DNA of 64,000 nucleotides, taken from NCBI GenBank assembly GCA_963734495.1, contig CAVTHK010000002.1, forward strand, positions 160,001-224,000, given 5' to 3'. Position 1 is the stretch's first letter; each line of letters begins with the position of its first letter. A program made the position numbers and the translations under genes. This DNA is from an uncultured Spirochaetota bacterium. Its GTDB lineage: Bacteria > Spirochaetota > Spirochaetia > SZUA-6 > CAVTHK01. The notes under the pieces are model-generated. The model saw only the letters and a list, made by a program, of their open reading frames with translations. It ran no database searches and was not told the DNA's origin. Shown piece after piece: positions 1 to 64,000 of the stretch.

Positions 1-2
1 CC

Positions 3-1139
3 GGCAAGCTCTCGGCGGCGCTCGAAGCCGCACGCGCGCTCTGCTGCCTTCGCCGCGACGCGGAGTGGGGCTGCCCCTGCGCGTCCTGCGACCGGCACCG
101 GTCGCTGACGCACCCGGACCTGCTCCTGCTCGGGCCGCGCTACTTCGACGTCGAGATGGCCGCGTCCGCAGACGCGTTCCGCCGCACGGGCGTGCAGGCG
201 GCCCGCTACCTGTTCGTGCGGGCGGTGCGCAAGCTGCTGCGTCGCTTCGACCCCGTGCTGTGGGACGCGGAGAGCGCCGAGGGGCGCAAGGTCCTCGCGC
301 AGGTGGCCGCCGCGGAAGAGGCGATCGACGCCCTGCCGGCCGAAGGGGCGCCTCCCGAGCGGCTGGAAAAGGCGGCGCGGACCGTGGTCGAGAGCGCCTC
401 GAGGCTGCTCGACAACTTCCGTACGCCGAACATCCCGGTGCAGCAGATCCGCCGGCTCGCGCAGTGGGCGCATCTCGCGCCGTCGATCTCGCGCAAGGTG
501 GCGATCATCGAAGGCGCCGAGGCGATCAACGACAGCTCGCGCAGCGCCCTGCTCAAGCTCCTCGAGGAGCCGCCCGAAGGGGTGACGCTGATCGTCACCG
601 CCGTGCGCCGCGGGGCCATCATCCCGACGATCCTCTCGCGCCTGCGGCCGTACCACTTCGCGGAGCGGCCGCCCGGGGAGCAGGCCGACGTCCTGCGCCG
701 GATCTTCCGCGAGGAGCCGGGCGAGTACCCCCTGCTCCGCGACTACTTTCTCGCCTGGAAAGCGCTGAACCCGAACCTCCTCCGAGCGCTCGCGGGGCGT
801 TTCGTCGCCCTGCTCGCCGAGGGCGGCTCCGCCGACGGGGGCGTGCGCGGGCTGATCGACGAGCTCGCGCAGGGCGAGCCCGCCGCCGAGGGCGCGGGAT
901 CGGAAGGAACCGCCCCGGCATCGAGGCGCCGGGGGCTCAGGCCCGAGGCGTTCCGGGTGTTCTGCGAGGAGCTGCTCGCGGATCTCCGCGGCAGGCTCGC
1001 CCACGAAAGGCCGGGGTTGCTCGTGCTCGAGCGGTGGACGGCGCTGGTGCGCGAGACCGCGGAGTTCGCGCGGCTGTACAACCCGGATCCCGCGCTGCAG
1101 CTCGAGAGCCTGTACTATCGCATGAGGGCGGCGTCGTGA
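3..1139 (+). CDS. holB: DNA polymerase III subunit delta' (5' end outside window)
   Basis: Frame open from base 3: GKLSAALEAARALCC...CPCASC (Zn module), HPD, KVAIIEGAE, ALLKLLEEPP, PTILSRL clamp-loader motifs. Confidence 0.85.
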   Translation, partial: GKLSAALEAARALCCLRRDAEWGCPCASCDRHRSLTHPDLLLLGPRYFDVEMAASADAFRRTGVQAARYLFVRAVRKLLRRFDPVLWDAESAEGRKVLAQVAAAEEAIDALPAEGAPPERLEKAARTVVESASRLLDNFRTPNIPVQQIRRLAQWAHLAPSISRKVAIIEGAEAINDSSRSALLKLLEEPPEGVTLIVTAVRRGAIIPTILSRLRPYHFAERPPGEQADVLRRIFREEPGEYPLLRDYFLAWKALNPNLLRALAGRFVALLAEGGSADGGVRGLIDELAQGEPAAEGAGSEGTAPASRRRGLRPEAFRVFCEELLADLRGRLAHERPGLLVLERWTALVRETAEFARLYNPDPALQLESLYYRMRAAS

Positions 1140-2298
1140 AGCGTTTCGTGCGCCGCGCCCTGGCCAAGCTCGAGAAGCTCGACCCCCAGAGCATCCGCTC
1201 CCTCATCGAGGCGGTCTCCACCGAGAACGAGCTCTTCGACATGGTGATGGATTCCATGGCGACCGGCATCGTGGTGCTCGACCAGGCGAGCCACGTGCTG
1301 CTCGCCAACAAGGCCTCCGAGCGCCTCGTGGCCATGGATCGGGCGGATCTGCTCGAGGGTCCGATCTGGGAGGCGGTGTCGGACCACGAGATCGCGGACT
1401 TCCTCAAGGATCGGCTGGAGAAGCAGGAGCGCGTCACCGAGCACGACTTCGCGCTGGAGGAGCCGGGCCCGCGCATCGTATCGATCTCGATCCTGCCGCT
1501 CGTGCAGAGCGGCGAGATCCACGGGAGCCTGCTGACCATCGAGGACGTCACCGAGCGGCGCGCCAACGAGGCGCGCCTGCGCCGCGCGGAGAGCCTCGCG
1601 GCGCTCACGACGCTCACCGCGGGCGTCGCCCACGAGATCAAGAACCCCCTCGCGTCCATCGGGATCCACCTGCAGCTCATGCAGAAGCAGCTCAAGAACA
1701 GGGAGGAGGTGCGGGCGGCGGACCTCAAGCAGTACCTCGACATCGTCGGCGAGGAAGTCGACCGGCTCAACATGATCGTCGTCGACTACCTGATGGCCGT
1801 GCGGCCGAGCGAGGGCCAGCTTGAGCCCGGCGACCTCAACGAGGTCATCCGCGACATCACCGCCTTCCTGCAGTTCGAGCTCAAGGGGGCGCGCGTCGAG
1901 CTCATCGAGGAGTTCTCGGAGATTCCGAAGGTCGAGCTCGACGAGAAGACCCTCAAGCAGGCCCTGCTCAACCTCATCAAGAACGCGATCGAAGCGATGC
2001 CCCGCGGCGGCACGCTCTGGATCGGGACCTCCCGGCAGCGCGACCGCGTGATGGTGAAGATCCGGGATACCGGCGTCGGGATACCCGAGGATCTCATGGG
2101 CAAGATCTTCGAGCCCTACTTCACCACCAAGGATTCCTCGTCCGGGCTCGGCCTCACCGTGGTGTACAAGATCATCAAGGAGCACCACGGGGAGGTGTCG
2201 GTGAGCTCGCGCGAAGGAGAGGGGACCACCTTCACGCTGACCTTCCCGGTGCCGCAGGGCAAGCGGCGCCTCATCGGTTATGAAGGGGAGGAGCAGGA

Positions 2299-2302
<4 letters not shown>
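1136..2302 (+). CDS. PAS-domain sensor histidine kinase (NtrB/Hk2-like)
   Basis: GTG overlaps holB stop; H-box AHEIKNPL, N-box NLIKNAIEA, DTGVG, FEPYFTTK, GLGL. Confidence 0.9.
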
Positions 2303-3699
<1,397 letters not shown>

Positions 3700-5007
3700 G
3701 GGCCGCGCCTATACGGCGGAGCGCTGGCGCTTGCCCGACGTCTCGCGGGGCTTGCCCGCTCCCTGGGGGTCTTGCCTGCCGGCTCCGCGCGGCGTCTGCG
3801 CGCCGGCGCGCGGCCCGCGGTCCGGCGGGCCTTGCCCGCGTTCAGCGAGTAGAAGCCGAGCATCGTCCCCGCCCAGACGACCAGCACGAGGTAGGTGTTG
3901 GCCTCTTCGGGCAGGATGACCGAGGTGATCGCCACCACGCTCAGGTAGAGGCTGAAGCCGTAGATCACGGCGAGGATGTGCCGCTCGCCCAGCCCGAGCG
4001 CCAGCAGCTTGTGGTGCAGGTGCTCCTTGTCCGGTGAGAACGGGTGGCGCCCCTGGCGCACGCGCCGGATGATGGCGGTCCCGGTGTCCATGATCGGGAT
4101 GATGAGCAGCGTAAACGGAATGATCAGGCTGCCCACCGTGGCCATCTTCGAGATGCCGAGCAGCGGAATCGTGGCCAGCGTGAAACCCAGGAAATAGGCG
4201 CCCGAGTCGCCCATGAAGATCCGCGCGGGCGGGAGGTTGTAGCGGAGAAATCCGGCGATGGCCCCCGCCAGCGACAGGGCGAGCAGCGCGGCCTCGAAGC
4301 GGCCCTGGATGAGGGCCACGACTCCCATCGTGAGCGACGCGAACAGGCTGATGCCGCCCGCGAGCCCGTCCATGCCGTCTATGAGATTGATCGCGTTCGC
4401 GATCCCGATGATCCAGAGGATCGTGACCGGGTAGGCGGCCAGACCGAGGGAGATCTTCCCGAGGTAGGGGAGGCTCACCGAGTTGATGAGAAAGCCCCCG
4501 CAGGTCACGATGCCCGCGGCGAGCACCTGGATCACGAGCTTGAGCGGCGCCCGCAGGGCGCGGAAATCGTCCGCGAGGCCCATGCCGTGGATCAGGGCCA
4601 TCCCGACGAGCATCGCGGCATAGTTGGGCTCGAGGATGCCCGGGCTGCCTCCCGGCTTCGCGATCAGGCGCACGATCGAGATCGCCACCGCCGCGACCAG
4701 GAACGAGACGAACATCCCGACGCCGCCGAGGCGCGGGACCAGGTTCGTGTGGATCTTGCGGTGGTTGGGCATGTCGTACCACCCGAACCTGTACGCAAGA
4801 CGCATGACCAGGGGCGTGAAGCAGAATACGTTGAGGAGCAACGCCACGATCCCTGCCGCGACGGAGCTTTGCCAGATGTTCATGGGGCCTGCTGCCGACT
4901 GTAGCACTGCGGGCGATCTGTCGCCACGCCCGGCAGGATACGCTCGACCGCGCCTGCTGTCAACGCTCAGGTTGACCGCGGCGCGCGCGATCGGCTACGG
5001 TAGCCGC

Positions 5008-6459
5008 ATGCAGGCACTGAACCGCCGCGTGTCAGGCGCGCCGCAGCCGCTGCCCGTCAGGGTCGTGCAGTTCGGCGAGGGCAACTTTCTCCGCGCTTTT
5101 GCCGACTGGATGATCGATCTCATGAACGAGCGCCTCGCCTGCGGGTACGGAGTGGCGGTGGTGCAGCCGATCGAGCGCGGGAACGCCGCCGCGCTCGCTC
5201 GCCAGGATGGTCTGTACACGACCGTGCTCGCCGGGCTGCGGGACGGCGAGCCGTTCGAGGAGCGGCGCCTGATCGGCTGCGTGAGCCGCGTCCTCGATCC
5301 CTACGAGGACTTCGAGGGCTTCCTGCGCCTCGCGGAGGAGCCCGGTCTCAGGCTGTGTCTTTCGAACACGACCGAAGCGGGCATCGCGTTCGACGAGCGC
5401 GACAGACCCGAGGGAGCGCCGCGCGTCTCGTTCCCCGCCAAGGTCGCGCTGTTCCTGCACCGCCGGTATCGCGCCCTGGGCGGCGGGCCGGGCACGGGGC
5501 TGGTGTTCCTTCCGTGCGAGCTCATCGACCGCAACGGGTCCGCGCTGCGGGAGCACGTGCTGCGCTACGCGGAAGCCTGGCGGCTGCCGGCCGCGTTCCG
5601 GGAGTGGGTGGATTCGAAGAACGCGTTCTGCAACACCCTCGTCGACCGGATCGTCGCCGGGTACCCCGCCGACCGCGCGGACCGGATCGCCGCCGAGCTC
5701 GGCTATCGCGACGAGCTGCTGGTCCTGGGCGAGAGCTTCCATGTCTGGGTGATCGAAGGTCCGCCGTCCGTCCGTGACGCGTTTCCCGCGGACAAGGCCG
5801 GACTGAACGTCCTCTTCGTCGAGAGCATGGCGCCCTTCCGCGAGAAGAAGGTCCGCATCCTGAACGGCGTGCAGACCGCGATGACCCCGATCGCTTACCT
5901 GTGCGGCCTGGAGACCACCCGCGACGCCGTCACGCACCCGGTCGTGGGCGCGTACGTGCGGCGGCTCGTCGAGCGGGAGATCCTGCCCACCGTGCCGGAG
6001 TCGGCGGGCGACTGCGCCGCGTACGCCGAAGAGGTCATGGAGCGGCAGCGGAACCCCGCGATCAATCACAGGCTGGCGGCGATCTCCCTGAACTCGATGG
6101 CGAAGTGGCGCACGCGGGTGCTGCCGACCGTGCAGGACTTCCTCGCCCGCAACGGACGGCTGCCGGAGGCGGCGGTCTTCTCGCTCGCGGCGCTGATCGT
6201 CTTCTACAGGGGCGAGCGCGGCGGCGGGAAGATCGCGCTCGCCGACGATGCCTTCATTCTCGATCTGTTCCGCGATGGATGGGCGGCCGTGCGCTCAGGC
6301 AGCCTCGACGCGGCGGGGCTCGTCGGCCGCGTGCTCGGCCTCGAGCGGCTGTGGGGGCCCGACATGAACGCGGTCCCCGGTCTCGCCGCGCTGCTCCGCC
6401 GCCAGGTGGAGCGGATCCTGAGCGAGGGGATGGAGCGCGCCGCGGCCGCCGCGGGATGA
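5008..6459 (+). CDS. uxaB: tagaturonate reductase (altronate oxidoreductase)
   Basis: VQFGEGNFLRAF, SNTTEAGI, PCELI, NTLVDRIV, KVRILNG, SLNSMAKW. Confidence 0.9.
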   Translation: MQALNRRVSGAPQPLPVRVVQFGEGNFLRAFADWMIDLMNERLACGYGVAVVQPIERGNAAALARQDGLYTTVLAGLRDGEPFEERRLIGCVSRVLDPYEDFEGFLRLAEEPGLRLCLSNTTEAGIAFDERDRPEGAPRVSFPAKVALFLHRRYRALGGGPGTGLVFLPCELIDRNGSALREHVLRYAEAWRLPAAFREWVDSKNAFCNTLVDRIVAGYPADRADRIAAELGYRDELLVLGESFHVWVIEGPPSVRDAFPADKAGLNVLFVESMAPFREKKVRILNGVQTAMTPIAYLCGLETTRDAVTHPVVGAYVRRLVEREILPTVPESAGDCAAYAEEVMERQRNPAINHRLAAISLNSMAKWRTRVLPTVQDFLARNGRLPEAAVFSLAALIVFYRGERGGGKIALADDAFILDLFRDGWAAVRSGSLDAAGLVGRVLGLERLWGPDMNAVPGLAALLRRQVERILSEGMERAAAAAG

Positions 6460-6463
6460 GGAG

Positions 6464-6886
6464 CTACCGCTTTTCCTCGAACTCCTCGATCCGTCGGTAG
6501 GAGACGTTGATCTTCTTGGTGATCTCGGTGGCGAGGCGCAGCTGTTCCGCATTGGCGGCGTTGCGGTCCGGGTGATAGACCGCGAGCAGCCGGCGATAGG
6601 ACTTCTTCACCTGTTCCAGCGGGGCGCCGAACGGCACTTCCAGGTTGGTGTAGTCCTGCCTGAGCGCCTCGCGCGCGGGATCCCGCGGGGCCGCGGGCTC
6701 GGGCCGGACGCGCTCCTCGCCCTTGAGGTACGCGTCGAGCTCGTCCCAGGCGTCCCGCATGTCGGGGTCCGCGGCGCGACCGGGGCTCCCGCCGCCGGAG
6801 CTGCCGGAAGGGCGCGCCGAGCGGCGGCCCGTCTCGCTGATGATCGAGCGCACGAAGTCGCCGAGCCTGTCGAAGAACTTGTCCAC
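6464..6886 (-). CDS. small J-domain (DnaJ class C) protein
   Basis: C-terminal J domain VKKSYRRLLAVYHPD...KKINVSY. Confidence 0.8.
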   Translation of the reverse strand: MDKFFDRLGDFVRSIISETGRRSARPSGSSGGGSPGRAADPDMRDAWDELDAYLKGEERVRPEPAAPRDPAREALRQDYTNLEVPFGAPLEQVKKSYRRLLAVYHPDRNAANAEQLRLATEITKKINVSYRRIEEFEEKR

Positions 6887-6995
6887 CCGATCGAGAAGAT
6901 ACCCGATGTCGCGCGGCGGGGCAACGATGCGGGCCGGGCGACATCCCGGCGGGGCGACGACGCGGGTCAGCGGCCCGAGCCGATGAGGGCCGCGC

Positions 6996-7837
6996 TCAGC
7001 GCTGCGGCTCGACGTCCTCGACGTCGAAGGTGCCCGTGAACACGTAAGAGACAGGCCCGGTCACGAACAGGCCGCCCGTCCTCTCCTCCCACTCGACGTA
7101 GAGATCGCCGCCGCGGTTGTGGACGGCAGCCTCGCGGTCCGCGAGCCCGCCCAGCGCCGCGGCCACGAGGGACGCGGCCGAGGCCGCTGCCGAGCACGGC
7201 TCCTCGCGACCGGCTTCGTCGAGGGAGCGCACCTGCAGCTCCGTGCGGCTGAACACGCGCGCGAACCCGACCCTGACGGGGCCGTCGATCTCGACCGCCA
7301 GCCCGCGCGAGACTTCGGGCAGGTCGAACCCGTAGGTCGGCACGAAGACGGTCACGTGCGCCCCTTCGATGAACAGCGAAGCGCAGGTGTACGTCGCGTC
7401 GCCGACCTCGACGCTGCGGAACGGGTTGCCCGCCAGGCTCTCGCGGACCTCGGCGCGGGCGAGGTCCCCGGGAACGCCCAGGCCCATCATGATGCTCTGG
7501 CTGTCGATGAGATCGGCGGTAAAGGAGCGCTGGCCGACGATGATGTCCGCGCCCTCGCCTTCCAGCAGCCCGGCGTCGTAGGCGTAGCGCGCGAGGCAGC
7601 GCAGGGCATCCGACGGAAACGGGCTTGCCTCGCCGGATTTCCCGATGACCTCGGCTTTCGCGGTCGAGCGATGGGCCTCGAGCAGGACCACCGCCTCGGA
7701 GGCGCCGATGCCCAGCCGCGGTGCAGCAGCCGCTGCAGAGGGCCGGGAAAATGCTCCGGCAGCTCCTGGCGCGTGCCGTCGATGAGGATGACGTCCTTGC
7801 CGCAGCTCTGCAGCTTCAGGAACTCGATTGGGGTCAC
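6996..7837 (-). CDS. dapF: degenerate diaminopimelate epimerase-like protein, frameshift near 7718
   Basis: N-part IEFLKLQSCGKDVILID in one frame joins LGIGASEAVVLL...ALRCLARY...GGDLYVEW...VTGPVSYVFTG in the next; GTG overlaps lysC stop. Confidence 0.6.
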
Positions 7838-9177
7838 CTCGGCTCGAAGAATTCCTGGTGGAGCCGGCCGACGGCCTCCGCGGACCGGTCCCTCGGGACC
7901 ACCAGCGAGAGATTGGTGTCCGAAGAGCCCAGCGAGATCAGCCTGATCGGGATCTCCTTGAGGCTGGCGAACACCCGCGCGATGGTGGCTGAGTCCTTCC
8001 AGAGGTCCTGGCCGACGAGACAGATGATGCTCTTGTCCCGTTCCACCTGGACGCCGCCCAGGCTCTCCAGCTCGCGCGTGATCTGGGCGAGGGCGTGGTC
8101 GTCGTCGATGGTCACCGAGACCGACACCTCGGAGGTGGCGATCAGGTCCACCGACGTTTCGAAGCGCTCGAAGATCTCGAAGATGCGCTTGAGGAAGCCG
8201 TATGCGAGGAGCATCCGCCCGGAGCTGATGCTGATGACGGTGATGGGCTCTTTGGAAGCGACGGCCTTGGGGCCCTCCGCGTCGAGCGAGGCGACGATGC
8301 AGGTGCCCTGTGCCTCCGGCCGGCCGGTGTTGCGCACCCAGACCGGGATCGCGCTGGCGACCGCCGGCTGTATCGTCGACGGATGGATCACCTTGGCGCC
8401 GAAGTAGGCGAGCTCGGCGGCCTCCTGGAACGTGATCCGCGGGATCGTCGCCGCACGCACGATCACCCGCGGGTCGGCGGTCATGATGCCCGTGACGTCC
8501 GTCCAGATCTGGACCTCTTCGGCCCCGAGCGCCGCGCCGAGGATGGTCGCCGTAAAGTCCGAGCCGCCCCTGCCGAGCGTCGACGTGATGCCTTCGACCG
8601 TCGAGGCGATGAACCCCTGGCAGACCACGATCTTGCCCGCGGCCGGATGCACCTTTTCCCTGACCAGCCTGTTGGTGAGCTCCTCGATCGGGATCGCGTG
8701 GCCGAAGGAGCCGTCGGTCTTGACGAGCTCGCGCGTGTCGAGGAGCTCCGCGGTCAGTCCCCGCTCCCACGCGCGGTGAGCGATCAGCAGCGTCGACAGC
8801 CGCTCGCCGAACGAGAGGATCAGGTCGCGGCTGCGCGGCGTGATCTCCCGCAGGAGCGCGAGGCCCGTCACCATCGAGCCGAGCTCCTTGAGGTAGCCCT
8901 CGATCGTGTCGACGCAAGCCGCGAGGTTGTCGCCCGTCAGGAACGCGCGCGCGGTCTCGACGTGGTGCCTGCGGACCGAGGAGAGCGTGTCCTTGGCCTT
9001 GTTGCGGTTCCCGGTCGCGGCGTCCTCGGCCGCGGACAGCAGATCGTCCGTCGTGTCGCCCATGGCCGAAGCGACGAGGACCGGCGCCCGCTCGCCCTGC
9101 CTGACGGTGATGTCGATGGCCCGGTCGATCCACTCGGCGTTCCGGACCGAAGTCCCGCCGAACTTGAGGACGATCAT
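7834..9177 (-). CDS. lysC: aspartate kinase
   Basis: KFGGTSV, SFGERLS, TLGRGGSDFTA, WTDVTGIMTADPR, ELAYFGAKVIHP, two ACT domains. Confidence 0.95.
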   Translation of the reverse strand: MIVLKFGGTSVRNAEWIDRAIDITVRQGERAPVLVASAMGDTTDDLLSAAEDAATGNRNKAKDTLSSVRRHHVETARAFLTGDNLAACVDTIEGYLKELGSMVTGLALLREITPRSRDLILSFGERLSTLLIAHRAWERGLTAELLDTRELVKTDGSFGHAIPIEELTNRLVREKVHPAAGKIVVCQGFIASTVEGITSTLGRGGSDFTATILGAALGAEEVQIWTDVTGIMTADPRVIVRAATIPRITFQEAAELAYFGAKVIHPSTIQPAVASAIPVWVRNTGRPEAQGTCIVASLDAEGPKAVASKEPITVISISSGRMLLAYGFLKRIFEIFERFETSVDLIATSEVSVSVTIDDDHALAQITRELESLGGVQVERDKSIICLVGQDLWKDSATIARVFASLKEIPIRLISLGSSDTNLSLVVPRDRSAEAVGRLHQEFFEPR

Positions 9178-9287
9178 CGCGAAGGGCTCCCCCTTTGCAT
9201 CGGCTTCATCCCCGGCGCGCCGCGCTGCCGCCTGCCGCCGGGGGCGTCGATTCTCCCGGGTCGCCGGCACGGTGAGCGGGGCAGGCT

Positions 9288-9316
9288 CTCTTAACACATA
9301 GCGCAGGGGCTGTCAA
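9288..9316 (-). promoter_or_regulatory. putative sigma70 promoter of lysC
   Basis: Minus strand TTGACA-N17-TAAGAG in an AT-richer patch. Confidence 0.4.
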
Positions 9317-9491
9317 TCAAAACGGGGAAAGTTAGGAAAGGTAGTTGAAGGGAACCGCGCCGCCTGCGTCGACCGAGCCGGCCGCGGCGTCCGCCTGGGC
9401 GGCGGGACAGCGCTCTACAGCGGCCGCGGTCCGCGCGGCCAGACGACCTGCAGGGGCGCGGGCGACGGACTGCCTAAGGTCCGACGGGCTC

Positions 9492-10736
9492 CTACAGCGT
9501 CCCGGCCAGCTCGTCGAGACACCGGTCGACCCAGGGCCACGCCTCGGCGTAGTACACGTCGAGGACCGGCAGCAGCTCGAACAACGCTTCGCGGGTCCGC
9601 TGCTCCAGGTAGAGCACCTGGCCGAGGTAGAAGCGGCCGCGGGCCTCGAGATCGGCGGTGCGCCGGACGGAGAGGAAGTCGCGGAGCTGCTTTTCGGCCG
9701 CGCCGTTTCCCAGCGGGGGCTCCTCTCGCCGTTCTGGAACACGTCGCGGACGATCGACTGCAGGATCGACTCTTCGCCGCCCCCGCTCACCGCCCGGTCG
9801 ACGTCCAGCACGACGGGCTTCATGGACGTCCGGCCGCGGCGGGGGCAGGCCGGCGAGCAGCGCGGCCACGGCCTCCTCGGCTTGCGGCCCGAGCGCCCTG
9901 CGTTCCGGCAGCGGCTGCGCGGGCCCGATCTGCTCGCCCGAGTACACGCCCCGCTCCACCGCGACGAACGGCAGGGGGCGCGACCGGGATTCCCGCGCGG
10001 CGGCGGCCGCGACGCCCGCCGCCGACAGCGGCACGGTCGCGGGCGCCGTGGTGGCGTTGCTCCCGGCGACGAATCGAACCTGGCCGATCTTGGCCAGTTC
10101 CTCGTCGGCGACCGCGTAGTAGAAGCCGATCCCGGCGGGCGGGGCATCCTGGTAGAAGGTGGTGCCAGGCTCGAGGATCATCGCCACGGCGGCCGAAAGA
10201 TCCGCAAGGGCCGCGATGGGCGCGGTGTTGCGATAGAGGACCAGGGTGCGGGAGGGGCGGTCGGTCGTGAAGCTCACGCGGATTCCGGCGGGCGATGCCT
10301 GAGCGCGGATGCCGTCGATGCGCGCGGCCACCTGCTCCGGGCTGCCGACGTCCTCGATGGCGCACGGGGTGACGGTCTTGTTGCGGAACGCGACAAAGAC
10401 GTCGTAACGCCTGCCGCTCGCGTCGCTGGCCAGCACGGCGTAGAAGTAGGCCCGGGTGTCGGCAGGGTGGTCGGCGTAGGAGCCGGTTCCGTAAGGCACC
10501 TCGGCCACCTTCTGCGCCTTCGCGAAAGTTTCCGCGGTGATCTCTTCGGTGGAGCGGTAGACCGCGAGGGGCCCGCGGACGTCCGGCGAATCCCGCCAGG
10601 TGAGCACGACGGCCGTCGACTGGGCCCGCGCGTGCAGGAGCGACACGAACGGGGCCGTGACGTCCTGGGCCCGGGCGCCGCCGAGCGGCAGGAGAAGCGC
10701 TGCGACCAGAGCAGGCAGAAAGCGGGCGAACCTCAT
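9492..10736 (-). CDS. exported hypothetical protein (signal peptide, beta-rich N-part, TPR-like C-end); probable compensating frameshifts at ~9830 and ~9700
   Basis: Signal peptide MRFARFLPALVAALLLPLGGARA; ARGRFYLGQVLY TPR-like helix; alternate frame gives a more protein-like middle segment. Confidence 0.65.
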   Translation of the reverse strand: MRFARFLPALVAALLLPLGGARAQDVTAPFVSLLHARAQSTAVVLTWRDSPDVRGPLAVYRSTEEITAETFAKAQKVAEVPYGTGSYADHPADTRAYFYAVLASDASGRRYDVFVAFRNKTVTPCAIEDVGSPEQVAARIDGIRAQASPAGIRVSFTTDRPSRTLVLYRNTAPIAALADLSAAVAMILEPGTTFYQDAPPAGIGFYYAVADEELAKIGQVRFVAGSNATTAPATVPLSAAGVAAAAARESRSRPLPFVAVERGVYSGEQIGPAQPLPERRALGPQAEEAVAALLAGLPPPRPDVHEARRAGRRPGGERGRRRVDPAVDRPRRVPERREEPPLGNGAAEKQLRDFLSVRRTADLEARGRFYLGQVLYLEQRTREALFELLPVLDVYYAEAWPWVDRCLDELAGTL

Positions 10737-10800
10737 GTCACTATACTAGTCGGCGCCGCCCGCCGGTGTCCATAGCGCCGCAACGGGCCGCAGCGGCCGT

Positions 10801-10830
10801 TTGACAGCGCCCGCGGAAACCCAATAGACT
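10801..10830 (+). promoter_or_regulatory. sigma70 promoter, probably leaderless, of the Cas2-like gene
   Basis: TTGACA-N18-TAGACT, ATG 7 nt downstream, no SD. Confidence 0.6.
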
Positions 10831-10837
10831 CCTTTTG

Positions 10838-11110
10838 ATGTACGTGGCGGTGTGCGTCGAGCTCGCCGGGGAGGATTCCCGGCGCGCCGCGACGGAGCTG
10901 CTGGCACAGTACGGGTTCAAGCGCGTGCTCGGCGGGCTCTTCGAGTCGTACACCGTTTCCGACGAGCAGCTGGCGCGGCTGAAGCACGACCTGGACCGGA
11001 CGACCGACTCCTACGATCGGGTCCGCTTCTACCAGTATCCGCTCGCCGACGCGCTCGTGATCACGGATCTCGAGGCGAAGAAATGGCGCCGCAAGAAGAT
11101 CGTCTTCTAG
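10838..11110 (+). CDS. stand-alone Cas2-like small ferredoxin-fold protein
   Basis: 90 aa; N-terminal beta-strand, LLAQYGFKRV..LFES, LARLK..LD, D.VRFY pattern matching the Cas2/VapD layout. Confidence 0.65.
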   Translation: MYVAVCVELAGEDSRRAATELLAQYGFKRVLGGLFESYTVSDEQLARLKHDLDRTTDSYDRVRFYQYPLADALVITDLEAKKWRRKKIVF

Positions 11111-11158
11111 GGCCGGCGCGGTCCGCCGCTGAATCCCTTGCCTGTGGAGGTTGCGCAG

Positions 11159-12272
11159 TTGCTCGAAGAGTTGCAGACCCGGATCAGGAGCCTGGGCGAC
11201 CAGATAGACGAAACCTGGAGGCATCTTTGACCCCGAAAAGATCCAGGGTGAGATACGCGAGCTCGAGAAGAAGACGGCCGAGGAGGACTTCTGGTCCAAC
11301 AGGGAACGGGCCAGCGAGATCCTCGGCACGCTCAAGGAGCGAAAGCGCCGCCTCGATCCGTGGGCCGCGCTGAGGCAGAAGTACTCCGACCTCGCCGAGC
11401 TGTACTCCCTCGCCCTCGACGAAGCCGACCAGTCGGTCGAAGCGGAGATCTCGCGGGGTCTCGATGAGCTCGAGGCGACCTACGGCCGGATCAGGGTCCT
11501 CGAGTTCCTGTCGGACGAGCACGACGAGGCATCGACGTTTCTCACCATCCACGCGGGCGCCGGCGGGACCGAGGCGTGCGACTGGGCGGGCATGCTCCTG
11601 CGCATGTACACGCGGTGGGCCGAGCGTCAGGGCTACGAGGTCGAGATCGAGGACGCCCTCGAAGCCGAGGCCGGCTTCAAGTCGGTGACGGTGCTGATCC
11701 AGGGCGATTACGCTCACGGCTATCTCAAGGGGGAGTCGGGAGTGCACAGGCTCGTGCGCATTTCCCCATTCGACGCCAACAAGAGGCGGCATACGACCTT
11801 CGCCTCCGTCTACTGCTCTCCCGAGCTGGAGGACGACGCGGCGATCGAGATCAAGCCCGAGGACGTGAGGGTCGACACGTTCCGGGCGAGCGGCGCTGGC
11901 GGGCAGAAGGTGAACAAGACGGAGTCCGCCGTCCGCATGACCCACATCCCCACGGGGATCGTGGTCCAGTGCCAGAACGAGCGCAGCCAGCACAAGAACC
12001 GCGCCATGGCGATGAAGATGCTCAAGAGCCGGCTGTACGAGTACGACCGCATGCAGAAAGACAAGGAACGGGACAAGATAGAGAGTGAGAAGAAGGACAT
12101 CTCGTGGGGCAATCAGATCCGTTCCTACGTGTTTCAGCCGTACACCATGGTCAAGGACCATCGCACGAAGCACGAGACCGGCAACGTGCAGGCCGTCATG
12201 GACGGCGGGATCGACGCGTTCATCGAGGAGTACCTGAAGCTTGCCTGGACCCTCAAGCAGAAGGCGAACTGA
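11159..12272 (+). CDS. prfB: peptide chain release factor 2 with programmed +1 frameshift at CTT TGA C (11225-11231)
   Basis: TTG start after GGAGG; 23 codons to CTT-TGA; +1 frame DPEKIQ...; SPF and GGQ motifs. Confidence 0.95.
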
Positions 12273-13680
12273 AGCCGGCCTGCTCATCCTCCTCTTCGCC
12301 GCCGGGCTCGCCTCCGCGGCCGACGACCTGAGCGGCGATCTGCCCAAGGCGTGGAAGGTGGGCTTCGCCGCCTGGGGCGGCGCCGGGCTCGAGCCGCAGG
12401 ACGAGTACCTCAAGTTCAGCCTTGCGCTCGAGCTCCGCGATCGCCTGCTCGCCGCGCGGGAGCGCGATCTGGGGGCCCAGGAGCGCGAGGCGTTCGCCCG
12501 GCGGCTGGCGCGCTCCAAGGTCGAGGCACTCGAGGCGCAGCTGCGGGACACCAACCGCGCGCGCGACGACCTCGTCTTCAAGCAGCTCCCCGACAGCGAG
12601 CGCGACGCGGCGCTGGCGCCCCTCGACGCGAAGCAGAGCGAGCTGCTCGCCCGCATCGCGCTTTTTGAGCGCGACCTTCCCCATCTCGCCGTGCTTCCCC
12701 CCGCGATGCCTCTCGCCTACGAGCCCGCCGACCTGATCGATCCGCCCGCCTACTCGGCGGCGGAGGCCGCGCGCAAGGCGGGCGTGGACCTTCTCGTCTG
12801 GGGACGCCTCGAGCCCGTGCAGGGCTACCTGTACTGGCGGGTGGCCTGCTACAGCGTGCTGCTCGACCGCGAGCTGTTCGCCGCCGAGCAGGTCTCCGCG
12901 CCCGAGGCCGTCGCGGCCGCGGTCGAATCGGCGGTCGGCGGGCTCGCGGAGGCGCTGCTGGGGCGGCCCTGGTCGGCGCTGACCGTCGTCCCGCAGCCTG
13001 CGGACGCCGCGGTCCGCGTCGACGGCAACGCGCAGGGCGGCGGCACGGTGACGCTTCCCTTTCTCGACCCCGGGCCCCACCACGTCGAGGTCTCGTACGA
13101 AGGCTACCAGACCTACGACGAGACGGTGCTGCTGGAGCCTTCGGCCACGCGGCGGCTCGAGGCGGCGCTCACGGCGCTGCCCGCCCGCCCCTTCACGCTC
13201 GCGAGCACGCCGCCCGGGGCGCTCGTGTATCGCGATTCGCTGTACGTGGGGGTCACGCCGCTCGACCTGATGCTGCCGCCCGGCAGCATCGGGACGTATC
13301 GGCTCGTCACGGAGGGCTACTTCGACCTCTACGAGACGATCAAGGCGGACGACGTTTCTCGCATCGATGCGGTCCTCACGCGCAAGCTCGTGGACCCGAC
13401 CGAGTGGCAGGAGATCAAACGCAAGCGGTTCTACCACTCCCTCGGCGCCCTCGCGCTGTCGGTGCCGATCTCGGTCGTGAGCTACGCGGTCGCCCTCGAC
13501 GCCGCGGTCGCGCGGGAGAACACGATCGCGGGAACGCCGGAGTACGACAGGCTGACGCGGCGGGCGACCATCGGCTACGCGCTGTACCTCGGCGGCATCT
13601 TCGTCAGCGCCGTGCTGGGGATCAACATGGTTCGCGACCTGCGGGAGTACGTCCGCTACGCGGACAACCCCGAGTTCTAG
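12241..13680 (+). CDS. PEGA-domain membrane/exported protein (start uncertain)
   Basis: Two PEGA-like repeats (LTVVPQPADAAVRVDG; LASTPPGALVY...VGVTPL) and C-terminal TM helices. Confidence 0.7.
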   Translation: MPGPSSRRRTEAGLLILLFAAGLASAADDLSGDLPKAWKVGFAAWGGAGLEPQDEYLKFSLALELRDRLLAARERDLGAQEREAFARRLARSKVEALEAQLRDTNRARDDLVFKQLPDSERDAALAPLDAKQSELLARIALFERDLPHLAVLPPAMPLAYEPADLIDPPAYSAAEAARKAGVDLLVWGRLEPVQGYLYWRVACYSVLLDRELFAAEQVSAPEAVAAAVESAVGGLAEALLGRPWSALTVVPQPADAAVRVDGNAQGGGTVTLPFLDPGPHHVEVSYEGYQTYDETVLLEPSATRRLEAALTALPARPFTLASTPPGALVYRDSLYVGVTPLDLMLPPGSIGTYRLVTEGYFDLYETIKADDVSRIDAVLTRKLVDPTEWQEIKRKRFYHSLGALALSVPISVVSYAVALDAAVARENTIAGTPEYDRLTRRATIGYALYLGGIFVSAVLGINMVRDLREYVRYADNPEF

Positions 13681-13736
13681 ACCGGCGCCGGTGCCGGGGC
13701 GGGGCGGCACGCCCGGCAGCCGATGAGGAGGAGCGT

Positions 13737-14612
13737 TTGTTCGAGAGGAAACCGCACGGCCTCGCGGCCCGCCTCGGCGCCCTGCTGGGCATCGGGAAGC
13801 GCGACGAGCAGTTCTTCGAGCAGCTCGAAGACGCGCTGATCGAGGCGGACCTCGGGGCCCAGGCGGCGCTGGAGATCGTGGATCGCCTGAGGAAGGACGG
13901 CGGCGGCGGCCCGCGCGACCTCGCCGGTCGCGTCAAGGAGATGCTGCTCGGCGATCTGCGGGCGATCGCGCCGGCACCCGACGGCCGGGGGCCCGGCCTC
14001 ATGCTCGTGCTCGGCGTCAACGGCGTCGGCAAGACCACCACCGTCGCGAAGCTCGCCGCCTTTTACAGGCGCGCGCACGGCATGCAGGACGTCCTGCTGT
14101 GCGCGGCCGACACCTTCCGCGCCGCCGCCATCGACCAGCTCAGGGTGCTCGGCGAGCGGCTCGAGCTGCGGGTGGTGAGCCAGCAGCCCGGCTCCGATCC
14201 GGGGGCCGTCATCTACGACGCCATCACCAGCGCCCGGGCCCGCTCGACGCCGCTGATCGTGGCCGACACCGCGGGCCGCATGCACAGCAGGGTCGATCTC
14301 GTGCGCGAGCTCGAGAAGATCGACCGGGTCGTTCGCAGCCGGCTGGGCGGGGGCTGGTATCACAAATCGCTCGTCATCGACGCGACCACGGGCCAGAACG
14401 CCCTGCAGCAGGCCGAGGTGTTCCACCAGGCCATCGGCATCGACTCCGTGATCGTCGCCAAGAGCGACTCGACGGCCAAGGGGGGGATCGTCGTGCCCAT
14501 CTCGCGCTCCCTTCACCTTCCTTTCTCCTTCGTGGGGGTCGGGGAACGGCTCGAGGACCTGGTGCCGTTCGACGCCGGGGCCTATCTCGACGCGCTGCTG
14601 GGGCTCGCGTGA
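13737..14612 (+). CDS. ftsY: SRP receptor GTPase
   Basis: [50 protein letters not shown] before TTG. Confidence 0.92.
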
Positions 14613-15640
14613 AAGCCCCCGCCGTCGCATCCCTCTGCTGCCTCCTCGCGCTGGCGGCCGCGACCGGCGGCCGCGCGGATGCCGGGGGGGAGGACTATCT
14701 CTCGAACGCAATCGGGATGCGGCTCGGCCCGGCCACCGACGCGGCCGGGTACGTGCTCCAGGTGCACTCCGCCGATGGCACGGAGGAGGATCGGCTCCTC
14801 GACCAGGGCGCGGAGGTCCGCCGGACGGTCCGCGTGCGCAACGCCGCGGACGGAAGCACGACGGAAACGGTGTACGAGCAGGGCGCCGTCACCGCGACCC
14901 GGTCCTATGACGCCGGCGGGAGGCTCGTCGAAGAGAAGACCGCCGAAGGCGCGAGGCTCTTCCACTACCGCGGCGGCGAGCTGGAGAGCATGGAGGTGTC
15001 GGGCTCGGACGGGAAGCCGCTGTACCGCGAGCGCTACGCCTACACCTCGCGCGGCCGGCTGCGCGAGGCCGAGCGCGCCTACGCCGACGGCAGCCGCTCG
15101 GTCTCCTCCTTCCTGTTCGCCGAGGGCCGCCTGATGTCCGAGCGGCTGGCGGCGGACGAGCGCATCCTCACGGTGCGGTTCGACGGATCGGGGCGGCTGG
15201 CCGCGGAATCGGAGGCGCAGGGCGACACGCTCGTCTGGGAGAGGACGCGCCGCTACGACGCGGCGAGCGGCGCTCTGGCCGAGACCGTCGAACGGCGCAA
15301 GGACTACACCGTGCGCAGGCTCTACGGCGCCGGGGAACGACTCGCGCAGGAGGAGAGGACCGGCTCCGGCGCGTACCGCAGCTCCTACAGCTACGACTCC
15401 GAGGGACGGCAGGTCCGCCTGCGGCGCATCGGGAGCATCGGCACGGAGGAGTGGCAGACCGCGTACGACGACAAGGGCAACGTCGCGCGCGAGACCTACC
15501 TGGTCCGGGGCCTCGTCCAGCGGGTGCGCGTGCACACCGGCGAGCGCGAGTGGTACGACGACCTGTACCATGACGGCAAGCCCGTGCTCCGCGTGACGTA
15601 TCGCAACGACGCGAAAATCGGCGAGGAGCGTCTCGAGTGA
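14609..15640 (+). CDS. exported hypothetical protein with YD/RHS-like beta-hairpin repeats
   Basis: Signal peptide; repeated YDAGGRL, YTSRGRL, FDGSGRL, YDSEGRQ, YDDKGNV. Confidence 0.65.
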   Translation: MKAPAVASLCCLLALAAATGGRADAGGEDYLSNAIGMRLGPATDAAGYVLQVHSADGTEEDRLLDQGAEVRRTVRVRNAADGSTTETVYEQGAVTATRSYDAGGRLVEEKTAEGARLFHYRGGELESMEVSGSDGKPLYRERYAYTSRGRLREAERAYADGSRSVSSFLFAEGRLMSERLAADERILTVRFDGSGRLAAESEAQGDTLVWERTRRYDAASGALAETVERRKDYTVRRLYGAGERLAQEERTGSGAYRSSYSYDSEGRQVRLRRIGSIGTEEWQTAYDDKGNVARETYLVRGLVQRVRVHTGEREWYDDLYHDGKPVLRVTYRNDAKIGEERLE

Positions 15641-16908
15641 ACCCCGCGCTCGCGTGGAGGGTAGCCTGGCGCTATTTCCGCTCGCGCGGGCGCATCGGGT
15701 CGCCCTTCTTTTCGGTGGCGGGCATCGCCGCCGGCATCATGACCCTGACCGCCGTTCTCGCGGTGATGAACGGGTTCCAGCTGAGCTTCATCGAGCCGAT
15801 CCTCGAAGTGCGCAGCTACCACCTGCAGGTGCGCGATGCCCCTGCCGGGGCGGCCCGCACCCTGCGCGGCCTGCCGGATGTCGTCGCGGTGAGCCCTTTT
15901 GTAGACATCCAGGCGATCGCCGGCGGGGACTTCCCGTGCATGCTCCGCGCCGTGGACCCCGACCCCGCCGACGGCGGCTTCGCGGCCGCGTTCGCTTCGG
16001 GATACGACCGGCCCGCGAGCGGCATGGCCGCCGGGACCGTGATCCTCGGCTCGCAGCTCGCCGCGAGGCTCGGCGCAGCGCCCGGCGACACGGTCTCCTT
16101 TTTCGCCTTTGCCGCGGGAGGGAGGTCCGACGTGGTGCCCCGCGAGCTCGATCTCAAGGTCGCGGGCGTGTTCAAGACGGGGTACTACGATCTCGATCTC
16201 AACTGGGCCTTCACGCCTCTCGCGACCGCGGACCTGATATCCGACACGCGCGGCGGGTCCCCTGCGCTGGGCCTGAAGATCCGGCGGCCCGCCCGCGAAG
16301 CCGCGGTCGGCCGCGAGATCGAAAGGGCCCTCGGGCCGGGCGTCAAGGTGTCGGGCTGGCGCGAGGTCAACCGGCTCTTCTTTACCGCGCTCAAGACCGA
16401 GAAGGCGATGATGATCCTTCTCGTCGGGCTGGTCTTCGTGGTGGTCGCGGTCAACATCTTCCACTCGCTGCGGCGGGCGGTTCACGAGCGCGAAGAGGAG
16501 ATCGCAACGATGCGGGCCGTCGGGGCGACCGGCAAGAGCATGCGGGCGGTCTTCGTGATCGAGGGGCTGCTCATCGGCGCGGCGGGCGCCCTGATCGGCA
16601 ACATCCTCGGGCTCCTGGTCTCCTACAACGTCAACGAGCTGTTCCGGGCTGCGGAGTTCCTGGTGAACCAGGTCGCGGTGCCGGTGGCCGAAGCGGTGGC
16701 GCGGCCCCTGTTCCCGGGCCTCGCGCCCGCCGAGCTTGCAATCTTCTCGCCGCGGGTCTTCTACATCGACCAGGTCCCCGCGCGCGTGCTTCCCGCGGAG
16801 GCCCTGCTCGGCAGCAGCCTGGCGATCGCGTGCGCGCTCGTCGCGGCGCTGGGCGCGTCGCGCAGCGTGGCCGAGGTCCAGCCTCAAGAGGTCCTGAGGA
16901 GAGTCTGA
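15637..16908 (+). CDS. LolC/E-family ABC permease
   Basis: LAVMNGF, EKAMMILL, EREEEIATMRAVGA, FYIDQVP. Confidence 0.85.
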   Translation: MNPALAWRVAWRYFRSRGRIGSPFFSVAGIAAGIMTLTAVLAVMNGFQLSFIEPILEVRSYHLQVRDAPAGAARTLRGLPDVVAVSPFVDIQAIAGGDFPCMLRAVDPDPADGGFAAAFASGYDRPASGMAAGTVILGSQLAARLGAAPGDTVSFFAFAAGGRSDVVPRELDLKVAGVFKTGYYDLDLNWAFTPLATADLISDTRGGSPALGLKIRRPAREAAVGREIERALGPGVKVSGWREVNRLFFTALKTEKAMMILLVGLVFVVVAVNIFHSLRRAVHEREEEIATMRAVGATGKSMRAVFVIEGLLIGAAGALIGNILGLLVSYNVNELFRAAEFLVNQVAVPVAEAVARPLFPGLAPAELAIFSPRVFYIDQVPARVLPAEALLGSSLAIACALVAALGASRSVAEVQPQEVLRRV

Positions 16909-17582
16909 TGGCGCTGCTCTCGCTGCGGTCGCTGGCCAAGAGCTTCACCAGCGGAAACGAAGAGGTCAGGGTGCTCACCGGCGTCGACCTGGAGGTCGAG
17001 CAGGGCACGTCCGTCGTCATCACGGGAGAAAGCGGGAGCGGCAAGACCACGCTCCTCAACCTCGTGGCGGGCCTCGACGCGCCGACGGGCGGGCGGGTCC
17101 TCGTCGACGGCGTCGAGATCACGTCTCTCGACGAGACCGCCCTCGCGGCCTTTCGAGGCCGCACGCTGGGCTTCATTTTTCAATTCCATTACCTGCTCCG
17201 CGATTTCACCGCGCTCGAGAACGTCCTGATGCCTGCCTGGATCTCGGGCCTGCCCCGGGCGGCGGCGCTGGCAAAGGCGCAAGCGCTCCTCGCCGACGTC
17301 GGCCTCGGGGGCAAGCTCCACCAGTACCCGTCGGAGCTGTCGGGCGGCGAGCGGCAGCGGGTGGCCGTGGCCCGCGCTCTCGTCAACGACCCGCGGCTGG
17401 TCGTCGCGGACGAGCCGACGGGAAACCTGGACGAGCGCAACTCGGCGACGGTGCGCGACCTCCTCTTCGACCTCGTGCGCCGCTACGGCAAGACGCTGCT
17501 CGCGGCGACGCACGACCTGCGCCTGGCGGAGCGGGGCGATCGTACGCTGCGCCTCGCGCACGGAGTGCTGGGCGCCGCATGA
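16908..17582 (+). CDS. lolD: LolD-family ABC ATP-binding protein
   Basis: [36 protein letters not shown]. Confidence 0.88.
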
Positions 17583-18889
17583 AGCCCGCCCACGCGCCGC
17601 TCGCGGGAGTTCTGGCGTGGCGCGCCCTCGTGCCGCGGAGGAGCGGCCGCGGGCTCGCGGGCGCCGTCGTCGGCATGGGGCTGAGCCTCGTGCCTCTGCT
17701 CCTGGTGCTCGTCGTCTCCAACGGCATGATCGAGGGCATCACGCGCCGCCTCATCGAAGCGGGCACCTACCACCTGCAGGTGGCGCTGCCCGCCACGCTG
17801 CCGGATGAGGACGTGGCGGGGCTCGTCGAGCGTATTCGCCGCGTGCCGCTCGTTCGGCTCGCCTTCGCGGAGACCGACGGGCTCGGGCTGGTCTACTCGC
17901 CCAAGGGGCGCCTCGGCCTCCAGATCCGCGCGGTCCCCCGCGGCCTCTACGAATCGGACGCGGGACTGCGGGCGACGCTGCGCGTCGACGCGGGGAGCTT
18001 CGACCTGGCGCCGGGGACGGTGGTGCTCAGCCGTTCGGTGGCGGAGGAGCTCGGCGTCGGCGTGGGCGACGAGGTCAGGCTGCTCACGGCCCGGCCGATC
18101 CGCGGCCGCTTTCTCCCGCGAATCACGCGGTTCACCGTGGGCGGCCTGTTCAGCTCCGGCTACCAGGAGCTGGATCGCGGCTGGATCTACGTCAGCCGGG
18201 AGGACGGGCGGCGGATCCTCCCCGCGGACGCGGGCCGGCTCGTTCTGGCGGTCAAGGTCAGCGACCTGGCCCGCCTCGACGAGGTCTCCCGCGCGATCGA
18301 GCGCATCGTCGCGGACGAGGGGCTGCCGGCGCGCGTGGCCGGATGGTACGAGCTCGAGGAGAACCAGTACCGCTCCTTCCAGACGACGCGGGCGCTGCTC
18401 GTGTTCATCATGGCGCTCATCGTCGTGGTCGCCGCGGTCAACGTCTCCTCCGCGATGGCGATGATCGTGCTCGAGAAGCGGCCGGAGATCGCGATCCTCA
18501 AGAGCATGGGCGCGCGGCCGGGAATGGTGGCCGGGTCGTTCCTCGCGGCCGGGTTCCTCGCCGGCGTGCTCGGGGCGCTCGCGGGCGTGCCGCTCGGGCT
18601 GCTCGTGGCGGTCAACGTGAACGCGATCGTGCGGGGCCTCGAGAGCGCGTTCAACCTGGCGCTCGCCGCCGCGCACGCGGTCGGCGCCCTCTTCGGCGCC
18701 CCGGGCGCCTACCAGCCGTTCCTGCTGATGAACCCCGCCTTCTACCTCGAGTCGATCCCGGTGCGCATCAATTTCCTGGAGACCGCGGCGTCCGGCGCCC
18801 TGGCCGTCCTCGTGTCGACGCTCGCGTCGTACGTGCCTGCCCGCCGAGCAGCGGCCATCCGGCCGCTCGACGTTTTGCGCCGCAGTTGA
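17579..18889 (+). CDS. LolC/E-family ABC permease
   Basis: VSNGMIEGI, EKRPEIAILKSMGA, PARRAAAIRPLDVLR. Confidence 0.85.
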   Translation: MKPAHAPLAGVLAWRALVPRRSGRGLAGAVVGMGLSLVPLLLVLVVSNGMIEGITRRLIEAGTYHLQVALPATLPDEDVAGLVERIRRVPLVRLAFAETDGLGLVYSPKGRLGLQIRAVPRGLYESDAGLRATLRVDAGSFDLAPGTVVLSRSVAEELGVGVGDEVRLLTARPIRGRFLPRITRFTVGGLFSSGYQELDRGWIYVSREDGRRILPADAGRLVLAVKVSDLARLDEVSRAIERIVADEGLPARVAGWYELEENQYRSFQTTRALLVFIMALIVVVAAVNVSSAMAMIVLEKRPEIAILKSMGARPGMVAGSFLAAGFLAGVLGALAGVPLGLLVAVNVNAIVRGLESAFNLALAAAHAVGALFGAPGAYQPFLLMNPAFYLESIPVRINFLETAASGALAVLVSTLASYVPARRAAAIRPLDVLRRS

Positions 18890-18937
18890 GGGCCCCGGAT
18901 CGCTCCGCCGGATGGCTTGCGGTTTTCCCGTCTTTTC

Positions 18938-18966
18938 TTGACAACACCGGGGGCAGAAGGTACCCT
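18938..18966 (+). promoter_or_regulatory. sigma70 promoter of mcsA-mcsB-clpC
   Basis: TTGACA-N17-TACCCT followed by GGGAGG SD. Confidence 0.55.
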
Positions 18967-18984
18967 TTAGGCGGGAGGGTCCCT

Positions 18985-19476
18985 TTGCTCTGCGATATCT
19001 GCGGCACGGAAGAGGCCAGCATCAATATCAGACAGGTCACGGAAGGGGAGTCCGTCGAGCTCGCTCTGTGCGCCAAGTGCGCGGCGGTGAGAGGGATCAG
19101 CGCGGGCGAGGGACCGGCCTTCTCCGTGTCGGATCTCCTTACGGGACTGATCGATGTCAAGAAGCGCGTCCCCGCGAAGAGGAGGGTCTGTCCGCGGTGC
19201 GGGCAGACGCTGGAGAACCTCAAGAAGCGGTCCCGCGTCGGCTGCACGGAATGCTACGCGGTCTTCGGCAAGGAGATCCGAGGCGTCCTCGGCAGCCTCC
19301 ACGGGAAGGCGCAGCACAGGGGCAAGCTGCCGCGCCGCCTCGCGGCGTACAAGACGCTCCTGATCGACGTGGAGTCTCTCAAGCGGCGGCTCAAGACTGC
19401 GGTGCGGGCGGAGAACTACGAGGAGGCGGCCCGCATCCGTGACCGGATCGCCGAGCTCAAGGGGAAAGATGACTGA
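18985..19476 (+). CDS. mcsA: McsA-like protein-arginine kinase activator
   Basis: Four CxxC motifs plus UVR domain (AVRAENYEEAARIRD); TTG start with SD. Confidence 0.88.
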   Translation: MLCDICGTEEASINIRQVTEGESVELALCAKCAAVRGISAGEGPAFSVSDLLTGLIDVKKRVPAKRRVCPRCGQTLENLKKRSRVGCTECYAVFGKEIRGVLGSLHGKAQHRGKLPRRLAAYKTLLIDVESLKRRLKTAVRAENYEEAARIRDRIAELKGKDD

Positions 19477-20532
19477 CGCGCTCGCACGGCCATGGTTCAC
19501 GCGCATCGGGGAGGAGGGCGACGTCGTCGTCTCGAGCCGCGTCCGCATCGCGCGCAATCTGTCCGAGCACCGCTTCCCGGGGTTCATGAGCGGTGAGGAA
19601 GAGCTCGAAGTGCAGCGCGCGATCGTCGAGGCCTTCCGCAGATTGCCCGCCGCAGGCGATTTCGCGATATTATTCCTCGACGATTTGAAGCCGCTGGACC
19701 GGCGGGTCCTCCTGGAGCGCAACATCATCACTCAGGAGTTCTCGCTGGCGCGCGGAAAGGCCATCGCCGTGGGGCGGGATTCCTGCGTGACGGCGATGAT
19801 CAACGAGGAGGACCATCTCCGGATCTCGTGCATCCGCGAAGGGTTGGCGCTCGGGGAGGCGTTCGGCGAGGTGGACAAGCTGGACAGTCTGCTCGAAGAG
19901 AGCCTGAGCTACGCGATCTCCATGGAGTGGGGGTACCTGAACCCGAGCCTGGAGAATGTGGGGACGGGGATGAGAGCCTCGCTCATGCTGCACCTTCCGG
20001 CGCTGGTCATGACCGGCCTGATCGACAAGGCGATGAAGGCCATCAACGAAGTCGGGCTGGCCGTCAAGGGCTTCTTCAGCGACGGCGAAGCGTCGCTCGG
20101 CGACATGTACCAGATCGCGAACCACGCGACACTCGGCCTCGGCGAGAAGGAGATCGTCGACAACCTGGTGAGCATCGTGACGCCGCTGGTGCAGTACGAG
20201 CGGAAGGCCAGGGCGGAGTTGCGGGAGAGGCAGCGGGTGGACCTGGAGGACCGGGTGTGCCGTGCGCTGGGGATCCTGTCGCACTGCCGCTCGATATCCT
20301 CCCGCGAGGCGATGGATCACCTTTCGAGCCTGCGGCTGGGGGCCAGCCTGGGGCTGACCGAGGGTCTGTCGCTGGAAACGGTGACCGCGCTGTTCTTTCT
20401 TTCGCAGAAGCATCACGTGCAGCAGCTGCTCGAGGACGGCGAGGAGGCGAGCAGCTCAAAGGCGATCGACTACGCGAGGGCCAAGGCCATACGCGAGGCG
20501 ATCGCGAGCCGGGAAGTTCCGGGAGGCTTTGG

Positions 20533-20548
<16 letters not shown>
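19469..20548 (+). CDS. mcsB: protein arginine kinase
   Basis: SSRVRIARN, MINEEDHLRI, NVGTGMRAS.MLHLPAL, YQIAN..TLG. Confidence 0.88.
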
Positions 20549-23042
<2,494 letters not shown>

Positions 23043-23077
23043 TCGCCGAGAGCCACGCTTGCCGTGTCCGGCGCGGG

Positions 23078-24266
23078 CTATGCCGGGTCGGGCACGGTCG
23101 CCTTGAAGAGCAGTCCTTCGCCCTCGAGGGCGTAGGCCGGCACGCATGCCGGCACGACGAACGATTCGCCGGCGCGCAGTGAGAGCGCGTCGGCGCCGGC
23201 ATCGACGCGACAAGCGCCCTCGGTCAGCACCCAGACCTCGATCGCCGTCCTCCGCCCGGGGCTCCAGCGGCCCCGCAGCTCGAGGCGGCTGAGCCGGAAC
23301 TCCGCCGCCGGCGTCGCGTACACCTGCTCCGTTCCGTCGCCGGGCGCGGGGGCGACCAGGCGCGGCGGCGCGGGCCGGAAATCGACGACCCTCAGGAGCT
23401 CGTCGCGGTCGACGCGCTTGCGCGTGAGCCCGCCCCGGAGCACGTTGTCGGAGTTGGCCATCAGCTCGATGCCGACGCCTTGCAGGTACGCGTGGAGGAT
23501 GCCCGCCTCCTGGTAGAGCGCCTGCCCCGGCGCGAGCTCGACCAGGTTCAGCAGCAGGACGTTGATCGCGCCGAAGTCGCCCGGATACGCCTCGAGCGCT
23601 CGCGTCACCCAGCGCGCCTCAGGGAGGTCGTCTTGCCGTTCACGCGCCGCCGCGGCCAGCTTCGACACGATCCTGTCCTTTTCCGGCTGCGGCAGCGCGA
23701 GCAGCGCGCCGTAGGCGCGGGCGAGGGCCCGCGCGTCGCGCGGAGGCGGCGCGCCCACCGTCTCGGCCGCCGTCAGCCCGAAGGCCGCCAGCAGGCCCGC
23801 GGCTTCGCCGGGATCGCGGAAGCCCGAGAGGGCATGGAAGCACGTGAGCGCGCAGATGACTTCGGGCTTGTGATTGTCATCGACGAAGCTGCGCTCGCCG
23901 GGCGGGACGTGCCTCGCGTTCTCGGCGGCGAAGCCGCGCCGCGCCTGCTCCAGGCTGGGGTGGGCCTGGATCGAGAGCGGCTCGGCCGCAGCGAGGATTT
24001 TGAAAAGGAAGGGAAGCGCGCCGCGAAAACGCCGCGACACCGCCGGCCCGAGCATGGCCTCGGGCTCCCTCCGCGATGAGCTCGGCCAGCGAGCGCTCGC
24101 CTTGAGGCGAAAGCACCGCCGACGGCGCCTTGGGGTGCGCCCCCATCCAGAGCTCGGCCTCCGGCCGCTCCGAAGGCGTCGGCCGCCCGAGCATGGCGGA
24201 CAGCGCCGTGCGCGAGCCCCACTCGTACTCCTGGATGGTGTTGCGCAGCTTTGCGATGCCGGTCAC
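23078..24266 (-). CDS. manA: mannose-6-phosphate isomerase class I, frameshift near 24065
   Basis: YEWGS, AELWMGAHP, LPFLFKIL, LSIQAHP, DDNHKPE, HAYL.G, ELMANSDNVLRGGLT. Confidence 0.9.
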
Positions 24267-24295
24267 TCGCGCCGCCTGAAGGCCCCGCCGTCGCC

Positions 24296-25441
24296 TTACC
24301 GTTTGCTCGAGATCACGCCGCGGTACTTCTCCGCGTCGGCGCGGAACGCGACGATGCGGCCGGGCCCTTCGGCCCGCGCCTTTTCCAGCGCGCGCTCCGC
24401 CTCGGTCAGAAGCGTCTTGCCGCTCACGAGGCGGCCGTTGCGCGAGCTCAGGCCCGAGCACAGCGACACGCCCGCGGGCAGGCCGCGGCGGAATCGCTGG
24501 ACGCTCTCGATCCCGCCGTCGATGTCCTGGTCCGGCAGCAGCAGCGCGAAGCTTCCGGGACCGTGCTCGAACGTCAGGTCCTGGAACCGGAACGCCCTGC
24601 GGACGGCGGCAGCCGCCTCGGCGTAGACGTCGCGCGGGCCCGACGGGTCGAAATCGTCGAGAGCCATGACCACCAGCACGAGATCCTGGTCGAAGGACGC
24701 GGCCCGCTCGAGCTCGAACTTGAGCCGCTGATCGAGGTGCTCTTTCCAGCCGAGGCCCGTCGTCGGCGAGAAGAGCTCGGGCGTCCCGTCGCTCCCGCCC
24801 GCGCCTTCGGGCTCCGGGGAGCGCGAAGGCGCAGCCGCGCGCTCGTCGGACCGCGCCGGCCGCGCGGCTCCCCCGGGAGACGCGGCGAAGCTTGGCGCGA
24901 TCAGAAGGACGATGCAGGTCAGCACGAAGAAGCAGAAGAGGATGACGAAGGTCTCCTTGAGGATCGGGAACGCGTCCTGGCGTCCCACGACCACGTAGAG
25001 CCCGTCGATGGAGAGGTCGGTCCCGTAGCCCGGGGCGTAGGGCAGCCGGTACAGTCGGGTGCCCCACGGGAGCTCGGCGTACGACGGGCTGCCGGTCCAT
25101 GCGGCGGTGCCCGGATCGGGCATCAGCGCGCGGTCGCGGAGGAACGCGTAGCGCACGCCGTCCTTGCGCGAGTAGACGACCGCGGCGAGCAGCCGGGGCC
25201 TCTTGCCGACCTCGGCCCTCATCGCTGTCCGGAACTCCGGAGCGCCGAAGTCGCCGGCCGCGAGGTAACGCGAGGCGGACGCTCTCGCCAGATCGTCGAA
25301 ATCCGACCTGGTTTCGGTCGCGTTGGCGCCCCATGTCATGGACACCCTGAAGGCCAGGAAGCCCGCCAGAGCGAGAAAGAAGAAGATGCAGAACACGAGA
25401 TGGGCGTTTATAATCTTTGACGAGGTTCGCCTCGCGTCCAT
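24296..25441 (-). CDS. membrane protein with degenerate GGDEF-like domain
   Basis: Two TM segments; TGLGWKE...LKFELERA...LVLVVMALDDF; A-site position reads HGPGSF. Confidence 0.65.
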   Translation of the reverse strand: MDARRTSSKIINAHLVFCIFFFLALAGFLAFRVSMTWGANATETRSDFDDLARASASRYLAAGDFGAPEFRTAMRAEVGKRPRLLAAVVYSRKDGVRYAFLRDRALMPDPGTAAWTGSPSYAELPWGTRLYRLPYAPGYGTDLSIDGLYVVVGRQDAFPILKETFVILFCFFVLTCIVLLIAPSFAASPGGAARPARSDERAAAPSRSPEPEGAGGSDGTPELFSPTTGLGWKEHLDQRLKFELERAASFDQDLVLVVMALDDFDPSGPRDVYAEAAAAVRRAFRFQDLTFEHGPGSFALLLPDQDIDGGIESVQRFRRGLPAGVSLCSGLSSRNGRLVSGKTLLTEAERALEKARAEGPGRIVAFRADAEKYRGVISSKR

Positions 25442-25486
25442 ATGCGCCTATTATAGGCATGCGCGAGGATTTTAGAAGCCCCGGTC

Positions 25487-26317
25487 ATGAAGATTCGCAG
25501 GCGTTGTCTGCCCCACGGCTGGTACCCTTCGTCGCCCGACGCGATCCGCGAGCGTCTCCGCGGCTTTCTCGCTGAGCGCCCTCCGGCCGAGCCGCGCGCG
25601 GCGGCGGTCGTCGCGCCTCACGCGGGGTGGGAGTTCTCCGGCGCGCTCGCCGCGTCGGCGGCCGCGAGCCTGCGCCGCGACGCCGGCTGCGTCGTGGTCG
25701 TGGGCGGCCATCTCGGAGTGCGCGACGCGGTCCGCGCCGCATTCGAGGACGCCTTCGAGACGCCGCTCGGGGCCGTCGGCGCCGACGTCGAGCTGCTGGA
25801 AGCGGTCCGGCAGCGGATCGACGTGGTCGAGGATCGCGCGGCGGACAACACGGTTGAAGTGCAGCTGCCGCTCCTCGCGGCGCTCTTCCCCGCCGCCAGG
25901 GTCGTCGCCTTCCGCGCGCCGCCCTCGGGTCGCGCGCGCGAGCTCGGCTTGGCGGTCCGTGACGCGGCCGTCGCCCTCGGGCGCGACGTGGTCGTCCTCG
26001 GCTCGACCGACCTGACGCACTACGGCCCCTCCTACGATTTCGCGCCGCGCGGCGCGGGCGATGCGGCGGCGCGCTGGGTGACGGACGTCAACGACCGCCG
26101 CTTCATCGAAGCGCTGCTCGCGCTCGACGGCGACGAGGCGATCCGCCGCGCGCTCGGAGAGCGTTCGGCCTGCTCCCCGGGCGCGGCCGCCGCGGCCGTC
26201 GCGTTCGCGCGGGCTTCCGGCGCGACCGCCGCCCGGCTGCTGCACTACGGCACCAGCCTGGACGTGATGGAAGCGCCTTCCTTTGTCGGCTACGCCGCCG
26301 TGCTGTTCGGCGCCTGA
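25487..26317 (+). CDS. amrB: AmmeMemoRadiSam system protein B (MEMO1 family)
   Basis: GWYP, VAPHAGW.FSG, ETPLG, DNTVEVQLP, STDLTHYG, SFVGYAA. Confidence 0.88.
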   Translation: MKIRRRCLPHGWYPSSPDAIRERLRGFLAERPPAEPRAAAVVAPHAGWEFSGALAASAAASLRRDAGCVVVVGGHLGVRDAVRAAFEDAFETPLGAVGADVELLEAVRQRIDVVEDRAADNTVEVQLPLLAALFPAARVVAFRAPPSGRARELGLAVRDAAVALGRDVVVLGSTDLTHYGPSYDFAPRGAGDAAARWVTDVNDRRFIEALLALDGDEAIRRALGERSACSPGAAAAAVAFARASGATAARLLHYGTSLDVMEAPSFVGYAAVLFGA

Positions 26318-26363
26318 CGGTTGCTTGCGGGCGCCTTTCCGCGTTAGGCTCCTTCATCGTCCC

Positions 26364-28046
26364 ATGATTCGAAGTCGCCTTTCGGCAACCCTGGCATTCA
26401 TCCTCCTCGCCGCCGTTTCTCAGGCTGACCCGACGCCCCGTTTCACGGACCCGGATCCGCCGGATCGCCTCGTCGAACGTCTGCTCGCGGCGATGAGCCC
26501 GGAGGAGAAGCTCGGCCAGGTCTTCTTCGTCGGCTACCAGGGGACGACGCCTTCGGACGCTGTAAAGCGCTGGGTCAGCGAGCGCCACGTGGGCGGCGTC
26601 AAGCTGTTCACGCGCAACGTGTCCACTCTCTCCGAGCTCGCGCGCAGCGTGCGCGAGATGCAGCAGGCGGCTCTTTCGAGCCGGCTCGGCATCCCGATCC
26701 TCGTCGCGACGGACCAGGAAGGCGGCTGGGTGCAGCACATCCGCTCGGGGACCGCCGACTCGCCCGGGAACATGGCGCTCGCCGCGGCCGGCATGCCGCG
26801 CGACGCGTACCTCACCGGGTACTACGTTGGTGAGGAGCTGCGCGCTCTCGGGATCAACATGAACTTCGCGCCGACGGTCGACGTCTATTCCAACCCGTCG
26901 GACACCGTCATCGGGCCGCGCGCGTTCTCCTCCGATCCGGTCGAGACGGCGCTGTTCGCCGTGGCCTACTTCCGCGGGATGGAGGCCACGGGCGTGATCG
27001 CGACGGCCAAGCACTTCCCGGGACACGGCGCCGCGGACCGGGACTCCCACGGCTTTCTCCCGATCGTGCGGGTGCCCTGGCAGACCCTCTGGGACAGGGA
27101 CCTCGTCCCATACCGGATGCTCATTCGCGAAGGGCTGCCCGCGGTGATGAGCGGGCACCTCGCTTTCCCGGAGATTCAAGGTGAAGTGATCCCGACGACT
27201 TTGTCGCCCTTCTTCCTGAACGACGTGCTGCGGCGGCGGCTCGGGTTCGACGGGGTCATCGTCACGGACGACCTGGAGATGCACGGCGCGTCGCCGGACG
27301 GCATCGGCGTGGTGCAGGTCAGCCGCCTCGCCCTTGAGGCCGGCAACGACATGGTCCTGCTGTCGCACACCGCCGAGCTTCAGGACCAGGCGTGGGACGT
27401 TTTCCGCGGGCTGTACGCCCGCGACGACACCTTCCGCATGCGGGTGGAGGAGGCGGCGCGCCGCGTGCTCCTCCTCAAGCTGCGCCGCCTCAAGGGCGGG
27501 TTCCCGCTCCTGCCCGACGTCGATCGCGCGGCCGCGGCTGCGAGCGACCGCGCCTCGTCGGGGTTCTTCTTCTCCTCCGCGACGCGCGCGGTCACCGCGG
27601 TCAGGGGGAGCGATCTCCCGTACAGGCCCCGCGGCGGCGAGAAGGTCCTGCTCATGGGGCAGATACCCGATTTCTTCGACGAAGGGAGAAAGCGCTATCC
27701 TCAGGCCGCGGAGCATCGGTTCTCGTACGTGCCCTGGGAGTGGGCGCGCGAGGAGGACTTGAGCGAGGCGCCTCGGGCCGCGGCCGGCTACGACACGGTC
27801 GTCTTCTGCCTCGCCAACATGAACAGCCTCGAGGTGCTCGAGCGCATGCGCTCGTACCGGGGCAGGCTCATCGTCATCTCCGCCCTCTCGCCGATCTACC
27901 TCGACCGCGTCCCCTGGGTCTCGACCGCGCTCGCCGTCTACGGAATCGGCGCCGATTCTTTCCGCGCGGGGTTCGCGGCGCTCGCCGGCGACTTCGCGCC
28001 CAAAGGCGAGCTGCCCGTCGAGCTGCCGAGCCTGATGGGGGAATAG
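26364..28046 (+). CDS. GH3 beta-N-acetylhexosaminidase (NagZ-like), exported
   Basis: Signal peptide; DQEGG, NFAPTVDV, KHFPGHG..D.DSH, TDDLEM. Confidence 0.88.
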   Translation: MIRSRLSATLAFILLAAVSQADPTPRFTDPDPPDRLVERLLAAMSPEEKLGQVFFVGYQGTTPSDAVKRWVSERHVGGVKLFTRNVSTLSELARSVREMQQAALSSRLGIPILVATDQEGGWVQHIRSGTADSPGNMALAAAGMPRDAYLTGYYVGEELRALGINMNFAPTVDVYSNPSDTVIGPRAFSSDPVETALFAVAYFRGMEATGVIATAKHFPGHGAADRDSHGFLPIVRVPWQTLWDRDLVPYRMLIREGLPAVMSGHLAFPEIQGEVIPTTLSPFFLNDVLRRRLGFDGVIVTDDLEMHGASPDGIGVVQVSRLALEAGNDMVLLSHTAELQDQAWDVFRGLYARDDTFRMRVEEAARRVLLLKLRRLKGGFPLLPDVDRAAAAASDRASSGFFFSSATRAVTAVRGSDLPYRPRGGEKVLLMGQIPDFFDEGRKRYPQAAEHRFSYVPWEWAREEDLSEAPRAAAGYDTVVFCLANMNSLEVLERMRSYRGRLIVISALSPIYLDRVPWVSTALAVYGIGADSFRAGFAALAGDFAPKGELPVELPSLMGE

Positions 28047-28097
28047 TCCCCCACGGTTGACACCTCCCGACCGCCGTGGTATATCGCAACCGTTCGT

Positions 28098-28171
28098 CGG
28101 GCTGTAGCGCAGTTGGTTAGCGTACTTGCTTGGGGTGCAAGGGGTCGGCGGTTCGAATCCGCCCAGCCCGA
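28098..28171 (+). tRNA. tRNA-Pro(TGG)
   Basis: Cloverleaf CGGGCTG/CAGCCCG; anticodon loop TTGGGGT; TTCGAAT T-loop; upstream TTGACA promoter. Confidence 0.95.
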
Positions 28172-28569
28172 TTACCAACCCGTTTTCGTGCACGTGGTTC
28201 CCGAACACCAGCTCTGAGAGTCGGCGCCGGAGGGGGCGCCTCGAAGCCGTCTCGCTGAGAGGCGGTTTCGGTCAATAATGCCTTCTACCTCGTCGAGCGC
28301 TGCGTGGCGGTCCTCAGGCGCAACGGCAAAGACCGTCGCCGCGAGTCGACGAGCCACATCCTCCCGGGAGCGAAGCTTACGCGGCGTTGCATGGCGCCAT
28401 GAGCAGCGCGCATTTCCAGCGGGAGTGCTGGCGTGTGTTGAAGTCGGCTTACGGGTTCCCTGCTTCGGCCGTCCAATTCCACTTGCCAGAAGCGGCCTCG
28501 GCAAGAAGGCGTTGAATTGGATCGGCGGACTGCCCTATGCTTTGAGGCGTCACAAAGAAGGACCCAGTT

Positions 28570-29376
28570 ATGAAGAACAGGAGCTCCGGAAAGCAGGCTC
28601 AGATCGTCTACTTCTCGCACGGCGGGGGCCCCCTGCCGATTCTGGGAGATCCCGGCCACAAGGCGATGGTGGATTTCATGCGGGAGCTGCCCTCGCAGCT
28701 CAGGAGACCCGATGCGATCCTGGTCATCAGCGCCCACTGGGAAGAGAGCCTGCCGACTCTTCTGGGAGCGGGCAACCCTGACCTGTTCTATGACTACTAC
28801 GGGTTTCCGGCCGAATCCTACGAGATCACCTACCCGGCGCCAGGCAGCCCCGAGCTGGCAGCGAGGGTTGTCGACCTTCTGAGCAAGGCACACATCGCCT
28901 CGCGCATCGACGCGGAGCGCGGCTATGATCACGGTCTGTTCATCCCGTTGAAGCTGATGTACCCCGAGGCGGGCATTCCCTCCCTGCAGATTTCGCTCGT
29001 GCAGGGTCTGGACCCCGCAGTGCATGTCGCCCTCGGCGCGGCGCTGCGCGGCCTCATGAACGAGAACATCCTGGTCATCGGGTCGGGCTTCTCGTTTCAC
29101 AACATGAGGGCGTTTTCCTGGGAGGGCGCGGAGAAGGCCGATTCTCAGAACGACGCGTTCCAGGAATGGCTGATCGACGTCTGCACCGGGCCCCGCGCGC
29201 GGTGCGAGCAGCGCCTGATCGAATGGGAAAAGGCACCTTCGGCACGCTACTGCCACCCCCGCGAAGAGCACCTCCTTCCGCTGCACGTCTGCGTCGGCAT
29301 GGCGGAGACGCTTCCCCGGGTGGTGTTCGACGACACCATCCTGGGAAAGCGTGCACTGGCTTTCCTTTGGGAGTGA
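28570..29376 (+). CDS. class III extradiol ring-cleavage dioxygenase (DODA/YgiD-like)
   Basis: SHGGGP, ISAHW, YDYYGFP, RGYDHG, GSGFSFHN, HPREEHLLPL. Confidence 0.9.
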   Translation: MKNRSSGKQAQIVYFSHGGGPLPILGDPGHKAMVDFMRELPSQLRRPDAILVISAHWEESLPTLLGAGNPDLFYDYYGFPAESYEITYPAPGSPELAARVVDLLSKAHIASRIDAERGYDHGLFIPLKLMYPEAGIPSLQISLVQGLDPAVHVALGAALRGLMNENILVIGSGFSFHNMRAFSWEGAEKADSQNDAFQEWLIDVCTGPRARCEQRLIEWEKAPSARYCHPREEHLLPLHVCVGMAETLPRVVFDDTILGKRALAFLWE

Positions 29377-29500
29377 CACACGCGCCCGTCGCCCACACAT
29401 TCCCCTGAGTGTGCCTTCCCCTTGGCCGTTGGCTCGACGAACGATATTGACGGAATGCAGGAAAAGACCTACGTTTGTGGCGCATCAGGCAGGCGGTCGG

Positions 29501-30133
29501 ATGCGGCGGCAGGACCCGAAGGTGCTTGGGGTGCATGGGGTCGACCCGATATCCAAAGAGCGGCTGCGAGCGCTCGCGCTGGGCGAGTCGCGCCGCCGCT
29601 CCGCTGAGCTGCGCGAGAGCGCCTCGGCGCGCATCCTCGAGGCCGTCCTTTCGGCAGGCTGGTTTTCGCGGGCCGAAGTCGTGCTGTGCTACGTTGCGCT
29701 CCCGACCGAAGTGCGTACGGCGGGGCTCATCGAGGCCGCGCGCGGCCCGGGCCGCGCGGTGGGCCTGCCCCGCGTTGTCGACGGCGGCCTGCGCTTCCAC
29801 GCGGCTCCCGAGTCCGCGGCCGAGTACGTGCGCGGGACCGCGGGTGTCCTCGAGCCTCCGGAGAGCTCGCCGCCGCTCGAGCCCCGGCCGGGGCAGGAGA
29901 CGCTGGTCATCGTTCCGGGGCTTCTCTTCGACGCCGAGGGCTACAGGCTCGGCCGGGGCGGGGGCCACTACGACCGCTTGATCGCCCTGGCCCGCCGCGC
30001 CTGGACGGCCACGTTCGTGGGCCTGTGCTTCGACGAGCAGTTCGTGGAGCGGGTCCCGCGCGACCCGTGGGACGAGCCGGTGGACGCGGTCGTGACCGAG
30101 CGGCGAGGCGTCGTCGACTGCCGCGCGCCTTGA
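29501..30133 (+). CDS. 5-formyltetrahydrofolate cyclo-ligase (start uncertain)
   Basis: IVPGLLFD.EGYRLGRGGGHYDR, VPRDPWDEPVDAVVTE. Confidence 0.88.
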   Translation: MRRQDPKVLGVHGVDPISKERLRALALGESRRRSAELRESASARILEAVLSAGWFSRAEVVLCYVALPTEVRTAGLIEAARGPGRAVGLPRVVDGGLRFHAAPESAAEYVRGTAGVLEPPESSPPLEPRPGQETLVIVPGLLFDAEGYRLGRGGGHYDRLIALARRAWTATFVGLCFDEQFVERVPRDPWDEPVDAVVTERRGVVDCRAP

Positions 30134-30190
30134 TACGGGTTTCGCGCGCGTATTACATTCGGGACGGAGAGTCGGGAGGACGCAAGAGAC

Positions 30191-30781
30191 ATGGCGCTTA
30201 TAAAGTCCGCGGTGGAGATAGCCCTCGAGAAGACCGAGGCGGTCAAGATCGACAAGGAAGCCCTCGAGGCCGATCGCGTGCGCAAAGAGGGCAAGATGTT
30301 CGCATCGAAATTCCTCGGAGAGCCTGACTTCAATCTCAAGGAGGGCCTCGCGGGCAAGGACGCGAAGACCACCCGCTGGCTGCGGGAGGGGGTCACCGAA
30401 GCGCTGCTCGCAAACCTCGTGCTGCCGCAGGACTCGGTCGCGGCCCGGAGAGTGCGGAGGATCGCCGACGGGTTTGCGGCGATCGGCAGGAGCGACCGGC
30501 GGCTGCAGCAGATCTTCTCGCAGCTCGAGGGCTTCTTCAAGGAGTACGCCGAGGAGCGCGAACGGGTCCGCGAGATGGTGAACAAGCAGTACGAACCGGT
30601 CCGAAAGCAGAAGGAAGCGGAGCTGGCGCAGCGCATGGGGCAGCAGGTCCGCATCGACCCGGCGAGCGACCCCGACTACGTCAACGCCCTGCGGCGCGCC
30701 ATGGGCACCGTCGAGGACAGGTACGGCGCGGTGCTGACCAAGGTCAGGGGCGAGGTCACGGCGCTCGTCGCCGACCGCTGA
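30191..30781 (+). CDS. conserved helical hypothetical protein (DUF6657-like)
   Basis: SD GGAGG; MALIKSAVEIALEKT N-terminus recalled from spirochaete hypothetical proteins. Confidence 0.65.
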   Translation: MALIKSAVEIALEKTEAVKIDKEALEADRVRKEGKMFASKFLGEPDFNLKEGLAGKDAKTTRWLREGVTEALLANLVLPQDSVAARRVRRIADGFAAIGRSDRRLQQIFSQLEGFFKEYAEERERVREMVNKQYEPVRKQKEAELAQRMGQQVRIDPASDPDYVNALRRAMGTVEDRYGAVLTKVRGEVTALVADR

Positions 30782-30796
30782 TCCGCCGTCTTCCGC

Positions 30797-32104
30797 CTAC
30801 CGAGCGAGCATCTGCCTGAGCGTCGACGCGATGTCGTTTTCGGCGACGTCGTCCCGGCTCTCGCGGGTCCTGATGTCCTTGATCGACACGACGCCTTTCG
30901 CCTTCTCGTCGCCCCCGCAGATGATCGCGTAGAGGATCCCCTTCTTCTCGGCGAACTGGAACTGGCGGGGCAGCTTGGCCTTTTCCGGGTAGACCTCGGC
31001 TGACAGCCCTTCGCGGCGCAGCTGCGTGGCGATCGCGTGGTAGTGCGCGTCGAGGTCGTCGTCGATGCAGAGGACCAGCGCGTGCACGGTGCTTGCTCCC
31101 GCCTTGGCGGCGCCGAGCTCGGACAGCGCCGCCTGCAGCCTGTCGAGCCCGATCGAGGCGCCCACTCCGGGCATGCGGTCGCTCGCGAACAGCGACGTGA
31201 GGTCGTTGTACCTCCCGCCCGAGCAGACCGACCCGATCTGGGGGAGATCGGCGAGGAAGGTCTCGAACACGATACCCGTGTAGTAGTCCAGGCCCCTGGT
31301 GATCGACGGGTCGAGATGGTACGACCCGAGAACGCCGAGGCTCCGGAGCGAATCGCGGATACGGGCGAGGCGCGCGAGGCTGGGATCCTCGTCGCCGACC
31401 GCCGCGGACATCGCCGCCAGGGTCTCATCGAAGGTCGCCCGGGGCGTCACGAAGCGGAGGATCGACTCGACCGCATCGGCAGGGGCAAGGGAGGCGAGCT
31501 GGGACGCGACCGCTTCGCCGCCGATCTTCGCCATCTTGTCGATCACCCTGAGGATCTCCACCGAGCGTTCGGCCACGCCGAGCCTTTCGAGCAGGCTCGT
31601 GAGGGCCCCGCGGTGCGCGACGTGGATGCGGAACCGCTCGATGCCGAGGCTGCGCATGCTCGCGCCCATGAGCAGCAGGATCTCCAGGTCCGCCGACGCT
31701 GAGTCGACGCCGACGGTGTCGAAGTCGCACTGGTAGAACTCGCGGTAGCGGCCGCGCTGCGTGTTCTCCCCGCGCCAGACCTTGGCGATGTGGTACCGCT
31801 TGAAAGGCAGGGGGATCTCGTGCCTGTGGGCCGAAACGAAACGCGCAAAGGGGACCGTCAGGTCGTAGCGCATGGCGACGTCCCGCCGGCCGTGATCCAG
31901 AAACCGGTAAACCTGCTTGTCGGTCTCGCCGCCGCCCTTGCCGAGCAGGATCTCGGCGTATTCCAGAACGGGAGTGTCGATGGGAAGAAAGCCGAAGCTC
32001 TCGAAGGTCCTCGTGAGGACCGACACCATCGCCTGGCGGGCGAGCTCCACCTCGGGCAGGGAGTCGCGGAAACCCTTGAGCACTCTCGGCTCGATGAGCG
32101 CCAT
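30797..32104 (-). CDS. hisS: histidine-tRNA ligase
   Basis: KGFRD, RYDLTVP, WRGENTQRGRYREFYQCDFD, RGLDYYTG, SGGRY, GASIGLDR. Confidence 0.96.
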   Translation of the reverse strand: MALIEPRVLKGFRDSLPEVELARQAMVSVLTRTFESFGFLPIDTPVLEYAEILLGKGGGETDKQVYRFLDHGRRDVAMRYDLTVPFARFVSAHRHEIPLPFKRYHIAKVWRGENTQRGRYREFYQCDFDTVGVDSASADLEILLLMGASMRSLGIERFRIHVAHRGALTSLLERLGVAERSVEILRVIDKMAKIGGEAVASQLASLAPADAVESILRFVTPRATFDETLAAMSAAVGDEDPSLARLARIRDSLRSLGVLGSYHLDPSITRGLDYYTGIVFETFLADLPQIGSVCSGGRYNDLTSLFASDRMPGVGASIGLDRLQAALSELGAAKAGASTVHALVLCIDDDLDAHYHAIATQLRREGLSAEVYPEKAKLPRQFQFAEKKGILYAIICGGDEKAKGVVSIKDIRTRESRDDVAENDIASTLRQMLAR

Positions 32105-32219
32105 GACGGCACTCAAACACGAAAGCCGTGGCGTGTCAAAGGACGGGGTGCGGCGCCCCGGGCCCCCCGCGTTCCCGTTGACGGTCCGGGTCCGGGTCGG
32201 ATAGATTATCCGCCGTCGC

Positions 32220-32291
32220 GTCTCCTTCGTCTAGTGGTTAGGACACCGGGTTTTCATCCCGGCAACACGGGTTCGACTCCCGTAGGAGATA
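32220..32291 (+). tRNA. tRNA-Glu(TTC)
   Basis: GTCTCCT/AGGAGAT acceptor stem; anticodon loop TTTTCAT; GGTTCGACTCC. Confidence 0.95.
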
Positions 32292-32292
32292 T

Positions 32293-32775
32293 ATGAGAAA
32301 GTGGCTATTCGGCATCTGCCTCGTCCTCGCCGCAGCCGCCGGTTTCGCCGAGCCGACTCGTGTCGGGTTGGAGCTCGGCAACCCTTCGGGAGTGATCGTC
32401 ATCCGGCCCGCGCCCCTCGACATCAAGATAGGCTACGACTTTACCGGAGTCGCTTCGAGGGAAGGCGGCAGCGACTACGTGCAGGTCAGCTGCGACTACC
32501 GCTTCGTGGACCGGTACCCCCTGACCAGCGATCTCAGCCTGTACGTGGCGGGCGGCGGATACCTGAGGGTGCTGACCACGGACACGCAGGACAACTTCGT
32601 CCTTGGGGCGAGGCTTCCCGTCGGGCTGCAGGTCTTTGTCTCCGGCGGAATGGTCGAGATCTTCGTCGAGCTCGTCCCGACGGTCACGCTGCTGCCCACG
32701 ATCGTCGCGTTCGACGACTGGCAGGGCTTTATCGGGTGCACCGTCCCCGTGTCGGCGTTCAAGCCGAAAAAGTGA
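32293..32775 (+). CDS. small exported beta-rich protein, probable outer-membrane beta-barrel
   Basis: Signal peptide; alternating beta-strands; LGARLPVGL...EIFVELVP. Confidence 0.6.
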   Translation: MRKWLFGICLVLAAAAGFAEPTRVGLELGNPSGVIVIRPAPLDIKIGYDFTGVASREGGSDYVQVSCDYRFVDRYPLTSDLSLYVAGGGYLRVLTTDTQDNFVLGARLPVGLQVFVSGGMVEIFVELVPTVTLLPTIVAFDDWQGFIGCTVPVSAFKPKK

Positions 32776-32872
32776 CGGCCGCCGACCGACCGCTCGCCCG
32801 TCCTCCGGCGGCCGCCTTCATCGTTGACCATCATCAGGTGATCGAATAGAGTCCTTCTGCAAGGGGGCGCGC

Positions 32873-33928
32873 ATGGCCAAGGTGATTCTCCAGGCGCAGG
32901 ATCTGGACGGATACCTGACCGAGGAGGACAAGGGCAGCATCGCCCTTCTCGACTCCCTGTACGGCAAGGCCGCCGAGCTGTTCGGGCGGCTCGAGTCCGG
33001 CGATCGGGCGGCGCGCGAGCCGCTGATCGCGCTCTACCGCGACCTGGGCGACCGGATGCAGGAGATCGTGTCCCGGGAGAGGCGCATCCGCGTCTACTCG
33101 TGGGAGACGCCTTCGGTGACGCACGGCGAGGTGTCGCGGCTGATCGCGAAGCTGCGCGACGAGCGCACGCAGCGCGAGGAGTTCGTCTACTACATCCAGC
33201 GCGCCTACGAGCTGCTCTTCAACCTGGCGTACTGCGGGCCCAACACGGCCAAGCGCAACTACCTCGTCGTAAAGACGCCCGTGACCGTCCCGGTGCAGAA
33301 CTACGCCGTGCACAAGATCCCGCACATCGACAGCGACATATCCGACACCGTCATGTGCGTGATGCTGCGCGGTTCGCTGCTGCCTTCGATGATCATGTCC
33401 AAGGAGATCGAGGAATACTCCTCGGACGGCTACGTCACGCCGTTCGCGCTCTTCAAGGTCTCGCGCAACGACAAGCGCCGCGAGGACAACATGGAGTACG
33501 TCCTGGACCTCGACCGGTCCTACATCGACCTCGCGTCGCTCGACGGCAGGCAGCTCGTCTTTGCCGACCCGATGAACGCGACCGGCGGCAGCCTCGTGAC
33601 GATCATCAAGTACCTGCGCGACCAGGGCGTGCGGCCGAAATCCATCCGCTTCTTCAACGTCATCTCGGCCCTCAAGGGCGCGCTGCGGATCGTGCGGGCG
33701 CTCGAGGAGGCCGAGGTGTTCACTCTCTGGATGGACCCGGTCCTGAACACCAAGGCCTACATCCTGCCCGGCCTGGGCGACGCCGGCGACCGCCTCAACG
33801 GACCCGACGAGGACGAGCACCCCCGCAACATCATCCAGCTCATCGCGGCCTACGGGACGAACATCGTCTCGCTGTACAAGGCGCAGGTGCGCGAGATCGA
33901 GGAGACGGTCCTCGGCCGGCTGGACTGA
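32873..33928 (+). CDS. upp: uracil phosphoribosyltransferase (long form)
   Basis: [15 protein letters not shown] (PRPP loop), [12 protein letters not shown]. Confidence 0.88.
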
Positions 33929-34944
33929 TGGCCAAGCTGCGGGCGGCGGCGATCGTCGCGCTGGCGCTCCTGGCTTCGTGCCTCTCGGCTCCAGAGCGCA
34001 GGGCGGTGGCGGAGGAGTACTACAACCTCGGCAACAACTACCTGGCCGCGGGCAAGGTGCAGCACGCGCTGTCGCTCTTCGAGATGGCGATCCGGACCGA
34101 CGCGTCTCTCCTGCAGGCTCACTACAACCTCAGCCTGGCTCTGCTGCGCCTGGGCCGCGGCGAAGAAGCGATGCGGATGCTGAACGACCTCCTCGCCCGC
34201 GATCCCGACAACCTGACCGTGATGTCCCTGCTGGGCTACGCGCTCTACACCCTCGGCCGCTACCCGGAGGCGCTCGACCGTTACGAGCGCATCCTCGCGC
34301 GCAGCCCCGGCGACAGGGACGCGCTTTACAATGAAGGCCTCGTGCTGTGGAAGCTCGAGCGCTACGAGGACGCGGCAAAGGCCTTTGCGACGGTCGCGGA
34401 TCGCGCCCCTGCCGACGATCTCGCCCTGGAGACGATGCTTCAGCTGGCGGCGCTGCGCCGGGAGCGCAAGGAATGGGACGCCTGCGCGCAGTCCCTGGAG
34501 CGCTACCTGGAGTGGAAGCCCCAGTCCGCCGACGTGCTGCTGCAGCTCGCGGCGGCATACAGGGAGCAGAAGAAATACCTTCCGGCGATCGAAGCTTACC
34601 GCCGCGCCGCGACGCTCGAGCCGGAAAAGGTCGAGGCCTGGTTCGGGCAGGCCGAGCTGCTGCTGACCGTCATCGACGATCCGGACGGCGGCCTGCTGGC
34701 CCTCGATCGCGCGCTCCGCGGAGGTTTCCAGGACAAGTCGCGTCTATCCGCGCTCCTGGCCGACGAACGGCTGTCGGACAAGGACCGCGTGAGGGCGCTG
34801 GTGACCCGTTGGGGGCTCCTCGATGAGTCGGGCAAGGCTCCTGACACCAAGGCCCAAGCCCCGGCACAGCCGCAGAGCGCGGCGCCGGCGCAGAGCCCCG
34901 CGCCGGCTCAGCCCCAGGACCAGGCTACGCCGGCGAGGCAGTAG
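33928..34944 (+). CDS. TPR-repeat lipoprotein with PAQ-rich tail
   Basis: Lipobox LLASC; multiple TPRs (YYNLGNNY, AHYNLSLA, ALYNEGLV). Confidence 0.85.
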   Translation: MAKLRAAAIVALALLASCLSAPERRAVAEEYYNLGNNYLAAGKVQHALSLFEMAIRTDASLLQAHYNLSLALLRLGRGEEAMRMLNDLLARDPDNLTVMSLLGYALYTLGRYPEALDRYERILARSPGDRDALYNEGLVLWKLERYEDAAKAFATVADRAPADDLALETMLQLAALRRERKEWDACAQSLERYLEWKPQSADVLLQLAAAYREQKKYLPAIEAYRRAATLEPEKVEAWFGQAELLLTVIDDPDGGLLALDRALRGGFQDKSRLSALLADERLSDKDRVRALVTRWGLLDESGKAPDTKAQAPAQPQSAAPAQSPAPAQPQDQATPARQ

Positions 34945-35200
34945 CGGGACCCTCGGCGGACAGGGGCACCACGGCGCCCCCCACGAGGCGGTAGCGGACG
35001 GCGCACCCGGCGGAGCAGAAAGGCTGCTCAGCCTGCCTGCCGGCTGATGCCCGATAGTAGCGGCCGCAGACCGAGCAGGCCACGTAGACGTAAGAGCAGG
35101 CGTGCGAGCAGAACATGTCCTTGTAAGCCGCCTCCCCGGATACGTAGCGGCCGCAGGTGTAGCATCGGCGGAAGGTCGGTGTCGAGTCGGCCGAAACCAT
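34925..35200 (-). CDS. small protein with two CxxC...FCSxxC (TRASH/MYM-like) zinc-finger repeats
   Basis: CYTCGRY...FCSHAC and CSVCGRY...FCSAGC; own TTGACG-N17-TATCCT promoter. Confidence 0.7.
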   Translation of the reverse strand: MVSADSTPTFRRCYTCGRYVSGEAAYKDMFCSHACSYVYVACSVCGRYYRASAGRQAEQPFCSAGCAVRYRLVGGAVVPLSAEGPATASPA

Positions 35201-35341
35201 AGCCGATAGGATAAGGGCGAGGCCGAACCGCGTCAACGGAGGGCGGGCGGCCGGGGCGGCCGCAGCCGGGGACGGAAAGCTGCGGAGTCCGCTCCGCGGC
35301 TTCTTTGCGACGAAAGATCCGCAACAATCGCTCTCAGGTGC

Positions 35342-35371
35342 TTGACAGTCTGAGAGGGTTTGGGGTATATA
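35342..35371 (+). promoter_or_regulatory. rRNA operon promoter
   Basis: TTGACA-N18-TATATA with GC-rich discriminator. Confidence 0.6.
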
Positions 35372-35458
35372 GGGCGTCCGTGCCCGGAGCCGGCTTGGGC
35401 TGGGGCGCGGGGCTGGGTTTAGCGGCGAGAGGCTGCGGGATCCGGCGGTGGATGGAGA

Positions 35459-35470
35459 GATCTTTGACAG
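35459..35470 (+). promoter_or_regulatory. boxA-like antitermination element (second copy at 37468-37479)
   Basis: TCTTTGACAG in both the 16S leader and the 16S-23S spacer. Confidence 0.55.
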
Positions 35471-35601
35471 GTAAGAGGGAAGGGGAGTAGTGGGGAGAGG
35501 GGAGATCCACGGAAGGGTGGATTTCTCGAGATGCCCGTTGGTTCTTTTGGGATCGATCGCTGTGGGTATGATGCTGTCCCTTCGGGGACAGCAATTATAT
35601 C

Positions 35602-37153
<1,552 letters not shown>

Positions 37154-37330
37154 TAGAGAAAGCTTTTCGTAGAACCGGTAAAACGGACATCCGGTGTCCG
37201 CTTCTTCCGTCCTCCCCCTGGAGCGCCCCAAAGGCTCTCCACCCCATTACTCCCCTCCCTCTTTCTTGAAGTCTCCGCGGAGCTGAGGCGTGCGCGCTCG
37301 ATGCAGGTTGCTCCGCGGGGTGTTGCGCCG

Positions 37331-37404
<74 letters not shown>

Positions 37405-37552
37405 GCAGGGCCGGCGGTGATGGCCGGCGGCGCCGGGACAAAAGGGTCCTGCGCGCTCGTGGGCGTGGTTCTTTGACAGGTTCGAGGCTGGGTTGGGGGT
37501 GCTTGAGGGCACGATTGGCTCAGCCGTAAGGGAAGGGGACAGGAGTTAATAT

Positions 37553-40542
<2,990 letters not shown>

Positions 40543-40739
40543 TATTATCTTGTGTCCTTTCCCCCCCTGCGATGCAGGGGCCCCCGTGGGCTTTGCCATT
40601 CCCGACCTTCGGTCGGGACCAGGGCGCCCTGGCGCCCACGGGGCCCTACATCCTGTAGGGCTGTCCGACATAGGCGAGGCTCGCGCCTCGCCGCACAAGC
40701 CTGCCCGCCCGCGGGGCAGGGGCAAGACAGACACTCAAT

Positions 40740-40856
<117 letters not shown>

Positions 40857-40908
40857 TTTTTTTTATCCGCGCCGACGCGTGCCGCCGCCGCTTCCGCGGG
40901 GGCGGCGC

Positions 40909-43311
40909 CTACGCCAGCCCGTGCTCGACGCGGCTGATGTGTATGAGTTGCTGCTCCTCGCCGAGCATGACGAAGTAAGCCGACCAGCCGCCCATGCGGA
41001 CGCGCAGGTGGCGGTACTTCTCGGGCTCTTTCATGGCGCGCCTCAGCTCCTCGACATCGGTGACCGTGGCGGTGAGCATGTTGCCGCCGAGGTCGACGAA
41101 CGCGCGGATCAGGGCCGCCAGGCGGCGGGTGCCCTGCTCGCCGCGCATCCCGCTCGCGGAAAAGCGCAGGTCGATCGGCGCGCCGCCTGCGAGCTCGTCC
41201 ACGCTCATCTTGAGGTAGGAGTTGATCGCGGCGGTCGGCCCGGACACGTCGGCGCCGGCGGCGGGGGACAGGTTGGCGGCGATCGCCTCGCCGGCATGCC
41301 GCCCGTCCGCGCTCGCCGCGAGCTCCTTTCCGATCATCGCGTACCAGGAGAAGGTGCCGATCGAGCACGGGAAGATCACACCCGGGTGGCGCGAGGCGTG
41401 GGCGCGGGTGCGGTCGACGTACCAGCGCATCATCTCACGGCCGATCTCGTCCGCGGAATCGTCGTCGTTGGCGAAGCGCGGAGCGCGCGCGGCGAATCGG
41501 CGGCGCAGGTTCTCGAATCCCTGCCAGTCGGCATCGAGGGCCTCGAGGAGCTCGCCCATGGTCACCGCGCCCTGCTCGAAGACGAGCGTGCGGATCGCCG
41601 AGGCCGCGTCGACGGCGTTGGCCAGCGCCTCGCCCATCACGTGCCAGATGCGGTAGCGGGCGCCGCCGCGGATGATGTCCCGCTCGCGCGCGAGGCAGTC
41701 CAGGGTGAGGGCCGACAGCAGGGGGTTGTAGCGGAAACGCCCGTGGCTGCTGTGCTCGAGCGAGCCGCTCTCGATGCCGGACCCGATGTGGTCGATCCCG
41801 CGCTGCAAGTGCGTGTCCGCCTGCTGCTTCCAGGCTTCCATGAGCTGGTCAAAGGACTTCCACTCGCGCGGGTCGCCGGTGTCGAGCCCCATCTGCCCGT
41901 GGACGCGCGAGCGGCCCCTGTGCAGGGCGAGCTCGAGGAACAGCAGGAAGTTCATCCCCCGGATCAGCTCCTGGTCGCTGCGCCCCTCGATCATCGTCTC
42001 CCAGCAGTTGGAATTGGCGTAGTCGCGGGCGTCCTCGATCGGAACCCCGAGGGCGGCATAGGCGGGCGCGAGGACGTCGTCGTTGTTGATAAAGGGCATC
42101 CCCCCGCCGCCTTTGAGCACCTCCGCAGCCCGGTCCACGAGCTCGTGCGGCGAGCCCTTGTGCAACCGCAGCGTCACGACCGGCTGCGTCACCGCGAGCT
42201 TCTCCATGGCGTTCAGGCAGAGCCACGTGAGCTCGTTGGTCCCGTCGCTTCCGTCGGGCCTGATGCCGGCGAGCAGGAGGTTCTGCCCGAAGTGGTTGAT
42301 CGCATCGGCGGCGTCGGTCGCCTTGCCCGGCCGCTTGCGGTGCCCGGCCGCTTCGCTCTCGTCGGCGGTATCGACGATCATGACGGCGTCGGGGGGGCGC
42401 CCGGCCGCATCCGCGCCGGCGGCTTTCGTGTAGAAGTTCTCGCGCACGATCTGCGAGCGGTCGTTGAACCGCAGCCACAGACAGTCGATCAGCTCCTGCG
42501 CGGCTTCCAGCGTGATCGCGCCCGACTCGAGGTCGCGCCGCAGGCTGGGGTGGAGGTACTGGTCGAGGCGTCCGCAGGAGATCTTGGTGCCCGATACATG
42601 GAACGCGTGGTTCAGGAACCAGAAGGACTGCACCGCTTCGTGGAAGGATCCCGCCGGGTGCTCGGGCACGCGCCGGCACGCGGCAGCGATCCGCGCGAGC
42701 TCCGCGCGCCGCGGCCCGGAGGCGCCGGTGGCAAGCGCTTCGGCGAGCGCGGCGTAGCGGCGGGCAAAGCCGATGACGGCGCGGCACTCGATGCCGCAGG
42801 CTTCGAGGAACGCGAGCGTCTCGCCGCGTTCGGCGTCAGGCGGCCGGCGGCGGACTTCTTCAATTTTCTCCTCGATCTCCTCTATGACGCCGCCGAGCCC
42901 CTTGTCCATGAGGTCGTAGTAGTAGGGCGTCTTGTGCGAGAGGTGGTCCGTGATGGGAGCGCCGAGCCTGCGCGCCTCCGCGTGCTCGGCGGCGGTGGCG
43001 AAGTCCGGAAGCCCCGTGCGCAGCACCACCCCGTCGCGCAGGACCATGCCGACGACGAGGTCGTCGGCCTCGATCGCGATCGGGATCTCGCGCAGCAGCT
43101 TCTCGAGGGCCCGCGCGTGGCGCACCGCGAGCGGCGAGGCGGCGACCTCGGGGTCGTCGAGGACGGTGAGCTGCCTTCCCCACGTCACTTGAGGCCGAGT
43201 CATGCGGTCGCGCAGAACGGCGTAGAGCCGTTCCACGCGATCGGTGTGAGCCACGGCTGCGAGCGCGGCCGGCGCGAAGAGCGTTGTCCGTCCAGGTGAT
43301 GCGACTGCCAC
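40909..43311 (-). CDS. glycyl radical enzyme (PFL superfamily), substrate unknown, 800 aa
   Basis: SD GAGGAGG before GTG; QSFWF, GRLDQYL, DGTNELT, Cys loop DYANSNCWE, Gly loop LRVRMGGWSAYF. Confidence 0.92.
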   Translation of the reverse strand: MAVASPGRTTLFAPAALAAVAHTDRVERLYAVLRDRMTRPQVTWGRQLTVLDDPEVAASPLAVRHARALEKLLREIPIAIEADDLVVGMVLRDGVVLRTGLPDFATAAEHAEARRLGAPITDHLSHKTPYYYDLMDKGLGGVIEEIEEKIEEVRRRPPDAERGETLAFLEACGIECRAVIGFARRYAALAEALATGASGPRRAELARIAAACRRVPEHPAGSFHEAVQSFWFLNHAFHVSGTKISCGRLDQYLHPSLRRDLESGAITLEAAQELIDCLWLRFNDRSQIVRENFYTKAAGADAAGRPPDAVMIVDTADESEAAGHRKRPGKATDAADAINHFGQNLLLAGIRPDGSDGTNELTWLCLNAMEKLAVTQPVVTLRLHKGSPHELVDRAAEVLKGGGGMPFINNDDVLAPAYAALGVPIEDARDYANSNCWETMIEGRSDQELIRGMNFLLFLELALHRGRSRVHGQMGLDTGDPREWKSFDQLMEAWKQQADTHLQRGIDHIGSGIESGSLEHSSHGRFRYNPLLSALTLDCLARERDIIRGGARYRIWHVMGEALANAVDAASAIRTLVFEQGAVTMGELLEALDADWQGFENLRRRFAARAPRFANDDDSADEIGREMMRWYVDRTRAHASRHPGVIFPCSIGTFSWYAMIGKELAASADGRHAGEAIAANLSPAAGADVSGPTAAINSYLKMSVDELAGGAPIDLRFSASGMRGEQGTRRLAALIRAFVDLGGNMLTATVTDVEELRRAMKEPEKYRHLRVRMGGWSAYFVMLGEEQQLIHISRVEHGLA

Positions 43312-43325
43312 GGCGATCCCCTCCT

Positions 43326-44282
43326 CTATCCCCCGATGTGAATCTCGAGGCCGCTCGCGCGGCCGACGGCTGCGAGGCGATCCATGGTCCCGCCGCTCTG
43401 GGCCTGCGTCCCCTCGAGGGGGTAGCGGCGGCCGATCCAGCGATACTTGGCGGCGGCGGCGGCGTTGTAGGGCAGGAGCGTGAGCTCCCTGAATCCGAGG
43501 CCCGCGACAAAGGCCGCCACGCGCGCGATGTGGGGCTCGTCGTCGTTGACGCCGGCGATGCACGGCACGCGCACATGCACCGCCGGGTGGGAGGCCGCGA
43601 GCCGCTCGAGGTTGGCGAGGATCGTGTCGTTCGGAGCCCCGGTGAGGCGCGCGTGCGCTTCGGAGTCCATGTGCTTGACGTCGTAGAGGACGAGGTCCGC
43701 GGCGCTCGCGACCGCGGCGAGGGTCTCCCAGGGGGCATAGCCGCAGGTCTCGAGCGCGGTGTCGATGCCGTCCCCGCGGCACGCCCGGAGCAGCTCGCAC
43801 GCGAACTCCGGCTGCTGCGTCGGCTCACCGCCGCTCAGCGTCATGCCGCCGCCGCTGGCGCGGAAATAGGCGAGGTCGCGGGCGATCGAGCGCGCGAGCT
43901 CGGCGGCGCTCACGGAGCGGCCCGCCATCCGCAGCGCGCCCGGGTAGCAGACCGCGGCGCAGCGGCCGCACGCGGTGCACGCGGAGCGGTCGATGGCCGC
44001 GCGGCCGCCGGGGCCCGCCTCGTCCGCGAACAACGCGCCTTCGGGGCACTCGCCGAAGCAGAGGCCGCACGCGGTGCAGCGTTCGGGCTGGTAGATCAGC
44101 TGGGGCTTCGCGGCCTGGGACTCGGGGCTGTGGCACCACCGGCAGGCGAGCGGGCACCCCTTGAGAAAGACCACGGTCCGGATGCCGGGTCCATCGTGCG
44201 AGGCAAAACGGTCCACGTCCAGGACCAGGCCCCTGACCGCACGGGGGTCGCCTTCGCTTGGTTCCGCTTCAGGTTCGCTCAC
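43326..44282 (-). CDS. glycyl-radical enzyme activating enzyme (radical SAM with ferredoxin insert)
   Basis: HDGPGIRTVVFLKGCPLACRWCHSPE; two CxxCxxCxxxC motifs; TLSGGEP. Confidence 0.95.
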   Translation of the reverse strand: MSEPEAEPSEGDPRAVRGLVLDVDRFASHDGPGIRTVVFLKGCPLACRWCHSPESQAAKPQLIYQPERCTACGLCFGECPEGALFADEAGPGGRAAIDRSACTACGRCAAVCYPGALRMAGRSVSAAELARSIARDLAYFRASGGGMTLSGGEPTQQPEFACELLRACRGDGIDTALETCGYAPWETLAAVASAADLVLYDVKHMDSEAHARLTGAPNDTILANLERLAASHPAVHVRVPCIAGVNDDEPHIARVAAFVAGLGFRELTLLPYNAAAAAKYRWIGRRYPLEGTQAQSGGTMDRLAAVGRASGLEIHIGG

Positions 44283-44324
44283 TGATCCTCGATCGTAGCG
44301 CGACGGGCGGCGGGGTGTAAAGCG

Positions 44325-45368
44325 CTATGCGCGACCCTGCACGCCGCGGACCATCGCCTTGATCGTGCCGACTGCGAACGCTTCGGCTGCGCGCGCGCCG
44401 CCGACCATGCGCGGGAGGTGATCGGACATGACGGCTCCGTCGTAGTCGACGCCGTGCAGCGCCTCCATCACGCGATGCATGTCCATGTACCCGTCGTCCA
44501 GGAACGTCTCCGTGAAGCCTTCGGGCATCGGCGCCGTGACGTTGCGAAAGTGCACCTTGAAGAGCTTCCGCCGCTTCCCGAAGTACCGGATCGCCTCGAC
44601 GACGTCCTTGCCCATCGCGGTTCCGCCTTCGAGCCAGCATCCGGTGCAGAGGCAGACGCCGACGTTCGGGCTGTCCGCGATCTCGATCGCCCTCTTGTAG
44701 CCGGCGAACGTGCCGAAGAGGCAGCGGGGCACGCCCCCGAGCGGATAGACCGGCGGATCGTCGGGATGGATGCCGATGAACACCCCCGACTCCTCGGCCA
44801 CCGGGACGACCTTGCGGATGAACCAGGAAAAGTTGTCCCAGAGCTCTTCCTCGCTGTAGCGCCGGCCGTGCGAAAGCGGCTCGCGCCACTCCTGCCCGAC
44901 CCATCGCCCGACCGTCGGGCGATCGATGTGGAAGGCGCGCGCCACCGCTCCGCCGCGGATCGGCTCGGGCTCGCCGCTCCAGATGCCGTTCCCCATGTGA
45001 GCGTACGTGGAGTAGCGGATGCCCGCCTCGCCCAGGGCGCGGATGTAGGCCAGATACTCCTCGATCTTCGCGTCGCGGCCCTCGAGGGCGAGCGTCACCT
45101 CGGGCATGTTGTGGCATCGGAGGTTCCCGAGGCGATAGACCTTGAGCCCGTGCCGCTCGACGCGCTCGCGGAACGACGCGTAGCTCTCGGCCGGGCGGCC
45201 GTGCTGGTCGTGGGCCATCTCCGTCATGACCCACTCGACGCCGAGCTGCTGCACGAACCGGATGTCCTCCTCCGACGCGTCCCAGGCCAGCTTGGTGCCG
45301 ACCTGGATGCCCGGCCGGCCGGCGACGTAGCCGGGCACGGCCTTGAGCGGGTAGCCTTTTGCTTCCAT
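44325..45368 (-). CDS. mannonate dehydratase (UxuA)-like protein
   Basis: ELWDNFSWFIRKVVPVAEESGV.IGIHPDDPP, LCTGC, VHFRNV, ETFLDDG.MDM, DHLP. Confidence 0.8.
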   Translation of the reverse strand: MEAKGYPLKAVPGYVAGRPGIQVGTKLAWDASEEDIRFVQQLGVEWVMTEMAHDQHGRPAESYASFRERVERHGLKVYRLGNLRCHNMPEVTLALEGRDAKIEEYLAYIRALGEAGIRYSTYAHMGNGIWSGEPEPIRGGAVARAFHIDRPTVGRWVGQEWREPLSHGRRYSEEELWDNFSWFIRKVVPVAEESGVFIGIHPDDPPVYPLGGVPRCLFGTFAGYKRAIEIADSPNVGVCLCTGCWLEGGTAMGKDVVEAIRYFGKRRKLFKVHFRNVTAPMPEGFTETFLDDGYMDMHRVMEALHGVDYDGAVMSDHLPRMVGGARAAEAFAVGTIKAMVRGVQGRA

Positions 45369-45448
45369 GGGGATCCTTTCGCGCGTCGAGTATGGTCCGG
45401 CGGTCGCCGCCCGCGCAAGCCGGGCCTCTTTGGGATTAAGCTGAAGGT

Positions 45449-46387
45449 ATGCATCCGCTCTGGGGCCCCTACGGCCGCGCGGCCGCCGCGCTGGCCGCGC
45501 GCGTCGCGGAAAGCGGCGCCAACGCGATCTGGTTCCACGGCTTCGACCCGGAGGCGTTCGAGTCCTGCGCGCGCGCCGGCCTTGAGCCCTGCGTCGAGCT
45601 CAAGACGTTCCGCGCCGACTTCGCCGCGAGGCCCGACCTCGCGCCGATCGGCGTCGACGGGAAGCCGATCCGGTACGGCCGGCTCGTGCAAGGCGTGTGC
45701 CTGAGCCGGCGCGATTTCGTCGACGCGATCGGGGAGAGTCTCGAGGCGGGGCTCGACGCGTTCGCTCCGGCGGGCGTGTGGCTCGACTACCTGAGCTACG
45801 CCGGGTGGTTCGAGACGCCGGAGCCGGACCTGCAGGAGAGCTGCTTCTGCCGCGACTGCATCGCCGAGTTCTGTGAGGCCACCGGTATCGACGCAGGCAC
45901 GCCTGCCGGGATCCTGGCGCACCACGCGCAGGCCTGGACCGACCACAAGTGCCGGCGCATAGCGGCCTTCGCGCGCCGGTATGCGGCCATCATCCGGGCG
46001 AAGCGGCCGGGCTGCGTCGTCGGCGCCTACATGTGTCCCTGGACGCCGGCGGAGCACGACGGCGCGCTGCGCCGGATCTTCGCGCAGGACTACTCCCTGC
46101 TCGCCGGCGCGATCGACGTCTTTACGCCCCTGATCTACGCGCAGAAGAGCGGCCGCCCGCCGTCGTGGGCCGCGGAGCTCCTCGCGGGCTCGCGCGCCTT
46201 TGTTCCGCCGGGCGCCCGCGTGCAGCTCATCCTCGACGCGCTGGACTTTCCCGCGTCCATGGAGGCGGCGGCCGCATCGCCCGCCCGGTCGTACGGGCTG
46301 CAGATGTTCGGCGGCGCGTCCCTGTTCGAGGATCAAGACAGGCTCGCGGTCTGGACGCGACTCGTCACGCGCATGCGCGGCCGCTGA
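45449..46387 (+). CDS. hypothetical TIM-barrel glycoside-hydrolase-like protein (GHL10-like)
   Basis: VCLS, GVWLDYLSY, CFCRDC, AQDY, DVFTPLIY. Confidence 0.6.
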   Translation: MHPLWGPYGRAAAALAARVAESGANAIWFHGFDPEAFESCARAGLEPCVELKTFRADFAARPDLAPIGVDGKPIRYGRLVQGVCLSRRDFVDAIGESLEAGLDAFAPAGVWLDYLSYAGWFETPEPDLQESCFCRDCIAEFCEATGIDAGTPAGILAHHAQAWTDHKCRRIAAFARRYAAIIRAKRPGCVVGAYMCPWTPAEHDGALRRIFAQDYSLLAGAIDVFTPLIYAQKSGRPPSWAAELLAGSRAFVPPGARVQLILDALDFPASMEAAAASPARSYGLQMFGGASLFEDQDRLAVWTRLVTRMRGR

Positions 46388-47263
46388 TTACGGCTTCGGC
46401 TCCTTGCGCGCGACCCACGCCGTGGGGTTCTTCCATTCGTTCGCCTTCCACGGCATGTTCTTCGGCGTCACGAGCGGCAGGATTTCGCGGTAGAGCGCAA
46501 GGCGCTCCTCGCCGGTCATCGGCTGGAAGCTCTCGGCCACGGCCAGGTCCGCCTCCAGCTCCTCCATCTGGGAGCAGCCCACGATGACCGTGCTCACGGG
46601 GAGCGCGAGGGTGTATCGCAGGGCCCGATCGGCGACACGAACGAGCGCGCCGAGGGCGAAGACCTTCATGCCGATCGTGGCCACGCCGCGCGCGTTGGCG
46701 AACGGGAGGAGCTCCTCGGCGAAGCTGTAGACGAAGTGGTCGAGCGCCGACAGCGCGACGAGCACGCTGTCGAAGGGGAAGCGGCGCAGGGCCTCGATCT
46801 GGATCTGCGGGTCCGTGTGGCCGCTGATGCTGATGTGCCGGACCAAGCCTTCATCTTTTGCCTTGACCATGGCCTCGAGGACGCCGCCTTTCGCGAACCC
46901 GCTGTCCAGGTCCGGGAAGCTCTTGACGTTGTGCATCCGCCACTCGTCGACGTGGTCCGTCTGCAGGCGGCCGAGGCTCTGCTCGAGCTGCCTGCGCGCG
47001 CCGTCGCGCGTGCGGTCCGTCGCCTTGGTCGCGATCCACATCTCGCGGCGCCGCCGCTTCGCCACGAGGCCGACCCGCTGCTCCGACTGGCCCTCGGAGT
47101 AGGCCCAGGCCGTGTCGAAGTAGCGGATGCCCCGCTCGAGGGCGCGCTCCAGGATCGCGACCGCCTGCTCTTCGCCGCACCGGTGGGCGTCGACGATCCG
47201 CTGGCATCCGAGGCTCAGGATCGGGAAGCGCTCGCCGGTCCTGCCGAAGGGACGCGTATCCAT
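46388..47263 (-). CDS. aldo/keto reductase
   Basis: RPFGRTG, GIRYFDTAWAY, ATK, LEQSLGRLQTDHVD, ISGH. Confidence 0.88.
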   Translation of the reverse strand: MDTRPFGRTGERFPILSLGCQRIVDAHRCGEEQAVAILERALERGIRYFDTAWAYSEGQSEQRVGLVAKRRRREMWIATKATDRTRDGARRQLEQSLGRLQTDHVDEWRMHNVKSFPDLDSGFAKGGVLEAMVKAKDEGLVRHISISGHTDPQIQIEALRRFPFDSVLVALSALDHFVYSFAEELLPFANARGVATIGMKVFALGALVRVADRALRYTLALPVSTVIVGCSQMEELEADLAVAESFQPMTGEERLALYREILPLVTPKNMPWKANEWKNPTAWVARKEPKP

Positions 47264-47357
47264 GGTCGGGCCTCCTTTACGGCCCGGCAGCATAGCCGCG
47301 GCCGGGCGGCGTGTCCATGCTCTTGATCCGTGCGCGCAAACGGGTGATGATCGCGCC

Positions 47358-48356
47358 GTGGCAAAGAGCATAAAGATCGCGATCGTGGGATTCGGGAACG
47401 TGGGGCGCGGCGTCCTCGCGGCGCTGGGCAGGAACCCGGACATGAGCCTCGCCGGGATCATCTCGCGGGATCCGCAGCGGGTGCGGGCGGCGGCGCCCGA
47501 TGCGCGCGTCTTCGCGCTGGCCGAAGAGAAGGCCTGGCGCGAGAAGCTCAACGCCGACGTGGCGATCCTCTGCGGGGGCTCCGCCGTCGACCTCCCGATC
47601 CAGGGGCCCTTTTTCGCGAGGTTCTTCAACACGGTGGACAGCTTCGACACCCACCACGACATCCCCGCGTACTTCGCCAGGATGAACAGCGTCGCGCGCA
47701 AAGCCGGAAAGACCTCGGTCATCTCGACCGGCTGGGACCCTGGCGCGTTTTCGCTCGAGCGCGTGCTGGCCGACGCGTTCATCCCGGGGGCGGTCCGCCA
47801 CACCTTCTGGGGCCGCGGCGTGAGCCAGGGGCACTCTGACGCGGCCCGTCACGTCGAGGGAGTCAGGGATGCCCGTCAGTACACGATTCCCATCGAGCAG
47901 GCGATCGACCGCGTGCGTTCCGGAACCGGCGCGGCCCTCTCGACGCGCGACAAGCACCGCAGGCTTGTTTACGTGGTGGCCGAAGAGGGAGCCGACCGGG
48001 AGCGGATCGCGCGAGACATCAGGACGATGCCGAACTACTACGCGGACTACGAGACCGAGGTCGCGTTCGTGAGCGAGGAGCAGATGAAGCGCGACCACTC
48101 CGCCTACCCGCACGCGGGCTTCGTCCTGACGGCGGGCACGACGGGGGCCGGCGAGCCCGGCAACAAGGCTCTGATCGAGTACCGCTGCGAATGGGGGAGC
48201 AACCCCGAAGCCACGGGCAGCATCCTGGTGGCCCACGCGCGCGCGGCCGCGCGACTCGCCCGCGAAGGCCGCCACGGCGCCTTCACGATCCTGGACATCC
48301 CCCCGGCGTACCTGAGCCCGCGACCAGCCGCCGAGCTGCGCGCGAGCTTCCTGTGA
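47358..48356 (+). CDS. ddh: meso-diaminopimelate D-dehydrogenase
   Basis: GFGNVGRG, CGGSAVD, VDSFDTH, GWDPG, TFWGRGVSQGHSDA, QYTIP, SNPE. Confidence 0.93.
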   Translation: MAKSIKIAIVGFGNVGRGVLAALGRNPDMSLAGIISRDPQRVRAAAPDARVFALAEEKAWREKLNADVAILCGGSAVDLPIQGPFFARFFNTVDSFDTHHDIPAYFARMNSVARKAGKTSVISTGWDPGAFSLERVLADAFIPGAVRHTFWGRGVSQGHSDAARHVEGVRDARQYTIPIEQAIDRVRSGTGAALSTRDKHRRLVYVVAEEGADRERIARDIRTMPNYYADYETEVAFVSEEQMKRDHSAYPHAGFVLTAGTTGAGEPGNKALIEYRCEWGSNPEATGSILVAHARAAARLAREGRHGAFTILDIPPAYLSPRPAAELRASFL

Positions 48357-49688
48357 GCGTCGCAATGGCGGTCACTCTCGGTCCGGGCAGCGTGTCCCCC
48401 CGACACGTCGTCGAAGCGGCGCGCGCGTTCGGCACGCCGCTCTACCTCTACGACGAGCGCGCCATCGCCGAGCGGTGCCGCGAGGTCCTCTCGATGCCCC
48501 ACGCGTTCGGGCTCGAGCCCCGCTACGCGATGAAGGCCAACTCGAGCAGGGCGATCCTGCAGCTCGTGGCTGCGCAGGGCTTCGGCATCGACGCGAGCTC
48601 GCTCAACGAGGCCCGCCGGGCGTACGCCGCGGGGATCCCCTGGCCGCGGATCATGCTCACGACGCAGGAGGTGCCGCGCGGGAGCGAACGCGCTGATCTC
48701 GAGCGGATGATGCGTGCAGGCCTGCGCTACACGGTGTGCTCGCTGCTGCAGCTCGAGCTGGCGGCCGGCTTCGCCGCGCGCGAGCGGCTGCCGCTGGCCC
48801 TGCGCGTGCACCCGGGTGTCGGCTCGGGCGAATCAGCGACCCGCAACACGGGCGACAAGTACTCCTGCTTCGGCGTCCACCTCGTCGATCTGCCCGCGGC
48901 GCTCGACCTCGCGCGGTCCGTCGGCGTGAGGTTCGATACCGTCCACGTCCACATCGGTTCCGGGGGCGACCCTGTCGCCTGGCGCCGGAACGTCGACCGC
49001 GAGCTCGCGATCGTGGAGGAGCACTTTCCCGACGCTGCGCGCGTCAGCTTCGGAGGCGGCCTGAAGGTGGCGCGCATGCCCGACGAGACCCCGGCCGATC
49101 CCGCGGCGCTCGGCGCCTACGCGAAAAAGCGGATCGAGGAGCTGGCAGGCCGGACCGGCCGCCGCCTCGTCATGGAGGTCGAGCCCGGGACCTACATCAT
49201 GGCAAACGCCGGTTACGTCGTGACCTCGGTTCTGGACGTCAAGCGGACGGGGCCCGACGGCTTCGAGTTTCTCGTCTGCGATGGAGGCATGGAGGTCAAC
49301 GCGAGGCCGCTGCTCTACGGCTCGCGTCATCCGTTCTACGTGGTCGGCGCGGACGGGGCTCTGAAGTCATCGGAGCACGACCTGTCGGGGCTGGACCCCG
49401 AGCGCGATCTCCGCGTCGTCGTGGGCCGCTGCTGCGAGAGCGGCGATTCGCAGAGCCTCGACGCGGCAGGGCATATCGTGCCGCGCGTCATGTCCGCAGC
49501 CGCCCCCGGCGACTACTCTCGTGGTGGGCGGCGCCGGAGCGTACTGCGCGAGCATGAGCCCCTCGAACTACAATTCTCACGTCCAGGCCACCGAGGCGCT
49601 GCTGCGCGCCGACGGCAGGCTCGAGCTCATCCGCCGGAGGCAGACCCTCGAGCAGATGACGGCCAACGAGATCGGTCTGGCGGAGTAG
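48353..49688 (+). CDS. lysA: diaminopimelate decarboxylase, frameshift near 49517
   Basis: GTPLYLYD, YAMKAN, HVHIGSG, EPG, CESGD; the next frame gives GAYCASMS..NYNS. Confidence 0.9.
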
Positions 49689-49710
49689 GCGAAGCCCCCG
49701 CGCGGCGCGC

Positions 49711-49742
49711 AAAAAAAGGGCCACCCGCGGGGGTGGCCCTTT
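49711..49742. terminator. intrinsic terminator between convergent genes
   Basis: A7-GGGCCACCC-GCGG-GGGTGGCCC-TTT. Confidence 0.8.
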
Positions 49743-49758
49743 CCGTTGGTATCTGACC

Positions 49759-50754
49759 CTAGAACTTGAAGAATGTTTTGAGCTGGAAGGTGACCGCGCT
49801 GTTGGCGAAGGAGACGTTCTTGCCCGCGAGCGGGTACATGTAGCCGACCTCGACCTCGAAAGGCATCGGGATCACGCCCACCACGAAGGCGGCCACCCAC
49901 GGCCGGATGTTGAGGCTGTACCCTTCGTCGTTCTGGCCAGTGCCGTCGACCTTGACTTCGGGAGTCATGACGTAGGTGACCGGGATGCCGGCCTTGAGCT
50001 GGAGCTTCTTGGGCGTCATCCACTTCTCGAAGTGGGGCTCCGCCTCGAGGGTGAGCTGGTATCCGAAGTCGAACTCGGCTTCGAGCTCCGTCGGCGCCGG
50101 CGTGAAGTCCAGGAACTTGACGTCCCGCTTGAGGTACTTGATGAACTCCGAGTAGAGGTTCACATAGAACATGTCGGGGGCTTCGCCGGGCTCCGCCAGT
50201 CCGCCTTGATCCTTTACGAACACGTAGTCGAAGTAGGCGCGGCCGCCGAGCCCGAACACGTGCCTGTCGGCGCTGGCGAGCGCGAAGTCATCGCCGGCGA
50301 GCGCGTCCTTGGCCGCCTGCTTGAAGTCGGGGCCCGGAAGCGGCACGACGACGCCCGCCGCGGCGGCGAACCGCATCGTGTCGTTCTTCATCGTGGTCAC
50401 GGGGTCGTCACCCAGGATCTGGACCTTGCCCCCGAGGAACAGGTCGAAAGCGCCGGCGACGTGGGCTTTGTCGGCCGTGTCGAGCGTCGAGGAGACGATG
50501 TAGCCGGGGATCCACTGGGCGGCCAGGTTCACGCCCGGGATGATGCCGTACTCGAGCGCCGCGCCGATGTTGAAGGTGGTGAGCGTGTCGCTCGCGTCGA
50601 CCCGCTTGCTGCTGTCGTCGAACGCCTTGTCAGCCATCGTGTAGGCGCCGGCCACGCGCGCCCTCCACACCCCCTGGGGCAGCACGAGCGCGTCGTCGGC
50701 GAACAGCGCGGCTGCCGCGAAGAGAACCAGTGTCACAACCAGCAGTCTTCTCAT
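49759..50754 (-). CDS. putative outer-membrane beta-barrel protein
   Basis: Signal peptide, amphipathic strands, C-terminal Phe (FQLKTFFKF). Confidence 0.65.
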   Translation of the reverse strand: MRRLLVVTLVLFAAAALFADDALVLPQGVWRARVAGAYTMADKAFDDSSKRVDASDTLTTFNIGAALEYGIIPGVNLAAQWIPGYIVSSTLDTADKAHVAGAFDLFLGGKVQILGDDPVTTMKNDTMRFAAAAGVVVPLPGPDFKQAAKDALAGDDFALASADRHVFGLGGRAYFDYVFVKDQGGLAEPGEAPDMFYVNLYSEFIKYLKRDVKFLDFTPAPTELEAEFDFGYQLTLEAEPHFEKWMTPKKLQLKAGIPVTYVMTPEVKVDGTGQNDEGYSLNIRPWVAAFVVGVIPMPFEVEVGYMYPLAGKNVSFANSAVTFQLKTFFKF

Positions 50755-51013
50755 TTACGAACTCCTTTCGGCTTCGACGCCGTCATTCAGTGGGACCATT
50801 CTACACGAATTGCGTCCTCGCGCAACCCACGCGGGCAAGCCTACCTGAAACCTCGGCATATCTCACCTTTGGCTGGAGCCCCCGGCGGCGGGAAGCGGGC
50901 GACTGGGGAGGATCCGGCCACGCGCTGCGCAAGCTCTGCAAGTCTCGTCTGATCTTTCAGCAAGCGTTCAGAAAACTCTTGACTCGAGCGTCGCCCATGA
51001 GAACAATTGAGCC

Positions 51014-52036
51014 GTGAGCAAGCTTCCCGCAGCGCCCACCCTGGATGACGTGGCGCACCGCGCCGGCGTGTCGCCCGCTTCGGTCTCGCGGGTGCTGAAC
51101 GGCGTCGGCCCGACGAGCACGGCCCTGCGCGATGCCGTACGGAAAGCCTCCGAGGAGCTGGGGTACGTGCCGCGCCGCTCCCGGCCCTCGGGCGCGCGCC
51201 CCGTCGTCGCGGTGCTGACGCCGGACCTGCTGAACCCGTATTTCAATGAGATCATCCGCGGCATCGAGGAGCGCGCCTGGATCGCCGGGCTGGTGACGTC
51301 CGTCATGGAGGTCGCCGGCAGCCCGGACGCGGGCGGCGCCGCGGCCGAGTGGCTGAGCTCCGAGCGCGTAAGGGGCACTGTGGTCTTTGGCGGCATCTTC
51401 TCCAACGAAGAGCTGAAAGCGTTTGCCGCCTCGCGCACCGATCCGCTGGTGGCCATCAACCAGGTCATCGAGGACCGGGACATCCTCTGCATCAACATCG
51501 ATTACGCGACCGCGATGCAGCAGGCGACCACGCACCTGTTGGAGCTCGGGCACCGGCGGATCGTGTTCGTGGGGAGCGAGAGCTCGCTGACCTCCGAGGC
51601 CAAGGTGCGCGGGATCCGGCAGGCTATGGCCCTGAGGGGGCTCGAGCTCGCCGACGAGGACATCCTCCACGGGGCGGGGACCGTGGAGTGGGGGTTCCAG
51701 GCCACGAGCGCGCTGCTGGCGAGGCCGCCGGAAAAGCGGCCCACGGCCGTCATCGGCGCCAGCGACCTGATCGCCCTCGGAGTGCTGCACGCGGTCCGCA
51801 GCGGACAGCTATCGGTCCCGCGCGACGTCTCCGTCGTCGGCTTCGACGACATCGCCATGGCGTGCCACGCCAACCCGCCTCTCACGACGATCTCCGCGCC
51901 CAAGCCGAACATGGGCCGCCTGGCGGTCGACCTGATCCTGCGCGGCGGCGACGCGAAGCCGCTGGCGCTCTCGAGCTTCATCATGCTCGAGAGCCCGCTC
52001 GTCGTGCGCGAGTCGACGGCCCGCGTGGCCGGGTAG
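51014..52036 (+). CDS. LacI-family transcriptional regulator
   Basis: TLDDVAHRAGVSPASVSRVLN, LGHRRI, VPRDVSVVGFDD, PPLTTI, LVVREST. Confidence 0.93.
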   Translation: MSKLPAAPTLDDVAHRAGVSPASVSRVLNGVGPTSTALRDAVRKASEELGYVPRRSRPSGARPVVAVLTPDLLNPYFNEIIRGIEERAWIAGLVTSVMEVAGSPDAGGAAAEWLSSERVRGTVVFGGIFSNEELKAFAASRTDPLVAINQVIEDRDILCINIDYATAMQQATTHLLELGHRRIVFVGSESSLTSEAKVRGIRQAMALRGLELADEDILHGAGTVEWGFQATSALLARPPEKRPTAVIGASDLIALGVLHAVRSGQLSVPRDVSVVGFDDIAMACHANPPLTTISAPKPNMGRLAVDLILRGGDAKPLALSSFIMLESPLVVRESTARVAG

Positions 52037-52054
52037 GCGGCCCCCGGCCGGCGG

Positions 52055-53527
<1,473 letters not shown>

Positions 53528-53532
53528 CTATT

Positions 53533-53563
53533 GCTTGACAGCGGTCAAGCGCGGGCGGATTAT
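53533..53563 (+). promoter_or_regulatory. promoter of the ABC operon with a palindrome over -35
   Basis: GCTTGAC-AGCG-GTCAAGC containing TTGACA; GATTAT 17 nt downstream. Confidence 0.55.
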
Positions 53564-53591
53564 TCTGGGGCAATACTCCGGAGGAGGTGTC

Positions 53592-54854
53592 ATGAGAAAG
53601 CTCGTTTTGCTCGTAGTCATCGTCTCTCTGAGCGGGATCGCCTGGGCAAGCGGCGGACAGGAAGGCTCCAAGGGTCCCGTCACGCTGACCTGGTGGGCGC
53701 TCGACTTCAACAAAGGGCGCGAAGGCGATCTCGCCAAGAAGTACATGGATGCCAACCCCAATGTGAAGATCTCCGTCCAGCAGAACACGTCGCTCGGCCT
53801 GCAGGACAAGGTGCTCGTGGCGCTGCAGTCCGGGTCCGTTCCCGACATCATCGACATCCAGGCGGGCTGGAACATCCCGTACGCCAGCACGGGGCAGGTG
53901 CTCGCTCTCGACAGCTACATCGCCAAGTCGACGGTGGTGAAGAAAGAGGACTTCTGGCCCGCCAACTGGAACTCCGCGAACTACAACGGCAAGGTCTACG
54001 GCGTCCCCTACCGCGCCGAGTCCCACGGCTTCATCTACAACAAGAAGCACTACACGCAGGTCGGCCTCGACCCGAACCAGGGCCCCAGGACCTGGAAGGA
54101 GCTGATCGCCAACGCGCAGAAGCTCACGCGGACCGCCGACGGCAGGAAGATCTACGGCTACGCCATCTGCGGCGGCGGCGAGATCGGCAACATGATCTTC
54201 AACATGGTGCCGCAGATCTGGGCCAACGGCGGCGACGTGCTCTCGGCCGATTACAAGAAGGTCACCATCAACGAGCCGGCCGCGGTCGAGGCCGTGCAGT
54301 TCTACACGGACTTCTACACCAAGTACCACACGTCGCCGGACACGACGCTGCAGAACGGCGGCAACCAGAATCGCGACCTCTTCATCCAGGAGGTGGTCTC
54401 GCAGTTCCAGAGCGGCTCCTACGTCATCTCGGTGGCCAGGGCCGGCAATCCCAACATGAAGACCGACATGGGGTTCGCGATGATCCCGCCTCCCGAGGGC
54501 AAGAAGCCGGCCGCGGTGCTCGGCGGCTGGAACTTCATGATCCCGCAGAAGACCGCGAACGCCAACGCGGCGTGGAAGCTCGTCGAGTGGCTGGCCCAGC
54601 CCGACAACATGGCGTACTACACCGACACGTTCCCGGCGACGGCCTCGGCCATGAAGAACGCGAAGTTCTCGGATCCGGAGCTCAAGCCGTTCATCGACAT
54701 GCTGCCCTACACGCACATCAGCCCGCCCCTCAAGGGGTGGATCCAGATGCAGGCGGCCATCTTCAAGGAGGTGCAGAACGTCCTCCTCGGGCAGAAGCAG
54801 GTCAAGCCGGCCATGGACGACGCGGCCGCGGCCATGACCAAGCTGCTCGACTAG
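53592..54854 (+). CDS. sugar ABC transporter substrate-binding protein
   Basis: SD GGAGG; spirochaete-type WASGGQE signal; YNGKVYGVP, YNK, GGW. Confidence 0.9.
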   Translation: MRKLVLLVVIVSLSGIAWASGGQEGSKGPVTLTWWALDFNKGREGDLAKKYMDANPNVKISVQQNTSLGLQDKVLVALQSGSVPDIIDIQAGWNIPYASTGQVLALDSYIAKSTVVKKEDFWPANWNSANYNGKVYGVPYRAESHGFIYNKKHYTQVGLDPNQGPRTWKELIANAQKLTRTADGRKIYGYAICGGGEIGNMIFNMVPQIWANGGDVLSADYKKVTINEPAAVEAVQFYTDFYTKYHTSPDTTLQNGGNQNRDLFIQEVVSQFQSGSYVISVARAGNPNMKTDMGFAMIPPPEGKKPAAVLGGWNFMIPQKTANANAAWKLVEWLAQPDNMAYYTDTFPATASAMKNAKFSDPELKPFIDMLPYTHISPPLKGWIQMQAAIFKEVQNVLLGQKQVKPAMDDAAAAMTKLLD

Positions 54855-54885
54855 CGGGCGGCCGGCCGAACGGGGAGCGTGAGTC

Positions 54886-55762
54886 ATGCGGCACCGGGGC
54901 TCGGGCTACGGGCGTCGCGGCGGCGTGGCGTTCACGCTCCCCGTCACTCTCTTCCTGCTCACCTTTATCGCGTTCCCCCTGTTCTTCAACGTGCAGCTGA
55001 GCTTCGTCTCGAACGGGCATTTCGCCGGGGCCAAGTACATCAGCGCCGTGCTCACCGACGCAACGATGTGGGACTCGCTGCGGATCACGGCCATCTATGT
55101 CGTCGGATCGGTCGTGTTCCAGATCCTGCTCGGGACCGCCGTGGGCATCGCTCTGGACCAGGAGTTCTACGGAAGGGCCGCGGCGCGCAGCATCACGCTG
55201 ATCCCTTGGGTGGTCCCGGGGGCCGTAGCCGCGACGACGTGGGCGTGGATGTACCACGGGGATTTCGGCATCGTCAGTCGCGTGCTGATCGAGCTCGGGG
55301 TGGACATCGCCCGCAAGGGGCTGCTCACGGTGCCCTCCACGGTCCTCGGCGCGTTGATCCTCGTCAACGTCTGGAAGATGTTCCCGTTCGTGGCCGTCAT
55401 GGTGCTCGCGGGCCTGCAGGGCATCGACCGCAATCTCTACGAGGCGGCCAAGGTCGACGGGGCGACCTTCTGGCAGGAGGTGCGGCATGATCACGATCCC
55501 GAACCTCCGCCACGTCCTGCTCTCCGTGCTTCTGTTGCTGACCATCTGGGGGGTCAACAGCATCACGCTCATCTACACGATGACCGGCGGCGGCCCGGCG
55601 GATCTCTCGCTGATCCTGCCGCTGCACGTCTACCGGATGGGGTTCCAGTTCTTCAACTTCAACGTGGCCGCTGTGGAGTCGCTCTTTCTGTTCGTCATGC
55701 TCGCGGCTCTGATCGCAGTCTACTTGAGCCTGTTCGGGGAGCGCGAGGAGCGCCGCAGATGA
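54886..55762 (+). CDS. sugar ABC permease, frameshift near 55487
   Basis: LIPWVVP, LAGLQGI..LYEAAKVDGA, then ITIPNL...TGGGP in the next frame. Confidence 0.87.
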
Positions 55763-56583
55763 AGCGACGGCCGCGCGTCGGGCTCCACGCCTTCATGATC
55801 GTCGTTTGCCTCTTCAGCCTCTTCCCGTTCGTGTGGATGATCACGACGTCGCTCAAGACTCTGGGCGACATTCACTCGATCCCGCCGAGGCTGCTGCCGA
55901 AGCAGGTGACGGTCGAGAGCTACGGCAACGTCTTTACGAAGTCGAACATCCCGCGTTACTTCATCAACAGCGCCATCACCTCCACCGGGGCCACCGCGAT
56001 CGCGCTGGTCTTCGCCGTGCTGGGCGGGTACGGGTTCTCGCGCTTCCGCTTCCGGGGCCGCGGCCTGCTGCAGACGGCGGTGCTCTCGGCGCAGATGATG
56101 CCGACGGCCGCGATCATCGTGCCGCTGTTCATCATCCTGCGGTCCATGGGGCTGCTGAACACCTACCTGGGATTGATCCTGGCCTACCTCATCATCACGC
56201 TGCCGCTCAGCGTCTGGATGATGACCGGCTACATCCACTCGATCCCCGTGGAGATCGAGGAGGCGGCGACGATCGACGGCTGCAGCCGCCTGCGGGTCCT
56301 CACGCGCCTCGTGATCCCCATCTCGATGCCGGGCATCGTGGCCACGGCCGTGTACTCGTTCGTGGTGACCTGGAACGAGTTCCTGCTGGCGCTCAGCCTC
56401 GCGACGGACAAGAAGGTCATGACGCTGCCGATCGGCCTGGCGGAGTTCACCAAGGAGTACGTCACGGACTGGGGCGCTCTCATGGCGGGCTCGGTCATCA
56501 TGACCCTGCCCATCGTGGTCGCGTTTTTCGGGCTGCAGCGCGCGTTCGTGAGCGGACTGACCGCGGGCGCGACCAAAGGATAG
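55759..56583 (+). CDS. sugar ABC permease
   Basis: IPVEIEEAATIDGC, WNEFL, TLPIGL, GLTAGATKG. Confidence 0.92.
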   Translation: MKRRPRVGLHAFMIVVCLFSLFPFVWMITTSLKTLGDIHSIPPRLLPKQVTVESYGNVFTKSNIPRYFINSAITSTGATAIALVFAVLGGYGFSRFRFRGRGLLQTAVLSAQMMPTAAIIVPLFIILRSMGLLNTYLGLILAYLIITLPLSVWMMTGYIHSIPVEIEEAATIDGCSRLRVLTRLVIPISMPGIVATAVYSFVVTWNEFLLALSLATDKKVMTLPIGLAEFTKEYVTDWGALMAGSVIMTLPIVVAFFGLQRAFVSGLTAGATKG

Positions 56584-56594
56584 GACTTCCGGGC

Positions 56595-57527
56595 ATGGTG
56601 ACTTTCCCCTCGCAGATCGGCATGGGGTCGTTCCAGTTCCGCGAGGCCGTGCCGGGCAGCGACGCCCTCCGTGTCGCGGCCGAGGTGTGGCGGGCGGCGT
56701 GGGAGCACGGCGTGCGCCATATCGACACCGCCCAGAGCTACGGGAACGGCGTGTCCGAGGCTGCCGTGGGCGAGATCGTGCGCGGCTACGACGACGCGTT
56801 CGTGGCCACGAAGATCCACTACAAAGCGAGCGCCGACGAGGTCGTGGCCGCCGTCGAACAGAGCCGCTCGCGCCTCGGGCACGACGTCATCGACCTGGTC
56901 TACCTGCACTGGCCCCGCCGCGGCCAGGCGTTGCGGCCCGTGATGGAGGGGTTCGCGCGCTGCCGCGACAAGGGATGGATCAGGCACGCCGGAGCGAGCA
57001 ACTTTTCCGTGGTGGAGCTCGAGGAGGCGTCCCGGGTGTGCCCGATCGACGCCTACCAGATCGGCTACAGCCTCCTCTGGAGGTATCCCGAGCGCGACGT
57101 CATCCCGTGGTGCCGCGAGCACGGCGTCGCCGTGATCACCTACAGTGCTCTCGCGCAGGGGCTGCTGGCGGGAAAGATCCGCGACCGCAGCCAGATTCCG
57201 GCGGACGACCCGCGCCTGAAGACGCTGTACTACGACGAGGGGGTCTTCGAGCGCATCCGGCCCGCGGTCGAGGCCATGGTCCAGGCCGCGGCGGGCGCGC
57301 GGGAGCCGCTCGCGCGCCTCGCGTTGGACTGGGTGCTGAGCCGCCCGGGCGTGTCGGCCACGCTCCTGGGGGCGAGCTCCGCGCGGCAGATCGTCGAGAC
57401 GCTCCCCGAGGGCTACCCGCACGACGCGGCCGCGGCGGCCAGGGCCCTGCGGGAGCTCACGCGGCTCTCCGACGAAGTCGCGCCCTTCATTCCCGACATC
57501 GGGAACATCTTCAAGCACTACCCGTAG
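56595..57527 (+). CDS. aldo/keto reductase
   Basis: IDTAQSYGNG.SE, ATK, IDLVYLHWP, GASNF, YSALAQGLL. Confidence 0.88.
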   Translation: MVTFPSQIGMGSFQFREAVPGSDALRVAAEVWRAAWEHGVRHIDTAQSYGNGVSEAAVGEIVRGYDDAFVATKIHYKASADEVVAAVEQSRSRLGHDVIDLVYLHWPRRGQALRPVMEGFARCRDKGWIRHAGASNFSVVELEEASRVCPIDAYQIGYSLLWRYPERDVIPWCREHGVAVITYSALAQGLLAGKIRDRSQIPADDPRLKTLYYDEGVFERIRPAVEAMVQAAAGAREPLARLALDWVLSRPGVSATLLGASSARQIVETLPEGYPHDAAAAARALRELTRLSDEVAPFIPDIGNIFKHYP

Positions 57528-57676
57528 ACGCAAAGCCGTAGACACAGAGGGCCGGTTGGTGCGATTCTGCAGCGGCCGCGGCGGCCCCGGGCGGCCGGAG
57601 CCGCCGGACGCGATCAAGCGCGGGCCGGCTGCCCGCGCACAAACAGCTCCCGCGGGAACAGCAGGAGGAGGGAAGA

Positions 57677-58123
57677 ATGGAACAGATTGGCACGAAGGCC
57701 TTTATGCAGATCTGCCTCGTGGTCAAGGACGCGGAGAAGACCATGAAGAACTTCATGGACACGTTCGGCATCGAGAAGGGGACGCTCAAGGTCATCCCCG
57801 AGCCGGAGACCTTCCGCACGATCTACCGCGGCAAGCAGATCAAGACCAAGACCAAGTACTACGTGTTCAAGATGGGCGAGATGACGATCGAGCTCACCGA
57901 GCCGGACGAAGTGCCCAGCGTCTGGAAGGAGATCTTCGACGAGCAGGGGCAGGGGCTGTGCTACCTCGGCGTGATGGTCCCGGATTCCGCAAAGGCCGTG
58001 AAATCGCTCGAGAAGGCGGGGAACCCCTGCATCCACTACGGCGGCAACGAAAAGTCGAACTACAACATCGTGGATTGCCGGGAGTCGCTCGGCTTCTACA
58101 TGAACGTCAAGATGCAGAAGTAA
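57677..58123 (+). CDS. VOC-family protein (methylmalonyl-CoA epimerase-like)
   Basis: QICLVVKD, IELTEP...SVW, GQGLCYLG; SD GGAGG. Confidence 0.75.
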   Translation: MEQIGTKAFMQICLVVKDAEKTMKNFMDTFGIEKGTLKVIPEPETFRTIYRGKQIKTKTKYYVFKMGEMTIELTEPDEVPSVWKEIFDEQGQGLCYLGVMVPDSAKAVKSLEKAGNPCIHYGGNEKSNYNIVDCRESLGFYMNVKMQK

Positions 58124-58185
58124 GGGCCCGCCGAGTACGGCGGACTCGGGACTTCGCGAGGGCGCGAAGTCATAGGAGCAGGAAG

Positions 58186-58602
58186 ATGGCGATTACGGGA
58201 ATCGGGCACCTGGCGCTGACCGTCAGCGACATGAAGAAGTCGCTGGATTTCTACACCGGGCCCATGGGGTTCACCAAGGTCTTCGAGATTCCGGACGACA
58301 GCGGCAAGCCCTGGATCGTGTACCTCAAGGTGGGCAGCGGCCAGTTCGTCGAGCTCTTCTATCCCGCCGGCGAATCGGCGGCTGACGGCGTCAAGCGGGC
58401 GGGGTTCAATCACGCCTGCTTCCTGGTCGACGACATCCACAAGACCGTGGCCGACATCCAGAAGCGCGGCGGCGTCCTCGACCGGCCGATCAAGACGGGC
58501 AAGGACGGCAACGCCCAGGCGTGGGTCAAGGACCCCGACGGGACGCGGATCGAGCTGATGCAGATCATGCCGCAGTCCCCGCACGCGAAGCACGCGAAAT
58601 AG
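58186..58602 (+). CDS. VOC-family protein (glyoxalase I-like)
   Basis: HLALTVSD..KSLDFY, VELF, HACF.VDD, DPDGTRIELM. Confidence 0.85.
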   Translation: MAITGIGHLALTVSDMKKSLDFYTGPMGFTKVFEIPDDSGKPWIVYLKVGSGQFVELFYPAGESAADGVKRAGFNHACFLVDDIHKTVADIQKRGGVLDRPIKTGKDGNAQAWVKDPDGTRIELMQIMPQSPHAKHAK

Positions 58603-58661
58603 GGGCGCCGGGGCGGCCCGGGGGACGCCCCCGGGGGCGCCCTGCACGAGGGGAGAAGCAG

Positions 58662-59114
58662 ATGAAGCAGCCGCTGGACACCAGCGTGGTGACCCAGGTC
58701 GCCATCATCGTCAAGGACATCGAGAAGTCGGCGAAAGATTTCGCCGAGTTCCTGGGCGCCGCCGTGCCCGAGATCCGGGTCACCGCGCCGCGGGAAACCG
58801 CGCAGACGATGCACCGCGGAAAGCCGAGCGAGGCGCGGGCGAAGCTCGCCTTTTTCGACATCGGGCCGGGGCTCCGCCTGGAGCTCATCGAGCCCGACGA
58901 GCACCCGAGCACCTGGCGCGAGTACCTGGACGAGCACGGCGAGGGCGTCCATCACATCGCCTTCAACATCAAGGGGACGAAGCAGAAGATCGACCGCCTG
59001 GGCAAGGACGGCATGCCCCTGATCCAGACGGGCGAGTACAAGGGCGGCCGGTACGCGTACATCGACGCGCTCGGCAAGCTCAAGACCGTCATCGAGCTGC
59101 TCGAGAACGATTGA
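58662..59114 (+). CDS. VOC-family protein (methylmalonyl-CoA epimerase-like)
   Basis: QVAIIVKDIE, LELIEP...STW..YL..HGEGVHHIAF, IELLE. Confidence 0.85.
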   Translation: MKQPLDTSVVTQVAIIVKDIEKSAKDFAEFLGAAVPEIRVTAPRETAQTMHRGKPSEARAKLAFFDIGPGLRLELIEPDEHPSTWREYLDEHGEGVHHIAFNIKGTKQKIDRLGKDGMPLIQTGEYKGGRYAYIDALGKLKTVIELLEND

Positions 59115-59151
59115 GCCGGCCGCGGTCCGCCGCGACGCCGATTGCGGCCCG

Positions 59152-60339
59152 TTGAAACCGTCCGATCTGCCGTACCCGAGCGTCTCGTTCCTCGCGGGCA
59201 TCTTCCTGCTGAGCATCCTCGCTCGGTCCGTCCTCGGGCCCTTTCTCGTGGCGATCGAGCGGGAGATGGGCCTGAGTCACGGGGCCTCGGGCGCGCTGTT
59301 TCTCTTTGTCGCGGCGGGCTACAGCGCCACGATGCTCCTCTCGGGCTTCGCGGCCCGGCTCATCGGCCACAGGCGCACGATCGCGGCGTCGCTCGCCGCG
59401 GTCGGCGCCGCGTCGCTGGCGGCGTCCGCCGCGCCGACGCCGTTCCTCCTGCGCGTGGCGCTGGTGCTGCTGGGGGCAGGCGCGGCGCTGTACATGCCGT
59501 CGGGCGTGGCGACCCTCTACCGCATAACGGCGCCCGGGCGATGGGGCGGGGCCATCGCCATCCACGAGCTCGGCGCGAACCTCGCCTTCGTGCTCGCGCC
59601 CCTGTACGCGGAGCTCGCCCTGCGCCTCGCTTCCTGGCGGGTCGGGGCGGCCGTCCTGGGCGCGGCCGCCTTGGCCGGGGCGGCAGGCTTTGCCCGCTTC
59701 GGCCCGGCGGGCGATCAGACCGGCGAGGCGCCGCGTCTCGGCAACATCGGCGTCTTCCTGCGCGAGCCTGAGTTCTGGGCGATCGCCTTCCCTTTCTGGC
59801 TCTCCGCCGCTCTCGGGGTCGGGGCGTACTCGATCCTGCCTGTCTTTCTGACGGCCGAGCGCGGTCTCGAGCGGGGAACGGTCAACGTCCTGCTCGGGCT
59901 CTCACGGCTCACGGGGCTGCCTGCCGTCTTCCTCGCGGGCGCTCTCGCCGACCGGATGAGCCCCAGGCTCCTCGTCGGCCTGCTGGTCGGCGGGGCGGGC
60001 GTGCTCGCCGTTGCGATCGGTCTCGGCAAGGGTCTGCTGCTGATCGTTGCGGTCTTCGGCCTCCCGCTCGCCACCAGCTGCTTTTTTCCCGCCGCGTTCG
60101 CGGCGCTCAAGCGCATTGGTCGCCCCGGCCTGGACAACATCGCCGTGTCGCTGGTGGTGCCCTTCGGCTACCTCTTCGGCGGCGGGCTGGTGCCGACGGT
60201 GATGGGCAGGCTCGGAGAGGACGGCCGCTTCTGGCTCGGCTTCGTCGAGCTGGGAGCGCTGGCGCTGGCCGCAGCCATCGGCACGAGCTTCCTGCAGGCG
60301 CTTCCGCGGTCCGCCGCGCGCCCGCCCCGCGGGCGGTGA
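59152..60339 (+). CDS. MFS transporter
   Basis: About 12 hydrophobic segments; GFAARLIGHRR and GALADR motif-A-like loops. Confidence 0.82.
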   Translation: MKPSDLPYPSVSFLAGIFLLSILARSVLGPFLVAIEREMGLSHGASGALFLFVAAGYSATMLLSGFAARLIGHRRTIAASLAAVGAASLAASAAPTPFLLRVALVLLGAGAALYMPSGVATLYRITAPGRWGGAIAIHELGANLAFVLAPLYAELALRLASWRVGAAVLGAAALAGAAGFARFGPAGDQTGEAPRLGNIGVFLREPEFWAIAFPFWLSAALGVGAYSILPVFLTAERGLERGTVNVLLGLSRLTGLPAVFLAGALADRMSPRLLVGLLVGGAGVLAVAIGLGKGLLLIVAVFGLPLATSCFFPAAFAALKRIGRPGLDNIAVSLVVPFGYLFGGGLVPTVMGRLGEDGRFWLGFVELGALALAAAIGTSFLQALPRSAARPPRGR

Positions 60340-60373
60340 GATGAAAGCGGCCGCCCGGCGCCTCGCGCCCGCC

Positions 60374-61399
60374 TCAGGCGCCGGCCAGGCCCGCCGCCAC
60401 TGTCGCGAGGACCTCGAGCGCCTCGCCGGGGTCCTTCTCCTCGGTCAGATCGAAGGCCGAGCGGGTGCCCGCCGGCGTCGCCACGGTCGGGTTGCGGAGC
60501 AGCGCATGCACCGTTGCGGCGGCGAAGCGCGCGGCGAGCGCCCTGCCGAAAGCAAAGTCCTCCACCGGCCGCGGCCGCGGCGAGGCGGACAGGTCGCTCG
60601 CGAAGCGGCGCAGCTCCACGAGCGCCTCGAGCGGGCCCGCCGACAGGTGCACGCCGTTGAGGTTGGCCGAGACTTCGGGAAGCGCGAAGTCGCCCTGCCT
60701 GCGCAACAGCTCCGCGCGCAGGCTCCCCGGCGACGCCCTGGCGGGGTCGGTGGCGCCGCAGAACCGCTGCCTCGCCGCTGCCCACGGGACGTCGCCGCGC
60801 AGCACGAAGCCCGCCACCCGGCTCGCCGGCGCCGTGAAGGCGCGGAGCATCCGCGGGTAGAAGCCGTTCACCAGGTAGAGGCCCTCGCCGGGGAGCGGCC
60901 GGCAGTAGGTCCCGCCCGCGAGCTTGTCGGCGCCGCCGCTGAGCCACAGCTTCGCCAGCGCTTCCGCGTCGAGCTCGGGGTGGGCGGCGAGGTAGTCGAG
61001 GCCCCCGACCACGCGCTCGTCCGGGTCGCGGCCGTAGAGCTCGCGGAACCGCACGCGCGCCTGCTCCGACAGGTTCGCGGCGGGGTCGCGGGCGACCGCG
61101 TCGATCACGCCGTAGTGCTCGGCCACGATCCCGTGCTCCTCCATGTACGCCCCGGACAGCAGGACCACGCTCTCGACCGCGAGCGACGCAGCAGCGAGCG
61201 AGCCGGCCACCAGCTCGACGACCAGCGGCAGCCGCGGGCTGCGCATCAGCTCGGGCTTCAGGAAGAAGAGCATCTGGCTGCCGCCCGCCGGTGACCGAAG
61301 CGCGCTGTAGATCCGCTCGTAGAAAGCGCGGTGGGGCGGCCTGGCCGATTCCACGAACGCCCGCGAAAGGTTCGCAGCCGTCGGTTCGCTGATCCTCAT
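60374..61399 (-). CDS. atypical nucleoside-diphosphate-kinase-like protein
   Basis: FFLKPE, HY, GATDPARASPGSLR, NGVHLSAGPLEA. Confidence 0.65.
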   Translation of the reverse strand: MRISEPTAANLSRAFVESARPPHRAFYERIYSALRSPAGGSQMLFFLKPELMRSPRLPLVVELVAGSLAAASLAVESVVLLSGAYMEEHGIVAEHYGVIDAVARDPAANLSEQARVRFRELYGRDPDERVVGGLDYLAAHPELDAEALAKLWLSGGADKLAGGTYCRPLPGEGLYLVNGFYPRMLRAFTAPASRVAGFVLRGDVPWAAARQRFCGATDPARASPGSLRAELLRRQGDFALPEVSANLNGVHLSAGPLEALVELRRFASDLSASPRPRPVEDFAFGRALAARFAAATVHALLRNPTVATPAGTRSAFDLTEEKDPGEALEVLATVAAGLAGA

Positions 61400-61497
61400 G
61401 CCTCTACCAATGACATGAATGAAGGCCCCCGGCAAATGGCCCCGATGGCCCGCGGGAGCGCTGCCGTTTCGCGGGTGAGCGTGCTGGCCGTTCGGCT

Positions 61498-62778
61498 TCA
61501 GCAGAGATCGCTCGCCTCAAGCAAGCCACTTACCGCGAGGTCGTAGTCCGGCCTCGTCCCGTCCCACGCCGGGAAGTTGACGTGAGGACCGAGGTCAAGG
61601 TTGCGCTCATCGGCCCAATCGCGCATCCAGGCGACGGCGTCGTCCACCGGCTGCGAGTGCGGATTCTGCGCCAGCGGTATGCCCGAGGGCGAGTGGAAGA
61701 TCCAGGCGCCATCCGCGCCTCGGCTGATGCTCCAGCCTCCCTCGTGGAGCAGTCTATGGTGGCGAGGGCAGGCCAGCAGGGTATTCCCGAGGCTGGTCTC
61801 TCCCCCATGCAGCCAGTGCTTGACGTGGTGGCCGTGCAGGAACCTGGTGTGGGTGCACCCGGGAAAGGCGCAGCCGCGGTCCCGCACCATCAAGGCCCGG
61901 CGGAGGGCGGGGGGAATGCTGCGGGTGCGGCGGCCGATGTTCAGACTCTCCCCCTCCCCACCCACCGCCACCAGACCGCAATCGCAAGCGACTCGTCGAA
62001 GCGCTTCCGGGGAAACACGGGTTCCGTCCTCCAGCGTCGCCGACCACTCGCCGTCGGCACCGAGCACCTCCTGCTCGAGATGAATCATGACCTGGAAGCG
62101 CTCCCCTCCGGTTCCCGTCACCTGATGGCCGGCCAGGAACGACTCGGCGACTTCGACCGCGCCATCCGCCCGGGATGGCCACGGCGCTTCCGCGGAAGCG
62201 TCCGCGGCCGCCTCCGCCGCTTCCTTCGCCGGCTCGGCCTGCTCGGCGTGCACCTCCCGGGCTCGCTCGATGGCGCGCATCACCAGGTCCGCCTCGTCGG
62301 GCTCCAGCACCAGCTCCAGCTTGACCATTCCCCCCGGCAGCAATCGCCGATATACGGACCGCTCCTCCGGCAGCGGCGCAGTCTCCGGGTCCACAGCCGC
62401 TCGATAGCCCCGGCACAGCCGTTCAAGCTGCGCCGCGGTTGCCACGAGCGCCAGCTCCAACAGCTTGCCCTCGTTCTCCGCCGTTGCCACTCGCGTGAGG
62501 GCTCGGACCTTGGCGTAGGAAAGGGTGGCCGAGCGGAACGCTTCGTCGATCGCGGGCAGCTTGCCCAGAGCGCGCGCCACCCGCACCTTCTCGCGCGCGG
62601 TGGCCGGGTCCCATCCGAGCCGCCAGGCCAGCCAGTGCGCGCAGGAAACGGCGCCCTGGTCGCACCAGCCGCCGGCCTCGTCAAAGTGCCTGATGCATTC
62701 GAGCAGCCGATGCATGGCCGCATCGAGGTGCGCCGACAGGCTGGCGATCTCCTCGCCGAGTCGCTCCGTGGTAGTCAT
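61498..62778 (-). CDS. DUF222 (13E12-like) domain protein with C-terminal HNH endonuclease
   Basis: SCAHWL, LSYAKVRALTR, RRVACD, RDRGCAFPGC...HHVKHW.HGG.T...N..LACPRHH. Confidence 0.88.
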   Translation of the reverse strand: MTTTERLGEEIASLSAHLDAAMHRLLECIRHFDEAGGWCDQGAVSCAHWLAWRLGWDPATAREKVRVARALGKLPAIDEAFRSATLSYAKVRALTRVATAENEGKLLELALVATAAQLERLCRGYRAAVDPETAPLPEERSVYRRLLPGGMVKLELVLEPDEADLVMRAIERAREVHAEQAEPAKEAAEAAADASAEAPWPSRADGAVEVAESFLAGHQVTGTGGERFQVMIHLEQEVLGADGEWSATLEDGTRVSPEALRRVACDCGLVAVGGEGESLNIGRRTRSIPPALRRALMVRDRGCAFPGCTHTRFLHGHHVKHWLHGGETSLGNTLLACPRHHRLLHEGGWSISRGADGAWIFHSPSGIPLAQNPHSQPVDDAVAWMRDWADERNLDLGPHVNFPAWDGTRPDYDLAVSGLLEASDLC

Positions 62779-62943
62779 GCTGATAGTATACATCCGTATA
62801 GTATCAAGCGCAAGACCTATCCCGCGCTGGAGAATCGCGCCCGCCGTGTCGGCTGCGGATGGGCAGCTGCGGACCCGCAGCGCTGCCCGCAAAACTGCGG
62901 CAGGCCGGTTGAGCCACCGCGCGCGCGCCGGTAGAATCCGGCA

Positions 62944-63597
62944 GTGATGATCAGAGGCCTCATCTTCGACATGGACGGCGTGCTCGCGGACAGCGAGCCG
63001 CTCCACGCGCGCGCCTGGGTCCGGACGCTCGAGCGATACGGCGTCCGCGTCGACGAGCGTTACTTCGACCGCTGGATCGGGATCCCGAACGGCGACACGG
63101 CGCTCGACCTCGTCGAACGCTTCCGCATCCCCGTCCCGGCCGAGCGCCTCTCGGCGGAGAGACAGGCGGCGTACCTGCGGCTCGCGGAGAGCGAGCTGCG
63201 GCCGTTCCCGGGGCTGGCCGAGACGCTGGCCGGCCTGCGCCTCCCGAAAGCCGTGGCCACGTCGAGCACGCGCGCCGACGCGGCTCTGATGCTCTCGCGG
63301 CTCGGCCTCTCCCCGCACTTCCGCGTCGTGGTGACCGTCGAGGACGTCGTGCTGACCAAGCCGGACCCTGAGATCTACGTGAAGGCGGCCGCCGGCCTGG
63401 GCCTTTCCCCCGGCGAGTGCGCGGCGATCGAAGACTCGCCCGCCGGCGTCGCCTCCGCCCGTGCGGCGGGCTGCTACGTGGTCGCCGTGACGACGACGCA
63501 CGCGGCGCCGCGCCTGGCGGCTGCCGACGACGTGTGCGCAGGCACCGTTGCCGCGATCGCAGCGCTGCGGGCCGCGGGGCGCCTCGCGCCGGGCTGA
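62944..63597 (+). CDS. HAD-family phosphatase (beta-PGM/CbbY-like)
   Basis: FDMDGVLADSE, ATSS, KPDPEIY, IEDS..GV. Confidence 0.9.
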   Translation: MMIRGLIFDMDGVLADSEPLHARAWVRTLERYGVRVDERYFDRWIGIPNGDTALDLVERFRIPVPAERLSAERQAAYLRLAESELRPFPGLAETLAGLRLPKAVATSSTRADAALMLSRLGLSPHFRVVVTVEDVVLTKPDPEIYVKAAAGLGLSPGECAAIEDSPAGVASARAAGCYVVAVTTTHAAPRLAAADDVCAGTVAAIAALRAAGRLAPG

Positions 63598-63661
63598 ATA
63601 CCTTCAACCTGATCTCCTCTCGTTGTGGCGGCCGGGACCGAACCGTGCTACGCTGGCCCCG

Positions 63662-64000
63662 ATGGAACAGACGCTCTACGTGTCCCTGCAGGACGACGAA
63701 CGGATCCTGGGATTCGACATCGACGCGCGGACGGGCCGCCTCGCCCCCGAGGGGAATTTCCAGGTCCCGGGCGGCCCCGCTCCCCTCGCGCTGCGTCCCG
63801 ACGGACGGATCCTCTACGCGGGCCTGCGCGGCAGGGCGGGCCTGGCCTGGCTCGCGCGGGAGCCGTCGACGGGTGCGCTGCGCGAGGGCGGCCGGATCCC
63901 GCTCGAGACCGATCCCTGCTTCCTGTCCACGGACCGGTCGGGACGCTTTCTCTTTTCCGCCTACTACCGGGCGGGGCTGATCGGGGTCCACGCCCTCGAG
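63662..64000 (+). CDS. 6-phosphogluconolactonase-like beta-propeller lactonase (3' end outside window)
   Basis: MEQTLYVSLQDD...PAPLALRPDGRILYAG...DPCFLSTDRSGRFLFSAYY; open to window end. Confidence 0.8.
   Translation, partial: MEQTLYVSLQDDERILGFDIDARTGRLAPEGNFQVPGGPAPLALRPDGRILYAGLRGRAGLAWLAREPSTGALREGGRIPLETDPCFLSTDRSGRFLFSAYYRAGLIGVHALE

What the first reader, a model, noticed from the sequence alone, without database searches (positions are those of the whole stretch)
40909..45368. Candidate new glycyl-radical pathway: UxuA-like dehydratase, activase and GRE in one operon
Seen: three minus-strand genes with gaps of 42 and 14 bp (uxuA-like, activating enzyme with two extra CxxCxxCxxxC cluster motifs, 800-aa GRE), with no microcompartment or small-subunit genes. 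Known: ferredoxin-insert activases serve non-PFL GREs such as eliminases and decarboxylases, and UxuA dehydrates sugar acids to 2-keto-3-deoxy acids. Inference: the GRE acts on a sugar acid, polyol or related compound in an anaerobic catabolic route that I cannot match to a characterised GRE.
Basis: partly seen in the sequence, partly recalled or inferred. Interest (0 to 1): 0.85.

Follow-up and report, generated by a model that had tools for sequence, protein, structure and literature searches.

The report
Uncharacterised glycyl radical enzyme module
Three adjacent genes encode an oxygen-sensitive radical enzyme, its activator and a sugar-acid-dehydratase-like protein; the radical enzyme belongs to a widespread family whose substrate nobody has determined, so it is a good but not exceptional target for enzyme discovery.

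Summary
On the minus strand lie a UxuA-like gene (44325-45368), an activase with two extra CX2CX2CX3C motifs (43326-44282) and an 800-aa GRE (40909-43311), with gaps of 42 and 14 bp. No BMC gene was found in the genome.

The GRE lies outside every characterised clade. It scores below all NCBIfam equivalog cut-offs and shares 21-28% identity with solved GREs. It keeps the radical Gly, the Cys-x-Glu loop and the beta1 His of the dehydratases. It therefore most likely works as a 1,2-eliminase.

Its family carries an N-S-N-C-W-E-T Cys loop. Members occur in Chloroflexota/SAR202, Bathyarchaeia, Spirochaetota and gut Bacillota.

The UxuA link is local. It was seen in 1 of 43 informative family loci, plus two near-identical relatives. 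However, a same-genus genome lacks exactly these three genes between the 5S rRNA and the next gene, so they form one 4.6-kb unit.

In the Bacillota clade, 10 of 13 loci carry an aldehyde-handling gene directly behind the GRE: an AKR, a malonate-semialdehyde dehydrogenase or a tartronate-semialdehyde-reductase-like gene. This points to an aldehyde product.

The substrate is unknown. A C3 diol such as glycerate or glycerol is my best guess.

The parts
40909..43311 (-). Glycyl radical enzyme, 800 aa. Radical Gly775 sits in R-V-R-M-G-G-W. The Cys loop is N433-S-N-C436-W-E438-T. His126-Lys127 lie on beta1. A family-specific insert of about 45 residues spans roughly 289-341.
   Evidence: Pfam and NCBIfam; PDB alignments; family alignment; AF2 model with pLDDT 82 and Foldseek TM 0.75-0.79 to GREs
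43326..44282 (-). GRE-activating radical SAM enzyme, 318 aa, with CX3CX2C and a two-[4Fe-4S] ferredoxin-like insert
   Evidence: TIGR02494 scores 326.6 bits against a cut-off of 174; Fer4 families; motifs read in the translation; adjacent to the GRE in 50 of 65 family loci
44325..45368 (-). UxuA-like xylose-isomerase-fold TIM-barrel protein, 347 aa: a putative aldonate dehydratase, not an equivalog of E. coli UxuA
   Evidence: PF03786 at 147.9 bits; NCBIfam uxuA at 92 bits against cut-off 199.6 and PRK03906 at 126 bits against 191; 65-81% identical homologues labelled mannonate dehydratase in Anaerolineae and Omnitrophota MAGs
40864..45448 (.). Extent of the 4.6-kb accessory module. It is present here and missing at the same site in the same-genus genome G001.
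   Evidence: G001 contig C99 bases 1-51 match window 40813-40863 (the 5S rRNA end) at 86%. Bases 116-398 match window 45449-45731 at 79%. No GRE orthologue was found in G001, which is 99% complete.
44292..44321 (-). Promoter-like site (TTTACA-18-TACGAT) in the UxuA-like/activase gap. It could be a separate start for activase and GRE.
   Evidence: Consensus scan: 2 sites found against 0.3 expected. This is a pattern match only.
40741..40856 (+). 5S rRNA, the end of an rRNA operon (35599-40856) and the left boundary of the module
   Evidence: Rfam
45449..46387 (+). 312-aa protein of unknown family, divergent from the UxuA-like gene. It belongs to the conserved backbone, not the module. Possibly a GHL10/DUF4015-like glycosidase-like barrel.
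   Evidence: No Pfam or NCBIfam hit; language-model neighbours (a lead only); conserved in G001, which lacks the GRE
46388..47263 (-). Aldo/keto reductase, 291 aa from the ATG with AGGAGG upstream. It is a backbone gene and probably not part of the GRE route.
   Evidence: PF00248; start site; conserved in G001 without the GRE; only 24% identity over 163 aa to the AKR in the L035 operon

Best explanation
The three genes are one accessory module. They encode a glycyl radical 1,2-eliminase of an uncharacterised family, its dedicated activase, and a UxuA-like dehydratase that probably acts in the same carbohydrate-derived route. The steps below are inferred from the chemistry shared by all CXE-type GREs. 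The activase cleaves SAM and installs a radical on Gly775. The radical passes to Cys436. The thiyl radical abstracts H from a hydroxyl-bearing carbon of the substrate. Glu438 takes the hydroxyl proton. His126 protonates the group leaving from the neighbouring carbon, most likely OH or an ether or glycosidic O. The product radical takes H back from Cys436 and gives a carbonyl compound, most likely an aldehyde. No microcompartment is involved. In other hosts the gene directly behind the GRE handles that aldehyde: an AKR, a CoA-acylating (methyl)malonate-semialdehyde dehydrogenase, or a tartronate-semialdehyde-reductase/HIBADH-like enzyme. The substrate is not identified. The best guess, at about 20-25%, is a C3 vicinal-diol unit: glycerate giving malonate semialdehyde, or glycerol giving 3-hydroxypropanal. 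Such units are end products of sugar-acid routes that use aldonate dehydratases like UxuA.
For: Shown: the GRE has the domains and motifs and the GRE fold. It has Cys-x-Glu, and a His aligned to GD His164 and PD His166. That beta1 site is used for substrate contact in IslA, CutC and HypD (PMC8473560 passages). All characterised eliminases and isomerases keep CXE (review PMC13450708, sections 5.6 and 5.7). The GRE lies outside characterised clades. Its best equivalog score is 370 bits against a cut-off of 1000, and even the PFL2-3 subfamily model gives 428 against 678. PDB hits reach at most 359 bits and 21-28% identity. The family is large: 387 hits, and the best 120 are all at least 56% identical. 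The active-site signature is kept in the 51 full-length family rows of 54 aligned, including the 41-47% identical Bacillota clade (L050 and L070 read through a frame break near the C-terminus, and L086/L087 are a sister family). The module is one unit. A UxuA-like protein and the GRE co-occur on contigs of 8,889 and 55,199 bp in two close relatives and in the L035 operon AKR-UxuA-like-activase-GRE. In the Bacillota clade, 10 of 13 loci with at least 1 kb downstream carry an AKR, MMSDH or HIBADH-like gene on the same strand, overlapping the GRE or within 150 bp. MMSDH scores 568 and 560 bits against a cut-off of 448.5. The reductase scores 432 against 397. DhaK/DhaL occur in 4 loci, with a YqhD-like Fe-ADH and a glycerate-2-kinase-like gene nearby. 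No BMC genes were found.
Against: The UxuA-like gene accompanies the GRE in only 1 of 43 informative family loci. The UxuA-like proteins of the window and L035 are only 40% identical. A promoter-like site lies between the UxuA-like gene and the activase. The UxuA-like family is far larger than the GRE family (5174 hits), so most members work without a GRE. Neighbourhoods differ strongly between clades. Dehalococcoidales loci have an MFS transporter and a sulfatase. SAR202 and Bathyarchaeia loci have a corrinoid protein and a URO-D-type methyltransferase. Other SAR202 loci have FAD oxidoreductases. So either the substrate differs among clades or it is a hub metabolite. The window's own AKR is a backbone gene, present in G001 without the GRE, and is not orthologous to the operon AKRs. 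GD substrate residues are not kept: Ser282 aligns to variable K243, Tyr339 to Gly342, Tyr640 to Gly652 and Asp447 to a gap. That argues against plain glycerol. The related Bacillota loci are kin, so the aldehyde-enzyme association rests on about 5-6 independent events judged on the tree, not 10. No biochemical data exist.
Confidence: 0.7

Rival explanations
1. A divergent but functionally ordinary B12-independent glycerol or 1,2-propanediol dehydratase. The chemistry and substrate would match GD or PD in a separate clade that works without a microcompartment.
For: The best fold and sequence matches are PD (9rco, 5i2g) and GD (1r8w). The His plus Cys-x-Glu triad is shared. The Bacillota loci resemble a dha regulon, with DhaK/DhaL, a YqhD-like Fe-ADH, an AKR and a CUT1 ABC transporter. 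Lactaldehyde or glycerol could arise from deoxy-sugar or uronate routes.
Against: Identity to PD and GD is only 25-28%. The GD residues Ser282, Tyr339, Asp447 and Tyr640 are not kept. Two bulky aromatics are replaced by invariant Gly, and the family adds invariant polar residues (N339, H340, N433-N435, Q447, E448, R451). This suggests a larger, more polar, possibly anionic substrate. The aldehyde dehydrogenase next to the GRE is of the malonate/methylmalonate-semialdehyde type, not PduP-like.
Confidence: 0.15
2. A lyase whose leaving group is not oxygen: C-N, C-S or C-P cleavage as in CutC, IslA or HpsG. It would act on a methylated amine, a sulfonate or sulfate ester, or a phosphoester such as glycerol 3-phosphate or a glycerophosphodiester.
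For: In SAR202, Chloroflexota and Bathyarchaeia loci, a corrinoid protein lies within 6 kb in 6 of 50 non-Bacillota loci, with a URO-D-type methyltransferase in 4. A sulfatase lies within 6 kb in 4 of 50, with an MFS transporter beside the GRE in 2 of them. The best PDB sequence hit is a CutC. CUT1 transporters include the Ugp type (weak UgpB match).
Against: The beta1 site holds His, as in the dehydratases, not the Asp of CutC or the Gln of IslA. The position four residues upstream, which is Arg in IslA and HypD, is variable here (D122). The equivalence of GD His164 with that site is partly recalled. CutC, HpsG and HpfG equivalog scores are 310-370 bits against cut-offs of 1000-1050.
Confidence: 0.1
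3. The UxuA-like gene is a passenger. It was co-transferred with activase and GRE but works in ordinary hexuronate or aldonate catabolism, unrelated to the GRE substrate.
For: Linkage is seen in 1 of 43 informative family loci. A promoter-like site lies in the 42-bp gap. UxuA-like paralogues are common in this order without the GRE: 15 of 41 genomes, and family f7 has the UxuA-like gene in 6 of 6 genomes and the GRE in 0 of 6.
Against: The three genes are gained or lost as one block. The same order, UxuA-like-activase-GRE, recurs in L035 with a UxuA-like protein only 40% identical. That pattern suggests recruitment rather than mere inheritance. G000 has only 3 UxuA-like copies in 5.4 Mb, so chance adjacency is unlikely.
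Confidence: 0.25
4. A GRE isomerase of the YbiW/PflD type. It would open a cyclic ether or anhydro-sugar to a deoxy-ketose without net elimination.
For: CXE is kept by the isomerases too (review section 5.7). Sugar transporters and glycosidase-like genes occur in several loci: GH4 twice plus BNR in L027, and GHL6/GH42M in L035. DhaK/DhaL would suit a hydroxy-ketone product.
Against: YbiW and PflD structures match no better than the others (25% identity; 271 and 264 bits). No aldolase gene was seen in the loci examined. The neighbouring enzymes are aldehyde-specific rather than ketose-specific.
Confidence: 0.08

Closest known systems
B12-independent 1,2-propanediol dehydratase (PDB 5i2g, 9rco) and glycerol dehydratase DhaB1 (PDB 1r8w)
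   Same: Same fold, radical Gly motif, Cys-x-Glu loop, beta1 His and ferredoxin-insert activase. These are the top fold and sequence matches.
   Different: Identity is 25-28%. The Cys loop is N-S-N-C-W-E-T instead of x-x-G-C-V-E-P. GD Tyr339 and Tyr640 are replaced by Gly. Ser282 and Asp447 are not kept. There is an extra insert of about 45 residues. No microcompartment is present. Scores fall below the PFL2-3 subfamily cut-off.
Choline TMA-lyase CutC, HypD, IslA/IseG, HpsG/HpfG, HpyG/HpzG (characterised GRE 1,2-eliminases)
   Same: CXE chemistry and activase type. The G-T-[FL]-S segment on the later strand resembles CutC.
   Different: NCBIfam equivalog scores are 310-370 bits against cut-offs of 1000-1100. 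The CutC Asp, the IslA Gln and the IslA Arg positions are not kept.
YbiW / PflD anhydro-hexitol-6-phosphate isomerases
   Same: CXE GREs that act on sugar-derived substrates without a microcompartment (review).
   Different: Identity is 25%. No aldolase or PTS genes lie beside the family's loci.
E. coli-type D-mannonate dehydratase UxuA
   Same: The first gene of the module matches PF03786 and has the xylose-isomerase-like TIM barrel.
   Different: It scores below both NCBIfam UxuA cut-offs. Its substrate is untested.
dha regulon / mmsAB-type aldehyde handling
   Same: In the Bacillota clade the GRE is followed by an AKR, a YqhD-like ADH, MMSDH or an HIBADH-like enzyme, and accompanied by DhaK/DhaL.
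   Different: These genes are absent from the window's module. The comparison is by gene content only.

Membership tests
Glycyl radical enzymes (PFL-like) | C-terminal glycyl radical motif (R-V-x-G) | tested here: met
   PF01228 at 69.6 bits. R772, G774, G775 and W776 are invariant in 35 sequences. The motif aligns to the R-V-A-G-Y of GD and PD.
Glycyl radical enzymes (PFL-like) | Catalytic Cys on the Cys loop | tested here: met
   C436 aligns to the loop Cys of GD, PD, CutC and HypD. It is invariant.
Glycyl radical enzymes (PFL-like) | Ten-stranded barrel fold | tested here: met
   The AF2 model has pLDDT 82 and pTM 0.86. Foldseek TM is 0.75-0.79 to more than 30 GRE structures. This is a model, not an experimental structure.
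Glycyl radical enzymes (PFL-like) | Cognate radical SAM activase | tested here: met
   The adjacent gene matches TIGR02494 at 326.6 bits against a cut-off of 174.
Glycyl radical enzymes (PFL-like) | Stable glycyl radical after activation (EPR) | not testable with these tools
   Needs anaerobic reconstitution.
GRE 1,2-eliminases / isomerases (CXE class) | Cys-x-Glu on the Cys loop | tested here: met
   C436-W437-E438. The feature is defined in the review.
GRE dehydratases (GD/PD/HypD type) | His at the beta1 substrate site | tested here: met
   H126 aligns to GD His164 and PD His166 in HMMER alignments. It is invariant. The role as proton donor comes from the review.
Glycerol dehydratase DhaB1 | Glycerol-binding residues Ser282, Tyr339, Asp447, Tyr640 (residue list recalled, apart from His164, Cys433 and Glu435, which the review gives) | tested here: not met
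   These residues align to K243 (variable), G342, a gap and G652.
Any characterised GRE clade (HpsG, HpfG, HypD, CutC, PflD-type, IAD, HPAD, PFL) | Score at or above the NCBIfam equivalog cut-off | tested here: not met
   Scores are 370, 313, 359, 310, 301, 229, 171 and 72 bits against cut-offs of 994-1150.
C-S lyases IslA/IseG/HpsG | Arg, Gln and Arg anchoring the sulfonate | tested here: inconclusive
   The beta1 Gln site holds His126 and the position four residues upstream is variable. The third Arg could not be mapped because no IslA alignment was printed.
D-mannonate dehydratase UxuA | Pfam family match | tested here: met
   PF03786 at 147.9 bits against 23.7. The best stretch covers profile positions 164-325 of 352.
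D-mannonate dehydratase UxuA | NCBIfam equivalog or subfamily cut-off | tested here: not met
   TIGR00695 at 92.2 against 199.55, and PRK03906 at 125.8 against 191.
GRE-associated microcompartment loci | BMC shell genes | tested here: not met
   PF00936 has 0 matches in G000, which is 83% complete.

The most novel reading that the evidence does not exclude
The family is a radical glycerate-type dehydratase, or a lyase acting on a 2-O-substituted glycerate or glycerol such as a glycosyl-glycerate compatible solute. It would convert the HOCH2-CHOH(OR)-COO- unit to malonate semialdehyde. That would be a previously unknown anaerobic route from sugar acids or compatible solutes to acetyl-CoA or 3-hydroxypropionate. 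The route would be shared by oxygen-minimum-zone SAR202, Bathyarchaeia, soda-lake spirochaetes and gut or termite Bacillota. In this organism it would be coupled to a UxuA-like aldonate dehydratase.
Probability: 0.15. Interest if true: 0.85.

Novelty: new variant of a known kind. Interest (0 to 1): 0.62.

Why it matters
GRE eliminases are the fastest-growing class of radical enzymes, and each new substrate has opened a piece of anaerobic metabolism: choline, hydroxyproline, isethionate, DHPS, anhydro-sugars. The 2026 review states that whole clades, and all archaeal PFL-like GREs, still lack a function. This family is one such clade. It is large, sharply defined by its Cys loop, and present in archaea (Bathyarchaeia), abundant marine SAR202 and gut Bacillota. 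Its operons suggest a concrete, testable product: a C3 semialdehyde. Assigning the substrate would annotate hundreds of genes now labelled 'formate C-acetyltransferase' or 'choline trimethylamine-lyase'.

Tried and rejected
1. MR/MLE sugar-acid dehydratases beside the GRE looked like a non-orthologous replacement of UxuA (7 of 50 non-Bacillota loci). I rejected this as evidence. The five Chloroflexota genomes checked carry 29-61 MR_MLE_C matches each in 1.8-5.6 Mb, so adjacency is near the chance rate.

2. I considered the window's AKR (46388-47263) and the 312-aa gene as pathway members. Both are conserved in G001, which lacks the GRE. The AKR is only 24% identical to the L035 AKR and barely alignable to the Hungatella one.

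3. The metagenome scan for closer relatives gave none above 66% identity. Fourteen of the 79 loci belong to the family, and four of those duplicate genome loci.

4. I did not make a phylogeny against named reference GREs, because no reference sequences could be brought in without typing them from memory. I used NCBIfam cut-offs, PDB bit scores and Foldseek identities instead. The tree has 60 rows: 52 of the 54 rows plus 8 database hits. L050 and L070 were left out because they read through a frame break. It covers the family and its sister group L086/L087 only.

5. The AF2 model gives no coordinates here, so I could not do pocket or docking analysis. The Cys loop itself has pLDDT below 50.

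6. Flanking repeats of the module: only chance-level matches, for example a 21-nt 81% inverted pair at 40912-40932 and 45382-45402.

7. Earlier findings of the scan: nothing found by place or by sequence.

8. Literature searches found no paper assigning this family or a GRE glycerate or sugar-acid dehydratase. The searches were 'glycyl radical enzyme' + SAR202; + aldo-keto reductase, dehydratase and sugar; SSN and eliminase terms; new, anaerobic and dehydratase from 2023; malonate semialdehyde and glycerate; and all 207 papers from 2025 on, of which 40 were listed. The library holds open-access papers and bioRxiv only, and supplements were not seen.

9. One search failed on a wrong frame. I corrected the coordinates.

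Full report
**What is there.**
The window is about 70% G+C. An rRNA operon runs from 35599 to 40856 on the plus strand. Three minus-strand genes follow it:
- a UxuA-like gene, 44325-45368, 347 aa;
- a GRE-activating enzyme, 43326-44282, 318 aa;
- a glycyl radical enzyme, 40909-43311, 800 aa.

The GRE starts at a GTG preceded by AGGAGG.

Family matches:
- The GRE matches PF02901 (439 bits) and PF01228 (69.6 bits).
- The activase matches radical SAM plus several ferredoxin families and TIGR02494 at 326.6 bits against a cut-off of 174.
- The first gene matches PF03786 UxuA (147.9 bits) and the xylose-isomerase-like barrel PF01261.

The activase translation shows CX3CX2C and two CX2CX2CX3C motifs. 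No BMC shell gene was found in the 83%-complete assembly.

**Is the GRE in a known clade? No.**
- Every NCBIfam equivalog model scores far below its cut-off: HpsG 370 against 1000, HypD 359 against 1100, HpfG 313 against 1000, CutC 310 against 1050, PflD-type 301 against 1109, IAD 229 against 1100, HPAD 171 against 1150 and PFL 72 against 994. Even the broad PFL2-3 subfamily model gives 428 against 678.
- Against all PDB sequences the best hits are CutC (359 bits), PD (340), GD (327), a second PD (9rco, 323), HypD (318) and IslA (303). The remaining hits are IseG, HpsG, YbiW, PflD, HpyG, HpzG, HplG, an arylacetate decarboxylase (7e7l), MasD, BSS, HPAD and PFL, and all score lower.
- An AlphaFold2 model (pLDDT 82, pTM 0.86) superposes on these structures with TM 0.75-0.79 but only 21-28% identity.
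- I read sections 5.6, 5.7 and 7 of the June 2026 review of the superfamily (PMC13450708). It lists the characterised eliminases and isomerases as GD, PD, HpfG, HypD, HpyG, HpzG, CutC, IslA/IseG, HpsG, HplG, YbiW and PflD. All of these are covered by the comparisons above.
- I could not build a tree with the reference proteins, because they could not be brought in without typing from memory.

**The family.**
The protein search gave 387 hits. The best 120 are all at least 56% identical and score at least 988 bits. They come from SAR202 and other Chloroflexota, Bathyarchaeia and Spirochaetaceae MAGs, and are mostly unnamed or labelled formate C-acetyltransferase or choline TMA-lyase.

Scanning the species-representative genomes gave 55 loci. 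The metagenome scan added 14 family loci, 4 of them duplicates, giving 65 distinct loci.

A 60-row tree rooted on a sister group (L086/L087, 35-36% identical) shows two main branches:
- a Bacillota clade at 41-47% identity, with Hungatella, Lachnospiraceae, Oscillospiraceae, gut and termite MAGs, and one 'Spirochaetia' record;
- a clade of Chloroflexota, Bathyarchaeota, Spirochaetota and Gemmatimonadota.

The window's GRE groups with four database proteins at 95, 82, 79 and 69% identity. That group is sister (SH-aLRT 93) to three Spirochaetaceae MAGs plus one Gemmatimonadaceae MAG.

The GRE in the same-order genome G011 is only 58-59% identical and lies elsewhere in the tree. The same-genus genome G001 has no orthologue. 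The distribution is therefore patchy.

**Active-site reading.**
From the HMMER alignments to GD, PD, CutC and HypD:
- Cys436 and Glu438 align with the catalytic Cys-x-Glu.
- Gly775 aligns with the radical glycine.
- His126 aligns with GD His164 and PD His166.

[quoted passage not shown] That GD His164 is the same site is partly my recollection.

Having His here, as in the dehydratases, favours an oxygen leaving group. The position four residues upstream is Arg in IslA and HypD but variable here.

The family differs from GD and PD in four ways:
- The Cys loop is N-S-N-C-W-E-T rather than G-C-V-E-P.
- GD Tyr339 and Tyr640 are replaced by invariant Gly342 and Gly652.
- Ser282 and Asp447 are not kept.
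- About 45 extra residues (roughly 289-341) precede an invariant N-H-[FW]-G-x-N.

The signature comprises H126, K127, N339, H340, G342, N433-E438, Q447, E448, R451, G452, G652, T653, S655 and W656. It is kept in the 51 full-length family rows of 54 aligned, including the Bacillota clade. L050 and L070 read through a frame break near the C-terminus, and L086/L087 are the sister family.

I infer one chemistry for the whole family, and a larger, more polar pocket than in GD or PD. Whether Lys127 and Arg451 face the pocket could not be checked.

**Is the UxuA link real?**

Across the family it is rare:
- A UxuA-like gene lies within 6 kb of the GRE in 1 of 43 loci that have at least 2.2 kb upstream. 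That locus is L035, a Spirochaetaceae MAG with the operon AKR, UxuA-like, activase, GRE.
- One further locus (L020) has a 31%-identical copy 7.5 kb away on the other strand.
- The UxuA-like family is much larger than the GRE family: 5174 hits, with 65-81% identical proteins in Anaerolineae and Omnitrophota MAGs.
- In the same order, 15 of 41 genomes have a UxuA-like gene at no more than 45% identity, many without this GRE.

Locally it is firm:
- In the same-genus genome G001 (99% complete), one contig begins with the 3' end of the 5S rRNA (bases 1-51 match window 40813-40863 at 86%).
- After 64 bp it continues with the gene that follows the module here (bases 116-398 match window 45449-45731 at 79%). 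Synteny then runs on to 50767.
- So exactly the three genes, about 4.6 kb, are present in one genome and missing in the other.
- The window's UxuA-like protein shares its 90% cluster with proteins on contigs of 8,889 bp (NCBI) and 55,199 bp (ENA). This shows co-location but not adjacency.
- The window and L035 UxuA-like proteins are only 40% identical, while the GREs are 62% identical.
- A promoter-like match lies in the 42-bp gap, so the activase and GRE may also be transcribed on their own.

**What the neighbourhoods say about the product.**
The Bacillota operons are compact. Their gene content:
- CUT1 ABC transporter genes, some with an SBP carrying DUF3502;
- a YesM/YesN-type sensor kinase and AraC-type response regulator;
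- activase and GRE;
- directly behind the GRE, one of three genes: an AKR (6 loci), a CoA-acylating (methyl)malonate-semialdehyde dehydrogenase (4 loci; 568 and 560 bits against a cut-off of 448.5), or a 2-hydroxy-3-oxopropionate-reductase/HIBADH-like enzyme (1 locus; 432 against 397).

Ten of 13 loci with at least 1 kb downstream have such a gene on the same strand, overlapping the GRE or within 150 bp. Because the loci are kin, this amounts to about five or six independent associations judged on the tree.

DhaK/DhaL occur in 4 loci. A YqhD-like Fe-ADH lies in front of the activase in 1 locus. A glycerate-2-kinase-like gene and Zn-dependent dehydrogenases occur nearby.

Together these point to an aldehyde product of the C3 semialdehyde type. 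Glycerate would give malonate semialdehyde by the same 1,2-elimination that turns glycerol into 3-hydroxypropanal. Both are end products of sugar-acid routes that start with an aldonate dehydratase. This is inference from gene names, not a test.

In the window's own subclade the neighbours are carbohydrate genes: GHL6/GH42M and ABC permeases in L035, and two GH4 genes plus a BNR protein in L027.

Other clades differ:
- Dehalococcoidales loci have an MFS transporter and a sulfatase.
- SAR202, Chloroflexota and Bathyarchaeia loci have a corrinoid protein and a URO-D-type methyltransferase.
- Some SAR202 loci have FAD oxidoreductases.

So the substrate either varies between clades or is a hub metabolite.

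**Controls that weakened first impressions.**
- MR/MLE dehydratases next to the GRE are not informative, because these Chloroflexota genomes hold 29-61 copies each.
- The window's AKR and the divergent 312-aa gene belong to the conserved backbone, not the module.

**Verdict.**
This is a real, intact module with an uncharacterised GRE. The mechanism class, a CXE 1,2-eliminase of the dehydratase type, is well supported by sequence. The substrate, and the role of the UxuA-like protein, are open. No paper in the searched library assigns this family. The library covers open-access papers and preprints only, and supplements were not seen. Uncharacterised GRE clades are known to exist, so a specialist would be interested rather than astonished. 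The value lies in the breadth of the family and the concrete product hypothesis.

Noticed in passing
window 35599-40856: A complete rRNA operon (16S, a tRNA in the spacer at 37331-37404, 23S, 5S). The GRE module is inserted 7 bp after the region homologous to the 5S end in G001.
   Followed up: partly
G000:C1:277304-279638 (L001, L005): A PFL-like gene whose Pfam match is split between two frames (profile 2-471, then 470-647). This is a frameshift or an assembly error. G000 has four GRE loci in all, and the C4 and C6 copies are also below all equivalog cut-offs.
   Followed up: partly
L086:3850-6198, L087: A sister GRE family at 35-36% identity, with a G-C-W-E-T loop and H-F instead of H-K. 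It is also below all NCBIfam cut-offs.
   Followed up: partly
L018, L019, L048, L039, L043, L045: SAR202, Chloroflexota and Bathyarchaeia loci carry a corrinoid-binding protein within 5 kb of the GRE. L018, L019, L048 and L039 also carry a URO-D-type methyltransferase. The SAR202 loci add FAH-family and DAO-type oxidoreductases. No explanation so far.
   Followed up: partly
L055:1270-2388: An IS element (DDE_Tnp_IS240 / rve) is inserted between the activase and the GRE in one Bacillota MAG.
   Followed up: no
window 54886-56583: A 565-aa ORF with two BPD_transp_1 stretches. It is either a fused pair of ABC permeases or two genes read through. It lies in a LacI / GH1 / SBP sugar-uptake locus at 51014-56583.
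   Followed up: no
genomes of L018, L020, L025, L026, L066: A very large expansion of enolase-superfamily (MR_MLE_C) genes: 29-61 matches per 1.8-5.6 Mb genome.
   Followed up: no
window 40912-40932 and 45382-45402: A 21-nt, 81% complementary inverted pair sits at the two ends of the module. It is one of 78 such pairs in the region, so it is probably chance.
   Followed up: no
window 47289-47317: A promoter-like site lies just upstream of the AKR start (ATG 47263, with AGGAGG).
   Followed up: no
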